From Clostridiales bacterium (GTDB taxonomy: Bacteria > Bacillota > Clostridia > Oscillospirales > CAG-272), in the NCBI GenBank assembly GCA_022791195.1, contig JAAVYP010000007.1, forward strand, positions 2,215 to 66,214: 64,000 nucleotides of DNA, given 5' to 3'. The translations under genes and the position numbers were made by a program. The notes beneath the pieces were generated by a model. The model saw nothing but the letters and a program-made list of their open reading frames with translations. It ran no database searches and was not told where the DNA came from. Below, in pieces: positions 1 to 64,000 of this stretch (positions within the stretch are counted from its first letter, which is position 1; the number at the start of each line of letters is the position of its first letter).

Positions 1-393
1 CTCAATCACTGAGCCGCCTGTAGAAATCAAATCTTCTACCACAACCACCTTGGTTCCCGGCGCCATACGTCCCTCAATCTGATTTTGCCGGCCATGATCT
101 TTCGCACCAGAACGAACATAGCCCATCGGCAAGCCCAAATGATGTGCTGCAATAGCGGCATGAGGAATGCCGGCCGTGCTGGTTCCCATCAGCATTTCAC
201 AGTCTTTATAGTCCCGCGCTATAGTATCGGCAATCGCCTTTTCCACTAAATCACGCGCCTCGGGTGATGATAAAATCAACCGGTTATCACAATAAACCGG
301 ACTTTTAATACCGCTGGCCCATGTAAAAGGCTCATCCGGTCTAAAAAACACAGCGCCTATATCAAGTAAAGCCTTTGCAATTCTTTTTTCCAT
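1..393 (-). CDS. pyrE: orotate phosphoribosyltransferase, N-terminal 131 codons (gene runs off the left edge)
   Basis: Absent from the ORF track because there is no stop in-window. My reverse-strand translation from ATG 393..391 reads [51 protein letters not shown] ... [20 protein letters not shown], which contains the PRPP-binding motif. It follows pyrF. Confidence 0.9.
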
Positions 394-441
394 TTTTCTT
401 CCATCCTTTTCTCGCGCTTATTATTATTGGCTTCGCAAAAA

Positions 442-1140
442 TTAATCCACAAAATCAGCTACACATCGTTCATACGCAGCCACTGGATCAGCCGCCGCTG
501 TAATGGGCCGGCCCACTACAATATAGTCACTACCCATCTTCTTGGCATCTGCCGGTGATGTCACCCGTGCCTGATCGCCCTTGTCTCCTTCCGGAAAACG
601 AACGCCCGGCGTGACCGTTAAAAAACGGTTACCGCAAACGTGGTGCACCTGTTCTGCTTCTAATGGTGAACAAACAACACCATCCAAACCAGCTTCTTTG
701 GCGCATACCGCATAGTGCTGCACCACTTCTGCCAATGGACGCTCAATCAGCAAATCAGCACGCATACGCGCCTCATCTGTGGACGTAAGCTGTGTTACAG
801 CAATCAGCAGCGGACGGCTTCCGTCTGCTCTTGTCAGTCCTGTAAGCGCGGCTTCCATCATCGCCTTTGTACCGCCGGCATGCAAATTGCACATGTCGAT
901 ATCTAAATTCGACAACACCCGCATTGCTTTCATAACGGTATTTGGAATATCATGCAGTTTTAAATCTAAGAAAATGGGGTGTCCCTTTTCCTTTATTTTT
1001 CTCACCATATCCGGTCCGGCACTGTAAAAAAGCTCCATTCCAATTTTGACGTATGGTTTTCGTCCTGTAAATTCCGACAAAAAATCAAGACATTCTCCCG
1101 CCGACGAAAAATCGCAGGCAATAATGACATCCTTACCCAT
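442..1140 (-). CDS. pyrF: orotidine 5'-phosphate decarboxylase
   Basis: The 232-aa ORF carries FLDLKLHDIPNTV and the GSDYIVVGRPI C-terminal motif typical of OMP decarboxylase. Its start overlaps the pyrD stop. Confidence 0.93.
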   Translation of the reverse strand: MGKDVIIACDFSSAGECLDFLSEFTGRKPYVKIGMELFYSAGPDMVRKIKEKGHPIFLDLKLHDIPNTVMKAMRVLSNLDIDMCNLHAGGTKAMMEAALTGLTRADGSRPLLIAVTQLTSTDEARMRADLLIERPLAEVVQHYAVCAKEAGLDGVVCSPLEAEQVHHVCGNRFLTVTPGVRFPEGDKGDQARVTSPADAKKMGSDYIVVGRPITAAADPVAAYERCVADFVD

Positions 1141-2050
1141 GATGCGCCCCTCCTATCATCTCTTCTAAACTATTAATTCCATATTTCTCCATTGCTGCCG
1201 GCAAGGCCTCAATGATTTCTTTACAGGCGAAAGGATTCACCAGATTGGCCGCACCAACTTGAACAGCCGATGCACCAGCCAACATCATTTCAATAACATC
1301 GCCTGCATTTTGCACGCCCCCCATGCCAATAATGGGAATCTGCACCGCTTCATACACCTGATAAACCATGCGTAAAGCCACCGGCAATATAGCCGGTCCG
1401 GAAAAACCGCCCATGGTATTGGCAATAGCCGGACGGCGAGTTTTTAAATCAATTCGCATCCCCATCAATGTATTAATCAGCGACAGTCCGTCTGCTCCCG
1501 CCTCTTCACAAGCTTTAGCAATTTCGGTTATATCAGTTACATTCGGTGTCAATTTAATATAAACAGGTTTTTTCGTGACCGCCTTTACCGCCTTCGTGAC
1601 CTGTGCAGCGCTCTCGGCCGTAGTACCGAAGCTCATGCCGCCGCCATGCACGTTGGGGCAACTCACATTAATCTCTAACAGGCCAACCTGCTCTTCTCTA
1701 TCCATTTTTTCACTGCAATATACATAATCTTCCAGTGAAAAGCCGCTGATATTCGCAATCACCTTTTTATGAAAGCATTTTTTCAATTTAGGCAGTTCCT
1801 CATCGATAACCGCCTGTACCCCGGGATTTTGCAGCCCTACTGAATTGATGAGTCCCGCTGTGCACTCAGCAATACGCGGCAACGGATTGCCATATCTGGC
1901 TTCTCGTGTTGTCCCTTTCAGCGAGAGACTGCCTAAAACATTAATATCATAAAGATCGGCAAATTCATAGCCAAAACCAAATGTACCGCTGGCTGGTATC
2001 ACAGGATTATCCAATTCTAATCCACTTACATGAACCTTTGTATTCACCAT
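1133..2050 (-). CDS. pyrD: dihydroorotate dehydrogenase B, catalytic subunit
   Basis: The ORF 1133..2089 has class-1B DHODH sequence (NPVIPASGTFGFG, GLQNPG, IIGMGGV). The likely true start is ATG 2050 (MVNTKVHVSG), preceded by GAAGAGG and overlapping the pyrK stop as ATGGTGA. Confidence 0.9.
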   Translation of the reverse strand: MVNTKVHVSGLELDNPVIPASGTFGFGYEFADLYDINVLGSLSLKGTTREARYGNPLPRIAECTAGLINSVGLQNPGVQAVIDEELPKLKKCFHKKVIANISGFSLEDYVYCSEKMDREEQVGLLEINVSCPNVHGGGMSFGTTAESAAQVTKAVKAVTKKPVYIKLTPNVTDITEIAKACEEAGADGLSLINTLMGMRIDLKTRRPAIANTMGGFSGPAILPVALRMVYQVYEAVQIPIIGMGGVQNAGDVIEMMLAGASAVQVGAANLVNPFACKEIIEALPAAMEKYGINSLEEMIGGAHHG

Positions 2051-2772
2051 TCTACCTCTTCTCTTTCTAAGACAGGGCCCTCTTTGCAAATGCGCTTTGC
2101 TCCCTGTTTTGTTTGGCAGGAGCAGCCCATACAGGCGCCAAATCCACAGCCCATTTTCTCTTCAAATGAATACTGCCCGCTTCCTTGGGCAACTTTTTCA
2201 ATCGCCCGGAACATCGGCATAGGGCCGCAGGCGTAAAAATAAGTATACTCCATTTGCACAAGGGCGTCGGTCACAAATCCCTTTATGCCCATACTGCCGT
2301 CTGCGGTTGTCACCGTAACATCGCAAAAACGGCTGAATTCTTCCACAAAAAAGGCCTCTTTAGCCGTTTGAAAGCCAAGAACCGCCATGGGGCGCTTTCC
2401 CTCATTCTTCAATTGCTTGGCCAGTGCATACAAAGGCGGCACGCCTACGCCGCCGCCGAGGAGAACTGGTCTCTCGCCGCTTTTGGCGATATCATAACCA
2501 TTGCCAAGTCCCACCAAAGCATCAATCGGCTGACCTTGACACATATGAGCCATTTTCTCGGTACCGGTGCCTACCACTTTATAGATAATTGTAAGCATCC
2601 CTTCCTCCCAATCGCAAACAGAAATGGGTCTGCGCAAATAACAATCGTTCACTTTCAAATTCACAAACTGTCCGGGGCGTGTAATAGCGCTGGTATCGCC
2701 GGTAAGCTGCATCTGATAAATTTTATCGGCTATTTGCTTATTTTCTTTTATTTCATAGACTATATTTTTCAT
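2044..2772 (-). CDS. pyrK: dihydroorotate dehydrogenase electron-transfer subunit (FAD/2Fe-2S)
   Basis: 242 aa with an RPISV FAD-binding motif and a C-terminal CGxGxCxGC...C cluster (CGFGACMGCSC). It sits directly upstream of pyrD. Confidence 0.9.
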   Translation of the reverse strand: MKNIVYEIKENKQIADKIYQMQLTGDTSAITRPGQFVNLKVNDCYLRRPISVCDWEEGMLTIIYKVVGTGTEKMAHMCQGQPIDALVGLGNGYDIAKSGERPVLLGGGVGVPPLYALAKQLKNEGKRPMAVLGFQTAKEAFFVEEFSRFCDVTVTTADGSMGIKGFVTDALVQMEYTYFYACGPMPMFRAIEKVAQGSGQYSFEEKMGCGFGACMGCSCQTKQGAKRICKEGPVLEREEVEW

Positions 2773-4006
2773 AAACCGCCTTGCCCTCCATAACAGTCAG
2801 CAAACATTCCCCAAACACTTCTTTTCCGGAAAAAGGTGTTGCCTTTCCTTTTGATAAAAATAACGTGGGGTCAATTGTGTAATTTTTTGAAAGATCAAAT
2901 ACCGTCAATGTCGCTTTTTCTCCGATAACCGGCTCTTTGCCAATGCCAAATCGTTTCTTTGGATTTTCATAGAGCAGTTCAATCAGCTTCTCAAGAGTAA
3001 TAATCCCTGTTTTAACAAGTTCTGTATAGCAGACAGCAAAAGCCGTTTCCAAACCAGTAATGCCCATCAGGCTGCCCTTTAACCCTTTGGCTTTTTCTTC
3101 GGCCGCATGCGGCGCATGATCGGTAGCAATCATATCAATTGTGCCGTCGTTGATTCCGTCAATCAGCGCCTGCTTGTCCGCTGCAGAGCGCAAAGGCGGA
3201 TTCATTTTAAAGCGCCCCTCTTCTTTGAGATCAGCATCACATAGCGTAAGATAATGCGGCGCCGTTTCACAGGTAACATTAACACCTTGTTTCTTTGCCT
3301 CTCGAATCAACTGTACACTTTCTTTTGCCGAAACATGACACACATGATAGGCACAGCCGGTTTCGCGTGCAAGAGCCAGATCGCGCTCAATAGGCCGCCA
3401 TTCTGATGCAGACGGAATGCCAATATGCCCATGACAGTCGGCATATTCTCCATCATGAATATATCCGCCTTGAATAAGGCTTTCATCCTCACAATGGGCA
3501 CACAACACCTTGTCTAATGCGGCTATACGTTGCATCGCTTCTTTCATAAGAGCAGGATTTTGAACGCCCTTTCCATCGTCCGAAAAAGCAATTACATCCT
3601 TTGCCAATTCTTCTAATGCGGCTATTTTCTCGCCCTTTTCACCTACGGTAAGCGCCCCATATGGATGCACCTGTACAAGCGCATCCCGCCCAATCAGTAT
3701 CTGCTGTTCCTTCAAATGAGACAAGCAGTCTGGCACAGGATCAAGATTTGGCATAGCGCACAGATGCACATATCCGCCGCGTGCACCAGCTGCACTGCCC
3801 GAGGCAATGGTTTCTTTATAAGAAAAACCCGGCTCACGCAGATGAACATGTACATCTGCGAAACCGGGAAAAATATATACATTTTCAAATGTAATGGAAA
3901 CCGCACCCTCAAAGGAAGAAAAAAGAATACCGTCTGAAAGGAAATAATCCCCTCTTACAAACTGGCCGTGCTGATAAAAATAAGCGTCTTTAAAAAAATA
4001 GGTCAT
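2753..4006 (-). CDS. pyrC: dihydroorotase
   Basis: 417 aa with the amidohydrolase DVHVHLREPG metal motif and ATDHAPH. First gene of the pyr cluster. Confidence 0.9.
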   Translation of the reverse strand: MTYFFKDAYFYQHGQFVRGDYFLSDGILFSSFEGAVSITFENVYIFPGFADVHVHLREPGFSYKETIASGSAAGARGGYVHLCAMPNLDPVPDCLSHLKEQQILIGRDALVQVHPYGALTVGEKGEKIAALEELAKDVIAFSDDGKGVQNPALMKEAMQRIAALDKVLCAHCEDESLIQGGYIHDGEYADCHGHIGIPSASEWRPIERDLALARETGCAYHVCHVSAKESVQLIREAKKQGVNVTCETAPHYLTLCDADLKEEGRFKMNPPLRSAADKQALIDGINDGTIDMIATDHAPHAAEEKAKGLKGSLMGITGLETAFAVCYTELVKTGIITLEKLIELLYENPKKRFGIGKEPVIGEKATLTVFDLSKNYTIDPTLFLSKGKATPFSGKEVFGECLLTVMEGKAVYEKYSL

Positions 4007-4041
4007 TGCAAATTCCTTTTTATTTCTTCTTGGTTTTTCTT

Positions 4042-4071
4042 ATTATACCTTACAAGCTCCATTCTTGTCAA
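4042..4071 (-). promoter_or_regulatory. sigA-type promoter for pyrC-pyrE
   Basis: The minus strand reads TTGACA (4071..4066), an 18-nt spacer, then TATAAT (4047..4042), about 35 nt upstream of the pyrC ATG. Confidence 0.6.
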
Positions 4072-4172
4072 GTCTCAATTCTGGACCGCTCTTATACCTT
4101 TTGTATTGCTCATGCTCTAATTTTCTGAATTTGTCATCACCAAAACACTAAGACCCGACAAACTTAAATAAT

Positions 4173-4694
4173 TTATCTAACTGCGTCCACGATTGGCACA
4201 AGATAAGATTTATCTGTCCAATCACATGTTTTATCGCCTGCTTCCATCAAAGCCTTTTCCCATATTTCGTAATCGTTAGGTGCTTTTTTCATGACGGCTT
4301 TTCGCAGCATTCTGCAAAGATTTCTGTCCACAATATTCATATGGTTCATATCCCACGCGCCCCGGCAATAGAAGCAGGGTATGCCGGCCAACGAATCTTT
4401 CATGTTATGCGCAATAATCTGCGCAAAGGCGTTTTCGTCATAAGGCGATGCCCCCGCACAGAAAACAAGAATTCTTTTTCCTTGCAATTCTTTCATATGT
4501 TTTTTTAGAAATGACAATCCCGCAATACCCGAAGCGTAAATGCCGCCGCCAAGAATGATAGTGTCATATTGCCGTACACTTTCTATCTTCGCTTTCTTTG
4601 TTTCTACACAATCAAATCCTGTCTCTTCTGAAAGCCACCCTGCATAACGCTTTGTTGCGCCATACTTGGATTGATAAAGAATGATCCCAGCCAT
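4173..4694 (-). CDS. flavodoxin-domain protein
   Basis: 173 aa. MAGIILYQSKYGATKRYA ... IILGGGIYA matches the short flavodoxin-fold (HemG-like) pattern. Confidence 0.7.
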   Translation of the reverse strand: MAGIILYQSKYGATKRYAGWLSEETGFDCVETKKAKIESVRQYDTIILGGGIYASGIAGLSFLKKHMKELQGKRILVFCAGASPYDENAFAQIIAHNMKDSLAGIPCFYCRGAWDMNHMNIVDRNLCRMLRKAVMKKAPNDYEIWEKALMEAGDKTCDWTDKSYLVPIVDAVR

Positions 4695-4805
4695 ATTTAT
4701 CTCCTCAAATCGGTATTTGTCATTTTCATTATGCTACGGTCAATTTTGAAATTCAACCTGTAGTTGGTGAAAGCGCAAAAGCTATATTTCTGCGGTACTT
4801 ACGGT

Positions 4806-4828
4806 AAAAGAGAGTCTGACAGACCCTC
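4806..4828 (-). terminator. intrinsic terminator after the beta-lactamase-like gene
   Basis: The minus strand reads GAGGGTCTGTCAGACTCTC followed by TTTT, 24 nt after the stop at 4852. Confidence 0.5.
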
Positions 4829-4851
4829 ATACGATAACACTTTGACGTTTA

Positions 4852-5955
4852 TTACTTACGCGTCGCATAATAATCCTGCATAACCAAGTCCACTCTTTCA
4901 AACACTTGGTTGATACACTCTTGATGACCGTAGACCTGGGAAAGGGGCACCGTAGACATAGCCACCACCACATAGGCATTATCCCCGCGTACCACAATGC
5001 CCGCATCGTGATATCCATATTCATCTGAGCCGGATTTGTGTGCGATCGCATCAGCACCTTGTACTGACTCGCTGATTTCACAATACAAATTATTCGTTAG
5101 TTCCTGCCAGAAAAGCTGCGATTCAGGCGAGCCCGTCTCTTTATAGGCCCATATTTCTTGCCAAATCAGCCCTAAATCCAACGGACGCATATAGGTCCAA
5201 AACTCCTGCCGTTCTTCAAGCGGAATACCAAGTTCCTCTGCCAAGGCCACATAATCCCCCGAGCCAAGCAGCCCCCAAAGTGCTTTATACGCAGCGTTAT
5301 CGCTATTATACAGCAAATAGTGCAGCAATTCGCGAATCGTATAGGTATGATAGCCTTTGCGGATGAGCGTGCCCGCCCCCGGCATATAATCGGTTCCATC
5401 ATAAAAATAAGTATCGGTCAGCCGCAGGCGCGTTTCGCCAGGCGCAAGCGGCACGCCGCTCTCGTCTGACAGCCGGTTTTCCTCTAATTTCTTATACCAC
5501 GCAAGTGCAAAGCCGGCCTTACGCGTACAGGCTGGACTAAAATATTGATCAGCCGCATAACCAAAGGACATTTGCGATTTCAGATCCAACACATAAAAAG
5601 CCGTTTTACGATACCGATATCGTTCTTCCATGAGCCAAAGCAGCGCTTGCTCATCATCAGGTAAGAGAGCATAATCAGAATGATTGACCGTTACCTCATG
5701 CGGCAAAAAAATGTCATTACGATTATCAATCGGCTCCTTTGTCTGCTCGGGTTCGCCCGCGTCGGGCGGCACATCGGAAATTTCGCCGAACACGGGTTGG
5801 GCATCCGTTGGTTCCAACTGATGCAGATAGTCGGTCAAACACGCATCCGACAATGCGCCGTCTGCCGCCTTTATCAGAGAAGTCTCTGCGTGCTGGCTAC
5901 AGCCAGCACACAGCCACAAACAACATAGGGTCAACGCTAAAATATGTCTTTTCAT
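4852..5955 (-). CDS. class A beta-lactamase-fold (serine hydrolase family) lipoprotein with CxxK in place of SxxK
   Basis: The ORF is 4852..5979. The likely start is ATG 5955 (MKRHILALTLCCLWLCAGC, a lipobox), preceded by AAAGGA. SDN (LYNSDNAAY) and KSG (AHKSGS) motifs are present, but the first motif reads ACTRK. Confidence 0.65.
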   Translation of the reverse strand: MKRHILALTLCCLWLCAGCSQHAETSLIKAADGALSDACLTDYLHQLEPTDAQPVFGEISDVPPDAGEPEQTKEPIDNRNDIFLPHEVTVNHSDYALLPDDEQALLWLMEERYRYRKTAFYVLDLKSQMSFGYAADQYFSPACTRKAGFALAWYKKLEENRLSDESGVPLAPGETRLRLTDTYFYDGTDYMPGAGTLIRKGYHTYTIRELLHYLLYNSDNAAYKALWGLLGSGDYVALAEELGIPLEERQEFWTYMRPLDLGLIWQEIWAYKETGSPESQLFWQELTNNLYCEISESVQGADAIAHKSGSDEYGYHDAGIVVRGDNAYVVVAMSTVPLSQVYGHQECINQVFERVDLVMQDYYATRK

Positions 5956-6014
5956 CACGGATCCTTTCAAAAAATCCAATCCGGCTTTCTATGTTTTTCT
6001 TACGTGGCAAAAGT

Positions 6015-6048
6015 ATGCTTTCAAAATACAGTGCATTTTGAAAAGCAT
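6015..6048. terminator. long hairpin downstream of purL (end of the pur operon), symmetric on both strands
   Basis: ATGCTTTCAAAAT acagtgc ATTTTGAAAAGCAT forms a 13-14 bp stem, 32 nt after the purL stop. Confidence 0.55.
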
Positions 6049-6079
6049 ACCTGCCCGATTTAACTATTAAATTCTAACA

Positions 6080-9000
6080 TTAGCGGAAATACCGCACGGC
6101 CGATTCAAAGAGTTTCATATCATAAAGTCCCAGCACATTTTGATACAGCCCCTCACCAATACGCTCAGAATGGCCCATTTTACCAAATACACGGCCGTCC
6201 GGCGAGGTAATTCCCTCCACGGCATATACCGAATTATTGGGATTAAAATGAATATCATCGGTAACAACGCCGGCAAGATCGACATATTGCGTTGCAATCT
6301 GCCCGCCCGCAGCCAATTTTTGAATCCATTCATCGGAGCAAAGGAAGCGACCTTCCCCATGCGAAATCGGCACGGTAAAGATGTCCCCCGGGTTCACGCC
6401 CGACAGCCATGGCGAAAGATTAGACGCTACGCGGGTCCGCACCAATCGAGACTGGTGCCGGCCAATCGTGTTGAACGTCAGCGTTGGCGCCTGTTCGTCC
6501 GCCTCTCTTATCTCGCCAAACGGAACAAGGCCCAGCTTAATCAGTGCCTGAAAACCATTACAAATACCGGCCATTAAGCCATCCCGATTTTTTAACAGTT
6601 CATGCACCTGTTCTTTAATCGCCTCGTTGCGGAAAAAGGCAGTGATAAATTTGCCTGATCCATCCGGCTCATCACCGCCTGAAAAGCCGCCGGGAATAAA
6701 GATGATCTGTGCTTGCTTTATTTTTTCAGCAAAATATTGTACACTGCTTGCCACCTGCTCCTTGGTGCCGTTTTGAATCACAAAAATTTCGGGGTCAGCG
6801 CCGGCATCCAAGAAAGCCTTCGCCGAGTCGTATTCACAGTTTGTACCCGGGAACACCGGAATCAACACTTTCGGCTTGGCAACCGATGTTTTTGCCTTGG
6901 CAATCGTTTCCGTTTTATACGTAAACGATTGCAGTGAACCGCCTTTTTGCTCAATATTACAAGAGAAAACACTTTCCAGTCGATCTTCATATAACGAGAG
7001 CAGCGTTTTAAGCGCTATTTCTTCACCCGCCATACCAATCGCCGCGTTCTCTGTCGTAACACCCAAAAGGGTGCCCTCAACAGGCTCTGTTACCTCCAAA
7101 ATAAAGGAACCGTAGCAATAGCCAAACAGAGTGTCTATGGAAAGATTTTCAAATGCAAAACCAAGACCATTACCAAAGCACATTTTCATGATAGCTTCCG
7201 CTACGCCGCCGTAGGTCGGTGTATAAGCCGCCGCCACCCGGCCTTCTCGCATCAAAGATGTTACCTTGTCAAACAGAGCAAGCAGGCTTTCGGCTTTCGG
7301 CAGACCCTCTTCGTCATATTCAGGCGTCAAAAGGACAACCTGATGACCGGCGCCCTTAAACTCAGGCGACAGAACATGATCTGTCTTATCGGTCGTAACT
7401 GCAAAAGAAACCAAGGTAGGCGGCACATCCAATTTTTCAAACGAACCGGACATAGAGTCCTTGCCGCCGATAGAAGCCACGCCAAAATCCTTTTGTGCCG
7501 CATAGGCGCCAAGCAGCGCTGCTAAGGGCTTACCCCAGCGCTGCGGATCTTTTGCTAATTTTTCAAAATACTCTTGGAAAGTCAAATATACTTTATCAAA
7601 AGAAGCACCTGTCGCCACACACTTGGCAATGGACTCTACAACCGCCAAATAAGCACCATGATAAGGACTCTTTTCCATAATAAACGGATTATAGCCCCAT
7701 GCCATCACAGAACAATCTTTGGTGTGTCCTTTTTCTAATGAAATTTTGTTGACCATCGCCTGAATCGGCGTTAACTGATGGCGTCCACCAAACGGCATCA
7801 GCACAGTTCCGGCACCAATCGTTGAATCAAAACGCTCAGAAAGACCTCGTTTGGAACATACATTTAAGTCAGCTGCTAACGCTTTATAACCTGAAACAAA
7901 GTCGTTCGGCAATTCTTTTTGATAATCACCCGGCGCAGCTGCCTTTACATGAATATGCTTTTCGGCCCCATTTGAATTCAGAAAATCGCGAGAAAGGTCA
8001 ACAATCGTTTCACCGTTCCAGTTCATGCGCAAGCGCGCTTCTTCTTGAACCACGGCTACCACAGTGGCCTCTAAATTTTCTTTGGCCGCTAATGACAAGA
8101 AATGTTCTTTTTCCGATGCTTCGATGACCACAGCCATTCTTTCCTGACTTTCCGAAATAGCCAGTTCCGTACCATCAAGGCCTTCATACTTCTTCGGCAC
8201 CTGATTCAAATCGATTTCCAGTCCATCGGCCAATTCGCCAATAGCGACCGAAACGCCGCCAGCACCAAAATCATTGCATCGTTTAATCAGCTTTGAAACC
8301 TCGGGATTTCGGAAAAGGCGCTGCAGCTTTCTTTCTTCGGGCGCATTGCCCTTTTGCACCTCTGCCCCACAGTTTTCCAAAGAATCCAGCGTGTGGCTCT
8401 TAGAAGAACCAGTTGCACCGCCGCAGCCGTCACGCCCGGTACGTCCGCCCAACAAAACAACCAGATCGCCTGGCAGCGGCTTTTCCCGCCGCACATGGTC
8501 GGCCGGTACCGCTGCGACAACAGCACCAATTTCCATACGCTTGGCCGCATAACCCGGATGATAAATCTCGTCCACCTGTCCGGTGGCAAGACCAATCTGA
8601 TTTCCGTAAGAAGAATAGCCGGCCGCCGCCGTAGTTACGATTTTACGCTGGGGCAGCTTGCCCTGCATCGTCTCTTCCACAGGCAGCGTTGGATCAGCCG
8701 CGCCTGTAACGCGCATGGCTGCATAGACATAACCCCGTCCGGAAAGAGGGTCGCGGATAGCGCCGCCAATGCAAGTTGCAGCACCGCCAAAAGGCTCAAT
8801 CTCTGTCGGGTGGTTATGCGTTTCGTTTTTAAACAGAAGCAGCCAATCCTGCTCCTCACCATCCACAGTCACTTTTATTTTGACAGTACAAGCATTAATT
8901 TCTTCTGATTCATCCAAATCAGGAAGCCGTCCTTCGCTCTTCAAATATTTTGCTGCGATGGTAGCTAAATCCATTAAAGTTACAGGTCCCTGTCTGCCAA

Positions 9001-9778
9001 CTGACTGACGCACCACAAGATAATCCTCATAGACCGCTTTTAGCCGATCATCTTCAAAAGCAACATCATCAATTTGCGTCAAAAAAGTCGTGTGACGGCA
9101 ATGATCTGACCAATAGGTATCGATCATGCGAATTTCAGTGATAGTCGGATCCCGTTTTTCTTCTCTAAAATACTGCTGGCAAAAGGCAAGATCATCAGCA
9201 TCCATAGCCAGACCCTTGTCTGCCAAAAAGACATTCAACTCCTGTTCGGTAAACGAAGTAAAGCCATGAAGGGTCTCCACCTGCTTTGGAACATCATACT
9301 GCTGCACAATCGTCTCGGGCAAGTCAAGCGATGTTTCTTTTGCCTCTACAGGGTTAATGACATATTTTTTAATGGCGGCAATCTCGTCCTCGCGCAAAGC
9401 GCCATAAAGCTTATAAACCTTTGCACTGCGCACCAGCGGACGGGCGCCTTGTGAAATAATCTGTATGCACTGAGCGGCTGAATCAGCGCGCTGATCAAAC
9501 TGTCCCGGCAAAAAAGAAACTGCAAACGTAACTGCATCATCCTCTTCCAGCGTCTCATAGACTACATCCAACTGAGGCTCTGAGAAAACAGTACCCACAG
9601 CATAATCAAACAGCTCTTTTGAGATTTCCTCTACATCATAACGATTAAAAAGGCGCAAATCCTCTAAATTTTCAATACCTAAAAATTCTTTTATTTCCGC
9701 CTTAAGCGCTTTTGCCTCGTTAGCCAGTTCCTTTTTCTTCTCTACATAAATTCTATATACCACGTGCGCCTCCCTCAT
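6080..9778 (-). CDS. purL: phosphoribosylformylglycinamidine synthase, single-chain (fused PurS/PurL/PurQ type)
   Basis: 1232-aa ORF with AIR-synthase-like repeats (NHPTEIEPFGGAATCIGG) and a C-terminal glutaminase (GICNGFQAL, HGEG). A GTG at 9763 preceded by GGGAGG is an alternative start. Confidence 0.92.
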   Translation of the reverse strand: MREAHVVYRIYVEKKKELANEAKALKAEIKEFLGIENLEDLRLFNRYDVEEISKELFDYAVGTVFSEPQLDVVYETLEEDDAVTFAVSFLPGQFDQRADSAAQCIQIISQGARPLVRSAKVYKLYGALREDEIAAIKKYVINPVEAKETSLDLPETIVQQYDVPKQVETLHGFTSFTEQELNVFLADKGLAMDADDLAFCQQYFREEKRDPTITEIRMIDTYWSDHCRHTTFLTQIDDVAFEDDRLKAVYEDYLVVRQSVGRQGPVTLMDLATIAAKYLKSEGRLPDLDESEEINACTVKIKVTVDGEEQDWLLLFKNETHNHPTEIEPFGGAATCIGGAIRDPLSGRGYVYAAMRVTGAADPTLPVEETMQGKLPQRKIVTTAAAGYSSYGNQIGLATGQVDEIYHPGYAAKRMEIGAVVAAVPADHVRREKPLPGDLVVLLGGRTGRDGCGGATGSSKSHTLDSLENCGAEVQKGNAPEERKLQRLFRNPEVSKLIKRCNDFGAGGVSVAIGELADGLEIDLNQVPKKYEGLDGTELAISESQERMAVVIEASEKEHFLSLAAKENLEATVVAVVQEEARLRMNWNGETIVDLSRDFLNSNGAEKHIHVKAAAPGDYQKELPNDFVSGYKALAADLNVCSKRGLSERFDSTIGAGTVLMPFGGRHQLTPIQAMVNKISLEKGHTKDCSVMAWGYNPFIMEKSPYHGAYLAVVESIAKCVATGASFDKVYLTFQEYFEKLAKDPQRWGKPLAALLGAYAAQKDFGVASIGGKDSMSGSFEKLDVPPTLVSFAVTTDKTDHVLSPEFKGAGHQVVLLTPEYDEEGLPKAESLLALFDKVTSLMREGRVAAAYTPTYGGVAEAIMKMCFGNGLGFAFENLSIDTLFGYCYGSFILEVTEPVEGTLLGVTTENAAIGMAGEEIALKTLLSLYEDRLESVFSCNIEQKGGSLQSFTYKTETIAKAKTSVAKPKVLIPVFPGTNCEYDSAKAFLDAGADPEIFVIQNGTKEQVASSVQYFAEKIKQAQIIFIPGGFSGGDEPDGSGKFITAFFRNEAIKEQVHELLKNRDGLMAGICNGFQALIKLGLVPFGEIREADEQAPTLTFNTIGRHQSRLVRTRVASNLSPWLSGVNPGDIFTVPISHGEGRFLCSDEWIQKLAAGGQIATQYVDLAGVVTDDIHFNPNNSVYAVEGITSPDGRVFGKMGHSERIGEGLYQNVLGLYDMKLFESAVRYFR

Positions 9779-11039
9779 TGGCCGCTTTCAACGCCTTCGC
9801 GCCAATATCTTTACGATAAAAAGAGTGATCAAACCGTATTTTTTCTACCCGTTTATACGCCGCTTGTATCGCGTCTTGCAAATGATCAGCCACAGCACTG
9901 ACGCCTAAAACACGTCCGCCTGCACTCACCAACTTATTGTCTTTGCAGGCCGCACCAGCTATATAAACATAGGGCGCAACTTCGTCCGGTATATTGATTG
10001 CATGCCCTTTTTCGTAAGCAACAGGATATCCATCAGCCGCCATGATTACACAGCACGCCGCACCATCTGCAAACACAACCGGCGTTTGCTCAAGCGTACC
10101 CGAGCGAACCGCCTGCATAATCTCAAAAAGATCGCTTTGTAAAAGAGGCAAAACTACCTGCGCTTCGGGATCCCCAAAACGGCAGTTATACTCAATCACC
10201 TTTGGTCCGGTCGGCGTAAGCATCAGGCCAAAATACAGACATCCTTTAAAGGATCTGCCCTCTTTTTTCATGGCCTCGATCGTTGGCACGAAAATCGTTT
10301 TCATACATTCGGCTGCAATTTCGTCTGTATAATACGGATTCGGTGCAATCGTGCCCATACCACCGGTGTTTAACCCCTGATCACCGTCAAATGCACGTTT
10401 ATGATCCATGGAAGAAACCATGGGAATCACCACATTGCCGTCTGTAAAGGAAAGCACCGACACCTCAGGCCCGGTTAAGTATTCTTCAATCACAATCTGG
10501 GCGCCCGAATCACCAAACACCCGATCGGCCATGATGGTTTGAATGCCTGCTATGGCCTCTTCCCTTGTCATGGCAATGATCACGCCTTTGCCAAGCGCCA
10601 AGCCATCGGCCTTAATCACTGTCGGCACCGGCGCGGTTTCCATATAGGCTAATGCGTCCTCTAACGAAGTAAACACCTCATATGCCGCTGTCGGAATGCC
10701 ATATTTCTTCATCAGATTTTTGGCAAACACCTTGCTGCCTTCTATCATAGCCGCCGCCCGGTTCGGACCAAAGCACGGCACACCCGCCGCCTCAAGCGCG
10801 TCCACTGCACCTAACACAAGCGGATCATCCGGTGCTACAACAGCAAAATCGATGCTATTCTCGGTCGCAAAAGAAACAAGGCCGTCAATATCCTTTGCAT
10901 CAATGGCAACACATTGCGCGTCGGCCGCGATGCCGCCGTTACCAGGCAAAGCATAAAGTGTATCAATTATTTTATTCTCTTTTAATTTTTTAATAATGGC
11001 ATGCTCTCGTCCGCCGCCGCCTACAACCATCACTTTCAT
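9753..11039 (-). CDS. purD: phosphoribosylamine-glycine ligase
   Basis: MKVMVVGGGGREHA plus ATP-grasp sequence. The ORF-track start 11048 is a GTG extension; ATG 11039 has GGAG upstream. Confidence 0.92.
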   Translation of the reverse strand: MKVMVVGGGGREHAIIKKLKENKIIDTLYALPGNGGIAADAQCVAIDAKDIDGLVSFATENSIDFAVVAPDDPLVLGAVDALEAAGVPCFGPNRAAAMIEGSKVFAKNLMKKYGIPTAAYEVFTSLEDALAYMETAPVPTVIKADGLALGKGVIIAMTREEAIAGIQTIMADRVFGDSGAQIVIEEYLTGPEVSVLSFTDGNVVIPMVSSMDHKRAFDGDQGLNTGGMGTIAPNPYYTDEIAAECMKTIFVPTIEAMKKEGRSFKGCLYFGLMLTPTGPKVIEYNCRFGDPEAQVVLPLLQSDLFEIMQAVRSGTLEQTPVVFADGAACCVIMAADGYPVAYEKGHAINIPDEVAPYVYIAGAACKDNKLVSAGGRVLGVSAVADHLQDAIQAAYKRVEKIRFDHSFYRKDIGAKALKAANEGGARGI

Positions 11040-11060
11040 GGTCAGCACTCCGTTTTCTCA

Positions 11061-12296
11061 TTATCCATAGATGGGAAATTTTTCGCAAAGCGCGCTTACC
11101 GCACTTGCTACAGTCTCTTTTTTCGCCTCGAAATCAGTAATCACATCAGCAATCCAACCCGCAATCAGCGCCATTTCCGGCTCTTTAAAACCGCGGCTTG
11201 TAACAGCCGGCGTACCGATACGCAGTCCGCTTGTCACAAAAGGAGACAACGGCTCATTGGGCACCGTGTTTTTATTCGCTGTAATATGCACCTCATCCAA
11301 ACGATGCTCTAACTCTTTACCGGTCACGCCTGTATCGCGCAAATCAATCAACATCAAATGGTTATCGGTTCCGCCCGACACCAACTTCACGCCTTTATCA
11401 AGCAGTCCTTCTGAAAGTGCTTTTGCATTGGTCACAATCTGATGCTGGTATGCTTTATATTCGGGACGAAGTGCTTCGCCAAACGCAACAGCCTTCGCCG
11501 CAATAATGTGCATGAGCGGTCCGCCCTGCGTACCCGGAAAAACTGCCTTATTAATCTTAACAGCCAGTTCTTCATCATTGCACAAAATCAAGCCGCCTCT
11601 CGGACCGCGTAAAGTCTTATGCGTAGTCGAGGTCACAATGTCAGCATAAGGCATCGGTGAGGGATGTTCGCCCGCAGCTACCAACCCAGCGATATGGGCC
11701 ATATCAACCATGAGCGCCGCACCGACTTCATCAGCCGCTTCTCTGAATTTTACAAAATCAATTACGCGCGAATAAGCGCTGGCGCCGGCAATAATAACTT
11801 TGGGCTTGCACTCTCTGGCAATGCGTTTCATTTCTTCATAATCAATAAAGCCATTATCATCCACGCCATAAGGAACAATATTGAAATATTTGCCCGAGAT
11901 ATTTACAGGTGAGCCATGCGAAAGGTGGCCGCCATGCGCCAAATTCATGCCCATTACCGTATCGCCCGGCACACATAACGCAAACAGCGCTGCTAAATTA
12001 GCATTGGCTCCGCTGTGTGGCTGTACATTTGCAAAATTCGCGCCAAAAAGCTTTTTTACCCGCTCTCTGGCAATTTCTTCGACAACATCCACATATTCGC
12101 ATCCGCCATAATAACGCTTGCCAGGATAACCTTCGGCATATTTATTGGTCAAAACGCTGCCGGCGGCCAGCAATACTGCCTCGGACACAATGTTTTCAGA
12201 AGCAATCAGTTCGATATTGTGCTGCTGTCTTTGCAGCTCATCCGAACACGCATCAAACACTTCTTTATCAAGGGCTTCTAATTTATCATAAAACAT
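11061..12296 (-). CDS. glyA: serine hydroxymethyltransferase
   Basis: 411 aa with LIASENIVS, the PLP-lysine context [12 protein letters not shown], and [11 protein letters not shown]. Confidence 0.95.
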
Positions 12297-12317
12297 TTCC
12301 TTACTTCCTCCTAAAAA

Positions 12318-13502
12318 TTAATGATGGAAAAGACGCATACCGGTAAACGCCATGACCATGCCATAACGATTGCAGGTTTCAATCACCTGGTCATCCCGTA
12401 CAGAGCCGCCCGGCTGCACCACATAGTTCACGCCGCTGCGGCGCGCTCTTTCAATATTGTCGCCAAACGGAAAGAATGCATCTGAAGCCAGGCTCACACC
12501 TTGAATGCCCGCCAAATAACTCTCTTTTTCTTCTTTGGTAAACGGTTCGGGTTTCTCGGTGAAGTAATTCGCCCAAACATCGTCGCCCAAAACATCCTCT
12601 GCCTGATCTGAAATATACACATCAATGCAGTTATCACGATCCGGTCGGCCAAGCTCTGCTCTAAAAGGCAAATTTAACACCTTTTCATGCTGTCTTAGGT
12701 GCCAAATATCCGCTTTATTGCCCGCCAATCTCGTACAATGAATGCGCGATTGCTGACCGGCGCCTACGCCAATCGCCTGTCCGTCCACTGCATAGCAAAC
12801 CGAATTTGACTGGGTATATTTTAAAGTAATCAGCGCAATGATCATATCCTCTTTCGCGGTATCGGGCAGTTCCTTATTCGCTGTCACCACATTTTCAAGC
12901 AATGTTTGGTCAATCTTGTATTCATTGCGTCCCTGCTCAAAGGTGATACCGTACACTTGTTTGGTTTCAATCGGTGCCGGCACATAGGCAGGATCAATTT
13001 GAATAATATTATAAGCGCCTTTACGCTTGCTCTTTAAAATCGCCAGCGCCTCTTGGGTATAACCGGGAGCAATGATACCGTCTGAAACTTCTCTTTTTAT
13101 AATATTGGCAGTTGTTTCATCGCATACGTCCGAAAGAGCAATAAAATCACCAAAGCTGCTCATACGGTCGGTTCCTCTGGCCCTTGCATACGCACAGGCC
13201 AGCGGCGAAGCGTCTAAGCCTTCAATATCGTCCACAAACACCGCTTTTTTCAGTTTGGCGCTAAGCGGACGGCCAACAGCCGCCGAAGTAGGGCTTACAT
13301 GCTTAAACGAGGTAGCAGCCGCAAGGCCGGTTGCTTCTTTAATTTCCTTGACCAACTGCCATGCGTTGAGCGCATCCAAAAAATTAATATAGCCGGGGCG
13401 GCCGTTTAAAATTTCAATCGGAAGCTCTTCGCCATTTTCCATATAAATTTTAGCCGGCTTTTGATTGGGGTTGCACCCATATTTCAGTTCAAACTCTTTC
13501 AT
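12318..13502 (-). CDS. purH: AICAR formyltransferase (PurH C-terminal-domain-only type, no MGS/IMPCH domain)
   Basis: 394 aa that ends ...MAFTGMRLFHH like bifunctional PurH but lacks the ~200-aa N-terminal cyclohydrolase domain. Overlaps the next gene by 4 nt. Confidence 0.85.
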   Translation of the reverse strand: MKEFELKYGCNPNQKPAKIYMENGEELPIEILNGRPGYINFLDALNAWQLVKEIKEATGLAAATSFKHVSPTSAAVGRPLSAKLKKAVFVDDIEGLDASPLACAYARARGTDRMSSFGDFIALSDVCDETTANIIKREVSDGIIAPGYTQEALAILKSKRKGAYNIIQIDPAYVPAPIETKQVYGITFEQGRNEYKIDQTLLENVVTANKELPDTAKEDMIIALITLKYTQSNSVCYAVDGQAIGVGAGQQSRIHCTRLAGNKADIWHLRQHEKVLNLPFRAELGRPDRDNCIDVYISDQAEDVLGDDVWANYFTEKPEPFTKEEKESYLAGIQGVSLASDAFFPFGDNIERARRSGVNYVVQPGGSVRDDQVIETCNRYGMVMAFTGMRLFHH

Positions 13503-14242
13503 TTGTTATCTTCCTTTACGCAAAACTTATTGATTAAGCGGCATTCTGCCTCTTTGGTTTCGATATCAATGTAACGAACCGCCAGTGATATTTTATTATC
13601 GGGATTTAATCCTTCCCAAATTTCTCTTGTAAACGCATCAATATCGTTGGGAATCACGATGCGTTCCGGCTCGCCGGTAAAGGTGGGAATCGGATTGCCG
13701 TCATGATTATAGGTATGAATAAAATGACCTGTACCGGCCGTAGGCGCATAAGTAAAGGTATAGCGGTTACAGCCGCTGCCGGCCTCGTCAGCACTTTTTA
13801 AAATGCTCATTTTATAACTGGTGTCTTTGCCCTTAAAAGAATAAGCCAAACTGATTCGCGGCGTAAAATTCGGTGCATCCGGCTCAAAAGCACGGCTCTC
13901 TAAAGCCTCTTCAAAGCTTTTTCCCTGTTTTACATATTCGCAAATCGTGTCCGTTTGATCGCCGTTAGTCACAATCAGCATATCATCCTTTGCCCACTTG
14001 ATTGCCGCGTAGATAATCAAAGAGGGATCCTGCACCTTGCTTTCATCATACGGGGCTGTCATCATGCTGCCGTCCGGCTGTTCTGCAAAAATGCGATTGC
14101 GGCTGTTTTCGCTGCGCCCCATAATGAAATAGGCAGCGACGGCTTTTTTGCCATCGGCCGTCAATCCCGCCACAATACCTCGGCCCGGATAGGTGTTTGC
14201 CTCTAATAACGCGCCAAGCGACGCTCTGTCATATACGCTCAT
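13499..14242 (-). CDS. IMP cyclohydrolase, PurO-like (archaeal type)
   Basis: 247 aa. YPGRGIVAG...YFIMGRSENSRNR matches the PurO-type IMP cyclohydrolase family as I remember it. Its position beside a truncated purH fits that call. Confidence 0.75.
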   Translation of the reverse strand: MSVYDRASLGALLEANTYPGRGIVAGLTADGKKAVAAYFIMGRSENSRNRIFAEQPDGSMMTAPYDESKVQDPSLIIYAAIKWAKDDMLIVTNGDQTDTICEYVKQGKSFEEALESRAFEPDAPNFTPRISLAYSFKGKDTSYKMSILKSADEAGSGCNRYTFTYAPTAGTGHFIHTYNHDGNPIPTFTGEPERIVIPNDIDAFTREIWEGLNPDNKISLAVRYIDIETKEAECRLINKFCVKEDNK

Positions 14243-14840
14243 TGATAATCTCCTTTGCCACTTTTTCAGCCGCCGCCGGTAAAATCACCCACTCGGCCTG
14301 TTCCATTACTCGTTTTTGCAGGATCTCGGGCGTGTCGCCCTCTTCCACCGCTACTGCCTTTTGCATAACAATCTCGCCGCCATCGGTAATTTCGTTGACA
14401 AAATGCACCGTTGCGCCGGTCAACTTCACCCCATAATCCAAGGCAGCTTTATGTACCCGCAGTCCATAAAAACCATCGCCGCAAAAAGCGGGAATTAAAG
14501 AGGGATGCACATTCAGCATCCGCCTTGGGTACTGCTTTACAAAGTCTTCACTTAAAATCATCATAAGACCGGCCAAAATCACAAGATCAACCTGTCTTTC
14601 TTTTAACAACGCCAGCATACATGCCTCTACCTGCGCCCTTGAACCGCAGGTTTCGGTGGTAAATACTGCTGTCTCAATGTCGGCTTCTTTAGCACGGGTT
14701 AAAGCATAGGCTCCGGCTTTATTTGAAATGACAAGCACAATTTCTCCGCTGTGCAAAAGTCCATTCTTTTGTGCATCAATCAGCGCCTGCAAATTGGTTC
14801 CGCCACCCGAAACGAGCACCGCGATTCTTGCCTTTAGCAT
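14229..14840 (-). CDS. purN: phosphoribosylglycinamide formyltransferase
   Basis: 203 aa with IAVLVSGGGTNLQALID, NVHPSLIP and ATVHFV motifs. Confidence 0.92.
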   Translation of the reverse strand: MLKARIAVLVSGGGTNLQALIDAQKNGLLHSGEIVLVISNKAGAYALTRAKEADIETAVFTTETCGSRAQVEACMLALLKERQVDLVILAGLMMILSEDFVKQYPRRMLNVHPSLIPAFCGDGFYGLRVHKAALDYGVKLTGATVHFVNEITDGGEIVMQKAVAVEEGDTPEILQKRVMEQAEWVILPAAAEKVAKEIINERI

Positions 14841-15868
14841 AGTTCTACGCCCTCGGTCTTTGTAATTTCGCCCATCACAAAGGCATTTTCGCCTGCTTCT
14901 TTCAATACAGCCATCGCCTTGTCCGCATCCTCCGGCGCCACAACCAACGTCATGCCCACACCCATATTGAAAGTATTATACATATCGCGTTTATCAATAT
15001 TGCCCTCTTGCATAAGGAGCGAAAAGATCGGCAGCTTAGGCAGCACGCTCTCCTCAATTTTTGCGCCATATCCTTCAGGCAGGCTGCGCGGAATATTCTC
15101 GTAAAAGCCGCCGCCGGTAATATGCGAGACCGCTTTTACCTGAACCTGATCAAACAGAGCCAGCATAGGCGCCACATAGATTTTAGTCGGGGTCAGCAAC
15201 GTCTCACCCAAAGATTTTCCGTTTAATACAGCAAGCGGTTTGGTAATATCCCGATTTTCAAGATCAAAAACCTTACGCACCAGCGAAAAACCATTTGAAT
15301 GCACACCGCTTGACGCAAGACCGATCATAATATCGCCGGCACGCATGGTGCCATTATCCAAAATGCGCTCTTTATCCACCACGCCAACCGAAAAACCGGC
15401 TAAATCATATTCATTCTCGGGATAAAAGCCAGGCATCTCAGCGGTTTCACCGCCTACTAACGCACAGCCAGCCTGCACGCATCCCTCGGCAATACCCGCT
15501 ACAATGGAAGCAATTTTTTCAGGCACATTCTTGCCGCAGGCAATATAATCCAAAAACAGAAGCGGTTTTGCTCCACAGCATAAAATATCGTTGACACACA
15601 TGGCTACGCAGTCAATACCTACCGTATCATGCTTGTCCATCATAAAAGCAATTTTCAGCTTTGTCCCCACACCATCGGTGCCCGAAACCAAAACCGGATT
15701 CTTTGTTTGCGATAAATCCAGCGCAAACAAGCCGCCAAAACCGCCAATGCCTGATACCACTCCTTCGGTCATTGTTCTGGCAATGTGCGTTTTCATAAGC
15801 TCAACTGCTTTGTAGCCTGCCGTTATATCAACGCCGGCCGCTTTATAACTTTCCGAAAAGCTTTTCAT
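14834..15868 (-). CDS. purM: phosphoribosylformylglycinamidine cyclo-ligase (AIR synthase)
   Basis: 344 aa with YKAAGVDI, GGFGGLF and DGVGTK motifs. Confidence 0.93.
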   Translation of the reverse strand: MKSFSESYKAAGVDITAGYKAVELMKTHIARTMTEGVVSGIGGFGGLFALDLSQTKNPVLVSGTDGVGTKLKIAFMMDKHDTVGIDCVAMCVNDILCCGAKPLLFLDYIACGKNVPEKIASIVAGIAEGCVQAGCALVGGETAEMPGFYPENEYDLAGFSVGVVDKERILDNGTMRAGDIMIGLASSGVHSNGFSLVRKVFDLENRDITKPLAVLNGKSLGETLLTPTKIYVAPMLALFDQVQVKAVSHITGGGFYENIPRSLPEGYGAKIEESVLPKLPIFSLLMQEGNIDKRDMYNTFNMGVGMTLVVAPEDADKAMAVLKEAGENAFVMGEITKTEGVELC

Positions 15869-17325
15869 GATTGCGTCCCCTCTTCTGTTGTTTCTTTTCG
15901 ATTGACCGAAATTTTTTGTTCAAAACGATTTTTTTTAGTTACAGCCGGCTTTGCCGTTGGATAACATTCATCAAAGCACGCGGTGCAATATTCTTCGCAC
16001 TTGTGCTCGCCCGCCAACCGACGGGTATTTTCCACCGATAAGTAGCCCAATGAATCGACGCCGATTTCCTTTTCTATCTCGGGCAACGTATATCGGCAGG
16101 CAATCAGCCGTTCTTTGGAGTCAATATCAGTTCCGTAATAGCAGGGGCCTATAAAGGGCGGCGCTGACACGCGCATATGCACTTCTTTAGCGCCAGCCTC
16201 CCGCAGCAGCTTAACAATGCGGGCACTGGTCGTACCCCGCACGATCGAATCGTCAATCAAAACAACACGCCGCCCCTTCACAACAGAAGCGATCGGATTC
16301 AGTTTGATTTTCACCTTATTTTCTCTGGATTTTTGGCCGGGCGAAATAAAAGTGCGCCCTATATATTTATTCTTGATAAAGCCGATGCTATATGGAATAC
16401 CCGATTCTCTTGAATAGCCAACGGCTGCATCCAAGCCCGAATCAGGCACGCCGATCACAATATCCGCATCCACCGGATGCTCCTTAGCCAAATAACGGCC
16501 GGCCTGCACTCGTGCTTCGTGTACACACACACCGTCTATGACCGAATCGGGTCTGGCAAAATAAATGTACTCAAAAACACAAAAAGAGGGCTTGCGCTTG
16601 CCGCAATGATCTTGAATGGAACGCACGCCGTTTTGATCAAACACCAAAATTTCACCCGGCGCCAAATCTCGCTCAAAAGTAGCTCCCACTGCGTCTAATG
16701 CGCAGGTTTCGCTCGCCACAACATATCCGCCGTCAGGCAAAAGTCCATAACAGAGCGGCCGGAACCCGTTTTCATCTCTTGCTGCAATCAGCTTAGACGG
16801 TGACATCACCACCAAGGAGTAAGCGCCGTCGATTCGACTCATAGCACGATTCAATGCTTCTTCAATCGAAGGGGCCGAAAGACGCTCCTTAGTAATAATA
16901 TAAGAAATGACCTCAGTATCGCTGGTTGTATGAAAAATACTGCCCTGATTCTCTAATTCTTCCCGCAGCGTCGACGAATTGACCACATTGCCGTTGTGCG
17001 CAAGAGCCATACGGCCTTTTACATGATTCACTACAATCGGCTGTGTATTGTGCCGGTCAGTCGCACCAGTTGTGCCATACCGCACATGGCCGATGGCCAT
17101 ATTGCCATGGCCCAACATTTTCATAGCGCTATGATCAAACACATCGTTGACAAGACCTAAATCCTTATGATGTCTAAAAATTCCGTCATCATTCACGACT
17201 ATACCGCAAGATTCCTGCCCTCTATGCTGCAAAGCGTATAAGCCATAATACGTACTGGACGCCACATCGGTTGTCTGGTTTGCGAAAATACCAAATACGC
17301 CGCACTCTTCTCTTAGTTTTCCCAT
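15865..17325 (-). CDS. purF: amidophosphoribosyltransferase
   Basis: 486 aa with the N-terminal nucleophile context EECGVFGI, the PRPP loop VVLIDDSIVRGTT, and C-terminal Cys residues consistent with a 4Fe-4S type. Confidence 0.93.
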   Translation of the reverse strand: MGKLREECGVFGIFANQTTDVASSTYYGLYALQHRGQESCGIVVNDDGIFRHHKDLGLVNDVFDHSAMKMLGHGNMAIGHVRYGTTGATDRHNTQPIVVNHVKGRMALAHNGNVVNSSTLREELENQGSIFHTTSDTEVISYIITKERLSAPSIEEALNRAMSRIDGAYSLVVMSPSKLIAARDENGFRPLCYGLLPDGGYVVASETCALDAVGATFERDLAPGEILVFDQNGVRSIQDHCGKRKPSFCVFEYIYFARPDSVIDGVCVHEARVQAGRYLAKEHPVDADIVIGVPDSGLDAAVGYSRESGIPYSIGFIKNKYIGRTFISPGQKSRENKVKIKLNPIASVVKGRRVVLIDDSIVRGTTSARIVKLLREAGAKEVHMRVSAPPFIGPCYYGTDIDSKERLIACRYTLPEIEKEIGVDSLGYLSVENTRRLAGEHKCEEYCTACFDECYPTAKPAVTKKNRFEQKISVNRKETTEEGTQS

Positions 17326-17386
17326 ATTATATTGATTTCCTTTGCCATAATTCCTTTTTTGTTCGCAGGCAGATGCCTGTCAATAC

Positions 17387-18097
17387 TTATTCGCCAAAAA
17401 TCCGTCTCATCATCTCTTGATAAGCGTCCTCAACATGGCCTAAATCCCGGCGAAAACGGTCCTTATCCAACTTTTCATGCGTCGTTGCATCCCAAAAACG
17501 ACAGGTGTCCGGTGAAATTTCATCAGCCAGAATGATAGTTCCATCCTGTGTTTTACCAAACTCTATTTTAAAATCAATTAAATCAACATTGACCTTTGCA
17601 AAGAATGCACACAAAAACTCATTTATACGGAAAGTCAGCTTTGTAATTTCATCAATCTCTTCTTGGGTAGCCCACCCGCAAGCCACGATATGATATTCAT
17701 TACACATCGGATCGTCCAGCTCATCACATTTATAGCAAAACTCAAGCGTCGGCCGCAGCAGCTTTGTTCCCTCAGCCACACCAAAACGCTTTGAAAACGA
17801 GCCGGCGGCCGTATTGCGGATAATCACCTCAAGCGGCACGATATCAACCTTTTTCACAACCGTTTCTCTATCTGAAAGTTCTTTGACAAAATGTGTGGGA
17901 ATGCCCGCTTTCTCCATTTCACTCATCAGATAATTAGACATTTTATTGTTGACAACGCCTTTTCCTTCGATTGTTCCCTTTTTCTTGCCATTGAACGCAG
18001 TTGCATCATCTTTGTAAGAAACAATACAAAGCGCAGGATCGTCCGTTGCAAATACTTTCTTTGCCTTACCCTCATACATTTGTTCACGTTTTTCCAT
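17387..18097 (-). CDS. purC: SAICAR synthase
   Basis: YEGKAKKVF... is typical of PurC. The true start is probably ATG 18097 (MEKREQMYEGK), after AAGAGGTG. The ORF-track start 18121 is an upstream extension. Confidence 0.9.
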   Translation of the reverse strand: MEKREQMYEGKAKKVFATDDPALCIVSYKDDATAFNGKKKGTIEGKGVVNNKMSNYLMSEMEKAGIPTHFVKELSDRETVVKKVDIVPLEVIIRNTAAGSFSKRFGVAEGTKLLRPTLEFCYKCDELDDPMCNEYHIVACGWATQEEIDEITKLTFRINEFLCAFFAKVNVDLIDFKIEFGKTQDGTIILADEISPDTCRFWDATTHEKLDKDRFRRDLGHVEDAYQEMMRRIFGE

Positions 18098-18168
18098 AAT
18101 CAAGCACCTCTTTATGTACATAAATTTATTTTTGAAAACAAGAAACTGCCGCTTTTGGCGGCAGTGCC

Positions 18169-18663
18169 TTAGTGATTATAACGATGTGATACAGCTTCAT
18201 CTTTAGCCAATACCTGCGCGCAGGAAGCCTCCCTTGCTTTGTTTAACTTTTCAGCAAGGGACGCATCAGAAACAGAAAGAATTTGTACAGCTAACAACGC
18301 CGCGTTAGCAGCGCCGTCAATTGCAACGGTTGCCACAGGAATACCCGCCGGCATTTGTACAGTCGACAAAAGTGCGTCGAGTCCATCCAGCGTGCTGCTC
18401 TTTACAGGAATGCCAATAACAGGAAGTGTGGTATTCGCGGCCAAAGCGCCCGCTAAATGCGCCGCTTTGCCGGCCGCAGCAATAATGACGCCGAAGTCAT
18501 TCCCGCGTGCATTCACCGAAAAAGCTTTGGCAGCTTCGGGTGTACGGTGTGCTGAATACACATGCACCTCATAGGAAACACCGTATTCCTCTAAAACCGC
18601 AAATGCTTTTTCAACAACAGGCAAATCTGAATCGGAACCCATAATAATGGCAACTTTTTTCAT
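18169..18663 (-). CDS. purE: 5-(carboxyamino)imidazole ribonucleotide mutase
   Basis: MKKVAIIMGSDSDLPV...SAHRTP is the PurE signature. ATG 18663 is preceded by GGAGAAAAAG; the ORF-track start 18711 is an extension. Confidence 0.9.
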   Translation of the reverse strand: MKKVAIIMGSDSDLPVVEKAFAVLEEYGVSYEVHVYSAHRTPEAAKAFSVNARGNDFGVIIAAAGKAAHLAGALAANTTLPVIGIPVKSSTLDGLDALLSTVQMPAGIPVATVAIDGAANAALLAVQILSVSDASLAEKLNKAREASCAQVLAKDEAVSHRYNH

Positions 18664-18787
18664 CTTTTTCTCCATTTCATCGCATACAGCGAGCTTTATT
18701 ATAAACGACAAATAAGTAAAAATTACGATAGAAAGAATGTATTGTACTCAAAACTAACGATTTCTGACGAAATCACTTATTTCTGAC

Positions 18788-18825
18788 GAAATAAAGGCAG
18801 TTTAACCCCTTCGAATTAAACTGCC
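18788..18825 (-). terminator. intrinsic terminator inside the pur-operon 5' leader (attenuator or sRNA end)
   Basis: The minus strand reads GGCAGTTTAA ttcgaagggg TTAAACTGCC followed by TTTATTT. It lies ~80 nt downstream of the promoter at 18910-18938 and ~125 nt upstream of purE. Confidence 0.6.
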
Positions 18826-18909
18826 AAAACGGTAAACTCTCAAAGACTCCGCCTCTTTATGAAAACTTCATGCATCACATAAAATTTTCAATCAGTGCAG
18901 TACCTTTTT

Positions 18910-18938
18910 ATTATAAATTTTAATCCCTTTAAAGTCAA
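18910..18938 (-). promoter_or_regulatory. consensus sigA promoter of the pur leader
   Basis: The minus strand reads TTGACT (18938..18933), a 17-nt spacer, then TATAAT (18915..18910). Confidence 0.7.
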
Positions 18939-18983
18939 GTCATTTTCAGTTTTTCATCATTTTCTACAAATCATGCTTTTACT

Positions 18984-19412
18984 TTACAAATAATTGCGCA
19001 AATCTACCGAAAGACGTTCTTCAATGTTCACCAACCGACGAGCTATTTTTTTGGTTTGCTCGTCTGCATTCGGGTATTGATTCATATATTTATGAACGCT
19101 TTTAACGCCCATATTGCAGCCATCTACAATGAGATCTGCAATTTTTTTATCATCATCCATCACAAGAACAAATTCCGATTTCGCTTTGGCCATTCCTTTG
19201 GCAAACAGATTCGGTTCCGGGGTTTCAGCATCCATATGATCAAGCAAGGTCTTTGTTTCGCCAAATAAGCGTTCGTGTTCTTCTTTAGAGTCCTTTAGCA
19301 GCAAAGCCATGCTTTCGTCTTCTACATTTTCTTCCACATTTTCAATAGTTGAAATTCCCATTTGAATGCCCGAAGCGCATTCCTTTAACAAATACAAGGT
19401 GTCCTGACTCAT
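18984..19412 (-). CDS. hypothetical helical protein, co-transcribed with the PepSY lipoprotein
   Basis: 142-aa acidic, helix-rich ORF whose start overlaps the upstream stop (ATGA). I cannot name a family confidently. Confidence 0.6.
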   Translation of the reverse strand: MSQDTLYLLKECASGIQMGISTIENVEENVEDESMALLLKDSKEEHERLFGETKTLLDHMDAETPEPNLFAKGMAKAKSEFVLVMDDDKKIADLIVDGCNMGVKSVHKYMNQYPNADEQTKKIARRLVNIEERLSVDLRNYL

Positions 19413-20065
19413 TGGAGACTCTCCTGTTCCTTTTGAATCACACGGCCTGTATACGCATCAATTTTGTAGTCATATTCAGTATCGGCCGCATTAAACTCTA
19501 CCGCATAATATTCCCGGCCGTTTTCATTTTCAAGATAACATTTCAAAAACGTCGCCTCTTTTGCAGGCTGGCCGGCATCACGCAGAGCTACTTGCTTTGC
19601 TTCTTCTAAATTCAGACGCGCCTTGGCAGACGCGCCAATCGAACGGTCATTATTGTCGCTGTTGCCGGTTTGATTATTGCCGGCCGTTTCCTCGGTATTG
19701 CCCTCAGCTAAATGATTATTGTCGTCTTTTACATCTCCAATAATATTTTCACCAATATCTTTAGCCTCGTCTACGCCTTTTTCAACGCCGTTTTTTACGC
19801 CGTCACTCACGTCTTCCGCTTTATCTTTTACATCATTGCCAATATCCTCGGCACCGTCTTTTATATCGTTGCCTATATCTTGTGCCTTATCCTGCACGTC
19901 ATCTTTGACATCATTAACATCATCGCGAATCTGGTCTCCTGCTTGATCAAGTTCTTCATCGCTTCCTATAAAACCATCTTCGTCGGTTACCTTACCATTG
20001 CCGCAAGCACAAAGACAAAGAGTCAACGCAAGTGTTAAAATGAACGTAATGATAATTTTTTTCAT
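19409..20065 (-). CDS. lipoprotein with 11-residue acidic repeats and a C-terminal PepSY domain
   Basis: Signal plus lipobox (LCLCACG). Repeats are of the form DIGNDVKDKAED. The C-terminus EEAKQVALRDAG...YAVEFNAADTEYDYKIDAYTGRVI is PepSY-like. Confidence 0.75.
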   Translation of the reverse strand: MKKIIITFILTLALTLCLCACGNGKVTDEDGFIGSDEELDQAGDQIRDDVNDVKDDVQDKAQDIGNDIKDGAEDIGNDVKDKAEDVSDGVKNGVEKGVDEAKDIGENIIGDVKDDNNHLAEGNTEETAGNNQTGNSDNNDRSIGASAKARLNLEEAKQVALRDAGQPAKEATFLKCYLENENGREYYAVEFNAADTEYDYKIDAYTGRVIQKEQESLQ

Positions 20066-20341
20066 TGCAATCTCCTTTCTGCCGCTTTAGCGGCTGCACC
20101 TCGAAAGCATGCAAAAACGGGCAAAATCCCATTCTGAAACTATCGGCGCAAAAACTATATAGTTTTATTGTTTATTTTTACGCCGCATATTGCTTTCTTA
20201 GATATTATCCGCGATTCGAGGGTTATTCATACCAAAATCCTTTTCTTGCTTTGGTAGAATTTAACAAACATTGATAAAAAATCATTTTTCCATGAGGATG
20301 TTTAATTCATCATAAAATCACATAATATACGCCATATATAT

Positions 20342-20374
20342 AATAACAGCGCCGCAAATTCGCGGCGCTGTTAT
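20342..20374. terminator. hairpin terminator directly after the sigma-factor gene
   Basis: AATAACAGCGCCGC aaatt GCGGCGCTGTTATT forms a 14-bp stem, T/A-rich on both sides, starting 3 nt after the stop at 20377. Confidence 0.7.
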
Positions 20375-20376
20375 TT

Positions 20377-22068
20377 TCATCGATTAACAATAAGCGTTGT
20401 CAAGGCCTTTTTCTGTCCTGCTGATGGTTCTTTCAGTTTTCCGTTTTTCAAAAGAGCTGTGACACAATGAAGCAAAAACCAGCCGTCAGAATGAAATATA
20501 AACTGAAGCTCGTATTCCTTGCACTTTCTTAGATGCGCCGGAACCGATTTTAATACCGCTTCTGCATAAGGCGCCTTTAGCTCTTCAAAATCAGCTTGAT
20601 ACCTTGCTTTAATACGCTCGCCAACAGCCAGTAATTTATCACGAATTTCATCGCTTGCCAAAATGACGATCTGCCATGAGGCTTTAAACTGTCCGTCATA
20701 ATCGCCGTTTGTTTTGATATATCCGCGTTCGGATAGCCATGCATACTCATCCTTAGAAAGAGGGCCATCCTGCTCTCTTGCATACAGAGAAAGTATGCGT
20801 TTCGCATCTTCTCCAAATGATAAACGGAATTCCTCTCGCCGATCCGACCACTCGCTGTCTATTTGCCAGAAAATTCTCTCTCCGTCTCCATTCCACATGG
20901 GACCGCACCAGTTTTTCATATACACGTAGTCATCAGGGAGAATCATTTCATCCGGCACGACAGAAGCGTGAAAAATATTGTGTGCGCCGTCCGGCCGATA
21001 GGTGGCAACCTCTTCAAAAGAAATGCTGTCGTCCATTCGTTTCTCGCCCGACTGGGCGGCAATATACGGAATTAGTGACCATAAAATAAAATTCCGATCT
21101 GCTTTAGGCGACTTGGTTAGAAGCACTGGGTTATCAGTCTGATGACACCAGATATCCGAATCTTCCAAAATGCCGCTCTTTGTAAGTTCATCATACAGAT
21201 CATTGGCAAACAGCTCGGCAGCACGTTTATACATATCATTCTGCATCGTCAGCAGCTCTGCCGTTGGCTCACTGATAATGAAATTAATCATATACTTATC
21301 TTTTTGTGCCTGCAGAAATCCATATTCCTCAAGAAATTCCACTTCAGTTTCGACATACACAGGAGAAACGCCTAAATCATCAGCAATTTCTGCTATTGTC
21401 TTCGCTGTATTTCGCACACAGTAGCAAATATTCTGGGAAAGTGCAGAACGGAAAAACTCGTCCGGGGACTTTGTGCCAACCGAACCGTTGATACCGTAAG
21501 AGTGAAATTTAATGGGATTAAACTTTAAATCACTTGCTTTTCTCATCGTATCCATACCTCGTTTCAATTCTTTTTTTGCTTCAAACAAGTGCCATTTAAC
21601 AGTACCAAGAGGAATGCCAAGATCGCGCGCAATATCTGCCTGCTTGTGATTCTCAAAATAATAGGCAATCACAATTTTTCTTTGCAGCTTTGAAAGATAA
21701 GCAATCTCGGTCTGGAGCCGTTTGATGATCTCACCCTGGTCGCCAAGTTCGATTTCAGAACACGGATCGGCAAGCAGCTCCGCTACCTCGTCCACTGAAA
21801 CGCCGACCATGTTCTTCGCGGTATCACGATAATAATTGCTAAGCGTATGATGAGCAATCGTCCAGATAAATTTGCTGATATCCACAATATCGTCCTTACC
21901 GAGAAGCGCTCGGAACACCCTTATTGCGATCTCCTGCGAAAGATCTTCCGCATCGTAGAGACTTTTACACCTTTTCAGCGCAAATCCGAATATGGGTTTT
22001 ACATATTCCGTTATGATTTTTTCTGCCTCTTGTCTGTTCACTTGTTTTCTCCTTTTGAAAGCTTTCAC
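20377..22068 (-). CDS. sigma-70 family (ECF-like) RNA polymerase sigma factor with a ~385-aa C-terminal extension
   Basis: The N-terminus has region 2 (DLSQEIAIRVFRAL...) and a region-4 HTH (QADIARDLGIPLGTVKWHLFEAKKEL). The rest is soluble with a second HTH-like stretch. The ORF-track start is a GTG; a GTG at 22041 has a better RBS (AAGGAG plus 7 nt). Confidence 0.8.
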   Translation of the reverse strand: MKAFKRRKQVNRQEAEKIITEYVKPIFGFALKRCKSLYDAEDLSQEIAIRVFRALLGKDDIVDISKFIWTIAHHTLSNYYRDTAKNMVGVSVDEVAELLADPCSEIELGDQGEIIKRLQTEIAYLSKLQRKIVIAYYFENHKQADIARDLGIPLGTVKWHLFEAKKELKRGMDTMRKASDLKFNPIKFHSYGINGSVGTKSPDEFFRSALSQNICYCVRNTAKTIAEIADDLGVSPVYVETEVEFLEEYGFLQAQKDKYMINFIISEPTAELLTMQNDMYKRAAELFANDLYDELTKSGILEDSDIWCHQTDNPVLLTKSPKADRNFILWSLIPYIAAQSGEKRMDDSISFEEVATYRPDGAHNIFHASVVPDEMILPDDYVYMKNWCGPMWNGDGERIFWQIDSEWSDRREEFRLSFGEDAKRILSLYAREQDGPLSKDEYAWLSERGYIKTNGDYDGQFKASWQIVILASDEIRDKLLAVGERIKARYQADFEELKAPYAEAVLKSVPAHLRKCKEYELQFIFHSDGWFLLHCVTALLKNGKLKEPSAGQKKALTTLIVNR

Positions 22069-22139
22069 TCATATAGACACGCGAATCCAAAAAGGTTGGC
22101 TATTTTCTAAAAATAAATTAAATTCAATAGAGGATAGAT

Positions 22140-22165
22140 AAAAATGCTGCCCGCATAAGGCAGCA
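22140..22165 (-). terminator. intrinsic terminator of the Crp-ABC operon
   Basis: The minus strand reads TGCTGCC ttatgcg GGCAGCA followed by TTTTT, ~70 nt after the ATPase stop. Confidence 0.6.
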
Positions 22166-22236
22166 CTTTGCTCAAAAAATACAAAAAGTGCAGTTAATCC
22201 ATTCCAAAATTCAGAAATATTAGTTTAACCGCTTCT

Positions 22237-22806
22237 TCATCTATCTCCTACCGAAATGACAGGAGCCGAAAACGCTTTTGCTTCTTCTATATCATGCGTG
22301 ATAATAATTCCATTTTTCATATATTTTCTCACACATTGTATCGTATCATATTTTAACTCTTCATGCAGCCCTTTAAATGGTTCGTCAAACAAAATCAAAT
22401 CACGCCCACAGGCCAGCGCCCGGGCAATCGCCACCCGCTGCTGCATCCCGCCAGAAAGAGCAGCTGCTTTTTTGTCCAGTGCTTCTTTTAGCTTTAAATC
22501 AACCAAAATTTGTTCAGCTATCGCTCGATTGGATACACAACTTACATTTTCAAGAGCGCTCATATGCAAAAAAAGTCTCGGCTCCTGAAACACCATGCCC
22601 ACTTTATCCGGCACGCCTATAATATGTCCCTGATCTGGACGCTCCAAGCCCGCTATCATCCGTAACAGAGTCGTTTTCCCGCTGCCCGAAGGCCCCATGA
22701 TAGCCGTCATGACCTGCTCTTCAAATGATATCGTACAAGAAAAATGCTCAAACACCTTTGTATCACCATACGATTTGTCAATTTCTTCAACGCGAATCAA
22801 AGCCAA
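22237..22806 (-). CDS. ABC transporter ATP-binding protein (NitT/TauT-type, minimal 189-aa NBD)
   Basis: Walker A GPSGSGKTT, signature LSGGMQQRVAIARAL, Walker B LILFDEP and H-loop IIITHD. The protein ends ~20 aa after the H-loop. Confidence 0.88.
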   Translation of the reverse strand: MALIRVEEIDKSYGDTKVFEHFSCTISFEEQVMTAIMGPSGSGKTTLLRMIAGLERPDQGHIIGVPDKVGMVFQEPRLFLHMSALENVSCVSNRAIAEQILVDLKLKEALDKKAAALSGGMQQRVAIARALACGRDLILFDEPFKGLHEELKYDTIQCVRKYMKNGIIITHDIEEAKAFSAPVISVGDR

Positions 22807-23533
22807 GCCTCCTTATTATGGTGCAAAACACTTTTTCAATCAAAACACTGAAAATAACAACCACCGCTGTCCACGCGAAAAGATCTGCGGTTTCCAAATA
22901 GCTTTTTGATAAAAAGATTTCATTGCCAATAGACAACGCAGGCCGGCATAAAACCTCGGCCGCGATGCCGGCCTTCCATGAAAGGCCAAGCGCCGTCACG
23001 CAGCCAGCCGCAAAATATGGCAACACTGAAGGGAGATATAAAACTCTCATTTTTTTACGAAAGGAAAACCCATAAACATTCGTCACCTCTAAAAGCAGCG
23101 GATTCACCTCGTCCATCCCCTTTTTCACATTGCCCCACACAATAGGAATCACCATAATGCAGGCGGCGAATGCCGGCACCTGCTCACGATCCATAAAATA
23201 CCAGGTCAATATGATAAAAGAGGCCACCGGCACACAGCGAATGACCGTCATTAAAGGAGAAATCAGCCTGTGAAGATAACGATTCAAAGAAAAAACGCCG
23301 CACACACTTCCGAATATCATTCCAGCCAAAAAGCCCGTAAAAATACGGGCCAGCGAATAAAAACAGCTCTTCCAAAAAGCACCCGTCCGCCCGAGCTGAC
23401 ACAAACGCCGCAAGGCGGCCGCCGGACTGACAAAGATCAACTCTTTGTCAATCAGCATAGCCGCCGCCTGCCACACCAACAGCCAAAACAGGAGAATGGC
23501 TGCCCATACAAAAATCTTTTTAAGCTTATTCAT
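22787..23533 (-). CDS. ABC transporter permease (NitT/TauT family)
   Basis: Multi-TM ORF. The likely start is ATG 23533 (MNKLKKIFVW), overlapping the substrate-binding protein (SBP) stop. The track start 23587 is an extension. Confidence 0.85.
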   Translation of the reverse strand: MNKLKKIFVWAAILLFWLLVWQAAAMLIDKELIFVSPAAALRRLCQLGRTGAFWKSCFYSLARIFTGFLAGMIFGSVCGVFSLNRYLHRLISPLMTVIRCVPVASFIILTWYFMDREQVPAFAACIMVIPIVWGNVKKGMDEVNPLLLEVTNVYGFSFRKKMRVLYLPSVLPYFAAGCVTALGLSWKAGIAAEVLCRPALSIGNEIFLSKSYLETADLFAWTAVVVIFSVLIEKVFCTIIRRLGFDSR

Positions 23534-24533
23534 ACCAAAATCCGTCGTCGGGCAAAGCGCCGCCCACGCTGGCTGCATCCGCTTCATATAACACTTTCAA
23601 GAAAGCGCTTAACTGCTCTTTCATCTGTGCACCGTCCTGATACACGATATGACAATTCGGATAAGCCTTCATAGCAATCGCCGCTTTGGGCAAAATAGCA
23701 TATGTTTCACACAAGGCTGCCGCTGTTTCCAGGTTTTCATCAACAAAATCTACCGACGTTTGATATTCATCCAAAAACGCCTCAACCGCGGCATGATTTT
23801 TTTCGGCAAACTCCTTATTCACAACAATGCAACCCTGCATAACCGTGCTTGTTTCATCTATTTTTTCCCATTCTTTGGTCATATCAAGCGCCACTTTTAC
23901 TTTGTCTTTTCCATTGATCAGCACAGCGCTCACTTTCGGTTCAGGCAGCATAGCAATTTCAATATCGCCGCTTACCAAACCGGCCGATACGGTGTCGGCA
24001 TCGGCAAACTCAACCGTCACATTTTCGCCCGGCGTCAATCCATTTTTCGTCAGCACATAATTCAAAATATATTCCGGAGTGGAACCCTGATTGGTGGCAT
24101 AAATGGTTTTGCCCTCTAAATCGCTCACCTTTTCAATGTCTGCGCCGCTTGTCAGCATATACAGCACGCCTAATGTATTGACAGCCGCCGTCTGAATTTT
24201 GCCCGCTGTTTTCTGATACAGCACAGCAGCTAAATTGGTTGGAATGCAGGCAATCTGCAATTCGCCATTGATTAAAGAAGCCGTCACTTCATCTGGTGAA
24301 GCAGCTACAGTAAACTGGTAATCATTTGTTGTCTCGCCCTTAGCTGCCATATCCATCAACTTCGCGGCGCCCATACCGGTCGGTCCTGAGAGCACTGCTG
24401 CTTTAATATTAATTTTTTCCGTTGTCGGTTCGCTTGCCGACGGTTGTGTATCCTCTTTTTCCGGTTTGCTGCCGCATGCCGCTAATGTAAGCAGCAGGGA
24501 GAGCATCAATACAAGTGAAATGATTTTTTTCAT
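23526..24533 (-). CDS. ABC substrate-binding lipoprotein (NMT1/THI5-like, aliphatic sulfonate/HMP type fold)
   Basis: Lipobox LTLAACGS and 335 aa. Placed next to a matching permease and ATPase. Substrate unknown. Confidence 0.75.
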   Translation of the reverse strand: MKKIISLVLMLSLLLTLAACGSKPEKEDTQPSASEPTTEKINIKAAVLSGPTGMGAAKLMDMAAKGETTNDYQFTVAASPDEVTASLINGELQIACIPTNLAAVLYQKTAGKIQTAAVNTLGVLYMLTSGADIEKVSDLEGKTIYATNQGSTPEYILNYVLTKNGLTPGENVTVEFADADTVSAGLVSGDIEIAMLPEPKVSAVLINGKDKVKVALDMTKEWEKIDETSTVMQGCIVVNKEFAEKNHAAVEAFLDEYQTSVDFVDENLETAAALCETYAILPKAAIAMKAYPNCHIVYQDGAQMKEQLSAFLKVLYEADAASVGGALPDDGFWYE

Positions 24534-24548
24534 TTTTTCTTCCTTTCG

Positions 24549-25193
24549 CTATTTTGATTGTATATTTACAATTTGAAAACCGTTATCGGTTTTCATAATT
24601 TTGCCTATTTCAACAAGACCGTCAATGGCACGATATAACGAGGCGCGTCCTATATCCAATTGTTCGGACAATTCTTTTAAGCTAAGCGTTAAACGAACCG
24701 TGCCATCTTCATTCGCATGACGCTGAAAATATTCATACACCTTATCTTTTGCATCGCCGGCCGTAAAAAAATCAATCTTTTCATTTAAGTATCTTACCTT
24801 GTCCGAGAGAAAAAGGATGTAATTCATCGCCGCTAATGGTTCAGCTAAAAGCAGATCCTTTACAAATTCCTGTGGGAAAAACAAAACCGAGGTTTTCGCA
24901 CGGGCTGTAATCACCGTCACATATGATTGACCGCCGAAAAGAGCCGCCGCACCAAAAATTTCCCCTTTTTTCATCTGCCGCAAAGGCACATGCTTATGAT
25001 CCGCCTGTTTTTCAACACGAACCGAACCACGTGTAATCAGACCCAGACAAGGCAAATATTGATCGGAAGGCAAAACCCTCTCGCCTCTTTCAAAGTCTTT
25101 TTCAAAAATACGTTCATCTCCAAGCCACACTTTCGCTCGATCCGCAGCCATACCGCGAAACAAGAACAGGCTTTTCACCAAAGATTCGTCCAC
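24549..25193 (-). CDS. Crp/Fnr family transcriptional regulator
   Basis: 214 aa with an N-terminal cNMP-binding-like beta-roll (LFRGM...GEIFG) and a C-terminal HTH (SLKELSEQLDIGRASLYRAI). GTG start preceded by GAGGTG. Confidence 0.85.
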   Translation of the reverse strand: MDESLVKSLFLFRGMAADRAKVWLGDERIFEKDFERGERVLPSDQYLPCLGLITRGSVRVEKQADHKHVPLRQMKKGEIFGAAALFGGQSYVTVITARAKTSVLFFPQEFVKDLLLAEPLAAMNYILFLSDKVRYLNEKIDFFTAGDAKDKVYEYFQRHANEDGTVRLTLSLKELSEQLDIGRASLYRAIDGLVEIGKIMKTDNGFQIVNIQSK

Positions 25194-25209
25194 TTAAAGC
25201 ACCTCGAGT

Positions 25210-25225
25210 TGTATCATATGATACA
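25210..25225. promoter_or_regulatory. perfect 16-bp palindrome TGTATCATATGATACA, a candidate Crp/Fnr-type operator
   Basis: Self-complementary TGTAT-N6-ATACA, which has the same architecture as the CRP site TGTGA-N6-TCACA. It lies between the -10 (25234-25239) and the RBS of the Crp/Fnr gene. Confidence 0.5.
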
Positions 25226-25233
25226 CTTTTGCT

Positions 25234-25262
25234 ATTATAATCTTTTTTTATCCCTTTGTCAA
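25234..25262 (-). promoter_or_regulatory. consensus sigA promoter of the Crp/Fnr-ABC operon
   Basis: The minus strand reads TTGACA (25262..25257), a 17-nt spacer, then TATAAT (25239..25234). Confidence 0.7.
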
Positions 25263-25418
25263 GTGTTTGTCAAACGCCACGAATGAACCATTGCTAAAAT
25301 TTTACGAATATGCTAAAATAAAAAGGAAATTAGGCCATGCCTGTGCATAATCGGCCTGTGGCATCCACATAGATTCATTTTACGATTGAGTATAATCACT
25401 CCAAAGATAAATAAAAAC

Positions 25419-26771
25419 ATGATATTACAAAAAAATCAAATTATTACCGCTTTTATAGAGGATATGAATGCCCTTGGTCACGGCGTAAGCCGCATAGAGG
25501 GCTTTGTGGTGTTTGTGCGCGGCGGCGTGACGGGCGATGAGCTAAAAATTAAAATGATAAAAGTTTTAAAAAATTATGCCATCGCTATTATCGAAGAAAT
25601 AATTTCGCCCTCTCCCTACCGTATCAAGCACCCCTGCGCTGTTAGCACGGCTTGCGGCGGATGTGCTTTTTCTCATATTGATTATCAATACGAAAAAGAG
25701 CTTAAACAAAAATTTGTACAAGCCGAATTTACCAAAGCAGGGCTTTCGTACATGGTGGTACATCCGGTCATCAGCGGATCTTCTTGCGAAGGATATCGAA
25801 ACAAAGTCCAACTGCCGCTGACATCCGATTATCGTTTCGGCTATTACGCGCCCAAAAGCCATCGCATTGTACCTTGCGCTGATGGCTGCCGTCTGCATCC
25901 CGCTATATTTGATCAAATTGCGCAAACGGTTTGCACTTTTGCCAAGGAGCATCAAATATCGGTTTATGATGAAGCCACCGGTCTTGGCCTTTTACGCCAT
26001 CTCTATGTACGCATTGGCAAAGAAACAGGTGAAATCATGGTTTGTCTCGTGATTAATGGAACCTCCCTGCCCCACCAAGAGCAGCTCGTCAGTCAGCTTT
26101 TAGCCGAATATCATGACATTCAAACCATACTTTTGAATATCAATCAAAAAAACACAAATGTTATTTTAGGCGCTCAGAACAAAATTCTTTATGGCAGCGG
26201 CCATATTACCGATCGTTTGTGCGGAAACCTGTTTGAAATTTCGCCTCACTCTTTTTATCAAATTAATCATGACACAGCCGAGCTGCTGTATCAAAAGGCA
26301 CTGCAACTCGCCGAAATCGAAAAAGCAGACAAAGCGGCTGATCTATACTGCGGTATCGGCACAATCGCCATCACCGCCGCAAAAAGCGCGCCAAACACCC
26401 AAATCATTGGCGTAGAAATTGTGCCGGATGCCATCGAAAACGCCAAGAAAAATGCCAAGAGAAATCACATTGACAATGTTTCCTTTTACCAAGGAGACGC
26501 GAATGATCCGCGTATCGCCGACTGCCAGGTGATTATCGTAGACCCGCCGCGCAAAGGACTTTCCGAAGCCCTGATTCAGACCCTCCATAAAAACGCACCG
26601 GATAAAATTGTTTATATTTCCTGTGCGCCGGATACCCTCGCCCGCGACTGCCGACGGCTATTTGATGCTGGCTATCACGCCTGTGAGGTTTTTCCGTTTG
26701 ATATGTTCCCTCGCACCGGACATGTGGAGTGTGTAGTTTTGTTATCGAAGGTGAAGGAAAAACTGGATTGA
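25419..26771 (+). CDS. rlmD: 23S rRNA (uracil-5-)-methyltransferase RumA/RlmD family
   Basis: TRAM-domain N-terminus, a Cys cluster (CAVSTACGGCAF), the SAM motif DLYCGIGT and C-terminal YISCAPDTLARD. ATG 25419 (MILQKNQ) is preferred over the TTG track start 25386. Confidence 0.85.
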   Translation: MILQKNQIITAFIEDMNALGHGVSRIEGFVVFVRGGVTGDELKIKMIKVLKNYAIAIIEEIISPSPYRIKHPCAVSTACGGCAFSHIDYQYEKELKQKFVQAEFTKAGLSYMVVHPVISGSSCEGYRNKVQLPLTSDYRFGYYAPKSHRIVPCADGCRLHPAIFDQIAQTVCTFAKEHQISVYDEATGLGLLRHLYVRIGKETGEIMVCLVINGTSLPHQEQLVSQLLAEYHDIQTILLNINQKNTNVILGAQNKILYGSGHITDRLCGNLFEISPHSFYQINHDTAELLYQKALQLAEIEKADKAADLYCGIGTIAITAAKSAPNTQIIGVEIVPDAIENAKKNAKRNHIDNVSFYQGDANDPRIADCQVIIVDPPRKGLSEALIQTLHKNAPDKIVYISCAPDTLARDCRRLFDAGYHACEVFPFDMFPRTGHVECVVLLSKVKEKLD

Positions 26772-26772
26772 T

Positions 26773-28065
26773 ATGAAAGCTGCAATAAAAGAACTTCGGT
26801 CATTCAATTTCGCTTTATTTGCAGCGCTGTGTGCGCTGTCAACAGTGCCGGCAGTTTATCAAACACTAAAAACTTTTTTGATTTCTTCAAATGCCAGTTT
26901 AGCGTTCGATATTATCGGACAAATGGAATGGTTTGACCTTATCAACGAAACCTTACAAGCGTTTTTAATTATACCGCTTTATTCGGTTTTAAATAAACAT
27001 TTAAATAAACATACAAAGCAATTTGCAGAAAATGTTTTCAAAACCGGAATTTTAACTTTTTGTCTCTATGGCGTTTTTTCAGCCGGTGTTTTCATTTATG
27101 GCACAAGTATTGTTTCCGCAATGAATCCGGCAGAGTTTGACCTTACTGTTACAGTTAATTATCTGCGCCTGGAAACAGTTGCGTTTATGATTGGAATCAT
27201 TGTCAGTTTTGTAAATGTAGTTTTTGTTGTTGCCGGCAGAACTCGTAACATTTATATTTTTCTTATCATCCGCACGTCTTTGTCGGTGTTTTCCGATTTC
27301 TTGCTAATACCTAAAATGGGTGTGTATGGCGCAGCTGTTTCCAATATTGTCGTCAACGGTCTTCTTGCTCTTGCCTCTGTTGCACTTCTCTATATGCAAA
27401 AGCAGATAATTCCCTGTAAATTTTGCAAAAGAGACGTTTTCATGTTCAAGGAATGGACAAAAACCGGTATTTTCTCGGGTCTTCAGCAATTTATTGACAA
27501 TTTGATATACGCAATCATGGTTTGCAAAATGGTCAACATGGTCGCGGAACAAGGAAACTATTGGATTGCCAATAATTTTATCTGGGGATGGCTGCTTATT
27601 CCTATATCGGCCATGTCAGAAGTTATTCGCCGAGACGGCAGCAAAGGATATCGGAAGCTAAAGCAGTCTAACTACTATTTTATTGCTGTTTGTTCGGTTC
27701 TGCTGTGGGCCATAACACTTCCTCTTTGGAAACCTTTTTTTACCTATGCAGAACAATTAAAAAACGCCGATGAAATATTTAATATCGTGATAAAACTCGT
27801 GCCATTCTATATTGCCTATGCGGGATGTGCCATCATTGACAACATTTTTGTGGGGCTTGGAAAAACAAAATACAATGCAATAAACTCACTCATTATCAAT
27901 TTGGGGTACTACGGCATTTTCTATTTGCTGTACCTACATAATAAAATCGAATTTTCAATGAACATGATTATAGCCATGTTCGGCTTTGGTATGGTGGTAC
28001 ATCTAATCATTTCAATCATACAAGAAAAAATATTTCTCAAAAAAGCTGAACACGCAACCGTTTGA
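26773..28065 (+). CDS. MOP/MATE-superfamily polytopic membrane transporter (putative)
   Basis: 430 aa with ~12 predicted hydrophobic segments. The start is 1 nt after the rlmD stop. The family call rests on general resemblance only. Confidence 0.5.
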   Translation: MKAAIKELRSFNFALFAALCALSTVPAVYQTLKTFLISSNASLAFDIIGQMEWFDLINETLQAFLIIPLYSVLNKHLNKHTKQFAENVFKTGILTFCLYGVFSAGVFIYGTSIVSAMNPAEFDLTVTVNYLRLETVAFMIGIIVSFVNVVFVVAGRTRNIYIFLIIRTSLSVFSDFLLIPKMGVYGAAVSNIVVNGLLALASVALLYMQKQIIPCKFCKRDVFMFKEWTKTGIFSGLQQFIDNLIYAIMVCKMVNMVAEQGNYWIANNFIWGWLLIPISAMSEVIRRDGSKGYRKLKQSNYYFIAVCSVLLWAITLPLWKPFFTYAEQLKNADEIFNIVIKLVPFYIAYAGCAIIDNIFVGLGKTKYNAINSLIINLGYYGIFYLLYLHNKIEFSMNMIIAMFGFGMVVHLIISIIQEKIFLKKAEHATV

Positions 28066-28125
28066 TCGATTTCCTTGAACAACTGCGCAAGCAAAGCACC
28101 AGAACACGCAAAACGCGTGATCTGG

Positions 28126-28155
28126 CTGTCAGGATCACTATTTTTTAGTAAAAAA
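28126..28155 (+). terminator. intrinsic terminator after the MATE-like gene
   Basis: GTGATCT ggctgtca GGATCAC followed by TATTTTTT. Confidence 0.5.
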
Positions 28156-28200
28156 GAAAGATTGACTATAAATTCAAAAACTTTAAATAATGGAGATAAA

Positions 28201-29541
28201 ATGATGGAGAAAAAAACAAAATTTTCAAGCCGTTTAGGATTCGTCCTTGCGGCAGCAGGCTCAGCAGTGGGACTGGGCAATATCTGGCGATTCCCCTACC
28301 TTGCGGCAAAATACGGCGGCGGCATTTTCTTGCTGGTGTATCTTATTCTTGCGGTCACCTTCGGATTTTCACTGATGGTAACTGAAATTGCAATCGGCAG
28401 AAAAACAGGTAAAAGCGCCATTAAAGCGTATAAAATGATCAACAAGAAATTCTCATTCTTAGGTTATTTAGCTGCCCTTGTGCCCATTATCATTTTCCCT
28501 TACTACTGTGTTATCGGCGGATGGGTCGTGAAATTTTTGGGCGTGTATTTATCCGGACAAGGCCATATAGCAACAGGTGCGGATTACTTCTCGGGATTTA
28601 TCGGAAGCACGGCAGAGCCTCTTCTTTGCCTCGCGATTTTTCTCGTAATCACTTCGCTGGTAGTCATTATGGGCGTTCAAAAGGGGATTGAAAAGGTGAG
28701 CAAAATTCTGATGCCTTTGCTTATTTTGATGTCACTGGGAACGGCGCTTTATAGTCTTACCATAGACGGTGCGATCGATGGTCTCATTTACTATATCAAA
28801 CCTAATTTCAGTGAATTTTCAATAAAAACCGTGGTGGCGGCTATGGGGCAGCTTTTCTACTCCATGTCGCTTGCGATGGGAATTATGGTCACTTATGGAT
28901 CGTACATGAGAAAGGACGATGACCTTGAAAAATCGGTGAGAAACATTGAAATTTTTGACACGGGTATTGCGTTTTTGTCAGGGCTTATGATCGTTCCTGC
29001 GGTGTTTGCATTCTCTGGCGGCAATAAAGACGCCTTGCAGGCAGGCCCTACACTGATGTTTATCACGCTTCCCAATGTTTTTGATTCCATGAAAGGCGGA
29101 CACATTTTCGGACTTGTGTTTTTCCTGCTGGTTCTCTTCGCGGCGCTTACATCAGCAATTTCCCTGATGGAAACCATCGTATCGATTGTAAGCGATAAAT
29201 TTGGATTTTCAAGGGTCAAAATCTGTATTGGTGTTATGATTGCAGCGTTTATGATAGCCGTTCCGTCCTCACTGGGCTTTGGGGTATTATCGGGAATTAC
29301 CATTTTCGGATATTCGATACTTGACTTCTTTGACTTTATCAGCAACAACATTTTGATGCCGATCGTTGCCATGATTACGGCTGCGCTAATCGGCTTTGCC
29401 GCCAAGCCCGACTACATTTCCGAAGAAGTGAAAGCATCGGGAAAATTTAAGTCCGAGAAATTGTACAGGGTTATGATAAAATATGTAGTGCCTGTTTGTA
29501 TGGTGGTTATTCTGATCTCCTCACTGGTGGGATACGTTTAA
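28201..29541 (+). CDS. sodium-dependent transporter, SNF (neurotransmitter:sodium symporter) family
   Basis: The GLGNIWRFPYLAAKYGGG signature is present. ATG 28201 (MMEKKTKFSSRLGF), after GGAG, is preferred to the track start 28075. Confidence 0.88.
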   Translation: MMEKKTKFSSRLGFVLAAAGSAVGLGNIWRFPYLAAKYGGGIFLLVYLILAVTFGFSLMVTEIAIGRKTGKSAIKAYKMINKKFSFLGYLAALVPIIIFPYYCVIGGWVVKFLGVYLSGQGHIATGADYFSGFIGSTAEPLLCLAIFLVITSLVVIMGVQKGIEKVSKILMPLLILMSLGTALYSLTIDGAIDGLIYYIKPNFSEFSIKTVVAAMGQLFYSMSLAMGIMVTYGSYMRKDDDLEKSVRNIEIFDTGIAFLSGLMIVPAVFAFSGGNKDALQAGPTLMFITLPNVFDSMKGGHIFGLVFFLLVLFAALTSAISLMETIVSIVSDKFGFSRVKICIGVMIAAFMIAVPSSLGFGVLSGITIFGYSILDFFDFISNNILMPIVAMITAALIGFAAKPDYISEEVKASGKFKSEKLYRVMIKYVVPVCMVVILISSLVGYV

Positions 29542-29612
29542 TTAGGACATAATCATCTTGTTCGTTGTCATAAGATACGATTCTGCAACATATGACAGTG
29601 TTTTGCTCTCTC

Positions 29613-29642
29613 TTGACAAACAAACAAAACGTGTGCTATAAT
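29613..29642 (+). promoter_or_regulatory. sigA promoter of the tyrA leader
   Basis: TTGACA (29613-29618), an 18-nt spacer ending TGc, then TATAAT (29637-29642). Confidence 0.7.
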
Positions 29643-29673
29643 CATTTTATTCTATGAATAGGAATTTTGAAAA

Positions 29674-29733
29674 ATGGTTGATTTTGCAGTAAATTTATAC
29701 GCTTATTATTACTATTACTTAATTAAAAAGTAA
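29674..29733 (+). CDS. candidate Tyr-rich attenuation leader peptide MVDFAVNLYAYYYYYLIKK
   Basis: ATG 29674 with AGGA ~11 nt upstream. Codons 29704-29718 are TAT TAT TAC TAT TAC, and the stop is TAA 29731-29733. It lies between the promoter and a terminator just upstream of tyrA. Too short for the ORF track. Confidence 0.6.
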   Translation: MVDFAVNLYAYYYYYLIKK

Positions 29734-29770
29734 TAGTGATTTTTGCTGCATTTAGATGAATTTGATTTCG

Positions 29771-29808
29771 AGTCCCGCAGTTCAAATCACTGCGGGACTT
29801 TTATTTTT
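29771..29808 (+). terminator. attenuator terminator 19 nt upstream of the tyrA start
   Basis: AGTCCCGCAG ttcaaatca CTGCGGGACT (10-bp stem) followed by TTTATTTTT. An upstream segment, 29736-29749, can pair with 29777-29790 as an antiterminator. Confidence 0.75.
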
Positions 29809-29826
29809 GCAAAGAGGTGATAAAAC

Positions 29827-30657
29827 ATGGTTATTGGTATTGTAGGATTGGGATTAATCGGTGGTTCGTTGGCAAAAGCATCAAAAAAATATGGCGATTA
29901 CACTGTATATGCATACGATATTCAAGAAACATCGTTACACAAAGCGCTGGAGGACGGCGCTATCGACGATCAGTTGACCGAAAAAAACATTTCTGAATGC
30001 GATTATATTTTCATTTCGCTCTACCCCAAAGCAGTCATTGAATTTGTCGAAAAACATGCCGCGCTTTTTCAAAAAGATTCGGTCATCATTGACTGTGCCG
30101 GGGTTAAAAGAAGCGTATGCGAGCCCTGTTTTCGTATAGCGGATCAACATGGTTTCACTTTCATCGGCGGCCATCCTATGGCCGGCACACAGTTTTCCGG
30201 TTATGAACACGCAAAAGACACCATGTTTTGGAACGCCCCTTTTGTGCTGACGCCTAAACAAAACGAAGATGTACTCGTTTTAGCACAGGCCAGAGAGGTA
30301 ATCATTTCGCTTGGCTTTGGTCGGGTCTCGGTTATGACGCCTGAGCGGCACGACAAACTGATTGCATTTACTTCGCAATTAGCTCATGTTGTTTCAAACG
30401 CCTATGTTAAAAGTCCCAGTGCACCTGAACGCAAAGGCATTTCGGCCGGCAGCTATAAAGATCTAACCCGCGTGGCCTATCTGAACGAAACGATGTGGGC
30501 CGAACTTTTTTTAGACAATCGCGATCATTTAACCGCAGAAATCGATCATTTGATTACGGAACTGCAAAAATACAGCGAGGCGATGAAAACAAATGATTTT
30601 GAAACGCTGCGCGAACTCTTAAAAGAAGGAAAAATGGCCAAAGAGCAGGCGGATTAA
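29827..30657 (+). CDS. tyrA: prephenate dehydrogenase
   Basis: 276 aa with the Rossmann motif IGIVGLGLIGGSLA and the GGHPMAG motif. Confidence 0.9.
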   Translation: MVIGIVGLGLIGGSLAKASKKYGDYTVYAYDIQETSLHKALEDGAIDDQLTEKNISECDYIFISLYPKAVIEFVEKHAALFQKDSVIIDCAGVKRSVCEPCFRIADQHGFTFIGGHPMAGTQFSGYEHAKDTMFWNAPFVLTPKQNEDVLVLAQAREVIISLGFGRVSVMTPERHDKLIAFTSQLAHVVSNAYVKSPSAPERKGISAGSYKDLTRVAYLNETMWAELFLDNRDHLTAEIDHLITELQKYSEAMKTNDFETLRELLKEGKMAKEQAD

Positions 30658-30728
30658 TCCCCTGTCTCTACATGCACATATTCAATTGATAATTTCACTT
30701 GTAAAGATATGATTGACATGGTAAAATA

Positions 30729-30751
30729 AAAGCAAATCAAAGATTTGCTTT
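30729..30751 (+). terminator. hairpin after tyrA (weak U-tract); a second GC hairpin lies at 30784-30799
   Basis: AAAGCAAATC aaa GATTTGCTTT. Further on, GCCGG ccaaaa CCGGC is followed by ACTGTTAAATTTT. Confidence 0.4.
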
Positions 30752-30844
30752 GAAAATTTAACAGATCATGCAGGTGCACGATCTGCCGGCCAAAACCGGC
30801 ACTGTTAAATTTTAAAGTTGTGGAAATTTTGTGATATGATAAGA

Positions 30845-30985
30845 GCAAAATGATGAAAAGAGGTGAAACATGTATGGAAGCCGGCACGAGCGGCAACGAT
30901 AACAGCGGGCAGCAAAAATCCGGCCTTCCATGCAAGGCCGTGATTGTTGTTCCCGCCTGAAACAATTTTTCAGGAGGAAGTAAAC
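30845..30985 (+). promoter_or_regulatory. structured 5' leader of mgtE with an RBS-sequestering hairpin (riboswitch-like; not a clear M-box)
   Basis: A TGATATGAT extended -10 sits at 30830-30838. A long stem ATGGAAGCCGG / CCGGcCTTCCAT spans 30872-30930, with a competing hairpin CGGCCTT/AAGGCCG. CCTGAAA caatt TTTCAGG (30956-30974) occludes the AGGAGG RBS, and ATTGTT (30943-30948) can pair with AACAAT (30961-30966) as an anti-sequestor. Confidence 0.4.
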
Positions 30986-32347
30986 ATGAAAGAAACTATT
31001 ACAGCCTTGCTTCAAGAAAAGCAAATCACCAAGCTCTATCATCTTTTTGAAGACATGGCACCCGCGGACATAGCGGAAGAATTAAAGAAATTTGAAGACG
31101 AAAAACTGCCTGTGCTCTATCGGCTCTTACCAAAAGACATGGCGGCCGAGGTCTTCGTCGAAATGGACGGCGACGAACAGGAGTTTTTGATTCAATCATT
31201 TACTGATAAAGAATTGCGCGAAGTTATCAGCGAACTTTATTTAGACGACGCTGTTGACATTATTGAAGAAATGCCGGCCTCGGTGGTAGGACGCATTCTG
31301 CGCAACACAAAACCCTCTGACCGAAAAACGATCAACGAACTCTTAAATTATCCTAAAGATTCAGCCGGCAGCATCATGACCACCGAGTATGTGGACCTTA
31401 AGTCTTATATGACTGTACAAGAGGCTTTCGGAAGGATTCGTCAGGTAGGTCTCGATAAAGAGACAGTATATACCTGCTATGTCGTTGACCAGGCACGCAA
31501 GCTGCTAGGCATTGTGACGGTACGAGAGATGCTATTTGCCGATGAAAACACGAAAATAGAAAACATAATGGACACCAATATCATTTTTGCCGCCACTTCT
31601 GACGATAAGGAAGATGTGGTGAACAAAATGAAAAAATATGACTTTTTGGCTCTGCCCATTGTGGATGCCGAGGCCCGCTTAGTCGGTATCGTCACCATTG
31701 ACGACGCCATTGACGTTTTAGAAGAAGAGGCCACCGAAGATATTGAAAAAATGGCGGCCATTACGCCGACGAAGGAGGACGTTCCTTATTTGAAGCTCAG
31801 CGTCTTTTCGCTTTTTAAAGCCAGAATCCCTTGGCAGTTGCTGCTCATGATTTCGGCCACGTTTACCGGCATTATTATTACAAGCTTTGAACAAAAGCTG
31901 GCGTCTGTTACCATTTTAACCGCTTTTATCCCCATGCTGATGGATACCGGCGGCAACACAGGCAGCCAATCATCTGTTACCATCATTCGTGCCATTTCAC
32001 TTAAAGAAATCGAATTTCACGATATATTTAAAATCATCTGGAAAGAAATTCGCGTGGCTGTTTTATGCGGCTTGACATTAGCTGTGATCAATTTCTTTAA
32101 AATTCTGCTGTTTGACGGATGGCTCATGGGCAATGAAAGCATCACACCTGTCATTGCAGCCGTCATTTGCATTACTCTGGTTTTAACTGTTTTCTGCGCT
32201 AAATTTGTCGGCTGCATCCTGCCGTTAGTCTCACATAAATTGGGATTTGATCCGGCCGTGATGTCCAGTCCGTTTATAACCACCATTGTAGACGCTATCT
32301 CTTTGTTAATCTATTTTCAAACCGCGTCTGCACTGCTGCATATTTAA
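30986..32347 (+). CDS. mgtE: magnesium transporter MgtE
   Basis: MgtE N-domain (DMAPADIAEEL), tandem CBS domains and a C-terminal TM domain with GNTGSQS. ATG 30986, after AGGAGG, is preferred to the track start 30944. Confidence 0.92.
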   Translation: MKETITALLQEKQITKLYHLFEDMAPADIAEELKKFEDEKLPVLYRLLPKDMAAEVFVEMDGDEQEFLIQSFTDKELREVISELYLDDAVDIIEEMPASVVGRILRNTKPSDRKTINELLNYPKDSAGSIMTTEYVDLKSYMTVQEAFGRIRQVGLDKETVYTCYVVDQARKLLGIVTVREMLFADENTKIENIMDTNIIFAATSDDKEDVVNKMKKYDFLALPIVDAEARLVGIVTIDDAIDVLEEEATEDIEKMAAITPTKEDVPYLKLSVFSLFKARIPWQLLLMISATFTGIIITSFEQKLASVTILTAFIPMLMDTGGNTGSQSSVTIIRAISLKEIEFHDIFKIIWKEIRVAVLCGLTLAVINFFKILLFDGWLMGNESITPVIAAVICITLVLTVFCAKFVGCILPLVSHKLGFDPAVMSSPFITTIVDAISLLIYFQTASALLHI

Positions 32348-32444
32348 AAAACATCCTAAAAGTGATGTAAAATCAATACCGTTATTCAAACGCCCTTGTA
32401 AACGATATGCCGCACCAACATTTCAGCGGCAGGAATGGAGCTTT

Positions 32445-33095
32445 ATGAAACCTGTTTGCTACATTGTCGGCGCCAGTCCGGAAGCCGGCCCTGAAATCAA
32501 TTTCACACCGAACGAAGATGATTTTGTCATTGCCGCCGACGGCGGCTTTTCCCATTTAACAAAACAACATATACGCTGTGATTTAGTGGTGGGTGACTTT
32601 GATTCATCGGTATGCCCTGATTTTCCTGCTGTCATTCAACTGAATCCGCAAAAAGACGATACAGACACTCTTTTTGCCGTACGACAAGGCTTACAGCGAG
32701 GCTACACCCGGTTTATCATATACGGTGTATTAGGGGGTGCGCTTTCACACACTATCTCTGCTCTGCAAACATTAACATTCCTTTTAGATCATGGCGCTAA
32801 AGGTCTGCTCATCGGCAAAAACATTTGCGCGGCTGCTATCCGTAATGATCGGATCGACTTTCGTGCGGCCAGTCAAGGTTTCTTTTCGGTTTTTTCTTTC
32901 GACGAAGTTTCGAGAGGTGTGTTTATCGAGGGCGCCAAATATCCTTTACACGATTATACAATGACAAACGGCTTTCCCATCGGCGTCAGCAACGAATTTA
33001 TAGGAAATCCGGTAGGCATATCAGTAAATAACGGAACTTTACATATTTTGTTCGAGGCAAATGGCGAACCGGATAAAGTGCTTTATCAGTTTTAA
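32445..33095 (+). CDS. thiN: thiamine diphosphokinase
   Basis: 216 aa with FVIAADGG...VVGDFDS and the DDTD motif typical of thiamine pyrophosphokinase (TPK). Confidence 0.85.
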   Translation: MKPVCYIVGASPEAGPEINFTPNEDDFVIAADGGFSHLTKQHIRCDLVVGDFDSSVCPDFPAVIQLNPQKDDTDTLFAVRQGLQRGYTRFIIYGVLGGALSHTISALQTLTFLLDHGAKGLLIGKNICAAAIRNDRIDFRAASQGFFSVFSFDEVSRGVFIEGAKYPLHDYTMTNGFPIGVSNEFIGNPVGISVNNGTLHILFEANGEPDKVLYQF

Positions 33096-33226
33096 ATGAT
33101 TCATATACATCTTTATTGTCAAATGTCGTGACGATTATAGAGAGGTAAAGATGCCATGCTTTGCGCCCCTCTCGGCTAAAAGATGCTAAAAATCTCAATT
33201 CTCTAAGAAAGGATATGGTTATCAAT

Positions 33227-34507
33227 ATGAAGATCACCAATCAAGACCTTTTTACCTTTATTGAAAAAAGCCCTACCGCTTTTCATGCCACGAAAAACAT
33301 TGCCACCCGTTTAATCGATGCTGGCTATACCCGGCTCTATGAAGATGAAGAGTGGCATATAACGGAAGGCGGCTTTTTTGTCTGCCGCAATGACGCAAGC
33401 ATCATTGCCTTCCGTATTGCTTCTTCTATGCACGGCTTTCATATCATAGCCGCTCATACAGACAGTCCCTCATTTAAATTAAAAACAAACGCTTCTCTCT
33501 CCTCCTGCCGCCTTTATTCAAAACTAAATACCGAAAAATACGGCGGCATGATTTATTCCTCGTGGTTTGACCGCCCGCTTTCGATCGCCGGACGCATCAC
33601 CAAGGAAACACCTGAGGGAATCCAAAGCGAACTCATCAATATAGACCAAAATCTTTGCCTGATTCCGAATGTTGCCATTCATATGCAACGGGACCAGAAT
33701 AATGCAAAAACAATAAATCCGCAAATCGATACCCTGCCGCTTATCAGCGCAGGCGGCAAACAGTTGGAAGATATTATTGATATGAAGGATGTGCTGTCTG
33801 CTGATTTGTATTTATATAACCGAGATAAAGGTTTTCTCTTCGGCGCTGAACAAGAGTTCATCGGCGCGCCAAGGCTTGATGATCTGCAATGCGTATTTGC
33901 GGCATTACAGGGCTTTCTCCACACCGAACCAAGCACTTCCATTCCGCTTTTCTGCGCCTTTGACAGCGAAGAAATCGGATCGGCCACCAGACAGGGCGCT
34001 GATTCTACGTTCCTTTGTGATGTGCTTAAACGGATTTGCCTGTCGATTGGAATTAGCGAAGAGCAAGCTATGCGCATGTATGCCAATTCCTTTTTCCTAT
34101 CGGCTGATAATGCGCATGCGATTCATCCAAATCATCCTGAACTGCACGATGAAGGCAACTACCCGATTCTAAACGGCGGCATTGTCATTAAGCACAACGC
34201 GGCCATGAATTACACCAGCGATTCTATGTCCAGCGCCATCATCCAAAAAGTCTGCTCTTTGGCCGGTGTACCCTGTCAGCACTTCTCTTTCCGTTCAGAT
34301 CATCGCTGTTCGCACACATTAGGCCCCTTAGCTCTCACGCATTTATCCATTCCGGCAGCCGATATTGGTTTGGCACAGTTGGCTATGCATTCGGCTTTTG
34401 AGACGGCAGGCGCCCACGACACCGCCTTTTTAGCACAAATGGCCAAACAGTTTTACAGCGTTTCTTTTCATGCCGCAAAAGACACATCTGTTTGTATACA
34501 AGTTTAA
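33227..34507 (+). CDS. M18-family aminopeptidase
   Basis: FIEKSPTAFHA... AAHTDSPSFKLK ... FDSEEIGS motifs. The start is ambiguous between ATG 33215 and 33227; the track start 33161 is an extension. Confidence 0.85.
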   Translation: MKITNQDLFTFIEKSPTAFHATKNIATRLIDAGYTRLYEDEEWHITEGGFFVCRNDASIIAFRIASSMHGFHIIAAHTDSPSFKLKTNASLSSCRLYSKLNTEKYGGMIYSSWFDRPLSIAGRITKETPEGIQSELINIDQNLCLIPNVAIHMQRDQNNAKTINPQIDTLPLISAGGKQLEDIIDMKDVLSADLYLYNRDKGFLFGAEQEFIGAPRLDDLQCVFAALQGFLHTEPSTSIPLFCAFDSEEIGSATRQGADSTFLCDVLKRICLSIGISEEQAMRMYANSFFLSADNAHAIHPNHPELHDEGNYPILNGGIVIKHNAAMNYTSDSMSSAIIQKVCSLAGVPCQHFSFRSDHRCSHTLGPLALTHLSIPAADIGLAQLAMHSAFETAGAHDTAFLAQMAKQFYSVSFHAAKDTSVCIQV

Positions 34508-34573
34508 AACCGCAAAAAAGCTGATAAAATATAAATATAGTTCATTCAAAACCAAAAGAAAGGTTATTCCATC

Positions 34574-35806
34574 ATGATCAAGAAAAATATGCTGCGTAAA
34601 TACGCCAAACTCATTGTTCAGGTTGGCGTCAATCTGCAAAAAGGCCAAAGCGCTGTCATTTTTGCAGAAGCAGATCAGCATGAATTTGTCACCTATGTCG
34701 TTGATGAATGCTACAAATCCGGGGCCTCTGAGGTTCGTGTAGAATGGTCTTTTCAGCCCATAACAAAGCTCCATTACCGTCACCAAAGCGTGAAAACACT
34801 CTCCCGTGTGCCTGACTGGGTAGAAGAAAAGCACAAAGAAAACGCGCAAAATCTTCCCTGCATGATCCATCTCTTATCCGAGGATCCAGATGGGCTAAAC
34901 GGCATCAACCGCAGCAAGCTGCAAAAAAGCCAGCAAGCGCGTTATCAGGTCTTAAAGCCTTACCGCGATGCGATGGAAAACAAATATCCGTGGACGATTG
35001 CGGCTGTTCCCTCTGCCAAATGGGCCAAGAAAGTATTTCCCGGCCTGCGCACCTCGGCGGCGATTGAAAAGCTATATGAAGCCATTTTTGAAACTGTACA
35101 CATTACTGAGCAAAATGATCCCATTGCCGCTTGGACCGCACACAATCAAACCTTTAAAGAACGCTGCGATACATTAAACGCACTTCATTTAGACCGTCTA
35201 ACCTACCAAAGCGCCAATGGCACCGATTTTACCGTTTGGCTCATTCCGGAAGCAAAATGGGAAGGCGGCGGAGAAACCACACTGAACGGCCATTATTTCA
35301 ACCCCAACATGCCAACTGAAGAAATTTTCACCGCCCCTATGGCCGGTAAGGCAGAAGGCCGGCTGGTGGCTACCAAGCCTTTATCTTATTATGGTGAAAT
35401 TATTGATGATTTTTCAATTACTTTCAAAAACGGCGAAGCAAGCAGCTGGACGGCCAAAACCGGTGCTGACGCCTTGAGCAAAATGATTGAATCGGACGAA
35501 GGCGCAAGACGTTTGGGCGAAGTAGCGCTTGTTCCTTTTGACAGCGCTATCAACAATCAAAATTTGCTTTACTATAATACCCTGTTTGACGAAAACGCAA
35601 GCTGCCACTTTGCCTTAGGCGACGGGTATACAAACCTCATTAACGGCTATGAAAACATGACCAAAGAACAGCTTCGTGAAATCGGCGTGAATCAATCCAT
35701 GATTCATGTGGACTTTATGGTAGGCGCTCCTGACCTTTCCATTACCGGTTACACCAAAGAAAATACCGCCGTTCCTATCTTTAAACAAGGCAAATTCTGC
35801 ATCTAA
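34574..35806 (+). CDS. M29-family (AmpS/PepS-type) aminopeptidase
   Basis: 410 aa. LRKYAKLIVQVGVNLQKGQ... and C-terminal HVDFMVG are typical of thermophilic-metalloprotease M29. Confidence 0.85.
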   Translation: MIKKNMLRKYAKLIVQVGVNLQKGQSAVIFAEADQHEFVTYVVDECYKSGASEVRVEWSFQPITKLHYRHQSVKTLSRVPDWVEEKHKENAQNLPCMIHLLSEDPDGLNGINRSKLQKSQQARYQVLKPYRDAMENKYPWTIAAVPSAKWAKKVFPGLRTSAAIEKLYEAIFETVHITEQNDPIAAWTAHNQTFKERCDTLNALHLDRLTYQSANGTDFTVWLIPEAKWEGGGETTLNGHYFNPNMPTEEIFTAPMAGKAEGRLVATKPLSYYGEIIDDFSITFKNGEASSWTAKTGADALSKMIESDEGARRLGEVALVPFDSAINNQNLLYYNTLFDENASCHFALGDGYTNLINGYENMTKEQLREIGVNQSMIHVDFMVGAPDLSITGYTKENTAVPIFKQGKFCI

Positions 35807-35834
35807 AGCATGCATATCCCCACTTCTTTAATTA

Positions 35835-35866
35835 AAATCGAGAGGCCATTGCCTCTCGATTTTTAA
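35835..35866. terminator. bidirectional intrinsic terminator between the convergent M29 and XRE genes
   Basis: AAAATCGAGAGGC catt GCCTCTCGATTTT, with A/T tracts on both sides. Confidence 0.75.
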
Positions 35867-35968
35867 TTGCAGCAAAGCGCGCTGTATTTGTCACTAACAG
35901 ACATCTCATGTTACTAAATTTCTTCTTATTGATCGTTAACACGCTTATTTCATAAGAAAATCGCCGTA

Positions 35969-36718
35969 CTATTTTTTAGTAAAACATGCCGAAAAACTAT
36001 TCATTTGCCTCTGTCCCTCTGCAGAGGAGAGAAAAATGCCGCATAGTGTAAATACAACAATATAAATAGCAGGTCCAAAGGTGTAGCGGTCATGCTCATC
36101 ACATTCGCAAAATCCCCGCTTTAATAACTGGAATAATATATCATGAACATGCTCTACCGGTATATTTTGCTTCAACGCAATTTGATCCTCCGTCATGCCA
36201 TCGCAAAAATCCATTGCACGAATTACATTCATAACAGATTCATCAGACAGCAACTGACATAGAGTTTGTATGCTTTTATCGTCCGTATTTAAAACCATTT
36301 GGATTAAATCTTGGCTGTTTATAACAAAACCCATACCATTTTTGGTGCATATGCTAATTCCGTCATATCCCTGATATACTGATCCCTTGTCCATATGATC
36401 ATCTACCGCGCACGTACAAGTACAAAGAGATTCAAAGGATGCTCTCACTCTGCCGGCTTCTTTTGCATAAGCGGAAAGAGCTGACAAGCAGCCATCTTTT
36501 TGGGCTGACAACGGAACCTCCAGCAAGGCATCTGCTGTAACACCGAATATTTCACAAAGTCTTGGTAGCTGCATAATATCGGGCATACTTTCCGCGTTCT
36601 CCCATTTTGAAATAGCTTGACCGGTAACACCCAATTGTTTGCCTAACTGTTCCTGCGTAAGAGAACGAGCTTTTCTTAATTCACTTATTTTCTCCGCCAT
36701 TGACTTATTCATAATCAT
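35969..36718 (-). CDS. XRE-family helix-turn-helix transcriptional regulator with a C-terminal domain of unknown function
   Basis: The N-terminus ISELRKARSLTQEQLGKQLGVTGQAISKWE is a canonical HTH_3. Total 249 aa. Confidence 0.8.
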   Translation of the reverse strand: MIMNKSMAEKISELRKARSLTQEQLGKQLGVTGQAISKWENAESMPDIMQLPRLCEIFGVTADALLEVPLSAQKDGCLSALSAYAKEAGRVRASFESLCTCTCAVDDHMDKGSVYQGYDGISICTKNGMGFVINSQDLIQMVLNTDDKSIQTLCQLLSDESVMNVIRAMDFCDGMTEDQIALKQNIPVEHVHDILFQLLKRGFCECDEHDRYTFGPAIYIVVFTLCGIFLSSAEGQRQMNSFSACFTKK

Positions 36719-37059
36719 ACACCTTTCTAAATATTAGATTTTGTTTGCAAACACTCTATCTACATATACATAATACACTATTTTTTAGTTGATAACAATA
36801 AACAAAACCTTGAATATAACTCAACTAATTGTTTCACAATGTTTTTTCTATAAATCTATACTATATGCACGCGACCATATCTTAAATCAAATGATAACAA
36901 ATATAAAACCGCAACGTATTAACAAAAAAAGATGCCATGCGCTGAAGGCGCACCCGCAAAAGGTTGGCAGCGCCGTAAGGACGCTTACAAACGAGCAGGC
37001 GAGCCGAGTGTGACCTTTTGCGGCAAAGGAGGAACAGTGGTGACCGATTTTTTATGAAA

Positions 37060-37091
37060 TAAAAAAATCGGAACGAGCATAACTCGTTCCG
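37060..37091 (-). terminator. intrinsic terminator of tRNA-Pro
   Basis: The minus strand reads CGGAACGAG ttatg CTCGTTCCG followed by ATTTTTTT, starting 3 nt after the CCA end. Confidence 0.8.
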
Positions 37092-37094
37092 ACG

Positions 37095-37171
37095 TGGTCG
37101 GAGTGACTGGATTCGAACCAGCGGCCTCTTGGTCCCGAACCAAGCGCTCTACCAAGCTGAGCCACACCCCG
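37095..37171 (-). tRNA. tRNA-Pro (anticodon CGG), CCA encoded
   Basis: The minus strand reads CGGGGTGTGGCTCAGCTTGGTAGAGCGCTTGGTTCGGGACCAAGAGGCCGCTGGTTCGAATCCAGTCACTCCGACCA. The cloverleaf folds by hand: 7-bp acceptor, GCTC/GAGC D stem, CTTGG/CCAAG anticodon stem with loop TTCGGGA, and a TTCGAAT T-loop. Confidence 0.93.
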
Positions 37172-37306
37172 TTTTATATGAATAAGACCAACTGGCCAAA
37201 TTCTGTCTTATTTTGGATACATGCTCTCCATTTTCAAGCCTGACAGCAGTGAAGCGCACATAAGCTTCTCCCGCCAAGCTTTCAAACAAGCCAGCAACTT
37301 GATTCT

Positions 37307-37335
37307 ATTTTAGCATATATATAGCATAATGTCAA
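37307..37335 (-). promoter_or_regulatory. sigA promoter ~130 nt upstream of tRNA-Pro
   Basis: The minus strand reads TTGACA (37335..37330), a 17-nt spacer, then TAAAAT (37312..37307). Confidence 0.6.
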
Positions 37336-37344
37336 TACAAATTT

Positions 37345-38013
37345 TTAATCCAATACTCTGTTTTTATAATAACTCACCTCATGAATTTTATAACCATCGT
37401 CTGTATGCACCAAATAAATGATCTGTGTACGCGGACTGTCACTGGCTATATCCCGCCGAAAAGTGCCGTTGTTTTCCATAATGCAATAAGAGAGGTCAAA
37501 CACCTCTGCCTCGCCATACCTCTCAACGCCCTTAGCCGTCCCTTTATATGACACTAAAACATCATAAACCTTCTGCATAGTAAACGGCTCGAAAAAGCCA
37601 TTTTTATCTGTATATTCACTTGTATACATGGTGTTGAGTGCAGCATGATCCCCTTGAATCAGCGCATCAATATAATTCAAAAAAAATGACGCGCCTTTTT
37701 CATCGTTTTTGACATCGGCCAACGGATATGTTTCAGCTCCATTTTGAAAAAAGATCGTATGATCCTTCTCCATATATTTTTCGTCCTCCCAAATATTCTC
37801 TTCCCAATCCGGAAAATGGTAGATTAAATGATCGGTATTAATTTCATCCGGCTGGCTCCGCTTCTCCATAACAAATTGATTTACGGCAAAGGCTATGCCA
37901 TAGACAAGCACACAAACCAGCAAAATCGAAATGATCAGTATGCTTAATTTAAATAGATTCAGCCTTTTTCGATTGTTCATACTTTTCATAAAACCTGCCT
38001 TCTTTTTACTCAA
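37345..38013 (-). CDS. hypothetical membrane-anchored protein
   Basis: 222 aa with a basic N-terminus, a single TM segment (LSILIISILLVCVLVYGIAFAV) and an extracytoplasmic domain. I do not recognise a family. Confidence 0.6.
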   Translation of the reverse strand: MSKKKAGFMKSMNNRKRLNLFKLSILIISILLVCVLVYGIAFAVNQFVMEKRSQPDEINTDHLIYHFPDWEENIWEDEKYMEKDHTIFFQNGAETYPLADVKNDEKGASFFLNYIDALIQGDHAALNTMYTSEYTDKNGFFEPFTMQKVYDVLVSYKGTAKGVERYGEAEVFDLSYCIMENNGTFRRDIASDSPRTQIIYLVHTDDGYKIHEVSYYKNRVLD

Positions 38014-38279
38014 TCATTATTTTATCATTCGCTGCTTACGTTATTATGCATAGAATCAGAAAACTAATAAACACTCACACAACTCGCATTTATGAGAGAA
38101 CAGAAATCTCAAGAAGCAACTGAAAATCTGGCGGTTTAGGAAAAACCAAAATGTTACCCATACTGGGCAGCAAGACAAATTTCAGCAGCCAATCCCTTGC
38201 TTTGTTTCTGTACGCAGTCAGAACAAGCGGCAGGAGATTTCCCTGCCGCTTATCCATGTACATATTTTGGGGATCAGCC

Positions 38280-38879
38280 TTATTTTTTAATCTCTGTCAA
38301 AATCGTTTTAATGGCTGGCCCAAGCACAAGATTAAGACCAAACTCAATCAAAAAGTTAATGCCTACAAGTCCTACCATTATATACGTTAAAACGCTTGTT
38401 CCGTCTGCCAACGCCCACGCCGAAAGGGTGTCTGTAAAAAAGAGAACCATGCAAAGGCAAAACAAACCTGTGTTTACAACCGGGCATACAACCGCTGCAG
38501 CCATTGTCCTCACAAAATCATTCGCCTTGGATAACGCACGATAAACCAAAGCAGAAGCAAATCCTGCGACCGCACCTTTAAAAATACATACAACCGCTGT
38601 TAAAAAGGGATTTACATTCCACAATATGCTGCCGCCGGCATCCACGCCCGCAATACTGCAAATCAAAACAACTGCGCCGAAAGCGCCGCCTAAAATCGCG
38701 CCTTCTTTGGGTCCAAACAAAGCGCCGCCTAAAACCACCGGTATTAACACCAGCGTTAAACCCACCTGAAGGTGTGCGCTAATGGTATAGCTTAACAACT
38801 GCAGCACCACCACAATCGCGGCGAGCAGTGCCATCTGCACCATTTTTCTTGTTTTTGCTTGTGTGTTCATTGCCATCAT
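38280..38879 (-). CDS. ECF-transporter S component (likely pantothenate-specific, PanT-like)
   Basis: Small ~6-TM protein directly downstream of coaX. The starts ATG 38879/38876/38870 follow AAGGAGG; the track start 38921 is an extension. Substrate is inferred from context only. Confidence 0.6.
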   Translation of the reverse strand: MMAMNTQAKTRKMVQMALLAAIVVVLQLLSYTISAHLQVGLTLVLIPVVLGGALFGPKEGAILGGAFGAVVLICSIAGVDAGGSILWNVNPFLTAVVCIFKGAVAGFASALVYRALSKANDFVRTMAAAVVCPVVNTGLFCLCMVLFFTDTLSAWALADGTSVLTYIMVGLVGINFLIEFGLNLVLGPAIKTILTEIKK

Positions 38880-38970
38880 TGGCCTCCTTACTGCCGTTCC
38901 ATTATAGGATACAGCGTACAAAAATTTATTTACAAAAGACCAAATACCGCCCCGATGGGTGCAGCTTCAG

Positions 38971-39750
38971 TCAGTTTGTACTGTTTTTTATGTAAATATA
39001 GTAAAGTCCCTTCAGTGTTAAATGCTTACGCACGGTAACAGGCGTTTCGCAAATGGGCGCTACCAGTTCAGCCATACCGCCGGTGGCCACGACACTAAGA
39101 TTCTCTATTTGATAAGTCGTTTTTATTTTTTTGATAAAACCATCCACAGCAAATGCATTGGCATATAAAATACCCGCATTCATACTCACCGCTGTGTTTT
39201 TTCCAGCAAAGGCCTTCGGCTCTGACAAAGCAATCTGCGGCAGCTCGGCTGCGTCATGGCTGACCGCGCGAAGCGATGACTGGACGCCCGGATAAATAAA
39301 CACATCTGTGAGCTGTTTTTTGGCGTTAATCACGGTAAGCGTCGTGGCTGTGCCCAAATCAACAATCGCAATCGGTGCAGGAAAACGCTTGATAGCGGCC
39401 ACCGCATTGGCTACAATATCGGCCCCTAATTCAGATGGATGGTCCACCTTAATATCAAGTGAAGTTTTAATGCCTGGCCCCACCACAAGCGGTTTTGTTC
39501 CCTTAAACAATTTTTGTACAGCTACGCTAATCACAAACGTAAGCGACGGCACAACCGAGGCGATAATAGCATGACGGACTAACTTTAGATCAAAAGCATA
39601 AATATCAAATATATTTTTTAGCATTACCGCATACTCATCTTCACTCTTTGCACGGTCACAAGAGAGCTTAAAGCTAAGCGCAAGAGCGCCCTCGGGCGTA
39701 TAAATTCCCACCGAAATGCTGGAATTGCCAATATCCGCTGCAAAAATCAT
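38971..39750 (-). CDS. coaX: type III pantothenate kinase
   Basis: MIFAADIGNSSISVGIY ... DLGTATT ... ATGG motifs of the CoaX/ASKHA fold. ATG 39750 is preferred to the track start 39810. Confidence 0.88.
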   Translation of the reverse strand: MIFAADIGNSSISVGIYTPEGALALSFKLSCDRAKSEDEYAVMLKNIFDIYAFDLKLVRHAIIASVVPSLTFVISVAVQKLFKGTKPLVVGPGIKTSLDIKVDHPSELGADIVANAVAAIKRFPAPIAIVDLGTATTLTVINAKKQLTDVFIYPGVQSSLRAVSHDAAELPQIALSEPKAFAGKNTAVSMNAGILYANAFAVDGFIKKIKTTYQIENLSVVATGGMAELVAPICETPVTVRKHLTLKGLYYIYIKNSTN

Positions 39751-39832
39751 GCTTTCGTTCACTTTCCCACTCGAAGAAACGGCTCCCCTGTCTGCGGTTT
39801 CACAAGACAAAGCGACAGCCTAAGTTTTCCTT

Positions 39833-39861
39833 ATTATATGCTATTTTCCCCCGTCTGTCAA
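39833..39861 (-). promoter_or_regulatory. sigA promoter of coaX and the S-component gene
   Basis: The minus strand reads TTGACA (39861..39856), a 17-nt spacer, then TATAAT (39838..39833), just after the sigG stop. Confidence 0.65.
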
Positions 39862-39863
39862 GG

Positions 39864-40658
39864 CTAAAGCTGTTTACGAATCCGTGACAGCGCCCCTTTT
39901 TCAAGCCGCGAAACCTGCGCTTGTGAAATGCCCATCTCATCCGCAATTTCCATTTGCGTTTTTCCTTTATAATAGCGTTTGTCAATAATGGATCGTTCAC
40001 GCTCGCCCAACTTTTTCATAGCTTCGTTAATTGCTATATTTTCAAGCCAGCTTTCATCCGTATTCTCTGCGTCCTTCACCTGATCCATCACATACAATGT
40101 CTCGCCCGAGGAGCCGTCGTTATAGACGGGGTCAAAAAGAGAAACCGGCTCAATAATCGCCTCTAAAGCAGCGGCAACATCCTCGGCTGTACAGTCAAAG
40201 CCCTCGTCGATAATTTGTTTTGTAATTTCCTCTACCGACGGCTCCTTGGCCATTTTTTTAGACAGTATATCCCGCGCGCTCAGCGCACGATAGGCTAAAT
40301 CACGCACTGACCGGCTGACGCGAATGGCATTGTTATCCCGCAAATAACGGCGAATCTCGCCAATAATCATGGGCACGGCATAGGTAGAGAATTTTACATC
40401 TAACTCGGTATTAAAATTATCAATTGATTTGATAAGACCTACGCAGCCCACCTGAAATAAATCGTCCGGGTTTTCACCCCGCGCCGAAAAACGCTGTATG
40501 ACTGACAACACCAAGCGCAGGTTCCCGCTGATCAGCCTTTCTCTTGCCATTTCATCGCCCGTCTGCGCCTTTTGCAGCAATTCTATTTTTTCTTTATCAG
40601 TTAGGGTCGGCAGTTTTGCCGTATTCACCCCGCATATTTCCACCTTGCTATAATACAT
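39864..40658 (-). CDS. sigG: sporulation sigma factor SigG
   Basis: KVEICGVNTAKLPTL..., GNLRLVLSVIQRF, DLFQVGCVGLIKSIDNF and KFSTYAVPMIIGEIRRYLRDNN closely follow the B. subtilis SigG sequence as I recall it. ATG 40658 has GGAG 8 nt upstream. Confidence 0.88.
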   Translation of the reverse strand: MYYSKVEICGVNTAKLPTLTDKEKIELLQKAQTGDEMARERLISGNLRLVLSVIQRFSARGENPDDLFQVGCVGLIKSIDNFNTELDVKFSTYAVPMIIGEIRRYLRDNNAIRVSRSVRDLAYRALSARDILSKKMAKEPSVEEITKQIIDEGFDCTAEDVAAALEAIIEPVSLFDPVYNDGSSGETLYVMDQVKDAENTDESWLENIAINEAMKKLGERERSIIDKRYYKGKTQMEIADEMGISQAQVSRLEKGALSRIRKQL

Positions 40659-40879
40659 GTTAATCTCCATTCCGCCGCATTAACGGTTACACCAATAGAA
40701 ATGAAATTCACCGGGTCTGCGAAGCAGACAAAAGCGGGAATAGAGCCAATTTGGATATAGATTACCTTCACTATAAATTGAACGTATCTTTCACGCTGCA
40801 TTCCCAACGGTTACTATAACAAGTATTGACGGCTGGCAGAATGCGTAAACAAAAAACGATTTGGTAATAAAAGGGGTAA

Positions 40880-40919
40880 AACAAAAAGCAAGAAAATATC
40901 TTTACGATATTTTCTTGCT
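40880..40919 (-). terminator. strong intrinsic terminator after the nucleoside ABC operon
   Basis: The minus strand reads AGCAAGAAAATATC gtaaa GATATTTTCTTGCT (14-bp stem) followed by TTTTTGTTTT. Confidence 0.85.
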
Positions 40920-40977
40920 GTGTCTGATTCATCTTATCACAAATCTGCCTTTCGGTATGCACGAAGCAAATCGCACA

Positions 40978-42096
40978 TCACCGTTCTTCTCTGAAATACG
41001 GCAGTCCCAAAGAGCTCGGCCCTTGGTTTTCCTTTTTTCGGCGCAGACTCACGACAATCAGCACCACAATGGTCACTGCATACGGCAGCATATTGAACAA
41101 CTCCCCGCTCTTTCTGGAAAGCTGAATAAACGGAAAAACCTTAGGCACGTAATAATACGCCCAGTATAAAAATCCAAAAACATAAGCGCCCCAAATAGCA
41201 TGCACCGATTTCCATGTAGCAAAAATCACAAGCGCCACGGCCAACCAGCCGAGTTTTTCAATCGTGCCGTCGTTTGCCCAAGTGCCTTTGATATAGTCCA
41301 TGACATAATAAACACCGCCAAGGCCCGTAATGCCTGCACCGAGGCAAGTAGCCAAATATTTGTTCTTTGTAATGGCGATTCCCGCCGCATCGGCCGTAGC
41401 CGGATTTTCACCGACAGCACGCAGATTTAACCCCCTGCGCGTTTTAAATAGAAAGAGATGAAGCAAAACGGCAAGTATAACCGCTGCATACACTAAAAAA
41501 CCATAGGAAAAGAAGATTTTTCCTATCACGCCCTGTGAAGAAAGCCAAGGCAAGCCGGTTCTGAACGCCTGACTGGTCGTTGCCACCGAAATTTGCCCAA
41601 CACCGCCCGAAAGCTTGACCAGCGAGCCGCCAAAAAAGTTAGCCACGCCGGTACCAAAAATCGTCAGCGTCAAACCGGTTACATTTTGATTGGCACGCAG
41701 CGTAATGGTGATAAAGCTATACAGCAGGCCGCCAAGCGCCGCCGCGCCGAATCCACACACCAGGGCAATCACAATACCAAGCACACCGTTTGCGTCCCAA
41801 GACTGCGCGGCCGCATTTTGCTGAACAAGAAACGAAAATAATCCCGTCGGCCGCCAGTCCTGCGCTGCGCCGCCCGCAGCGGTAAACGCTTCAATACGTG
41901 CCTGTATGGCCGCCTGCACCGAATTTTGATACATAAAAACACCGGCCAAAGAGGCAATGCCGCCAAAATACATAAGCCCTGGCACGCCCAAATTTAAATT
42001 GCCTGAACGCTCGGTCAAAATTTCGCCCATACAGCCAAACAATATGACTGTACCAAAAGCAATGGCGGCCTGAAGCCATGCAATCATAGAATCCAT
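40978..42096 (-). CDS. ABC transporter permease (BMP/nucleoside uptake type, second permease)
   Basis: 372-aa polytopic protein, last gene of the SBP-ATPase-permease-permease set. Confidence 0.85.
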   Translation of the reverse strand: MDSMIAWLQAAIAFGTVILFGCMGEILTERSGNLNLGVPGLMYFGGIASLAGVFMYQNSVQAAIQARIEAFTAAGGAAQDWRPTGLFSFLVQQNAAAQSWDANGVLGIVIALVCGFGAAALGGLLYSFITITLRANQNVTGLTLTIFGTGVANFFGGSLVKLSGGVGQISVATTSQAFRTGLPWLSSQGVIGKIFFSYGFLVYAAVILAVLLHLFLFKTRRGLNLRAVGENPATADAAGIAITKNKYLATCLGAGITGLGGVYYVMDYIKGTWANDGTIEKLGWLAVALVIFATWKSVHAIWGAYVFGFLYWAYYYVPKVFPFIQLSRKSGELFNMLPYAVTIVVLIVVSLRRKKENQGPSSLGLPYFREER

Positions 42097-43271
42097 CAGT
42101 CAGCCACCTCCTTGGTGCTTCGTTTTATATGCAAATGCACCTTATACTGTATAAAAAACTCGCAGCCAATAATAAAGAAAAGAATAATCCCCTCCACCAT
42201 TTTGGAAGCATAAGTATTAAAGTGATACTGAGAGGCAATCTCATTCGCGCCTGTCTCTAAAAACACGATTAAAAGAGAAGCAAAAGCCATGACAAAGGTG
42301 TTAAATTTAGAAAGCCATGCAACAATAATAGCGGTAAAGCCGCGTCCGCCGGCTGTAGCGGTAGAGATGGTATGGCTCGAACCGGAGACGGCAATAAATC
42401 CGGCCAAGCCGCACACAGCACCCGACAAAATCATGGTGCGGACAATGACTTTTTTGACGTTAATACCTGCATATTTCGCTGTATTCTCGCTTTCGCCCAC
42501 GACGGCAATTTCATACCCCTGCTTGCTTTTCTTTAAATAGACAAACATCGCAATAGTCAGTGCACTGACAATAATGATATTCCACATAAAGTCATTATTC
42601 GCTCCGGCAGAGAAAAAATTGGGCAGCCAGCCAATCTTGGTATCCCGATTAATCACGCCCACCGTATTGGAGCCATATGGATTTTCCCACATAGCGACAA
42701 AATAAGAGGTAAGCTGAATGGCGATATAATTCATCATAAGCGTAAACAGGGTTTCGTTTGTATTCCATTTCGCTTTAAACAAAGCGGGAATCAGTCCCCA
42801 CACCGCGCCGGCCAAAAGGCTGGCGCCAGCCATGCAGGCAAAAAGCAGCGGGGTAGGCAGCGAACCGCCAAAATAAATCATAATACCTGCGGTGGCTATA
42901 CCGCCCACCAGCACTTGTCCCTCGGCACCACAGTTCCAAAAGCGCATTTTAAAGGCTGGTGCCAGACCCACGCTGATACAAAGAAGCGTCATCACATCCC
43001 GAAGGGTAGTCCATGCAGTACGATTCAGCGAAAGGCGGCCTGCCTTTTTAACAAACAGCGAATCGCCAAAAGTACCTTTCAGCATTGTGCCGTATACTTT
43101 AAACGGATTCATTTTGGTTATCGCATAAATTAAAAGCGCGCTAAGCACCAAAGCAATCAGCAAAGCCGCCGCCCGAATAAGCCACGCCTTATACCAAACC
43201 ATCTGCGCCCGGCGGGACAGCCGAAAAAGCGGCTCTTTAGCTGCTGCCGTTTTTTGATTATTCTTTTTCAT
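42096..43271 (-). CDS. ABC transporter permease (BMP/nucleoside uptake type, first permease)
   Basis: Polytopic. ATG 43271 (MKKNNQKT) is the likely start; the track start is 43292. Confidence 0.85.
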   Translation of the reverse strand: MKKNNQKTAAAKEPLFRLSRRAQMVWYKAWLIRAAALLIALVLSALLIYAITKMNPFKVYGTMLKGTFGDSLFVKKAGRLSLNRTAWTTLRDVMTLLCISVGLAPAFKMRFWNCGAEGQVLVGGIATAGIMIYFGGSLPTPLLFACMAGASLLAGAVWGLIPALFKAKWNTNETLFTLMMNYIAIQLTSYFVAMWENPYGSNTVGVINRDTKIGWLPNFFSAGANNDFMWNIIIVSALTIAMFVYLKKSKQGYEIAVVGESENTAKYAGINVKKVIVRTMILSGAVCGLAGFIAVSGSSHTISTATAGGRGFTAIIVAWLSKFNTFVMAFASLLIVFLETGANEIASQYHFNTYASKMVEGIILFFIIGCEFFIQYKVHLHIKRSTKEVAD

Positions 43272-44859
43272 GCCCCTCTCCTTTCTGCGCATTTTCTTGC
43301 TCCTGACTTAGCAAGCCCGTCTCTTTGTAAGCCGCTTTCATTGGCCCTGTCATGAGCAGGCCAAGTTCTTCCTTTGTGGTCGATTTTGCGTCTACAATGC
43401 CAGTCATCCGGCCTGCACAAAGCACCATAATGCGGTCGCAAAGTGCCAGCAGAACGTCTAAATCCTCACCCACATAGAGTACGGCAACGCCTTTTCGCTT
43501 TTGCTCATCCAGCAAATGATAAATTGTATACGATGTATGAATATCAAGCCCCCGCACTGCGTAGGCAGTCATCAGAACCGTTGGCTCGGCAGCAATTTCC
43601 CGTCCAACCAACACCTTTTGTACATTGCCGCCTGAAAGACGGCGCACAGGAGTATTCAGCCCCGGGGTCACTACCTCCAGCTCACTGCGGATTTTCTCTG
43701 CCAATGTTCTCGGCGCTTTGGAAGAAGTGAAAAAAGGCTGTCCTTGCCCATAATTTTTTAACATCATATTGCCGGTCATGCCCATGCCGCCTACCAGGCC
43801 CATGCCTAAGCGATCCTCCGGAACAAAAGAAAGGGCAATCCCGTTTTGCCTGATTTTTTTAGGACTCAATCCTAACAACGACTTTGGCTGCTGTTCTTCT
43901 GGCGGAAAATAGGTGAGGCTGCTTCCCTCGGCGGCCGGTGCAAGACCGGCAATGACCTCTAAAAGCTCCTTTTGTCCGCAGCCGGAAATACCAGCTATAC
44001 CGAGAATTTCACCGCTGTATGCCGAAAAGCTCACTTTATCTAACGCTTTGCCGCCCTCTTGATTGTAACAGCTAAGATTTTCCACCTGCAGCCGTATTTC
44101 TTTTTTCTCGACCTGTGAACGCGTGATGTCTAACGCCACCTTTTTGCCCACCATCATTTCGGTTAATGATAGTTCAGTGGCCTTTTCAGTTGGCACAGCA
44201 CCAACATATTCACCCTTTCGCAAAATAGCAACCCGATCCGAAACAGAAAGCACCTCATGCAATTTATGCGTAATAATCACAACCGCCTTTTGGTCATCCC
44301 GCATATTGCGTATCACTTGAAATAAACGCTCTGACTCCTGCGGGGTTAACACAGCGGTAGGCTCGTCTAAGATTAAAATATCCGCGCCGCGATACAAAAC
44401 CTTGATAATCTCCAAAGTCTGTTTCTCCGAAACAGACATATTATAAACCTTTTGGTTCGGATCAATCTGAAAGCCGTATTTTTCACAGATGGCCTGAATC
44501 TTTTCCATCACCTGTCGCTTGCTCTGTGATTCATTAAGACCAAGCACGATATTTTCAGCCGCCGTAAATACATCCACCAGTTTATAATGCTGATGGATCA
44601 TGCCTATACCAAGCGCCAGCGCATCTTTGGGCGAACGAATCGAAGCCTTCTGGCCATTGACATAAATTTCACCGCTGTCGGGATAATAAATGCCTGCAAG
44701 CATATTCATAAGCGTTGTCTTGCCGCTTCCGTTTTCACCGAGCAGTGAAAGAATCTCGCCGCGCTTGATAGCGAGCGTTACCTCATGGTTTGCCTGCACC
44801 GCCCCAAATCGCTTGCTGATCTTCTGCATCTGCACCGCAACCGTCTGTTCCATTTTCAC
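43258..44859 (-). CDS. ABC transporter ATP-binding protein with duplicated NBDs (sugar/nucleoside type)
   Basis: 533 aa. The first NBD has GENGSGKTT and ILILDEPT. The second, degenerate NBD has LSGGNVQK. Confidence 0.9.
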   Translation of the reverse strand: MKMEQTVAVQMQKISKRFGAVQANHEVTLAIKRGEILSLLGENGSGKTTLMNMLAGIYYPDSGEIYVNGQKASIRSPKDALALGIGMIHQHYKLVDVFTAAENIVLGLNESQSKRQVMEKIQAICEKYGFQIDPNQKVYNMSVSEKQTLEIIKVLYRGADILILDEPTAVLTPQESERLFQVIRNMRDDQKAVVIITHKLHEVLSVSDRVAILRKGEYVGAVPTEKATELSLTEMMVGKKVALDITRSQVEKKEIRLQVENLSCYNQEGGKALDKVSFSAYSGEILGIAGISGCGQKELLEVIAGLAPAAEGSSLTYFPPEEQQPKSLLGLSPKKIRQNGIALSFVPEDRLGMGLVGGMGMTGNMMLKNYGQGQPFFTSSKAPRTLAEKIRSELEVVTPGLNTPVRRLSGGNVQKVLVGREIAAEPTVLMTAYAVRGLDIHTSYTIYHLLDEQKRKGVAVLYVGEDLDVLLALCDRIMVLCAGRMTGIVDAKSTTKEELGLLMTGPMKAAYKETGLLSQEQENAQKGEGHEKE

Positions 44860-44991
44860 TCACATCCTTTGCTTTTGCTCATAGAACAAGCGAGAGCCTC
44901 TCTCGCTTCTTATACGAACAAAAGGTTAGAAATCCGGTGACGGAAGCTGCTATAAACAACTTCCGTCACACACTGAATTTCTCTTCTTTAC

Positions 44992-46266
44992 TTAATTTTC
45001 AGTTAATTCTGTAATGCCGTCAATACGAAGCCAGAAAGATGGCGCTGCACGGAAATAAGATTCGTGATAATAGCCATCGATAATCGCTTCATCGGCATCG
45101 GGAACAAAATCTCCATCAGTATCGGTAGCAAAAGCAGTGGTAACCTCTTCACCTCGAACTGTGAATTTAGAAGTATCAAACACATGCAGAGTGCCCTCTT
45201 TCAGTGCTTTTTCTACTTCTTCAATTTTTTCCTTAGTGCCTTCGGCGCAAGCTTTGCCAAGTTCTGTGGTACGAACTGCGTCTTTTTCATAACCTTCGGC
45301 CCAGTTGGTGTCAATGTCCTCGCCCTTCAGCATCTGGCCGAATGCATATTCATAATAAACAGCCCAGTTATTTGTCGCTGAAACCAGCGCAGCATCGGGT
45401 GCCACCTCTAACATGCTGATATTATAACCAACACTGTAGCAAACCGTACCGGCCTTATTCAGCGCCTGAACAGCCGCCGGCGCACCGGTCGAATCCGCAT
45501 GCTGACCAATAATGACACAACCATCAGAAACCATCGCTTCGGCAGCTGTTCCCTCAGCGATAATATCAAACCAGGAGTTGGTGTAAGACACTTCCATCAC
45601 CACATCTTCAAACACGCTCTTCACGCCGAGATAAAATGCCGTGTAACCCGAAACCACTTCGGCAAAAGGATGTGCACCTACATAACCGATTTTTACATTG
45701 CCGTCTTTATCATAGTTTTTGTCGGTAAGCTTTCCGTCCTTAACCAGTTCGGCAATTTTCATACCGGCAGCCACACCCGACACATATCTTGATTCATAAA
45801 TTTTAGTAAATGCATTTTTAAAATTCGCAAGACCGCTTGTTTTGGCGGTATCACCTGTCATCGAAATAAAGGTAATATCTTCATCCTGATAAGTCTCTGC
45901 CACTTCCTGCATATAGGTCTGATGACCGTAGCTGTTGGAAATAATCAGATTGCAGCCTGCTTCCACCAATTTAACGGCTGTATCGTGGCATTCATCCGAC
46001 TCCAGAATATTGTAATAGAAAATAATCTGGTCTTCCGGAATGTTCAGCGCCGCGGCAGCGGTCTTAATGCCCTCGATATGTGCATAGGTATATCCTTCAT
46101 TTTCATCACCGATCAAAATAACCCCTATTTTGAGATCCTTCTGCGGCTCAGACGAATTGGTCTGCCCCTCTCCCTCTTGATTCTCTTTGTTGCTGCATCC
46201 AGCAAAAGCCATGCCAGCCATGAGCGCAACCGCAAGAACCAGTAAAAGCGAAATCAGTCTTTTCAT
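44992..46266 (-). CDS. BMP-family ABC substrate-binding lipoprotein
   Basis: Lipobox MAFAGCS and PnrA/Med-like sequence, with a ~70-aa C-terminal extension. ATG 46266 follows AGGAGG. Confidence 0.85.
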   Translation of the reverse strand: MKRLISLLLVLAVALMAGMAFAGCSNKENQEGEGQTNSSEPQKDLKIGVILIGDENEGYTYAHIEGIKTAAAALNIPEDQIIFYYNILESDECHDTAVKLVEAGCNLIISNSYGHQTYMQEVAETYQDEDITFISMTGDTAKTSGLANFKNAFTKIYESRYVSGVAAGMKIAELVKDGKLTDKNYDKDGNVKIGYVGAHPFAEVVSGYTAFYLGVKSVFEDVVMEVSYTNSWFDIIAEGTAAEAMVSDGCVIIGQHADSTGAPAAVQALNKAGTVCYSVGYNISMLEVAPDAALVSATNNWAVYYEYAFGQMLKGEDIDTNWAEGYEKDAVRTTELGKACAEGTKEKIEEVEKALKEGTLHVFDTSKFTVRGEEVTTAFATDTDGDFVPDADEAIIDGYYHESYFRAAPSFWLRIDGITELTEN

Positions 46267-46314
46267 GTTTTTCCTCCTGCCTTTAGGCAATTTTTATATA
46301 AAATTACGCTTACC

Positions 46315-46884
46315 TTATCGGTAAACAATTTTATTCGGCTCCATCTTTTCAATAATTGCTAAGCTTTCAACACGTATCCCCTGTGCGCGCAAGGCGTCAC
46401 CGCCGCCCTGAAAACCTTTTTCAATCCCGATAGCCGCGCCGGCAAGCGAGGCGCCCGCTTGCTCGATCATGCCGGTCAAGCCGGCCACCGCGTTGCCCTC
46501 GGCCAGAAAATCATCTACAATTAAAACCATATCCTGTGATGAAATATACGCTTGAGGAATCACGGCATGATAATCACAATCATGTGTAAAAGAATGAATC
46601 GCCGCCTGATACACTTCGCCAGAAACATTACTGGTCTTGCTCTTTTTTGCAAAAACCACCGGCACCTTCATATAATAGGCCGCCGCCAGCGCAAGAGCTA
46701 TGCCGGACGCCTCAATCGTGACGATTTTCGTAATCGGCTCGTTTTGGTACAAGCGGGCAATCTCTTGGCCCATCTCAAACATAAAAGCCGTATCAATTTT
46801 TTGATTTAAAAAAGAGCCCACTTTCAAAACATTTGATGAAAGTGCCTCGCCTTCCTCGGTTATTCTTTTTTCCAGTGCTTTCAT
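46315..46884 (-). CDS. xpt: xanthine phosphoribosyltransferase
   Basis: MKALEKRITEEGEAL..., the PRPP loop VLIVDDFLAEGNA, and 189 aa from ATG 46884 (GGAG upstream). The track start 46944 overlaps the promoter. Confidence 0.9.
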   Translation of the reverse strand: MKALEKRITEEGEALSSNVLKVGSFLNQKIDTAFMFEMGQEIARLYQNEPITKIVTIEASGIALALAAAYYMKVPVVFAKKSKTSNVSGEVYQAAIHSFTHDCDYHAVIPQAYISSQDMVLIVDDFLAEGNAVAGLTGMIEQAGASLAGAAIGIEKGFQGGGDALRAQGIRVESLAIIEKMEPNKIVYR

Positions 46885-46914
46885 ACCTTTTCTCCACATT
46901 GGCTTTACGGTAAG

Positions 46915-46944
46915 ATGATACCATATATTGTGATGACATGTCAA
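46915..46944 (-). promoter_or_regulatory. sigA promoter of the xpt-BMP ABC operon
   Basis: The minus strand reads TTGACA (46944..46939), an 18-nt spacer, then TATCAT (46920..46915). The leader to the xpt ATG is only ~25 nt. Confidence 0.6.
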
Positions 46945-47023
46945 TGGAAAATCAAAATAATTGTCATATTTTGCTCATGAAGTTCTTATCAACTCTTTTA
47001 AAACAAAACAAAATGTGATAACA

Positions 47024-47053
47024 AAGAAAAAATCTCCCCTAAAAAGGGAGATT
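47024..47053 (-). terminator. intrinsic terminator directly after the hydro-lyase alpha gene
   Basis: The minus strand reads AATCTCCC tttttag GGGAGATT followed by TTTTC, 30 nt after the stop at 47083. Confidence 0.8.
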
Positions 47054-47082
47054 CAAAATCGGACAAACGGCCAAAAAGGCTC

Positions 47083-47928
47083 TTATAGTATTGCTTCTGC
47101 ATGACGCATGACATGGCAATTAATATTGACCGCCACCGGCAGACCGGCAATGTGCGTGGGATGCCATTCTACATTCACCGCCAAGGCCGTTGTATCGCCG
47201 CCGAATCCCTGCGGCCCAACGCCAAGCTGATTGACACGGGTAAGCAGTTCCTCTTCAAGTGCTTTATACGCAGGTGAAGTATTTCGCTCGCTCACCGGCC
47301 GTGTCAGCGCCTTTTTGGCAAGCAGCGCACAATATTCAAAGGTGCCGCCAATGCCCACGCCAACCAAAAGAGGCGGACAGGGGTTGCCCCCGGCATTTTT
47401 CACGGTATCTAACACAAACTGAATCACATCTTCCCGACTGGCCGACGGAGTAAACATTTTGACCGCGCTCATATTTTCGCTGCCAAAACCTTTGGGGGCT
47501 GCGATTAATTTGATTTTATCACCGGGGACAATTCTGGTGTGAATGATAGCCGGCGTATTGTCATTTGTATTCACCCGGTCAAACAAAGGATCTCTGACTA
47601 CGCTTTTTCGCAGAAAACCTTCGGTATATGCCTGTCTGACCCCTTCGTGAACCGCCTCTTCATATTCGCCGCCCACGATGCAAACCTCCTGACCAATCTC
47701 AGCGAAAAGAACAGCCATGCCGGTATCCTGACAAATAGGAAGCTCCATCTCTTTGGCCGCACATAAGTTTTGACTTAAAGCGGAAAGCACTTCTTTTGCC
47801 AAATCGTTTGTCTCGGTTTGCCTGGCTTCAGCAATCAGTGCTTCGGCATCAGCCGGCAACACATAATTGGCCTGCATAAACAATTTTTTCACTTTATCTG
47901 TAATTTGTTCTGCGCGTATTTCTCTCAT
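47083..47928 (-). CDS. Fe-S hydro-lyase alpha subunit (class I fumarate hydratase / L(+)-tartrate dehydratase alpha type)
   Basis: 281 aa with LPICQDTGMAVLF, the GVGIGGT motif, and ends ...NINCHVMRHAEAIL. No beta-subunit gene follows. Confidence 0.85.
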   Translation of the reverse strand: MREIRAEQITDKVKKLFMQANYVLPADAEALIAEARQTETNDLAKEVLSALSQNLCAAKEMELPICQDTGMAVLFAEIGQEVCIVGGEYEEAVHEGVRQAYTEGFLRKSVVRDPLFDRVNTNDNTPAIIHTRIVPGDKIKLIAAPKGFGSENMSAVKMFTPSASREDVIQFVLDTVKNAGGNPCPPLLVGVGIGGTFEYCALLAKKALTRPVSERNTSPAYKALEEELLTRVNQLGVGPQGFGGDTTALAVNVEWHPTHIAGLPVAVNINCHVMRHAEAIL

Positions 47929-47954
47929 AGCTACTTCCTCGTTTTTATATATCT

Positions 47955-48030
47955 TTCAGCATGCCGTCAAGCCGCCCTTTTCATTGTACAAAATTTCTAA
48001 GACCAAATTGTCAGGCTTGTTATTAATCTC
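47955..48030 (+). repeat. degenerate copy of the module family (starts TTTCAGC, ends with TAAGAC...GGCTTGTTATTA)
   Basis: Shares the 5' TTTCAGC and a decayed version of the TAAGACAAAGCC-loop-GGCTTTTTCTTA hairpin with the array at 48038-48487. Confidence 0.4.
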
Positions 48031-48037
48031 TCTTGCC

Positions 48038-48487
48038 TTTTTAGCTATCTGAAAATTTGACGGTTTTGCCTTTAGGCAGAATGCTGTTTGCCTAAAACAG
48101 CAAGTCAAATTTGCTAAGACAAACCGCCAGGTTTTTCTTATGAGATCATAGAGTTTCAGCTACCTTGAAATGTAACGATGCCGGTTTACCCGGCAGGTCG
48201 TGCCTTCTGCACGGCCAGTTGCATTTCATAAGACAAAGCCGTAAGACTTTTTCTTATGATGTCTTTATCCTTTCAGCTATCTCAAAATTTGGCGGTTCTG
48301 CCCTCAGGCAGAATGCTGTTTGCTTAAAACAGCAAGTCAAATTTGCTAAGACAAACCGCCAGGTTTTTCTTATGAGACATAGAGTTTCAGCTATCTTGAA
48401 ATGTAACGGTGCCGGTTTACCCGGCAGGTCGTGCCTTCTGCACGGCCAGTTACATTTCTTAAGACAAAGCCGCAAGGCTTTTTCTTA
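48038..48487 (+). repeat. tandem array A1-B1-A2-B2: a ~231-bp unit x2, each made of two ~115-nt structured modules (candidate small RNAs)
   Basis: A1 48041-48145, B1 48154-48260, A2 48271-48377, B2 48385-48487. Each module starts T(T/C)AGCTA(T/C)CT, folds as a closing stem around two hairpins, and ends with a TAAGACAAA(G/C)CC-loop-GG(C/T)TTTTTCTTA hairpin. Details are in the findings. Confidence 0.85.
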
Positions 48488-48760
48488 TTTGGTCATATCA
48501 TTATAATAAACAATCTCGGACGGCAAGTGATAGTTCAAGCTCTCTCTGGCAAACTTCATAATATAATTTTCGTCAATAGGCTGCTCAATTTCATCGATTA
48601 ACTCGTCAATATCGTCATTTAACGAATCAATTTCTTCACGAGAGGCAGCAGCTGTCTTTTGCAGTTCGGAAATCTGTAAGTTTAACTGCACCGTAGTCAC
48701 GATGCCTGATAAAAGCAAGACAATCACGGCTATTTTCATAAAAAAATTCCAGTTTTTCAT
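48485..48760 (-). CDS. divIC: septum formation initiator (DivIC/FtsB family)
   Basis: 91 aa with an N-terminal TM segment and a coiled coil (LQISELQKTAAASREEIDSLNDDIDEL). Its position after yabP-yabQ matches B. subtilis. Confidence 0.8.
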   Translation of the reverse strand: MKNWNFFMKIAVIVLLLSGIVTTVQLNLQISELQKTAAASREEIDSLNDDIDELIDEIEQPIDENYIMKFARESLNYHLPSEIVYYNDMTK

Positions 48761-48855
48761 TACGTCCTATTCTACTACTTTCAGCCTTTCAACGCAAGGC
48801 TATCTTATCATTATATCATAAAGTTTTTGTATTAAAATTTCATACGCCGACTGGG

Positions 48856-48901
48856 ACAGCAAGTCAAATTTTCTAAGACAAAGCCATTAGGCTTTTTCTT
48901 A
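48856..48901 (+). repeat. partial fifth copy (3' half of an A-type module) between yabQ and divIC
   Basis: ACAGCAAGTCAAATTTTCTAAGACAAAGCC atta GGCTTTTTCTTA is near-identical to 48330-48372. It ends 2 nt from the yabQ stop codon. Confidence 0.8.
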
Positions 48902-48902
48902 T

Positions 48903-49415
48903 CTATATTGAAAACTTCTCGGTAGATTTGCGGCGTTTGGTCGCTTTTACTTTTTTCGTTCTTTGGCCAATCCTTCTCTTTACAAAACGAAAAGGCGCTG
49001 TAAACATATTTTTAAACATGGCAAACATTCGTCCCAGTGTTTTCCGATAAATAAACACAAGGCCTCTTCTGACTGTAAGCACAAACCGCTCTGCTATCGT
49101 TAAAAGCCGTTTGCCGATCAGCGTGTGATAAACGATAAAGCCCACACCGCAGCCAACTAAACCCAAAAGGCGAATGCGTCCATTGTTGGCACCAAAAAAC
49201 AAAAACACAGCGGCCACCGACGAAAACAGTGCAAAGAACACATCGAAAAAAAATGTAATCAAGTCACACACAATTCGTGATTTTATATCCGATTTGTGAG
49301 ATGGGGTTAGTACAATCCGAACAAAGGACAGCGCCCCCCAGCAAAAGCCGAGGAACACGCCTAAAACCAGAGAATAAGCAATTAATATAAGGACTTTGTG
49401 ATCAGTAATATCCAT
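48903..49415 (-). CDS. yabQ: spore cortex biosynthesis protein YabQ
   Basis: 170-aa multi-TM protein whose start overlaps the yabP stop (TGATG). Conserved yabP-yabQ-divIC synteny. Confidence 0.75.
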   Translation of the reverse strand: MDITDHKVLILIAYSLVLGVFLGFCWGALSFVRIVLTPSHKSDIKSRIVCDLITFFFDVFFALFSSVAAVFLFFGANNGRIRLLGLVGCGVGFIVYHTLIGKRLLTIAERFVLTVRRGLVFIYRKTLGRMFAMFKNMFTAPFRFVKRRIGQRTKKVKATKRRKSTEKFSI

Positions 49416-49690
49416 CAGTTTTTACGAAACAGTCCTTTTCTTTTTGGCTGCTGCGCATACATGAACCCATTGATTTTGCCTTCAAAATCAACCTCTTGGC
49501 GGTCCAAATCAAGTCTTGTAATTCTTAAGTCCTCTCCATCGATGCCAAGGGTGCCCATACTGGTTTTCAGCATGATCCCCTCTTCATCAAAATTCAGTAC
49601 CTCACTGACACCGGTTACCGTCGCAATCTCACGATTTTTGACCGCAATCGCATGCGTTTTTTCGGTCATGGTTTGTTCGTTCATGTGCAT
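49415..49690 (-). CDS. yabP: sporulation protein YabP
   Basis: 91 aa. VTGVSEVLNFDEEGIMLKTSMGTLGIDGEDLRITRLDL matches the YabP family pattern. Confidence 0.85.
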   Translation of the reverse strand: MHMNEQTMTEKTHAIAVKNREIATVTGVSEVLNFDEEGIMLKTSMGTLGIDGEDLRITRLDLDRQEVDFEGKINGFMYAQQPKRKGLFRKN

Positions 49691-49734
49691 ATACCTCCTA
49701 TGGTTGATCCATTTGAATTATATGCGTCTGTCCC

Positions 49735-49977
49735 TCACTCTATAACCTCATACATATCCGAGGCATCATTTTTCTGCACATGCTCACGCACATCCAGCAC
49801 TTTGAATTTGGAGGTTTTAGCCCCCAGTTTAATTTCAATTACGTCGCCTATTTTTACCTGATAGGACGCTTTGGCAGACCGTCCGTTCACCATGATATGC
49901 GAACCGTCACAAGCGTCGTTGGCAACCGTTCTTCGCTTAATAATGCGCGAAACTTTTAAATATTTATCGAGTCTCAT
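49735..49977 (-). CDS. yabO: S4-domain RNA-binding protein (YabO/Hsp15-like)
   Basis: 80 aa. MRLDKYLKVSRIIKRRTVANDAC...VNGR is an S4 domain. Confidence 0.85.
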   Translation of the reverse strand: MRLDKYLKVSRIIKRRTVANDACDGSHIMVNGRSAKASYQVKIGDVIEIKLGAKTSKFKVLDVREHVQKNDASDMYEVIE

Positions 49978-50006
49978 TGTTTTTCCCTTCTATATCATTT
50001 ATCTGA

Positions 50007-51647
50007 TTACATCAGCCTCATCTTGTGCAAAAGGCCTGCAATTTTATTTCCCTTTGGCAGCATCTGGACATCTTCTTGCGAAATTCCTTTACATAATAAT
50101 AGCAAAGCCATGTAAAGAATGCAAGCGACCATAATAGCAGCCAAGGTGGCAACACCGTTGCCGACACGGCCTGATACATCCACAAATCGGCTCACGACAA
50201 AATAAGTACCATAGGCACCGATGCAGCAGGCAAAGCCCGCCGCCAAAGGCTTGAGAAAGGTCTGCACCAATTTTGGCACCACGCCGGTATGTTTAGCAAT
50301 ATAATAAAAATTAATAATCGTTGTCGTCATATAACACAAAAATGTGCCGATCGGGGTTCCATAGATACCAACCGAAGGAATACCAATTAAAATCAAACTG
50401 GAAATAATTTTGACAACGGCGCCTGCCACCATTGATAAAATCGGCAGTTTTTCATGACCAGACGCCTGCAAAACCGCATTGGTAATCGCAATCATGCCCA
50501 CAAAGAAAACCGAAAGGGCTAAGATCGAAAGCAACGGTGCCGCCATTTCAGCCGAATGGGGATTATAGAGTAATTTTAATATCGGTTCGGCCATGACAGA
50601 CAAACCAAGCGCCATAGGAATAATAATGATCGCCGAAATACGAATGGCGCTGTGCATAGTTTTATTGGCTTTCTCCCGCCGACCGTCTGCAAAATAGCCC
50701 GACAAAAGAGGCACCAGTGAATAGGAAATGGGATAAATTAAAACAGGCGGCAAATTAAACATAGGCACCGCAAGAGAGGAATAATTGCCCCATACCGCAT
50801 TGGACATCGCCTGTGAGAGGCCGATCGACTGCAGCCGCCGCATGACGATAGAAAGATCAATCAAATTAGTCAGGCTCATCACCGAAGAGCTTATCGTAAC
50901 CGGAATGGCAATTTTAGCAATGGTAACCGCGATGCGTCCGTTGCTGCGAACCACGCCGCTCTCTTCTGCAGCAACATCTTGATCAAACTGCTCGCTTTTA
51001 AAACGAAGTTTTGCAAAAATAAGATACAGCATGCCGAGGAAAACGGCAATATCAAGGCCAAAGATTGCATAAGAGGAGACCGTAGGCAGTGCTGATTGCT
51101 CGGTAAACCGAGATACTGCATAGGAAGCCAGCAAAATACCGAATATCAATTTTCCGGCTGCTTCGATTAACTGCGAAACCGCCGTAGGCGCCATATACTG
51201 ATATCCTTGGAAGTAACCTCTGATAGCACTGGAAATACAAATAAAAAACAAGGTAGGCGCGATAGCTAAAATGGACAGACGAGCGCCGTCGTTGCCAATA
51301 AGCGAAGCAAAACCGCCGGCCCCTAACATCATAATCGCCGTACCGGCCGCACCAATAAGCAAAAACAGACCTAAGGTCACTTTATAGATTCGTTTTACCT
51401 CTAAACGATTTCCCTTGGCTCTGGCCTCACTGATCATAATGGAAACCGCGACCGGCAAACCAGCTGTGCTGATCATATAAAACCACACGTAAATGGTATA
51501 GGCCGAATTAAAATAGCCCATGCCGCTGTCCCCGATAATATTGGTCAGGGGAATTTTAAACATCAGTCCAATGACTTTAATAATGATGTTGGATATCGAC
51601 AGGATAAACACACCTGATAAAAATAAATTTTTTGCTTTTTTCGCCAT
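50007..51647 (-). CDS. MOP-superfamily flippase, SpoVB/YabM-like (polysaccharide biosynthesis protein)
   Basis: 546 aa with ~14 TM segments. The N-terminus LFLSGVFILSISNIIIKVIGLMFKIPLTNIIGDSGMGYF is typical of SpoVB/MurJ-like proteins. Synteny with yabO-P-Q. Confidence 0.8.
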   Translation of the reverse strand: MAKKAKNLFLSGVFILSISNIIIKVIGLMFKIPLTNIIGDSGMGYFNSAYTIYVWFYMISTAGLPVAVSIMISEARAKGNRLEVKRIYKVTLGLFLLIGAAGTAIMMLGAGGFASLIGNDGARLSILAIAPTLFFICISSAIRGYFQGYQYMAPTAVSQLIEAAGKLIFGILLASYAVSRFTEQSALPTVSSYAIFGLDIAVFLGMLYLIFAKLRFKSEQFDQDVAAEESGVVRSNGRIAVTIAKIAIPVTISSSVMSLTNLIDLSIVMRRLQSIGLSQAMSNAVWGNYSSLAVPMFNLPPVLIYPISYSLVPLLSGYFADGRREKANKTMHSAIRISAIIIIPMALGLSVMAEPILKLLYNPHSAEMAAPLLSILALSVFFVGMIAITNAVLQASGHEKLPILSMVAGAVVKIISSLILIGIPSVGIYGTPIGTFLCYMTTTIINFYYIAKHTGVVPKLVQTFLKPLAAGFACCIGAYGTYFVVSRFVDVSGRVGNGVATLAAIMVACILYMALLLLCKGISQEDVQMLPKGNKIAGLLHKMRLM

Positions 51648-51699
51648 AAAGTAAGATCACGCCTTTCTTCATAATGACCGGCTGTCTGACGCCGCCCTG

Positions 51700-52608
51700 T
51701 TAACCCAAAAATTCTCGGTACATAGAATCTTCCGGCAAATAGCTTCTGCTGATTGGTACAATGTCGGCAAACCGCTCCCGAAAGGCGCAAGCCTGCTTAT
51801 AATGTCGATCCTCGGGCGGCACGGTAGAAAGAATCGCCTCCAGCGGCTCTTTCATCATATTGAGCTCATACGGAATAAATGAATCAATTCTGACATCCGA
51901 TAAATGCGCATAGGGAAGCATATTTTTATCCTCATTTTCTGTGACACTGTCCCACATAAACATAGTAAACTCAGCCTTCGCATTTCGGAAATAATAGTCT
52001 CTCACCATCCGTCTTGCAAAGCGGACATCCCGCCCTGCAAAGATCTCTTTGCCAATCTGAACCGGTCCTTCTACATTGATAAAAATGCTCATAAAGCCAT
52101 ATTCAGAAAGCTTGGCCCGAATCTCCGGATAAATCGCTTGAATCCCTTCAAAGGCGATAATATCATAATCAGAGGGATCGCACTCAATATAGCCGGTCCT
52201 GGTCGCGCTCACAAAATCAAAGACTGGCAGCCGCGCTTTATGCCCGGAAAATAAGCGATTACAGCACTCGCAAAAATAGGCAAAATCAATGGCATCAATA
52301 GAATCAAAATCAATTTTCTCGCCTTTTTTCAGGGCCTCTTCACGACTTGTGATGCGAGAGAGAAAAAAATCGTCTATCGAGATAATTTTGATGCTCTTCC
52401 CCGCTTCGCTCACATCGCGAACCAGCTTTTTAACGACAGTTGTCTTGCAGGAGCATGACGGCCCTGACAAGGTTACGATTCTTACCCCCTGCCGGTTGAT
52501 AATTTGCTGCGAAATATAGCGCAGCTTTTGCTCAAACGCCTTCTCACAATCGCCAATATATTTTATTTTATCCGCTTCGCTTAAAAACTGATTGCGCAGT
52601 ATGATCAT
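51700..52608 (-). CDS. uridine-kinase-like P-loop protein with a non-canonical Walker A (GPSCSCKT)
   Basis: 302 aa. VTLSGPSCSCKTTVVKKL then IISIDDFF resembles the Udk/PRK family. Confidence 0.6.
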   Translation of the reverse strand: MIILRNQFLSEADKIKYIGDCEKAFEQKLRYISQQIINRQGVRIVTLSGPSCSCKTTVVKKLVRDVSEAGKSIKIISIDDFFLSRITSREEALKKGEKIDFDSIDAIDFAYFCECCNRLFSGHKARLPVFDFVSATRTGYIECDPSDYDIIAFEGIQAIYPEIRAKLSEYGFMSIFINVEGPVQIGKEIFAGRDVRFARRMVRDYYFRNAKAEFTMFMWDSVTENEDKNMLPYAHLSDVRIDSFIPYELNMMKEPLEAILSTVPPEDRHYKQACAFRERFADIVPISRSYLPEDSMYREFLG

Positions 52609-52613
52609 TCAGC

Positions 52614-54074
52614 TCACCCATTCTCTGTGAAAAATTCTTCTATTTTCTGGTAATAACCGGTTATTGCCTCTTCGCTCATTGCCAGATACTCATATGGATA
52701 TTTAGGCATAAACGCCCGTTTGATTTTGCCGCCGCCCACCATTTTGGTAGAAGCGCCGGCGCCAATCGCAAATATACTGTGCACTTCTTCGATGATAAAG
52801 ATATTATATAACCCTTCGGCACCAGGCAGTGAAAAGCCTACATTTTCAAGATTGCCCATAGAATTTTTCTGCCGGTAGATATAATAGGGGATATAACCGG
52901 CCGCTTTGCTCTTCAGTTGTGTATAGTCCACACTCTTGAACGTATCGCCGCCTGTTCTGGAATAAATATCCGCATTGGAATGCAGTATATCCGCCGCTTT
53001 TTTCACGCAAAACGTATGGTAGGTAATATTATCCGGATGAAGTGCCAACACGGCGTCAACTGATTTGGCAAAGGTACGGAAGCCCTCGCCCGGCAGTCCG
53101 GCAATTAAATCGGTATTAATATATTTTACGCCCGAACTTCGTGCAATATCATAAGCCCGGTAAAAATCTTCAACTGTATGGCAACGACCTATGCGTTCTA
53201 AGACTGCCTCATTAAACGTCTGCGGATTAATACTCACACGGGTTACGCCATGTGCCAGCAGCACGCTCATTTTTTCTGCCGTCACCGTATCCGGCCGGCC
53301 GGCCTCTACAGTGTATTCTAACAGCTCGCCGGCATCAACATTCCGCTCCACTGCATCAAGCAGCACTGACAGCTCTGCGGCACTAAGCGTAGTGGGCGTT
53401 CCGCCGCCAATATACACCGTGACCACTTTTTTGCCCAGTTTTTTGATCATGGCAAAGGTGTCATTAATATCCCGCACCAATCTTTCAAGATAATCGGGAA
53501 TCATGGAAAGCAGGCGCTTGGTCGAGTAAGAAACAAACGAGCAGTACGCACAGCGGGTTGGACAAAACGGAATCGAAATATAGACGCTGCAGCTATGATC
53601 CGGGAGCGAAGCGATAATATTCTGTTCATTAACCGCGATATTGGTAAGCAGGGCCGCTTTTTTAGGGATTAAAAAATACTCGCCTCGCAGTCTGCGCCGC
53701 ACAGTGACTGCATCACATCCCTCGGCCAGCATATCAGAGGCAATTTTCGCGGGACGTATGCCGGTTAAAAAACCCCACGCCGGCTGATAGCCGCAAAGCC
53801 GGCGGCCAGCCTCCAGCACGGCTTCGCCCACTGCCTTTTTGTTGGCCATTTGCACGGTCAGTTTGCGCTCGCCCGAGCCGGAAGCACGCTGCTCGCCGAT
53901 TCTCATAACAGCTTTTGCCCGTACCCACTCGCCCTCTTCTTCAACCACAAGTTCTAAGACCGGCGTTTCGTCTGTATACGCTTCATCTTTAGCAAACTTA
54001 GAGCCTGGAAAGAAAATAAGACATAAATTTTCCACATAATTTCGATTTGTATTTCCTGTAATCGTAACAATCAT
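52614..54074 (-). CDS. hemZ: radical SAM coproporphyrinogen-dehydrogenase-like protein HemZ
   Basis: 486 aa with the CPTRCAYCSF radical-SAM cluster motif and a long HemZ-type N-terminal extension. Confidence 0.8.
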   Translation of the reverse strand: MIVTITGNTNRNYVENLCLIFFPGSKFAKDEAYTDETPVLELVVEEEGEWVRAKAVMRIGEQRASGSGERKLTVQMANKKAVGEAVLEAGRRLCGYQPAWGFLTGIRPAKIASDMLAEGCDAVTVRRRLRGEYFLIPKKAALLTNIAVNEQNIIASLPDHSCSVYISIPFCPTRCAYCSFVSYSTKRLLSMIPDYLERLVRDINDTFAMIKKLGKKVVTVYIGGGTPTTLSAAELSVLLDAVERNVDAGELLEYTVEAGRPDTVTAEKMSVLLAHGVTRVSINPQTFNEAVLERIGRCHTVEDFYRAYDIARSSGVKYINTDLIAGLPGEGFRTFAKSVDAVLALHPDNITYHTFCVKKAADILHSNADIYSRTGGDTFKSVDYTQLKSKAAGYIPYYIYRQKNSMGNLENVGFSLPGAEGLYNIFIIEEVHSIFAIGAGASTKMVGGGKIKRAFMPKYPYEYLAMSEEAITGYYQKIEEFFTENG

Positions 54075-54085
54075 AATTTTCTACT

Positions 54086-54541
54086 TCATTTTTTTAAATT
54101 TTCACTGTCCATAACAATCGTTACAGGACCGTCGTTCACTAAGGCCACCTGCATATCGGCCCCAAATTCGCCGCACTGCACCCGGCCGTCCAAAAGCAAA
54201 GACAAGCGCTCGGCAAACGACTGATAAAGCGCCTTTGCCGCAGCCGGTTTTTCCGCATTTAAAAAATCCGGCCGGTTGCCGTGGCGATAATCGGCCAGCA
54301 GCGTAAAGTTTGATATCACGAGGCAAGCACCGCCAATATCGCTCACCGAACGATTCATTTTTCCGGCTTCATCTTCAAAAATGCGCAGCTTGGCAATCTT
54401 GGCGCAAAGCACATCCACATCCTGCGCGGTGTCCCCTGCCTTCACGCCTAAAAGAATCAACAATCCCTGTCCGATTTCACCGATACATTCTTCTCCAACC
54501 GTCACCGACGCTTGTTTCACACGCTGTAACACCGCAATCAT
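54086..54541 (-). CDS. dtd: D-aminoacyl-tRNA deacylase
   Basis: 151 aa with MIAVLQRV..., SNFTL and the NDGPVT motif. Confidence 0.92.
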   Translation of the reverse strand: MIAVLQRVKQASVTVGEECIGEIGQGLLILLGVKAGDTAQDVDVLCAKIAKLRIFEDEAGKMNRSVSDIGGACLVISNFTLLADYRHGNRPDFLNAEKPAAAKALYQSFAERLSLLLDGRVQCGEFGADMQVALVNDGPVTIVMDSENLKK

Positions 54542-56745
54542 TGGGTAAATCCTCTGACAACGCTGTTGACGTTGGGTATCTTTTTTAATCGCGACACGAT
54601 GGAGTGAAAATGCTCTAAATTTTTACAACTAATCACCAAGTTAAGCATCATCGCACCCTCCTTTTTCTGCATGTTGATCTGATGCAGGGCAATATGCATA
54701 TCGGCAAGCGCCGTCGATATATCCGATACCAGCGAAATGGAATCGTTGGCATAAATCTGAAGATACGCCTCAAACAAGCTGTCATTTGACGCTGCGCTGC
54801 CGTGGTTTTGCCAGAAGGCAGTGACAAAGCGCTCGCGATTTTCTCCATTGTTGTAAAGCCGCCCCACGTTGGGACAATCGAGCTTGTGAATCGAAACGCC
54901 GAATCCCTTGGTAATAAAGCCGGTAATGGCGTCACCCGGCAGCGGATTGCAGCATTTGGCAAATTTCACGCTGCACCCCTCTACCCCGTCAATTACAACA
55001 CCGCCGAGACTGCGCTTGCCGGCCGGCTTTGTATAGACTTGATCGACCGAAATAATCTCCGGATTGCTCGCTTTCTCACGAATTGTCCGATCAAATTCAT
55101 CTTTAATACGGGGCGAGAGCTTGCTCATAGAAAGGCCGCCATAGCCCACTGTATTATATAAATCCTCGACACTTTGAATCCCAATGCGAGCCGCCACGCT
55201 GGTCAGCAGCTGGTTTTTCTGCTCTTCGGTATAAGGACAGCCATACCGGCGCATCTCGTGCTCAATTTCCGCGCGGCCCACATCAATATTTTCGCTTCGC
55301 TTTTCTTTTTTAAACCAAGAACGAATTTTGTTGCGTGCCTCAGCCGTTCTGACAATTTTAAGCCAGTCTCGGCTGGGGCCTTTCGAGGCGCCAGATGTAA
55401 TAATCTCCACAATCTCGCCATTTTGCGGAATCGTGTCAATCGGACAAATCATACCGTTAATTTTGGCGCCCGTCATTTTATTGCCAACCTCAGAATGGAT
55501 GGCATAGGCAAAATCGATCACCGTTGAACCCTGGGGCAGAGTCACCACATCCCCTTTTGGTGTAAAAACAAAGGTTTCATCGTGAAAAATATCAATCTTA
55601 AGCGAGCGCATAAACTCTTCCGGATCGATTTCTTCCCGCTCGATTTCAATGAGTCTGGCAATCCATTTCAGCTTTTCGTCAATTTCCTCTTTACTCTGCT
55701 CACCGGTTTTATATTTCCAATGCGCAGCAATACCATACTCGGCAATCTGATGCATTTTCCAGGTGCGAATCTGCACTTCAAAAGGCACGCCGTCCCGTCC
55801 GATCACGGTGGTATGGATCGACTGATACATATTCGGCTTTGGCGTTGAAATATAATCCTTGAAGCGACCCGGAATTGAGTTATACATCTCGTGAATAATA
55901 CCTAACACCGAATAACATTCCAGCTCGGTCTGTGTAATAACCCGCAGCGCATAAAAATCATAAATTTCGTCAAAGCTTTTGTTTTGCTCGAACATTTTGC
56001 GATATATGCTGTAGACGTTTTTCACCCGTCCCTCTAAGGTAAAATTCAACCCTTCTTTTGATAAACGGTTTGAAATTTGCCGGCGCACATTTTCCACAAA
56101 ATCAATATTTTCGCCAAATTTGGCTTCAATATGGGTTTGTACTTCTTTAAAGCCAATCGGATCCAAATAAGAAAGCGCTAAATTCTCAAGCTCATTCTTG
56201 ATTTTCTGCATACCAAGGCGGTGTGCCAGCGGCGCATACACGTTCATCGTTTCCAGCGCGGTCAGGCGCTGTTTTTCCTCCGCTTTTGCGTTCAGCGTTC
56301 TCATATTATGCAGTCGGTCGCACAGTTTGATAAAAATCACGCGGATGTCCTTGCTCATCGCCAAAAACATCTTGCGCAGATTTTCCATATTCTGATCGTC
56401 CCGGTCCTCATATTTAATCTGGACCAACTTGGTCAGACCGTCAACCAACAGCGCAATTTCGCCGCCAAAGCGTTTTTGAATCTCTTCGATCGAGGTTTTG
56501 TCTGAACAGTCCTCTACCACGTCATGCAGCAGCGCCGCGCAAATGGAATCAGAATCCAGCTCTAACCCCGCGACCAGCTCAGCTACTGCCAGCGGATGGC
56601 TGATATATTCCTCTCCGCTGGCTCGATACTGCCCTTCATGCAGCGCTTTGGCATACTCGTACGCTTGCATGATTTTTTCTTTATCATAATTTTTTCCCGT
56701 GCTTTCCAGCGTGAGAAAAAGTTTTTCAATTCCCGTTTTCTCCAT
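54538..56745 (-). CDS. relA: bifunctional (p)ppGpp synthetase/hydrolase RelA/SpoT
   Basis: HD domain (HPLAVA...LHDVVED), synthetase (YRSIH-like QSIHTTV), TGS and ACT domains. ATG 56745 lies 2 nt after the recJ stop; the track start 56835 is an extension into recJ. Confidence 0.93.
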   Translation of the reverse strand: MEKTGIEKLFLTLESTGKNYDKEKIMQAYEYAKALHEGQYRASGEEYISHPLAVAELVAGLELDSDSICAALLHDVVEDCSDKTSIEEIQKRFGGEIALLVDGLTKLVQIKYEDRDDQNMENLRKMFLAMSKDIRVIFIKLCDRLHNMRTLNAKAEEKQRLTALETMNVYAPLAHRLGMQKIKNELENLALSYLDPIGFKEVQTHIEAKFGENIDFVENVRRQISNRLSKEGLNFTLEGRVKNVYSIYRKMFEQNKSFDEIYDFYALRVITQTELECYSVLGIIHEMYNSIPGRFKDYISTPKPNMYQSIHTTVIGRDGVPFEVQIRTWKMHQIAEYGIAAHWKYKTGEQSKEEIDEKLKWIARLIEIEREEIDPEEFMRSLKIDIFHDETFVFTPKGDVVTLPQGSTVIDFAYAIHSEVGNKMTGAKINGMICPIDTIPQNGEIVEIITSGASKGPSRDWLKIVRTAEARNKIRSWFKKEKRSENIDVGRAEIEHEMRRYGCPYTEEQKNQLLTSVAARIGIQSVEDLYNTVGYGGLSMSKLSPRIKDEFDRTIREKASNPEIISVDQVYTKPAGKRSLGGVVIDGVEGCSVKFAKCCNPLPGDAITGFITKGFGVSIHKLDCPNVGRLYNNGENRERFVTAFWQNHGSAASNDSLFEAYLQIYANDSISLVSDISTALADMHIALHQINMQKKEGAMMLNLVISCKNLEHFHSIVSRLKKIPNVNSVVRGFTQ

Positions 56746-56747
56746 GG

Positions 56748-58868
56748 TTAATCGCACTCTTTTCCGCTTTTTAGTTTCTGATAGATAAGGGACTTCTCTA
56801 AATCCACTTTTGAACGCATGGCATTCACATGACATGCAAACACGTCGCCCTCTGTACCGATGCTTTCTAACCCGATCAGTTCCATCTCTTGAAAAATATC
56901 AAAAATAAACCGCACTTTCGCATAGGATAAACCGTTTGCTTTTTGGGCCGCCTTTTTGACGCTGATCATTTTGTTATACTGCATTTCTTCTTTGACGATC
57001 CGATAAATCATTGCAAAATCCGATCGGCTCGGAATCAAATCCGCCTGTGCAGCATTTTGACTGCCCGCCTGCACGGCGCCATACAGCTTGCGGCCTTCTT
57101 CCAAATAAGCGGCGCTCTCGCCCGCCAAACGAAGCCCGCGTAGAATCATCTGCGCCGTCTTTACTTTCATAAAATCATTCACCGAAAGATGAAAAGCAGC
57201 ATCCACCCGGTCGCCCGCACAAAAATTGGTTTCGCATAAGCGTAAATTAAAAAAAACACCCTCGCAGCGAACGCCTGCTTTCTCTAAAATCATTTTGGTG
57301 TGCTTGCCTGCACCGATGGCTTTAATCTCAGCAATCACCGCATCTTCCAGTACAAACAACGGCTCGGGATTGCCCGTACCATAGGGTTCAAGCATAGACA
57401 ATTCCTCGGCATTCATCACGGTTATTTCTTCTGGCATAAGGGCACAGTCGATCGCCAGCACCTCTTCATACTCATCCGCTTTATGCTCTCTTATGTATTC
57501 ATTTAACTGTTTTTTGAAAGCGGGCAAATTGGCTCTTTCAATGGTGAGTCCTGCCGCTTGCGCATGTCCGCCATACTGCTGCAATAAATCTGAGCAAGAC
57601 GCCAGCGCCTGCACTAAATTGACGCCGCCTGTGCTGCGCCCGCTGCCCTTACCTACATCTCCTTCAAAAGAAATCAAAATGGTGGGCAAGCCATATTTTT
57701 CGGTTAATCGGGAAGCCACAATGCCAATCACGCCTTGGTGCCAATGATCATCGGCCAACACAAGCACTTCGGTATCTGAAAAATCCACTTCTTCGGTGAT
57801 GCTGCGCATGGCCCCCTCTAAAATGGCCGCCTCTTCTTTCTGCCTTGCCGCATTGGTATCACACAATTCTTTCGCAAGCACAGCCGCCTGCCAATCATCA
57901 GTCGACAAAAGAAGAGAAAGCGCCTTTTGTGCGCTGCCAATCCGCCCGGCGGCATTAAGCCGTGGGGCCAAGGTATAGCCGATAAAAGATGAATTGACCT
58001 TTTGTTCCAATCTGGCTCCCGGCGCGGCCGCTTCAATCAAAGCTTTAAGCCCTATGCGGGGATTTTTTTTCATTTGGTTCATCCCAATCCAGACAAGCAG
58101 CCGATTTTCATCCAAAATAGGCATGACGTCTGCAATGGTTCCCACAGCCGCTAAATCGGCATATTCTGTACATATTTTTTTGAGGGCGGCCGTATATGGT
58201 TCGCCCTGTTTCCCGGCAGAGACACAAGACGCACCGGCTTCTAATGCGCACAACAGCTTAAAAACCACGCCAACGCCCGCTAACTCTTTAAAAGGATAGG
58301 AACAATCAGGCCGTTTCGGATTCACCACTGCGGCTGCCTCAGGCAGAATAGCAAGGCAAGTATGATGATCGGTCACAACAAAGGCCATGCCCTTTTCTTT
58401 CGCATAAGCAATTTCATCAATGGCTGTGATGCCGGTATCAACAGTAATAACAAGCGATACACCTTTTGCAAGCAGCGCATCAATCGCCTGTCTGTTCACC
58501 CCATAGCCCTCTTTTTCCCGATGAGGAATATAAAAAGAAACGCGCGCGCCTCTTTCCTGCAAGTACAAATAAAGTGCACATACACTGGTTACGCCATCTA
58601 CATCATAGTCGCCATAGATCACAATTTCTTCGCCGCTATTAATTGCTTGTTCAATCGTTCTGACAGCTAAGTCCATATCTTTCAGCAAAAATGGATCATA
58701 AAATGCTTCTGTTTCTTTGCACAAAAACGCACGCGCCTGTTCTGCCTTTTGATAGCCGCGCTGATAAAGAAGCGCCGCGCTCACCGTTCCGATTTTCAAT
58801 TCCGCCGCAAGAGACAAAAGAGCTGTCTCGTTCTCTTCCCGCACCCGGGCGATATCCCATTTCTTCAT
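56748..58868 (-). CDS. recJ: single-stranded-DNA-specific exonuclease RecJ
   Basis: 706 aa with DHH motifs (YGDYDVDGVTS, VTVDTG, VTDHH) and a DHHA1 domain (GGHAQAAG). Confidence 0.93.
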   Translation of the reverse strand: MKKWDIARVREENETALLSLAAELKIGTVSAALLYQRGYQKAEQARAFLCKETEAFYDPFLLKDMDLAVRTIEQAINSGEEIVIYGDYDVDGVTSVCALYLYLQERGARVSFYIPHREKEGYGVNRQAIDALLAKGVSLVITVDTGITAIDEIAYAKEKGMAFVVTDHHTCLAILPEAAAVVNPKRPDCSYPFKELAGVGVVFKLLCALEAGASCVSAGKQGEPYTAALKKICTEYADLAAVGTIADVMPILDENRLLVWIGMNQMKKNPRIGLKALIEAAAPGARLEQKVNSSFIGYTLAPRLNAAGRIGSAQKALSLLLSTDDWQAAVLAKELCDTNAARQKEEAAILEGAMRSITEEVDFSDTEVLVLADDHWHQGVIGIVASRLTEKYGLPTILISFEGDVGKGSGRSTGGVNLVQALASCSDLLQQYGGHAQAAGLTIERANLPAFKKQLNEYIREHKADEYEEVLAIDCALMPEEITVMNAEELSMLEPYGTGNPEPLFVLEDAVIAEIKAIGAGKHTKMILEKAGVRCEGVFFNLRLCETNFCAGDRVDAAFHLSVNDFMKVKTAQMILRGLRLAGESAAYLEEGRKLYGAVQAGSQNAAQADLIPSRSDFAMIYRIVKEEMQYNKMISVKKAAQKANGLSYAKVRFIFDIFQEMELIGLESIGTEGDVFACHVNAMRSKVDLEKSLIYQKLKSGKECD

Positions 58869-58920
58869 TTTCAGCCCTTTCTGCCATTATGACGTCTGTT
58901 ATTTCGTTACAATGCTTGTC

Positions 58921-59355
58921 TTACAGAGCAGGCTCTGCTTCATCCGAAGCTTTTTGGAGAATTTTGACCACCGTAAGCGAATTTTTCTTTGTTTCTCTAC
59001 GATTCAAAAAAAAGCCCAAAAACAAGAAAGACAGACAGAAAAAACAAAACGATAAAAGATAAGAGGCGAAAACCGATTCAAAAAGAAGCTGCCCCACCCC
59101 GTAAAAGGCCAATCCGATCACAATCGGCAATACAAATATAAAGACCGCATACTTTAAAATAACGCCAGAAGGCGTACTGATTTCTACCAAATCACCAACA
59201 TTTGCTCCGGCTGCATTATATGCCCGTGCCGTGAGTTTCTTTTTACAGCTGGGACAAAACGCCTTTGTATGACAGCCGTCACATGCGCTTTGCCGCACCG
59301 TTTCGACCATAACCATTTCGCCCTCTACCGATAATATTTTTCCATTCTGGACCAA
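58921..59355 (-). CDS. RseC/MucC-family (SoxR-reducing system) membrane protein
   Basis: 144 aa with an N-terminal Cys-rich domain (ACDGCHTKAFCPSC) and two C-terminal TM helices. Confidence 0.7.
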   Translation of the reverse strand: MVQNGKILSVEGEMVMVETVRQSACDGCHTKAFCPSCKKKLTARAYNAAGANVGDLVEISTPSGVILKYAVFIFVLPIVIGLAFYGVGQLLFESVFASYLLSFCFFCLSFLFLGFFLNRRETKKNSLTVVKILQKASDEAEPAL

Positions 59356-59414
59356 TGTTTTTCCCTCTTTCGTTTATCATGAATCGCATGCAAAGCCCTA
59401 TAAAGCATAACACA

Positions 59415-61007
59415 TTATGCTTTATAGCGGCCAATCAGCGTCAGCGCGCAGTGAATGCCGTCAATGGCGGCACTGGTAATGCCGCCGGCATAGCCGGCCC
59501 CCTCGCCGCACGGATATATATTATCAAAGCCCACCGCTGCACCGTCCGCTATCCGAGGCAGCCGCAGCGGCGCTGATGTTCTGGTTTCTACGCCTGTAAG
59601 CAGTGCGTTCGCATCGGCAAAACCGCGCAGTTTGCGGTCAAACTGCGCAATGCCTGTATGCAGGGCTTGGCCAACAAAAGACGGCAGCAGTTCATTGAGA
59701 TTGGCCATAGTCACGCAGCCGTCCCTATAACTGGGCTGAACTGCCGAAGGGAGATGCCCCGTTCGATTTTGCAAAAAATCGCCGACGGTCTGTACCGGCG
59801 CGCGATAATCACTGCCGCCGACACGAAAAGCCTGCTGTTCTAAGTCCCGAACAAAATCGACTGCTTTCCACACGTTATTGCCGTAATCCTCAGGCTGAAC
59901 CGAAACGCACAAAGCGCTGTTTGCATTGACACCGGCTCTGGCATATTCACTCATACCATTGGTGACAACGCCGCCCTCTTCGCTGGCGGCAGCCACGACT
60001 GTGCCGCCAGGACACATACAAAAAGTATAAACGCCGCGGCCGCTGGCATGGGTGGACAGCGCATATTCGCCTTTTGGCAGTTTGGGATGCCCCGCCGCCT
60101 TGCCATACAGCGCCGCATCAATGTTTCTCTGCAAATGCTCAATACGCACGCCCACCGAAAAAGGCTTTGGCTGCATCGTCATGCCGGCCTGGCTGATCAT
60201 TTGATAGGTGTCCCTGGCGCTGTGTCCTAAGGCCAGCACCAGTGCTGCACAGGAAAAATCGCCGCGGGTTGTCTTGACCCCTTTCACCGAACCATTCACC
60301 GTTTCAACACCGATCAGTTTTGTGTTATACAGCACCGTTCCGCCCAACGCTTCGATTCGGTCCGACATATTTTGTACCACGGTCTTCAAACGATCCGTTC
60401 CTATATGCGGCTTTGCTTGGACCATAATCTCTGGCGGTGCGCCAAATTCACAAAAACGAGATAAAACATAGTGACACTTATCATCATTAATGCGCGTCAT
60501 CAGCTTGCCGTCAGAAAACGTACCCGCGCCGCCCGCCCCAAACTGAATATTGCAGTCTGGATTTAAAATGCCCGTTCGGTTAAAGGTTTCCACCGCCTGC
60601 GTGCGTTCTGCTATACTGCCGCCCCGTTCCAGTACGATGGGTGCATACCCATGCTCTGCTAACAGCAGTGCGCAAAACATACCGCACGGTCCAAAACCCG
60701 CTACGACAATCGGCCCTTCTCGTCTTTCGGTCCCGCTTGTCACCTGCAAAGGTGTTTCGTCATAGGCCACTGCATCAAAGGCGGCCAGTTGTTCCGGACT
60801 ATAGGCACCGTCAACCGTAAGGGCCACCGTGTAAACGTAAGAGATTGCATCCTTTTTTCTGGCATCTAACGATTTTTTATAGATACAGGCCGTGTCCTCT
60901 TCGATATGGACGCCACCTAACGGTTTGATTTTTTTAATAGCTTTTTGTATAGCAAACCGTTCGTCCTTGTCAAACGGCAGCCGCAGCCCCCGTACTAAAA
61001 TTCTCAT
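59415..61007 (-). CDS. FAD-dependent oxidoreductase (COG2509-like)
   Basis: 530 aa with the dinucleotide motif VVAGFGPCGMFCALLLA and GAGGAGTFSDGKL. Confidence 0.8.
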   Translation of the reverse strand: MRILVRGLRLPFDKDERFAIQKAIKKIKPLGGVHIEEDTACIYKKSLDARKKDAISYVYTVALTVDGAYSPEQLAAFDAVAYDETPLQVTSGTERREGPIVVAGFGPCGMFCALLLAEHGYAPIVLERGGSIAERTQAVETFNRTGILNPDCNIQFGAGGAGTFSDGKLMTRINDDKCHYVLSRFCEFGAPPEIMVQAKPHIGTDRLKTVVQNMSDRIEALGGTVLYNTKLIGVETVNGSVKGVKTTRGDFSCAALVLALGHSARDTYQMISQAGMTMQPKPFSVGVRIEHLQRNIDAALYGKAAGHPKLPKGEYALSTHASGRGVYTFCMCPGGTVVAAASEEGGVVTNGMSEYARAGVNANSALCVSVQPEDYGNNVWKAVDFVRDLEQQAFRVGGSDYRAPVQTVGDFLQNRTGHLPSAVQPSYRDGCVTMANLNELLPSFVGQALHTGIAQFDRKLRGFADANALLTGVETRTSAPLRLPRIADGAAVGFDNIYPCGEGAGYAGGITSAAIDGIHCALTLIGRYKA

Positions 61008-61999
61008 TTTTTCGTCTCACCGGAGCCGTGGGAATCGTTCTTCGATTCCTCTTTTTTCACGGTCAGCGTCACCTGTTCGGTGCCATCGGCAATCTCTATT
61101 TTCTCATTATCGACAGTTAAATCATACGTCTTGCTGCCCACCAGATCTGCGTCTTTTCCATCCACAATAAAGGTAATATGATCCGCCGTGCTCAAGGCAG
61201 CTTCCTCACCGCGAATTTTCACCTTAGCCGGTGTGACGCTGTAAGAATATTCCTCTTTATCGAAAGAACCGGTAAATTCGGGCACAACCTCTACTTCTTT
61301 TTCGGTCACCACCGGAAAATAAACCGTTACATTTGGATTCGCAATGGTAATATAGGGACTTGTGTAAACCTGGCCATTCGCGTCCACCATTTGCAGCACG
61401 GCATTATAGGTGACTGAACTGCTGATAGAACCCAGCTCAATCGGCGTCACCCTGGCCCGATCCACATTATTAACAAGAGAAGAGGGACCCGAAATCGCGG
61501 TGGTTGTTATCTCGGGCATGGACGATGTGGCCAGAATGCTCGGCGTGCCCATGGAATAACCAAAGCCGCTGGTCACCCCACCGGTATAGATGATTTCTGC
61601 ATCAATGGGCACATATTTCGTCACCATGGATTCAACAAACACCGTCACCTTATTCACACTAAGACCGGAAAGGGTCACGCCATCTACCGGATCTAACTTA
61701 ATATCAAGTCCATATTCGCCGGCCTCTGTAATATTGCCCACATCAACATATGCCACCAAATCCTTGGAACCAAGGCGGTTGAGCAGACTTTTCTTGCCGG
61801 TCACCGTTACATTGACTGAAGCATTTTGTCCGGAAAATACCGAAAGACTGTTTTTCTGCAGCACGGTTTCATTGCGCAGTTCTACCTTAACATCATAAAA
61901 AGTGTCACTATCAAGCGGACTTTCCACGCTCATCACATACAGCCAAAGGGATAGTGCGCAAAGAACAGACAACAAAACAGGTATTATTTTTGCAGTCAT
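61004..61999 (-). CDS. cdaR: YbbR-domain protein CdaR (diadenylate cyclase regulator)
   Basis: 331 aa with an N-terminal TM segment followed by repeated YbbR-like beta domains. Overlaps the cdaA stop. Confidence 0.8.
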   Translation of the reverse strand: MTAKIIPVLLSVLCALSLWLYVMSVESPLDSDTFYDVKVELRNETVLQKNSLSVFSGQNASVNVTVTGKKSLLNRLGSKDLVAYVDVGNITEAGEYGLDIKLDPVDGVTLSGLSVNKVTVFVESMVTKYVPIDAEIIYTGGVTSGFGYSMGTPSILATSSMPEITTTAISGPSSLVNNVDRARVTPIELGSISSSVTYNAVLQMVDANGQVYTSPYITIANPNVTVYFPVVTEKEVEVVPEFTGSFDKEEYSYSVTPAKVKIRGEEAALSTADHITFIVDGKDADLVGSKTYDLTVDNEKIEIADGTEQVTLTVKKEESKNDSHGSGETKK

Positions 62000-62904
62000 T
62001 TTACATCCCCCTTTGTCTCCTTTTGTGTATCTTGATCGCTTTCCGTTTCATCTTTTGATTTCGGCTGCTGCTCGTTTTTTTTCTTTGATTTTGTCTTTTT
62101 AACCGAAGGTTCAACAAATACATTCGTTAAATATTTTTCCAGCGAATGGCGCGTGAACCCACGCCGTAGTTTTCCGTCAGAAGCCACCGAAATAGTGCCT
62201 GTCTCTTCGCTGACAACGATCACCAGTGCATCGCTGTTTTCGCTGGCGCCAATAGCCGCCCGATGGCGCGTACCCAGTTCTTTCATGATTTCTGTTTTCA
62301 TAGTCAGCGGCAAAAAGCAGCCTGCCGCGTGAATGCGGCCGTCTCTGATAATGACAGCGCCATCATGCAGAGGACTTTTATTAAAAAAGATATTGCGCAG
62401 CAAAATCGAAGAAATGTCAGCGTTCACAATAGTACCGCTGTTAATATAATCACCCAGCGGCGTACTGCGCTGCATCACAATCAAAGCACCGGTGCAATCG
62501 GCCGACAAATCATCCGCCGCACGGCAAATTTCCTCTACCATTTTTACATTGGATTTTGATTCCTTTGCGCTGAAAGATTTTAAGCGCTTGGTTTGGCCGC
62601 CGAAACTTTCCAGCATAGAACGCATTTCCGGCTGAAAGACAATGATTACGGCAATTAAGCCAACCTGGAAAATATTGTCCATAATAAACTTGATCGTATT
62701 TAAGCTCAATAAATCACTGATCAAATAAAGAATAAACAGCAACACCAAGCCAACGGCCAGTTTGCTGGCTCTTCGATCCTGCACAAAGCGGAAAATATAA
62801 TACATTACCACTGCAACAATTAAAATATCGACTACATCCGTCACACCAATTGATTTGATCTGACTAGATAAATAAGTATACATATTCTGTAATGCTTCTG
62901 CCAT
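61996..62904 (-). CDS. cdaA: diadenylate cyclase CdaA
   Basis: Three N-terminal TM helices plus a DAC domain (PLHDGAVIIRDGRI..., GTRHRAAIG, VVSEETGTISVA). Confidence 0.92.
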   Translation of the reverse strand: MAEALQNMYTYLSSQIKSIGVTDVVDILIVAVVMYYIFRFVQDRRASKLAVGLVLLFILYLISDLLSLNTIKFIMDNIFQVGLIAVIIVFQPEMRSMLESFGGQTKRLKSFSAKESKSNVKMVEEICRAADDLSADCTGALIVMQRSTPLGDYINSGTIVNADISSILLRNIFFNKSPLHDGAVIIRDGRIHAAGCFLPLTMKTEIMKELGTRHRAAIGASENSDALVIVVSEETGTISVASDGKLRRGFTRHSLEKYLTNVFVEPSVKKTKSKKKNEQQPKSKDETESDQDTQKETKGDVK

Positions 62905-63445
62905 GATATCTCCATTCCGCTGCCATACGCAGCCTCATCATAAACCCCGGGCCGAGGTTCGCTCTTACATAACGGATAAAGATCCCTTTGGATCGATGAT
63001 ATAGGCACACCCGCCGAAAACACAATATCACGCGCTCATCACTCGGCAAGCATCTAAAAACGAAATCTTATATTTATGTTTATCGTGACGATAATCATGT
63101 AAGCAAGCTAAAAATCCAGCGTTCTCCTCAACTGGCATTACGCTTGCGAAAACATAAAGGAAAACTTTTAAGGCAAGTCTTATAACTTACTTCTATTATA
63201 CTATAAAAGAAAATTTTTTACAATGGCTGCTCACTTTGAATTTGTGAAGTTACCACTACGATTTTGTGACCATTCTATGCTAAAGAATCGCTAAGAAAGA
63301 TTCCTTTTTTAATGTACGAACCAATCATTTTATTTATGAATGAGCAAGACTCTTTTCTTTTTCGTAAAAATATGATACCATAAGAACAGTTTTTACGGCT
63401 TTTCTTATTTATCAATTTACCTTCATTTTATGGAAAGGAAATTAC

Positions 63446-64000
63446 ATGAAGCTTTTTTCATCGGTTGTCAATCAGCTCTTGCATCATTCAAACCAGGCCA
63501 CGCCCTTTATATCGGCCATTCTCTTGGCCGGCGGGTCCAGCACACGGATGGGCGGCACCCTCTCAAAACAAATGGCGCTTTTAAACGGCATTCCCGTGAT
63601 TGTGAGAACGATCATGGCCTTTGAGCAAAATGAGGCAATTGATGAAATTATTATTGCCGCCAAAAAAGAAGAAATGATTCGATACAAAGAATTTGCCAAA
63701 CTATATAAATTCACTAAGGTAAAAGCGATTGTCAGCGGAGGCGAAAACAGGCAGGAATCGGCTTTTCGCTGTATTCACAAGCTGAATCCCCAATGTGATT
63801 TTATCCTAATTCATGATGGTGCGAGACCATTGGTCAGCCAAAAGAACATCGAAGATACACTCAAAGCAGCGATAAAATACAATTGTGCCTGTGCGGCTTC
63901 TCGCGCTAAAGATACGGTTAAAATAGCAACAGCGCTTGATTTTATTGAGTCAACGCCCAACCGAGAACGTGTGTGGCAGGCACTGACACCTCAGGTTTTT
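63446..64000 (+). CDS. ispD: 2-C-methyl-D-erythritol 4-phosphate cytidylyltransferase, N-terminal 185 codons (runs off the right edge)
   Basis: Absent from the ORF track because there is no stop in-window. My translation from ATG 63446 (AAGGA upstream) reads MKLFSSVVNQLLHHSNQATPFISAILLAGGSSTRMGG...LIHDGARPLV...DTVK, which contains IspD motifs. Confidence 0.88.
   Translation, partial: MKLFSSVVNQLLHHSNQATPFISAILLAGGSSTRMGGTLSKQMALLNGIPVIVRTIMAFEQNEAIDEIIIAAKKEEMIRYKEFAKLYKFTKVKAIVSGGENRQESAFRCIHKLNPQCDFILIHDGARPLVSQKNIEDTLKAAIKYNCACAASRAKDTVKIATALDFIESTPNRERVWQALTPQVF

Follow-up and report, generated by a model that had tools for sequence, protein, structure and literature searches.

The tyrA gene of the window (the whole stretch of 64,000 nucleotides that was analysed, from a gut or rumen Clostridia bacterium) is probably controlled by a ribosome-mediated transcription attenuator that senses the charging of Tyr-tRNA, a reading to which we give a probability of about 0.8 on the strength of sequence comparisons and RNA folding. 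Directly upstream of tyrA lies a leader reading frame in which six of seven consecutive codons specify Tyr, and the leader RNA can form the three pairings (1:2, 2:3 and 3:4), predicted to be mutually exclusive, of a classical attenuator, with the regulatory codons located in segment 1. The case for the 1:2 and 3:4 pairings is strong, and that for the 2:3 pairing is moderate. The mechanism itself is textbook, and the conceptual surprise is moderate for that reason; the Tyr specificity and the family of relatives described below appear to be undescribed. At roughly even odds, we propose that the element is the first Tyr-specific classical attenuator, that it belongs to an undescribed but widespread family of aromatic leaders in Clostridia, and that its codons shifted from a Tyr/Phe(/Trp) mixture to Tyr alone once tyrA stood apart from DAHP synthase, with each switch being compensated in the partner RNA strand.

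Organization of the tyrA leader

The features of the element, all on the forward (+) strand, are as follows.

29613 to 29642, +: sigma-70/SigA-type promoter, with TTGACA at 29613-18, an 18-nt spacer, and an extended -10 (TGcTATAAT) ending at 29642
29660 to 29663, +: Shine-Dalgarno sequence of the leader reading frame, AGGA, 10 nt 5' of the ATG (a slightly long spacing)
29674 to 29733, +: leader reading frame of 19 codons plus TAA, MVDFAVNLYAYYYYYLIKK, with the stop at 29731-33
29698 to 29718, +: regulatory codons and putative stall site, with TAC at 29698-700 and the run TAT TAT TAC TAT TAC at 29704-718
29685 to 29720, +: segment 1, consisting of TGCAGTAAA (29685-93) and the Tyr-codon stretch ATTACTATTACTT (29708-20); 5' strand of the 1:2 protector, from minimum-free-energy folds
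29728 to 29750, +: segment 2, with the 20-nt core GTAATAGTGATTTTTGCTGC (29730-49), 2 nt more on its 5' side and 1 nt on its 3' side; contains the leader stop codon
29777 to 29790, +: segment 3, the terminator apex, GCAGTTCAAATCAC, running from the top of the 5' arm through the loop into the 3' arm (its first 2 nt)
29770 to 29808, +: intrinsic terminator (3:4), with a 12-bp stem (29770-81 / 29789-800) that has 7 G-C pairs, a loop at 29782-88, and the T-tract TTTTATTTTT
29813 to 29819, +: Shine-Dalgarno sequence of tyrA, AGAGGTG
29827 to 30657, +: tyrA, prephenate/arogenate dehydrogenase of 276 aa, identified by Pfam PDH_N (1.6e-29) and PDH_C (2.8e-16) and by the names of its homologues

The original prediction had placed a near-consensus promoter at 29613-18 and 29637-42. 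The sequence there is identical to the consensus at 12 of 12 positions and has an additional TG before the -10 element; among the related leaders that were inspected, a TTGACA and TGnTAnAAT pair was present at the equivalent position. Transcription presumably starts near 29649-50. The 19-codon reading frame with its Tyr run at 29704-29718 was found just as predicted, and its stop is followed by TAG and TGA in the same frame. Across the six frames of the 64-kb window, YYYYY is the sole run of at least four Tyr residues. A Leu reading of the same run (LLLLLL, in the -1 frame) was considered and dropped, as it lacks a start codon in 11 of 12 close-relative sequences.

The tyrA gene is monocistronic in the window and is the gene that the attenuator is predicted to regulate. 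Upstream of the leader lies a gene for an SNF-family transporter, which ends at 29541. A scan of the whole window for other attenuator-like terminators in front of genes yielded none that was convincing.

Alternative pairings in the leader RNA

The 163-nt leader folded at -46.9 kcal/mol, compared with -26.4 +/- 3.6 kcal/mol for shuffled sequences (z = -5.7), and none of 200 shuffles equalled this value. Segment 2 has two possible partners, namely segment 1 (forming the protector) or the terminator apex (forming the antiterminator). In the 1:2 protector, the Tyr codons (29708-29720) pair with the downstream sequence GTAATAGTGAT (29728-29740), and a second helix joins TGCAG at 29685-89 to CTGCA at 29746-50. 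This pairing of the Tyr codons with segment 2 had been missed by the original prediction, and it completes the classical 1:2 / 2:3 / 3:4 attenuator. The antiterminator that had been claimed between 29736-49 and 29777-90 is present as a 7-bp helix of GTGATTT (29736-42) with AAATCAC (29784-90) plus a helix of GCTGC (29745-49) with GCAGT (29777-81). Likewise, the strong terminator in front of tyrA is there, and we count its stem as 12 bp (29770-81 / 29789-800). The terminator hairpin by itself has a folding energy of -20.4 kcal/mol; the first two T residues of TTTTATTTTT double as the last two stem bases, and the tract ends 18 nt 5' of the tyrA ATG.

Within the terminator, the antiterminator engages no more than the top 5 nt on the 5' side, the loop, and 2 nt on the 3' side, so that the lower stem of 7 bp is formally left free. 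The mutual exclusion of the two structures would therefore be steric, given that only 3 nt would link the helices. Among the 12 close relatives, the helix energies ranged from -16 to -21 kcal/mol for 1:2, from -12 to -20 kcal/mol for 3:4, and from -11 to -16 kcal/mol for 2:3, a modelled hierarchy typical of attenuators.

We modelled stalling by truncating the RNA before the 3' arm of the terminator and masking the nucleotides under the ribosome, and antiterminator energies for the full set were obtained by duplex folding. With the window RNA cut in this way, the 2:3 pairing had an energy of -13.5 kcal/mol with the ribosome on the Tyr codons, compared with -6.5 kcal/mol with the ribosome at the stop. 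The same truncated folds for six of the 12 sequences gave -11 to -15 kcal/mol under the Tyr-codon mask and -4 to -12 kcal/mol under the stop mask. Full-length thermodynamic folds with a ribosome mask kept the terminator in every case, which leaves a kinetic switch as the only possibility; weaker than the terminator by 5-8 kcal/mol, the antiterminator would have to win on kinetics. When the loop was shuffled, a fraction of 0.002-0.13 of trials matched the observed 2:3 pairing energy. The apex loop sequence is conserved despite a diverged lower stem, and in a swap test divergent segment 2 sequences paired with their own apexes at -14.9, -16.8 and -15.3 kcal/mol, compared with a mean of -9.3 kcal/mol for foreign apexes.

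Proposed mechanism

We infer that ribosomes stall on the leader, that ribosome and polymerase are suitably timed, that transcription terminates at the hairpin, and that the outcome responds to tyrosine. Transcription would start at the consensus promoter near 29650, and a ribosome would begin to translate the leader of 19 codons. With ample Tyr-tRNA, this ribosome would reach the stop (29731-33) inside segment 2 and cover GTAATAGTGATTT. With segment 2 covered, pairing to the apex would be blocked, so that the 12-bp terminator (29770-29800 plus the T-tract) would form; termination near 29806 would release a leader transcript about 155 nt long. Under a shortage of Tyr-tRNA, the ribosome would stall at 29704-18 and melt the 1:2 protector, and segment 2 (29730-49) would stay free. 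Once GCAGT...AAATCAC (29777-90) had been transcribed, the free segment would pair with it and occupy the top of the terminator, and polymerase would enter tyrA. If the leader were not translated at all, the very stable 1:2 hairpin would sequester segment 2 and the terminator would form.

The distances in the leader fit this scheme. A ribosome is taken to cover about 12-13 nt 3' of its A site; the distance from the last Tyr codon to segment 2 is 11 nt, and the stop at 29731-33 falls within segment 2 (29730-49). The trp/his/pheA-type geometry that was originally proposed is thus supported by the placement of the stop and the stall site and by the masked folds, its function being a prediction from sequence.

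Conservation upstream of tyrA in close relatives

The original prediction had called for a comparative search for Tyr-run leaders upstream of tyrA orthologues, and this search found the element kept in 12 distinct relatives whose TyrA proteins are 67-94% identical. A metagenome scan with protein alignment returned, among the matches listed, mostly distant tyrA genes and added few close relatives. The members, including those of the wider family described below, all came from uncultured genomes or metagenomes. Common to all 12 are the promoter, a Shine-Dalgarno sequence (AGGA, GGAG or GAGG, 7-10 nt 5' of the leader ATG), an in-frame ATG, 4-6 Tyr codons, and a terminator with a covarying stem. 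The leader stop lies 2-4 codons beyond the Tyr run, at the edge of segment 2, in 12/12. No frame other than the Tyr one keeps its ATG and stays open throughout this set. The distance from the ATG to the Tyr run is 24, 27 or 30 nt, with indels in multiples of three only. Segment 2 is nearly invariant across the family. In three sister lineages (L003, L158 and L159) the leader has been lost altogether.

The element accompanies tyrA even though upstream and downstream genes differ among relatives. The leader and terminator are still joined to tyrA in L001, which has an extra upstream gene, and in L004 and L149, where the upstream genes are unrelated. These loci bear on the view that the hairpin simply ends transcription of the transporter gene upstream, or acts as an insulator or constitutive terminator, and that the Tyr-rich frame arose by chance or from low complexity. 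In favour of that view, no other terminator on the + strand lies between the transporter end (29541) and the hairpin, and TATTATTACTATTAC is a near-repeat that could arise by replication slippage. However, a consensus promoter sits between the upstream gene and the leader, and the unit stays with tyrA where the upstream genes differ. It is moreover conserved, with covariation, in the 12 close relatives and in about 17 distant leaders, and a biosynthetic gene that has a promoter of its own would be shut off by a strong terminator 18 nt ahead of it, unless termination were conditional. We therefore consider a plain terminator to be very improbable.

A wider family of aromatic leaders

A survey of the 400-450 nt upstream of tyrA had suggested that the leader is confined to relatives at least 67% identical. 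This was overturned by a profile search, which detected homologous leaders about 1.1 kb upstream of tyrA, ahead of an intervening DAHP synthase gene. With nhmmer, the window scored 5.9e-22 against a profile of the 12 close leaders (window included) and 7.3e-19 after iteration; the iterated profile had matches in 43 of 167 sources. Beyond the 12 close relatives, about 17 more distant leaders were recovered. The window shares the hallmarks of this family, from the GCAG anchor and the block of aromatic codons to segment 2 (GTAA[T/A]AGTGATTTnTGCTGC) and the apex of the terminator. The element is real, but it is not an isolated oddity, since homologous leaders precede DAHP synthase-tyrA operons.

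The codon content of the leaders follows the genes behind them. Where tyrA alone follows, the leader contains 4-6 Tyr, 0-1 Phe and no Trp codons; where DAHP synthase-tyrA follows, the counts are 3-7 for Tyr, 1-6 for Phe and 0-1 for Trp. UAU-to-UUU codon switches are offset by U-to-A changes in segment 2. The association between Tyr-only leaders and tyrA alone comes from a single clade, which makes it effectively one evolutionary event. As judged from these alignments, the window element derives from a wider family of Tyr/Phe (sometimes Trp) leader attenuators in uncultured Clostridia, its own codon run having become Tyr-only.

The shift in codons also speaks to the idea that the frame encodes a functional Tyr-rich micropeptide (signalling or modified), the attenuator-like pairings being incidental. 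The frame is conserved and probably translated, and there is a precedent in leader peptides such as peTrpL, which is described as having roles in trans (PMC7298713). Against this, the residues at the N- and C-terminal ends are free to vary, the one conserved motif, 'FA', corresponds to the GCAG nucleotides needed for RNA pairing, and relatives swap Tyr for Phe or Trp as operon content changes. Genes that could modify or export a peptide are not linked to the leader frame. A peptide function of this kind thus seems extremely improbable.

Covariation of the paired segments

Two alignments were used, an anchor-based manual one and a sequence-based nhmmer alignment (A3) of 29 leaders with gaps written as N, from which the formal counts were taken. 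Among the 12 close relatives, pairing in the lower stem of the terminator is 100% canonical; each of the six positions closest to the apex shows 2-4 pair types, and the seventh shows two, one of them G.U. The 13 contiguous pairs of P1 (the 1:2 helix) are also 100% canonical in this set. Every change in helices 1:2 and 2:3 among these closest relatives is a one-sided A-U to G.U transition. In the wider family, 17 sequences have A-U and 8 have U-A at column 51:77 of the 1:2 helix, and 10 of the 12 terminator pairs have been altered on both sides.

For the 29 leaders, the terminated conformation was 91.4% paired, compared with 83.0 +/- 0.7% after shuffling (reached by 0 of 500 shuffles), and 16 pairs had two-sided changes, compared with 9.0 +/- 1.4 (0/500). 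Controls in which the pairing was slid along the alignment were 58.5% paired at most. The antiterminator was 88.2% paired, compared with 84.4% (0/500), and had a covariation score of 0.125, compared with 0.095 (3/500). Its column covariation is modest, the 4 pairs with two-sided changes being equalled by 25 of 500 shuffles. Lineages with an altered segment 2 carry a matching alteration at the terminator apex.

Comparison with known RNA families

The original prediction had noted the absence of a T-box and asked for an Rfam check. The T-box model (RF00230) had no match at its gathering score in the window, nor even at E <= 10 in 29500-29900, and neither a T-box nor any other Rfam family was found in 20 related tyrA loci. 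In the Rfam scan of the whole window a single tRNA passed the threshold. The amino-acid leader models gave 32.3 bits for Thr_leader (RF00506; gathering score 55) and 19.3 bits for Leu_leader (RF00512; gathering score 50), both below threshold, and the His, Trp and Phe leader models had no match at E <= 10. The Thr_leader model aligns end to end with the element, which shows a similar architecture and not homology.

These results are relevant to the possibility that a trans-acting factor (a TRAP-like tyrosine-responsive protein, uncharged tRNA, or a small ligand) flips the hairpins without translation, and that the Tyr run is conserved merely as one strand of the 1:2 helix. Hardly any nucleotide varies in the Tyr-codon stretch or in segment 2, and constraint on the RNA alone could explain much of this conservation; in addition, TAC-to-TGC (Cys) changes are tolerated within the run, and these are precisely the ones that preserve pairing. 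On the other hand, there is no T-box or riboswitch model match, and spaced GAG/UAG triplet repeats of the TRAP type are lacking. Neither would such a factor call for the conserved ATG and Shine-Dalgarno sequence, for an open frame that is the Tyr one alone in 12/12, for indels between the ATG and the run that come only in multiples of three, or for a stop that in the tyrA-alone clade always lies at or just before segment 2. Finally, the amino acids of the run match the pathway products and shift with operon content, with compensation in segment 2 being required. We consider control by a trans-acting factor unlikely, and take ribosome-mediated attenuation as the better account of the element.

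Significance

If the attenuator operates as proposed, tyrosine would be added to the amino acids sensed through leader peptides. The wider family would be an apparently unannotated regulatory family that precedes DAHP synthase-tyrA operons in many Clostridia of the gut and rumen. It would help genome annotation, could provide an Rfam entry, and would inform metabolic modelling of how gut communities are supplied with aromatic amino acids. It also constitutes a natural experiment in which codon identity, and with it the sensed amino acid, shifts with operon content while the RNA partner strand compensates; if the proposal holds, the family documents in nature the way in which the specificity of attenuators evolves.

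Classical attenuation requires that the ribosome keeps up with the polymerase, so that a conserved four-segment attenuator in Clostridia is relevant to the debated question of whether transcription and translation are coupled in Firmicutes. Work in Bacillus subtilis has reportedly argued that polymerase outruns ribosomes in that Firmicute, and if this were general in Firmicutes, ribosome-coupled attenuation would be disfavoured. Conversely, a functional element of the kind proposed here would be evidence for attenuation-grade coordination of ribosome and polymerase in these Firmicutes.

Comparison with known attenuation systems

Tyrosine genes have been ascribed to T-box or TyrR control and not to attenuators (PMC1262725), and in the open-access literature we found neither a Tyr leader peptide before tyrA nor an aromatic leader in Clostridia. 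The Tyr leader thus appears to be undescribed, but attenuation in a Firmicute is not unprecedented, as His and branched-chain leaders have been reported. His leaders are present in the Bacillus cereus group, Peptostreptococcaceae and Erysipelotrichales (PMC2965389, PMC9413887), and branched-chain amino-acid leaders in Staphylococcus aureus and Listeria (PMC5794164, PMC5864092). These share their mechanism with the window element, take the place of the commoner T-box, and indicate that ribosome-mediated attenuation works in Gram-positive bacteria; they differ in amino acid, genes and lineages.

With regard to aromatic leaders elsewhere, the aroR leader of Corynebacterium glutamicum (Neshat et al. 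2014) is described as a ribosome-mediated Phe-Tyr-Phe leader that controls the aroF (DAHP synthase) operon and responds to Phe, not Tyr (PMC11802643). It is the sole aromatic leader that the open-access literature searched describes for Gram-positive bacteria. Going by that description, it resembles the aroF-tyrA branch of our family in its aromatic codons and its ribosome-mediated control of DAHP synthase. It is actinobacterial and has only three aromatic codons, whereas the window has an unmixed run of 5-6 Tyr codons before tyrA alone. The uORFC-13-1 motif before aroF, a run of U coding at least one Phe, is restricted to Acholeplasma (PMC8632094). Like the present family it has a candidate upstream frame with Phe codons, followed by a terminator, before DAHP synthase, and it occurs in a Firmicute-related lineage; unlike it, neither a Tyr run nor a link to tyrA has been reported for it, and no Rfam model matched the loci that we examined.

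A Tyr-specific T-box would share the purpose of the element, namely induction of tyrosine biosynthesis genes in response to uncharged tRNA-Tyr, by way of alternative terminator and antiterminator structures. In a T-box the uncharged tRNA is bound directly and translation is not needed, whereas the window element is predicted to depend on translation.

Close parallels are the pheL-pheA, trpL-trp and hisL-his systems of Escherichia coli. As in these, a promoter-proximal reading frame carries codons for the end product inside segment 1; the 1:2, 2:3 and 3:4 pairings are present, with 3:4 being an intrinsic terminator just before the structural gene; and the stop is placed so that a terminating ribosome would mask segment 2. 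Unlike them, the window element is predicted to sense tyrosine, it is found in Clostridia and not in a proteobacterium, and it has no sequence homology to them. Its antiterminator, furthermore, targets the apex of the terminator and not the whole 5' arm as in the E. coli attenuators.

Anatomy and pairing logic of the tyrA leader

The sequence ahead of tyrA is, with a probability of about 80%, a ribosome-mediated attenuator that senses the charging of Tyr-tRNA. The promoter, Tyr-rich ORF, terminator, antiterminator pairing and tyrA were each located where the original prediction had placed them.

Features of the tyrA leader and its upstream neighbour
28075-29541: gene for a sodium:neurotransmitter symporter family transporter (Pfam SNF, 4.8e-62), directly upstream of the leader
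29613-29642, + strand: promoter, TTGACA (29613-18), 18-nt spacer and TATAAT (29637-42) with preceding TG; 12 of 12 consensus positions
29674-29733, + strand: leader ORF, MVDFAVNLYAYYYYYLIKK, with AGGA 10 nt 5' of its ATG
29770-29808, + strand: terminator, 12-bp stem (29770-81 / 29789-800) with 7 G-C pairs, 7-nt loop and T-tract to 29808

This promoter was the top consensus match in the 3 kb scanned, and the T-tract ends 18 nt before the ATG of tyrA, which encodes a prephenate/arogenate dehydrogenase of 276 aa. Across the six reading frames of the window, no Tyr run of four or more occurred besides YYYYY. The leader folded at -46.9 kcal/mol, compared with -26.4 +/- 3.6 kcal/mol for shuffled sequences (z = -5.7). 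Three tandem in-frame stops (TAA TAG TGA, 29731-29739), all within segment 2, close the ORF, and several relatives' leaders carry a tandem TAA TAA.

Minimum-free-energy folding put the Tyr codons on one side of a long hairpin, in which ATTACTATTACTT (29708-20) pairs with AAGTAATAGTGAT (29728-40) and, further out, TGCAGTAAA (29685-93) with TTTGCTGCA (29742-50). Since the terminator apex can also pair with segment 2 (GTAATAGTGATTTTTGCTGC, 29730-49), this segment has two alternative partners, the regulatory codons of segment 1 or the apex; the antiterminator joins 29736-42 with 29784-90 and 29745-49 with 29777-81. The leader has every pairing of the four-segment scheme known from trp, his and phe attenuators: a protector hairpin (1:2), an antiterminator (2:3) and an intrinsic terminator (3:4). 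The latter two pairings had been recognized originally and stood, but the pairing of the Tyr codons with segment 2 had been overlooked.

Under ribosome masking the terminator was retained in every fold of the full-length RNA, and the choice must therefore be kinetic. We modeled the stall by cutting the RNA just 5' of the 3' arm and masking to 12 nt beyond the A site. The 2:3 helix then formed at -13.5 kcal/mol with the ribosome on the Tyr codons, and pairing of -6.5 kcal/mol was left with the ribosome on the stop codon, in keeping with the predicted geometry of stalling and stopping. Segment 2 contains the stop codon and starts 11 nt 3' of the last Tyr codon. The antiterminator takes up the upper end of the 5' arm together with the loop and the first two bases of the 3' arm, so that a 7-bp lower stem remains; together they would make a pseudoknot across an 11-bp helix with a 3-nt linker, a coexistence that is presumably sterically excluded. 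Sequence analysis thus supported the proposed attenuation of the trp/his/pheA type, and we infer stalling, timing, termination and a tyrosine response at this leader.

Conservation in close relatives

The expected Tyr-run ORF upstream of related tyrA genes was conserved: 12 distinct leaders preceded tyrA alone, with TyrA 67-94% identical to the window copy (the closest, at 94%, from a metagenome-assembled genome). Their peptides include MICFAVNLDTYYCYYLTKK, MFNFAAIYYYYYYFQR, MTNSFAVSYHYYYYYLEN, MKRNFAATYYYYYYFG and MKTLFAVTYYYYYCFV. In all 12, a TTGACA / TGnTAnAAT promoter was followed by an ATG with a Shine-Dalgarno sequence 7-10 nt 5' of it, then by 4-6 Tyr codons and, 2-4 codons past the Tyr run, by a stop that borders segment 2; segment 2 itself hardly varied, and a terminator was always present. 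The distance from ATG to run was 24, 27 or 30 nt, and indels have therefore preserved the frame. A switch independent of translation, the main rival, is unlikely given that start, frame and stop are all conserved and that codon identity matches the pathway. A functional micropeptide is very unlikely, because the peptide ends vary freely and the conserved 'FA' motif falls on GCAG bases that are required for RNA pairing.

Read in the -1 frame, the Tyr run (29703-29720) gives six Leu codons (TTA TTA TTA CTA TTA CTT), with the same bases in all relatives. Translation probably never initiates in this Leu frame: the Tyr frame is the only one with a start codon in every one of the 12 sequences, and 11 of them lack one for the Leu frame. 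A -1 slip on the Tyr run would nevertheless enter the Leu frame.

Pairing in these 12 leaders was conserved as well. The lower stem of the terminator was canonical throughout, with four pair types at the apex-proximal position and two to three at each of the five beneath. So was the 13-bp Tyr-codon helix, in which all six variable positions were A-U to G.U transitions. Single Cys codons occur within or at the end of the Tyr run in four leaders (L001, L004, L161 and L162; YYCYY, YYYYYC), because TAC to TGC is the sole non-synonymous change that preserves pairing with segment 2 (A-U to G.U); tolerance of codon changes there thus seems to be constrained by RNA structure. The antiterminator cores GUGA:UCAC and CUGC:GCAG were canonical in 12/12, with wobble changes at four positions. 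The terminator loop was kept despite a diverged stem below, and shuffled loops matched the observed pairing energy in 0.002-0.13 of trials. Energies were -16 to -21 (1:2), -12 to -20 (3:4) and -11 to -16 kcal/mol (2:3), the ranking typical of attenuators.

In L152, L154, L160, L161, L162 and L164 a small hairpin, ATATCGTTTGATAT or a variant such as TATCGTACGATA, lies in the spacer that separates segment 2 from the terminator. In the fold without translation, these bases instead pair with the start-codon region of the leader (AACGAT:ATCGTT), so the protector structure may also hide the start site.

Neighbouring genes

Some bacterial transporters of tyrosine and tryptophan belong to the SNF family. 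Between the SNF transporter gene and the tyrA promoter of the window, the + strand showed no terminator. It is nevertheless very unlikely that the leader hairpin merely terminates this upstream gene, since a consensus promoter intervenes and, among close relatives, the leader unit is tied to tyrA despite differing neighbour genes. At one such locus (L001) an extra gene lies between transporter gene and leader. A sister group (L003, L158, L159; TyrA about 70% identical) is without the leader, and its promoter adjoins tyrA. Just upstream of these leaderless genes are repeated ATCGA-type half-sites, ATCGAAAACATCGATAA ... ATCGATTATTGACA (L003 ~1500-1670; L158 and L159 ~2300-2500), which may serve as operator for a protein regulator that has taken the attenuator's place.

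About 250-300 nt upstream of the leader, loci L160-L166 have TTCAGTTTTCAGGGTATATG in common, with a terminator-like hairpin after it, and contigs L156, L157, L160, L161 and L166 end at most ~430 nt upstream of tyrA. Together these suggest that a repeat or multi-copy element at this site breaks assemblies. Downstream, the tyrA-mgtE interval (30686-30944) contains a - strand terminator-like hairpin (30729-30751), promoter-like sites and a G+C-rich palindromic hairpin (30921-30940) adjoining the mgtE start; the Rfam scan of the window at gathering thresholds gave no M-box riboswitch before mgtE.

A wider family of aromatic leaders

An nhmmer profile of the 12 leaders, searched against 167 sequences and iterated, matched 43 sources, with homologous leaders in many more distant loci from uncultured Clostridia. 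These lie ~1.1 kb upstream of tyrA, and the intervening gene encodes a type I-beta DAHP synthase with a ferredoxin-like regulatory domain (Pfam PF00793, PF18152).

Leaders of the wider family
L005: 1788-1946
L069: 223-396
L011: 1655-1815
L133: 289-440
L081: 300-442
about 12 further loci

These leaders retained the anchor GCAG as well as segment 2 and the terminator apex; their peptides combine Tyr with Phe and, in some, Trp (MNHIVFAISYFYFYFYFAKATEK; MKTLVAAFSYFYFYFWYINP; MLDLFAANFYYYYYFFEAKR; MFGSIFASAYYYFYYYYAE). In six of the loci (L005, L006, L007, L024, L094, L098) the ORF passes through segment 2 before stopping. More aromatic upstream ORFs precede DAHP synthase-tyrA operons outside the profile's reach. 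The nine-residue core has 4-6 Tyr, 0-1 Phe and no Trp before tyrA alone, and 3-7 Tyr, 1-6 Phe and 0-1 Trp before DAHP synthase-tyrA, which makes the window element a Tyr-only specialisation of the aromatic family. As the family's tyrA-alone members form one clade, the Tyr-only link counts as a single evolutionary event and not as a statistical trend.

Covariation was scored in alignment A3 (29 sequences; sequence-based nhmmer alignment with sparse columns dropped and gaps as N, not fitted to structure). For the terminated conformation 91.4% of cells were paired vs 83.0 +/- 0.7 shuffled, and 16 pairs had changes on both sides vs 9.0 +/- 1.4, neither value being reached in 500 shuffles; the covariation score was 0.256 vs 0.131, and slid controls paired at most 58.5%. 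Both-side changes were seen in 10/12 terminator pairs. At one codon-helix pair 17 sequences had A-U and 8 had U-A, which is a switch from Tyr UAU to Phe UUU compensated in segment 2; in L098, TAC-to-TCC in the codon strand was matched by GUA-to-GGA in segment 2.

Column-based covariation of the antiterminator was modest (88.2% of cells paired vs 84.4 shuffled, 0/500; score 0.125 vs 0.095, 3/500; four pairs with both-side change, a number reached by 25/500 shuffles), partly because the helix register shifts in some lineages. A swap test of segment 2 against own and foreign apexes accommodates this shift. The changed segments of L133 (GAAAUU), L081 (GCGAUU) and L098 (GCGCUU) paired with their own apexes at -14.9, -16.8 and -15.3 kcal/mol, and with canonical apexes at -9.3 kcal/mol on average; canonical segments reached -9.3 kcal/mol with divergent apexes and -13.1 kcal/mol with each other's. 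All but one of 26 leaders gave per-sequence 2:3 duplexes of -13 to -18.6 kcal/mol; L083 was the outlier at -6.6 kcal/mol.

Comparison with known systems

Leader-peptide attenuators are already documented in Firmicutes for His (PMC2965389, PMC9413887) and branched-chain amino acids (PMC5794164, PMC5864092), so that occurrence in this phylum is not in itself new. In Corynebacterium, the aroR leader (Phe-Tyr-Phe) is reportedly unresponsive to Tyr (PMC11802643), and Acholeplasma aroF is preceded by a Phe-type upstream ORF motif (PMC8632094). Predicted attenuators before tyrA operons appear in a generic list (PMC1173090), and a 2005 comparative paper assigned tyrosine genes to T-boxes (PMC1262725). 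We found no description of a Tyr leader before tyrA, or of this Clostridia aromatic family, in the openly searchable literature, and the family is apparently undescribed.

Rfam at gathering thresholds matched one tRNA only in the whole window, and a permissive scan of 29500-29900 gave no His, Trp or Phe leader and, as originally predicted, no T-box. Nor did Rfam match the wider-family loci among 20 related tyrA loci scanned. The Thr_leader model aligned end to end with both hairpins at 32.3 bits, far under its threshold of 55, which is a like architecture and not membership. The tyrA leader is thus outside every curated leader family, and it would work like pheL-pheA or trpL.

Follow-up and report, generated by a model that had tools for sequence, protein, structure and literature searches.

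The 64-kb window analysed here (the whole stretch of 64,000 nt from a Clostridiales bacterium contig) contains, between the divIC and fumarate hydratase genes, a head-to-tail array of short modules with a predicted RNA fold. The question raised by this locus is whether the modules are small-RNA genes, as a preliminary description had suggested, or units of another kind. According to Tandem Repeats Finder, a 231-bp period (1.9 copies, 93% matches, score 802) spans 48039–48488, with a 114-bp sub-period inside the array. The array comprises four modules of ~105 nt in the order A1-B1-A2-B2 (48039–48487, + strand). The tandem modules described earlier are real: the layout of four modules in two ~231-bp units is confirmed with limits that differ by 2–5 nt, all stems listed in the preliminary description are found where it had placed them (e.g., 48398–48407 with 48449–48458), and the three G.U positions it had named are correct. 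The modules are as follows.

48039–48140, + strand: module A1, whose canonical fold is the minimum-energy fold (z −4.2), 86.9 bits against the covariance model, parse matched to the sequence; leader 48039–48051, P1 48052–48061 with 48104–48113, P2 of 7 bp, P3 of 8 bp, P4 terminator hairpin TAAGACAAACC-GCCA-GGTTTTTCTTA.
48154–48256, + strand: module B1, 98.8 bits against the covariance model; P1 48167–48176 with 48218–48227 (wobble T173.G221), P2 TGCCGG/CCGGCA, P3 GGTCGTGC/GCACGGCC (wobble T198.G214), P4 with a C.A mismatch at 48246.
48271–48372, + strand: module A2, 86.3 bits, 93% identity to A1, with G48292.T48337 in P1.
48385–48487, + strand: module B2, 106.7 bits, z −6.2; P1 48398–48407 with 48449–48458, P4 48460–48471 with 48476–48487, terminator-like on the + strand only.

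A unit is ~105–115 nt long and often starts with an AT-rich, TATCATAAAG-like box, which is followed by a conserved single-stranded leader TTTYAGCTAYCT, a three-way junction (P1–P3), and the hairpin P4. The junction is compact: P1 is a continuous 10-bp helix, P2 and P3 have 6–7 and 8 bp, respectively, and the junction strands are 0–2 nt long. The A/U-flanked P4 hairpin closes the unit and is a predicted intrinsic terminator on the module strand only. B2 ends in three bases complementary to the divIC stop codon, and, as described earlier, the stop codons of both divIC (48485–48487) and yabQ (48903–48905) overlap or adjoin P4 hairpins. Two ORFs of 113 and 73 aa that cross the array are spurious: a protein-database search with the former returned no match, and the lone match of the latter, to the eukaryote-type, Sushi-like repeat protein P0121 (13 matched stretches), is due to chance.

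Folded in isolation, three of the four array modules adopt the three-way junction and the hairpin. The z-scores range from −4.2 to −6.2, and none of 200 shuffled sequences folds as well. As for A2, its minimum-energy fold is a competing alternative, and the canonical structure evaluates to −34.8 kcal/mol. The covariation analysis suggested in the preliminary description was carried out on 11 modules (4 from the array, 1 solo copy, and 6 from a second species), and both 500 shuffles and RNAalifold back the fold. Double-sided compensatory changes occur at 27 of 37 base pairs (shuffled mean 14.5), and standard pairing is found in 92.9% of 397 pair cells, compared with 76.8% in shuffles. The observed pairing, the number of covarying pairs, and the covariation score were each reached by 0 of 500 shuffles, while 10 of 500 attained the count of further pair types. 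In slid controls, pairing drops to 37–49%, and RNAalifold, as an independent method, returns 36 of the 37 pairs. Thus, the fold is kept by compensatory change, and the case for structure-preserving evolution is stronger than could be seen from the array by itself. Hairpin loops are not conserved across modules, and the A-type and B-type bodies are joined to differing P4 sequences.

Within modules, units 1 and 2 of the array differ by 13 substitutions and 1 indel. Nine of the substitutions lie in the leader, junctions, or loops; only four fall in stems, although stems make up 66% of positions (binomial p ~0.01, our own arithmetic on the counts). Three of these four swap Watson-Crick and G.U pairs on the + strand (48060/48292, 48066/48298, and 48221/48452), and the remaining one (48246/48477) creates the C.A mismatch in the B1 terminator. 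The earlier statement that the differences fall in loops and linkers or exchange Watson-Crick for G.U pairs, with one mismatch in the B1 terminator as the exception, therefore stands.

The covariance model was also used to scan the window and the locus of the only close relative, L120 (fumarate hydratase 87% identical). In the window it detects copies far from the array, one intact and one decayed; in all, modules occupy four intergenic loci in 64 kb. Together with remnants found by alignment or by eye, the further copies are the following.

30726–30826, − strand: solo intact module with a B-like body, 68.1 bits, E 7e-12, outside the training set; P4 AAAGCAAATC/GATTTGCTTT followed by TATTTTAC, flagged as a terminator on the − strand only.
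38111–38213, + strand: decayed A-like module, marginal at 19.1 bits (E 0.06–0.08), with by-eye similarity CTGAAAATCTGGCGGTTT..., ...GCAGCAAGACAAATTT.
47955–48030, + strand: truncated decayed module identified by alignment, with a weak match at 47978–48028 (11.9 bits) and without a stable fold; the TTTCAGC leader is kept, the three-way junction is deleted, and P1b plus a terminator remnant AAAATTTCTAAGACCAAATTGTCAGGCTTGTTATTA are left.
48807–48904, + strand: degenerate full-length module in the yabQ/divIC gap, 35.8 bits, E 3e-5, repeat family D1; P1b and P4 are intact at 48856–48901, the 5' half is decayed, and P4 is flagged as a + strand terminator.
48780–48809, + strand: possible module remnant without the three-way junction, in which a leader-like TTTCAGCC is fused to a hairpin AGCCTT/AAGGCT and then ATCTTATC; its fold is weak (z −1.1).
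47060–47090, + strand: possible P4 remnant GGACAAACGGCC-AAAAA-GGCTCTTAT, overlapping the fumarate hydratase stop codon (47083–47085); a speculative assignment from sequence, missed by the covariance model and by a 3-mismatch pattern.

The canonical fold of the solo copy is also its minimum-energy fold (−38.4 kcal/mol); this copy sits within the mgtE leader, antisense to both prephenate dehydrogenase and mgtE. The copy at 38111–38213 lies between a minus-strand 222-aa ORF and the gene for an ECF transporter S component and is antisense to both. In the decayed copies the fold is lost and stems are broken. The preliminary description had recognized a decayed copy at 47955–48030, which is borne out by its leader, P1b, and terminator remnants at a score of only 11.9 bits; the half copy it had reported downstream is in fact the full-length degenerate module. 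Two groups of model matches were discarded as artefacts, namely those at 35832–35903, a genuine bidirectional terminator between convergent genes, and minus-strand matches inside the array, which are caused by the palindromic P4.

The syntenic locus of L120 holds six modules, with three occupied intergenic loci in 12.8 kb. In total, 12 module-strand matches of at least 35 bits were obtained in 77 kb (window plus L120), 3 of them outside the training set, while ~920 kb of other DNA (743 kb from unrelated genomes and 177 kb from further loci) gave no such match. A scan of a genome collection with the loose terminator motif TAAGACAAA-N8-12-TTTTTCTTA gave 119 single chance matches in unrelated phyla; these loci were reused as the negative control for the covariance model. 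A metagenome scan with a two-gap pattern fitting 7 of 9 known modules gave one match, a chance hit inside a coding region, and neither viral contigs nor plasmid and phage sequences (blastn) matched. The module family was not found at the syntenic locus of relatives with 77% and 73% protein identity. Exact-protein look-ups for other strains (DivIC, YabP, the S4-domain protein, fumarate hydratase, and the window-end gene) returned no record, and the only same-species sequence found was one 2-kb Logan contig. Since only two genomes carry the family, every count for it is small. The family is confined to this lineage.

Occupancy differs between the two species. The gap between fumarate hydratase and xpt holds a module in L120 and none in the window, and the mgtE leader holds one in the window and none at the orthologous spot in L124 or L127. 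Between divIC and fumarate hydratase the window has four modules and a decayed one, L120 two; between yabQ and divIC the window has one degenerate copy, L120 three. The yabQ, divIC, and fumarate hydratase spacers are thus occupied in both species, which could reflect a locus-linked role.

According to covariance-model scans with Rfam 15, the modules match no described RNA family, as the preliminary description had supposed: the whole window at the gathering threshold gives tRNA only, and 47800–49000 at E up to 10 gives two chance matches of 17–18 bits, far below thresholds. Purine riboswitches, hammerhead, twister-sister, and hatchet ribozymes, and Clostridiales motifs were among the Rfam 15 classes tested, and no hit was obtained for any of them. 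A riboswitch, suggested by a three-way junction with a terminator near xpt, was rejected given the lack of an Rfam match and of a downstream module-strand gene, the 0–2-nt junctions, and the unconserved loops. Type III antitoxins of the ToxI kind consist of 34–45-nt tandem repeats with one terminator and a same-strand adjacent toxin endoribonuclease gene. This class was rejected as well: the period here is 114–116 nt, each unit has a terminator, and no + strand gene lies downstream, the array neighbours DivIC, YabQ, and fumarate hydratase all being encoded on the other strand.

In all five occupied intergenic regions (5/5) the modules are antisense to both flanking co-directional genes, so that the earlier observation that the array is antisense to all flanking genes holds there and across every occupied region. 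Because the 30.7-kb copy flips strand together with its neighbours, orientation follows transcription and not replication (GC skew). The P4 hairpins that pass the terminator rule on the module strand are those of B2, the 48.8-kb copy, the solo copy, and L120 module M1; on the opposite strand none does.

On the module strand G.U pairs outnumber A.C oppositions by 12 to 8 in all 11 modules and by 11 to 3 in the nine intact ones. The preliminary argument that the G.U positions point to selection on a + strand fold holds inside the window array and is only suggestive for the family as a whole. For 8 of the 9 intact modules, the module strand gives the more stable canonical fold, by 1.2–9.2 kcal/mol. 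The alignment fold has −43.2 kcal/mol on the module strand versus −40.4 kcal/mol on the opposite strand, and, with all 11 modules, the mirrored fold has −39.0 versus −40.3 kcal/mol.

The reading that best accommodates these data, to which we give an even chance of being correct, is that a family of small interspersed structured repeats, restricted to this lineage, has expanded locally in tandem to form the array. Dispersal, presence/absence and copy-number turnover, decayed copies, and absence from the relatives with 73–77% identity are the behaviour of such a repeat. A unit would spread to new intergenic sites by a route that needs the single-stranded fold, through either an RNA or a single-stranded DNA intermediate, and would be amplified locally by unequal recombination or slippage between modules, of which the AB to ABAB duplication (93–95% identity) may be an example. 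Between co-directional genes, only copies whose terminator faces away from host transcription are proposed to survive, which would produce the antisense bias. The repeats are also likely to affect the host, by blocking antisense transcription, adding structure to its mRNA leaders and intergenic segments, and possibly supplying −10-like boxes. The preliminary description had named a dispersed repeat with broken stems as an alternative outcome; dispersed copies and decayed ones with broken stems are indeed present. Being a repeat does not exclude transcription, as the transcribed repeats bcr1 and BOX show (PMC3184786, PMC3049150).

Several observations weigh against the repeat reading. No transposase, reverse transcriptase, or recombinase adjoins any copy in the annotated neighbourhoods. 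Unit ends have no terminal inverted repeats, the long inverted repeat P1 being internal, and no locus-specific target-site duplication was found: the similarity between 5' flank and 3' end is 19.0 both within and between loci. Mobility of the modules is what we infer from presence/absence, none of the compared loci being a clean empty site. Moreover, the stem-avoiding substitutions since the AB duplication fit selection on resident copies, and so a function where they sit, better than neutral decay of a selfish repeat, although more mutable loops could give the same pattern.

Part of the evidence given above agrees with the original proposal that the modules are multicopy small-RNA genes on the module strand, each one, or a processed array, ending at its own terminator; the conserved leader UUUYAGCUAYCU would bind a protein or serve as a seed, with the three-way junction as scaffold. 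The layout is that of a small RNA (a single-stranded 5' end, a structured body, and a hairpin terminator with a U-tract on the module strand only), both the stability of the canonical fold and the G.U excess in intact modules favour this strand, fewer substitutions between the duplicated units fall in stems than expected, and a TATCAT or CATAAAG-like AT-rich box located 4–10 nt upstream of the leader in ~7 of 12 modules could be a −10 element. We nevertheless consider this proposal possible but doubtful. A scan for the sigma-70 consensus predicted no promoter on the + strand of 47800–49000 or, for the solo copy, in the module-strand sequence preceding it; read on the opposite strand, the AT-rich box makes an equal or better −10 (TATGAT or TATAAT). 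The hairpin loops are not conserved, and the window shows no enrichment of complements to the leader (45 found vs 37.6 expected). Decayed copies, presence/absence between species, and absence in slightly farther relatives would be unusual for a needed regulator. Small RNAs such as Listeria LhrC1-4 and Pseudomonas PrrF1/2 also form head-to-tail copies of ~100 nt, each with its own intrinsic terminator; these RNAs, however, have mapped promoters, conserved seeds in loops or single strands, and loci fixed across species, whereas the modules have no predicted sigma-70 promoter, unconserved loops, and dispersed, decaying copies. In a bolder version, which we regard as unlikely, the module is a self-contained and self-spreading small-RNA gene made of −10 box, leader, three-way junction, and intrinsic terminator, its RNA fold being either copied via an RNA or single-stranded DNA intermediate or selected. 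If true, this would explain the preservation of stems both across dispersed copies and within the recent tandem duplication, as well as units bounded exactly by leader and terminator, and the array, next to genes of sporulation and division (yabP, yabQ, and divIC), would be a host-retained battery of such RNAs.

The functional molecule might instead be the gene-strand host mRNA, in which the reverse complement of the module would act in cis like REP/BIME: transcripts of yabQ, divIC, fumarate hydratase, and mgtE would be stabilised at their 3' ends or between genes, processed, or leakily terminated there, and outward −10 boxes might be provided as well. The modules do lie within or adjoining host transcription units, in both species P4 overlaps or adjoins the stop codons of divIC and yabQ, and the solo copy is flanked by a conserved sigma-70 promoter (TTGTAA-17-TAAAAT) and the mgtE upstream ORF, a position from which it is almost certainly transcribed antisense in the mgtE leader. 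The near-equal stability of the mirrored fold points the same way, as do gene-strand promoter-like sites that use the module 5' box at 48843–48815 (upstream of divIC) and 30811–30840 (upstream of mgtE); counts of promoter-like sites, however, are not above shuffled expectation. On the gene strand the G.U pairs turn into C.A mismatches (11 vs 3), the fold is less stable in all but one of the intact modules, P4 lacks a qualifying U-tract, and the conserved single-stranded sequence ends up at the far end of the unit with no obvious role, which makes this explanation quite unlikely. Least probable, and in our opinion very improbable, is that the fold is used as single-stranded DNA, as a substrate of an HUH/Y1 transposase (REP/RAYT or IS200/IS605 PATE-like) or as attC-like recombination sites, the modules then being cassettes without genes in an attC cluster that lacks an integrase (CALIN). 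Retention of structure while sequence drifts, tolerance of G.T, a short motif 5' of the fold reminiscent of the REP GTAG tag, and head-to-tail arrays in a single orientation would suit such a use, and the inner P1 is close to RYYYAAC ... GTTRRRY in 5 of 11 modules, with the solo 30.7-kb copy and L120 module Mc matching at 7/7 positions (ATTTAAC/GTTAAAT). The AAC/GTT is not conserved, however, A-type modules having GAC/GTC and others GGC or ATC (columns 21–23). Orientation tracks the flanking genes rather than replication, as the flipped 30.7-kb copy demonstrates, no integrase or Y1 transposase is present in the annotated neighbourhoods, and the U-tract after P4 would have no role at the DNA level. 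For attC in particular, an unpaired central spacer, an L box, and extrahelical bases are lacking, and the period of ~115 nt leaves no ORFs between sites; attC/CALIN was rejected on the R''/R' motif being closely matched in 5 of 11 modules only and on the missing cassette ORFs and L box.

In its general behaviour the family of interspersed repeats resembles SPRITE, BOX, RUP, and bcr1 (PMC3049150, PMC3184786). SPRITE (2011, PMC3049150) is likewise an interspersed repeat of ~105 bp with a hairpin followed by a U-rich tract near the ends of coding sequences, a placement explained by selection against disrupting host transcription; it occurs, clustered, in one species and its nearest relative, with no target-site duplication or partner insertion sequence identified. 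In contrast to the modules, it has a single 18-bp duplex and a long U-rich tract, with no three-way junction or conserved leader, is AT-rich relative to its genome (the modules have 37–46% GC in a ~45% genome), is enriched between convergent genes (the modules are antisense between co-directional ones), and is not described in head-to-tail arrays (PMC3049150). Another lineage-specific intergenic repeat of Firmicutes is bcr1 of the Bacillus cereus group (Okstad 2004; Klevan 2007, as summarised in PMC3184786), which shares a branched RNA-level fold with compensatory changes, a distribution varying between close strains, and some structurally destabilised copies. It differs in its length of ~155 bp, a cruciform-like fold, two independent stem-loops, 5-bp direct repeats, and known transcription (PMC3184786); the modules have ~105 nt, a three-way junction with a terminator, and no locus-specific direct repeats. 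BOX of S. pneumoniae is modular too, with a variable number of tandem sub-modules and extensive predicted RNA structure, but is built as boxA-(boxB)n-boxC with pairing terminal inverted repeats and only the 45-nt boxB iterated (PMC3049150), whereas here the whole unit, terminator included, is what is iterated.

REP/BIME elements of Enterobacteria and Pseudomonas are extragenic structured repeats at gene 3' ends, often clustered, with a short conserved tag beside the palindrome (PMC3733652 for the GTAG/CGTC tag) and proposed roles in termination and mRNA stability. They are, however, single imperfect palindromes of 20–40 bp, usually in inverted pairs and RAYT-linked, whereas the modules are ~105-nt branched elements, all in direct orientation, with their own leader in place of a GTAG/CGTC tag. 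Classical MITEs share dispersed non-coding copies of <300 bp with presence/absence polymorphism, unlike the modules in that these lack terminal inverted repeats and insertion-specific target-site duplication. A literature search for a 190-bp Bacillus subtilis repeat yielded nothing usable. The modules form a real family of small structured repeats that had not been described before, possibly a spreading small-RNA gene, although families of this general kind are known.

To our knowledge, few small interspersed repeats have a branched fold that is maintained by compensatory change, and the mode of spread has been worked out for none of them; bcr1 is the textbook case in Firmicutes. The present family is unusually clean, with a compact junction almost without junction nucleotides, a conserved leader, and a one-directional terminator. 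Solo copies, arrays of alternating subtypes, and relics are available in two species that can be compared locus by locus, which therefore makes it a small tractable case. The questions it opens are whether the fold is selected at the RNA or the DNA level and whether the polarity of a terminator can dictate where, and in which orientation, a repeat persists. Annotation of these metagenome-assembled genomes would otherwise leave the array blank or call the spurious ORFs of 113 and 73 aa. Judging from their positions, the modules probably shape the expression of mgtE, yabQ, divIC, and fumarate hydratase.

The array consists of four head-to-tail modules on the plus strand (48039-48487), which were parsed field by field and checked against the sequence. 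According to Tandem Repeats Finder, the AB unit is 231 bp long and present in 1.9 copies with 93% identity (score 802), and families D1-D3 of the repeat-family analysis also cover the modules. The repeat search and the parse agree on the four-module tandem layout given in the preliminary description. Its coordinates, stems, and G.U positions are also correct against the sequence, as are, against the gene coordinates, the contacts it described with the stop codons of divIC and yabQ.

Modules of the array (parse checked against the sequence)
48039-48140, plus strand: module A1
48154-48256, plus strand: module B1
48271-48372, plus strand: module A2
48385-48487, plus strand: module B2

Each module starts with an unpaired 13-nt leader (TTTYAGCTAYCTN), followed by a three-way junction in which a 10-bp closing helix (P1) encloses two hairpins, P2 (6-7 bp) and P3 (8 bp), with junction strands of just 2, 0, and 1 nt. 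A single linker base separates the junction from the terminator-like hairpin P4 (11-12 bp), whose 5' arm is A-rich and whose T-rich 3' arm continues into CTTAT. A1, B1, and B2 each take this structure when folded in isolation; the minimum-energy fold of A2 is a competing alternative. Fold Z-scores range from -4.2 to -6.2 across the array modules, and 0 of 200 shuffles fold equally well.

Every gene neighbouring the array lies on the minus strand, with identities confirmed by Pfam.

Genes neighbouring the array
46315-46944, minus strand: xpt-like phosphoribosyltransferase
47083-47928, minus strand: class I fumarate hydratase alpha subunit
48485-48760, minus strand: DivIC
48903-49415, minus strand: YabQ
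49415-49690, minus strand: YabP

GC skew is negative nearly everywhere in the window, so these are leading-strand genes. The closest database relative of the fumarate hydratase (87% identical) belongs to a MAG labelled Clostridiales bacterium (GCA_022793655.1) and the next relatives are at most 77% identical; the host is therefore a poorly sampled lineage of spore-forming Clostridia. Two ORFs that traverse the array, of 113 codons (48165-48506, plus strand) and 73 codons (48254-48475, minus strand), are by-products of the repeat; they have no relatives in the databases, and gene callers could mistake them for genes. The single tRNA gene (37098-37171, minus strand) is the sole Rfam match in the window at the gathering threshold.

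The 12.8-kb syntenic locus of the close relative, L120, has related modules in the corresponding spacers: the fumarate hydratase/divIC spacer holds two, of which one has its terminator doubled, and the divIC/yabQ spacer three. A covariance model trained on these five and the four array modules scores all nine at 86-110 bits and reports four more copies.

Modules outside the training set
Window 30726-30826, minus strand: solo module, 68 bits, E 7e-12
L120 6912-7018: module between fumarate hydratase and xpt, 65 bits
Window 48807-48904: full-length degenerate module, 36 bits
Window 38111-38213: marginal match, by eye a decayed A-type copy, 19 bits

The degenerate module had been described as a half copy; module-related sequence is indeed present there, but at full length. 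Module M1 of L120 (5805-5865, minus strand of the locus) bears tandem P4-type hairpins, the second resembling the terminator of module Ma; P4 can therefore be duplicated or retained separately from the three-way junction.

As for specificity, the best match to the model in 743 kb of unrelated genomes is 29 bits. The model detects no module in 177 kb of further loci, including 73-74% identical relatives, or in 51 kb around mgtE of relatives at 87-88% identity, and the syntenic spacers of the 77% relative hold none. The module-less divIC/fumarate hydratase spacer of the latter (L121 1500-1660) is GC-rich, apparently structured, and broken by an N run. No Rfam family matches the module, in line with the preliminary description, which recognised no known RNA family; searches of plasmid, phage, and viral sequences also returned nothing. 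A scan of a metagenome collection with a specific pattern gave one match only, in a coding region and due to chance, and a perfect 13-bp bidirectional terminator between convergent genes (35838-35868, AAAATCGAGAGGC-AATG-GCCTCTCGATTTT) is a false weak match to the model.

Covariation was assessed on 11 modules aligned manually helix by helix, with N as padding. Standard pairs occupy 92.9% of 397 pair cells versus 76.8% in column shuffles, and two-sided changes are found in 27 of 37 pairs versus 14.5 expected; none of 500 shuffles reaches either value, counts to be read with an alignment fitted by its authors to the structure, two genomes, and A/B subtypes that supply much of the signal. Pairing falls to 37-49% when the 3' partners are slid by 1-3 columns, RNAalifold independently recovers 36 of the 37 pairs, and a raw MAFFT alignment already gives 18 covarying pairs. 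By helix, 7/10, 6/7, 8/8, and 6/12 pairs covary in P1-P4, respectively. Compensatory changes include GAAATGTAAC/GTTACATTTC (window) versus GAAATTTAAC/GTTAAATTTC (L120) in P1, and, among copies, GGTCGTGC/GCACGGCC, TGTCACCT/AGGTGACA, and GATCGTGC/GCATGATC in P3 and AAGACAAAGCC/GGCTTTTTCTT, AAGAATAACCC/GGGTTATTCTT, and AAAGCAAATC/GATTTGCTTT in P4. Constant across copies are the leader, the outer AAA/TTT portion of P1, a G in the junction and the C-G pair closing it, the U-A pair with which P2 starts, and AAG/CTT at the base of P4; loop sequences show no conservation. Both the fold and its maintenance by compensatory change are real.

The argument that wobble pairs occur on the plus strand only holds inside the array (G.U versus A.C, 5 versus 1), but is suggestive rather than decisive family-wide (12 versus 8 across all 11 modules, 11 versus 3 leaving out two clearly decayed copies); these counts are non-independent. 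In the canonical structure, 8 of 9 intact modules favour the module strand, which carries the leader-to-P4 order, by 1.2-9.2 kcal/mol; the alignment folds at -43.2 kcal/mol on this strand versus -40.4 on the other. The P4 hairpins of the array, the 48.8-kb copy, the solo copy, and L120 pass a simple terminator rule on the module strand only. Because stability and the terminator rule point the same way as the G.U counts, the module strand is the predicted sense of the element's design.

Comparison of the window with L120 reveals turnover. L120 alone has a module between fumarate hydratase and xpt, and the window alone has one in the mgtE leader, where the 87-88% relatives (L124 and L127) carry ~100 nt of unrelated sequence. 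Copy numbers are four plus one decayed versus two in the divIC/fumarate hydratase spacer and one degenerate versus three in the yabQ/divIC spacer. Bodies and terminators occur in mixed combinations: at the divIC stop both species share a clearly orthologous hairpin (GCCGYAAGGC), which is attached to a B-type body in the window but to an A-type one in L120. The AB duplication is recent, and decayed copies have lost the fold.

Five intergenic regions are occupied (yabQ/divIC, divIC/fumarate hydratase, fumarate hydratase/xpt, prephenate dehydrogenase/mgtE, and 222-aa ORF/ECF S component), and in each of them the modules are antisense to co-directional flanking genes (chance ~0.03 assuming independence of the five). 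At 30.7 kb the neighbours are on the plus strand and the module on the minus strand; it is flipped along with them, so orientation tracks transcription, not replication. The antisense placement is most simply explained if a copy in sense orientation would stop transcription of the host operon. Since the AB duplication, modules have acquired 13 substitutions and one indel; only 4 substitutions fall in stems, though 66% of positions are paired (p ~0.01), and 3 of these 4 preserve the pair as G.U. This depletion suggests that resident copies are under constraint, although faster loop mutation may suffice. Both species keep modules in the yabQ, divIC, and fumarate hydratase spacers. Copies in the window and L120 have no terminal inverted repeats, their flanks no locus-specific target duplication, and no mobilising gene was found nearby, which together with the stem constraint and shared spacers fits a purely selfish repeat poorly.

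Several observations concern the mgtE and xpt upstream regions. A conserved 28-codon ORF (30874-30960, plus strand; counterpart L124 ~9895-9985) with its own Shine-Dalgarno sequence (AAAGAGGTGAAA) sits between a conserved sigma-70 promoter (TTGTAA-17-TAAAAT, 30699-30727) and mgtE; it encodes MEAGTSGNDNSGQQKSGLPCKAVIVVPA (window) or MDTGSSGNDGNRRQRIFGIPANAVIFSA (relative), contains a hairpin (30921-40), and could be a leader-peptide attenuator of the Mg2+ transporter. Rfam gives no M-box riboswitch upstream of mgtE. At the solo-module position, L124 (~9790-9890), like L127, has an unrelated segment that is GC-rich, ~85 nt long, and bordered by an 11-bp direct repeat (TATACTAAAGA). It looks like a different insertion into the same leader and shows no significant fold (z -1.7 and -0.2). 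Upstream of xpt, where no purine riboswitch was detected, a ~45-bp block (ATGTCAATGGAAAATCAAAATAATTGTCATATTTTGCTCATGAA; window 46935-46980, plus strand; L120 ~7040-7085) is identical in both species between diverged flanks, contains TTGACA on the gene strand, and is probably the xpt promoter or operator.

A consensus scan reports no module-strand sigma-70 promoter upstream of A1, in line with the earlier remark that none is obvious, or of the solo copy. An AT-rich box, e.g. TATCATAAAG or ATCATAGAG, precedes ~7 of 12 modules, reading TATCAT or CATAAA a few bases 5' of the leader on the module strand and TATGAT or TATAAT on the gene strand. It belongs to promoter-like sites toward divIC (48843-48815) and toward the mgtE upstream ORF (30811-30840, with TG), and the counts of such sites do not exceed shuffled expectation. 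Whatever its role, the box is regarded as part of the module unit. The favoured reading, held with roughly even confidence, is that the modules form a new, lineage-restricted family of interspersed repeats, small and structured, whose unit is sRNA-like. That they are dedicated sRNA genes is a tentative reading, which ranks below the first and overlaps with it. Cis-acting elements of host mRNAs, on which the predicted mirror fold is just slightly weaker than the module-strand fold, are improbable compared with both, and single-stranded DNA substrates are more improbable still.

The earlier interpretation thus stands as to a conserved structure outside Rfam, but a repeat family is favoured over dedicated sRNA genes. 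In behaviour the modules resemble pneumococcal SPRITE, BOX, and RUP and Bacillus bcr1, which are species-restricted, clustered, and structured, with placement shaped by tolerance of host transcription (PMC3049150; PMC3184786). The array observation is confirmed and extended to further copies in the window and L120; the general kind, small structured interspersed repeats, is already known, and what is new here is the family itself.
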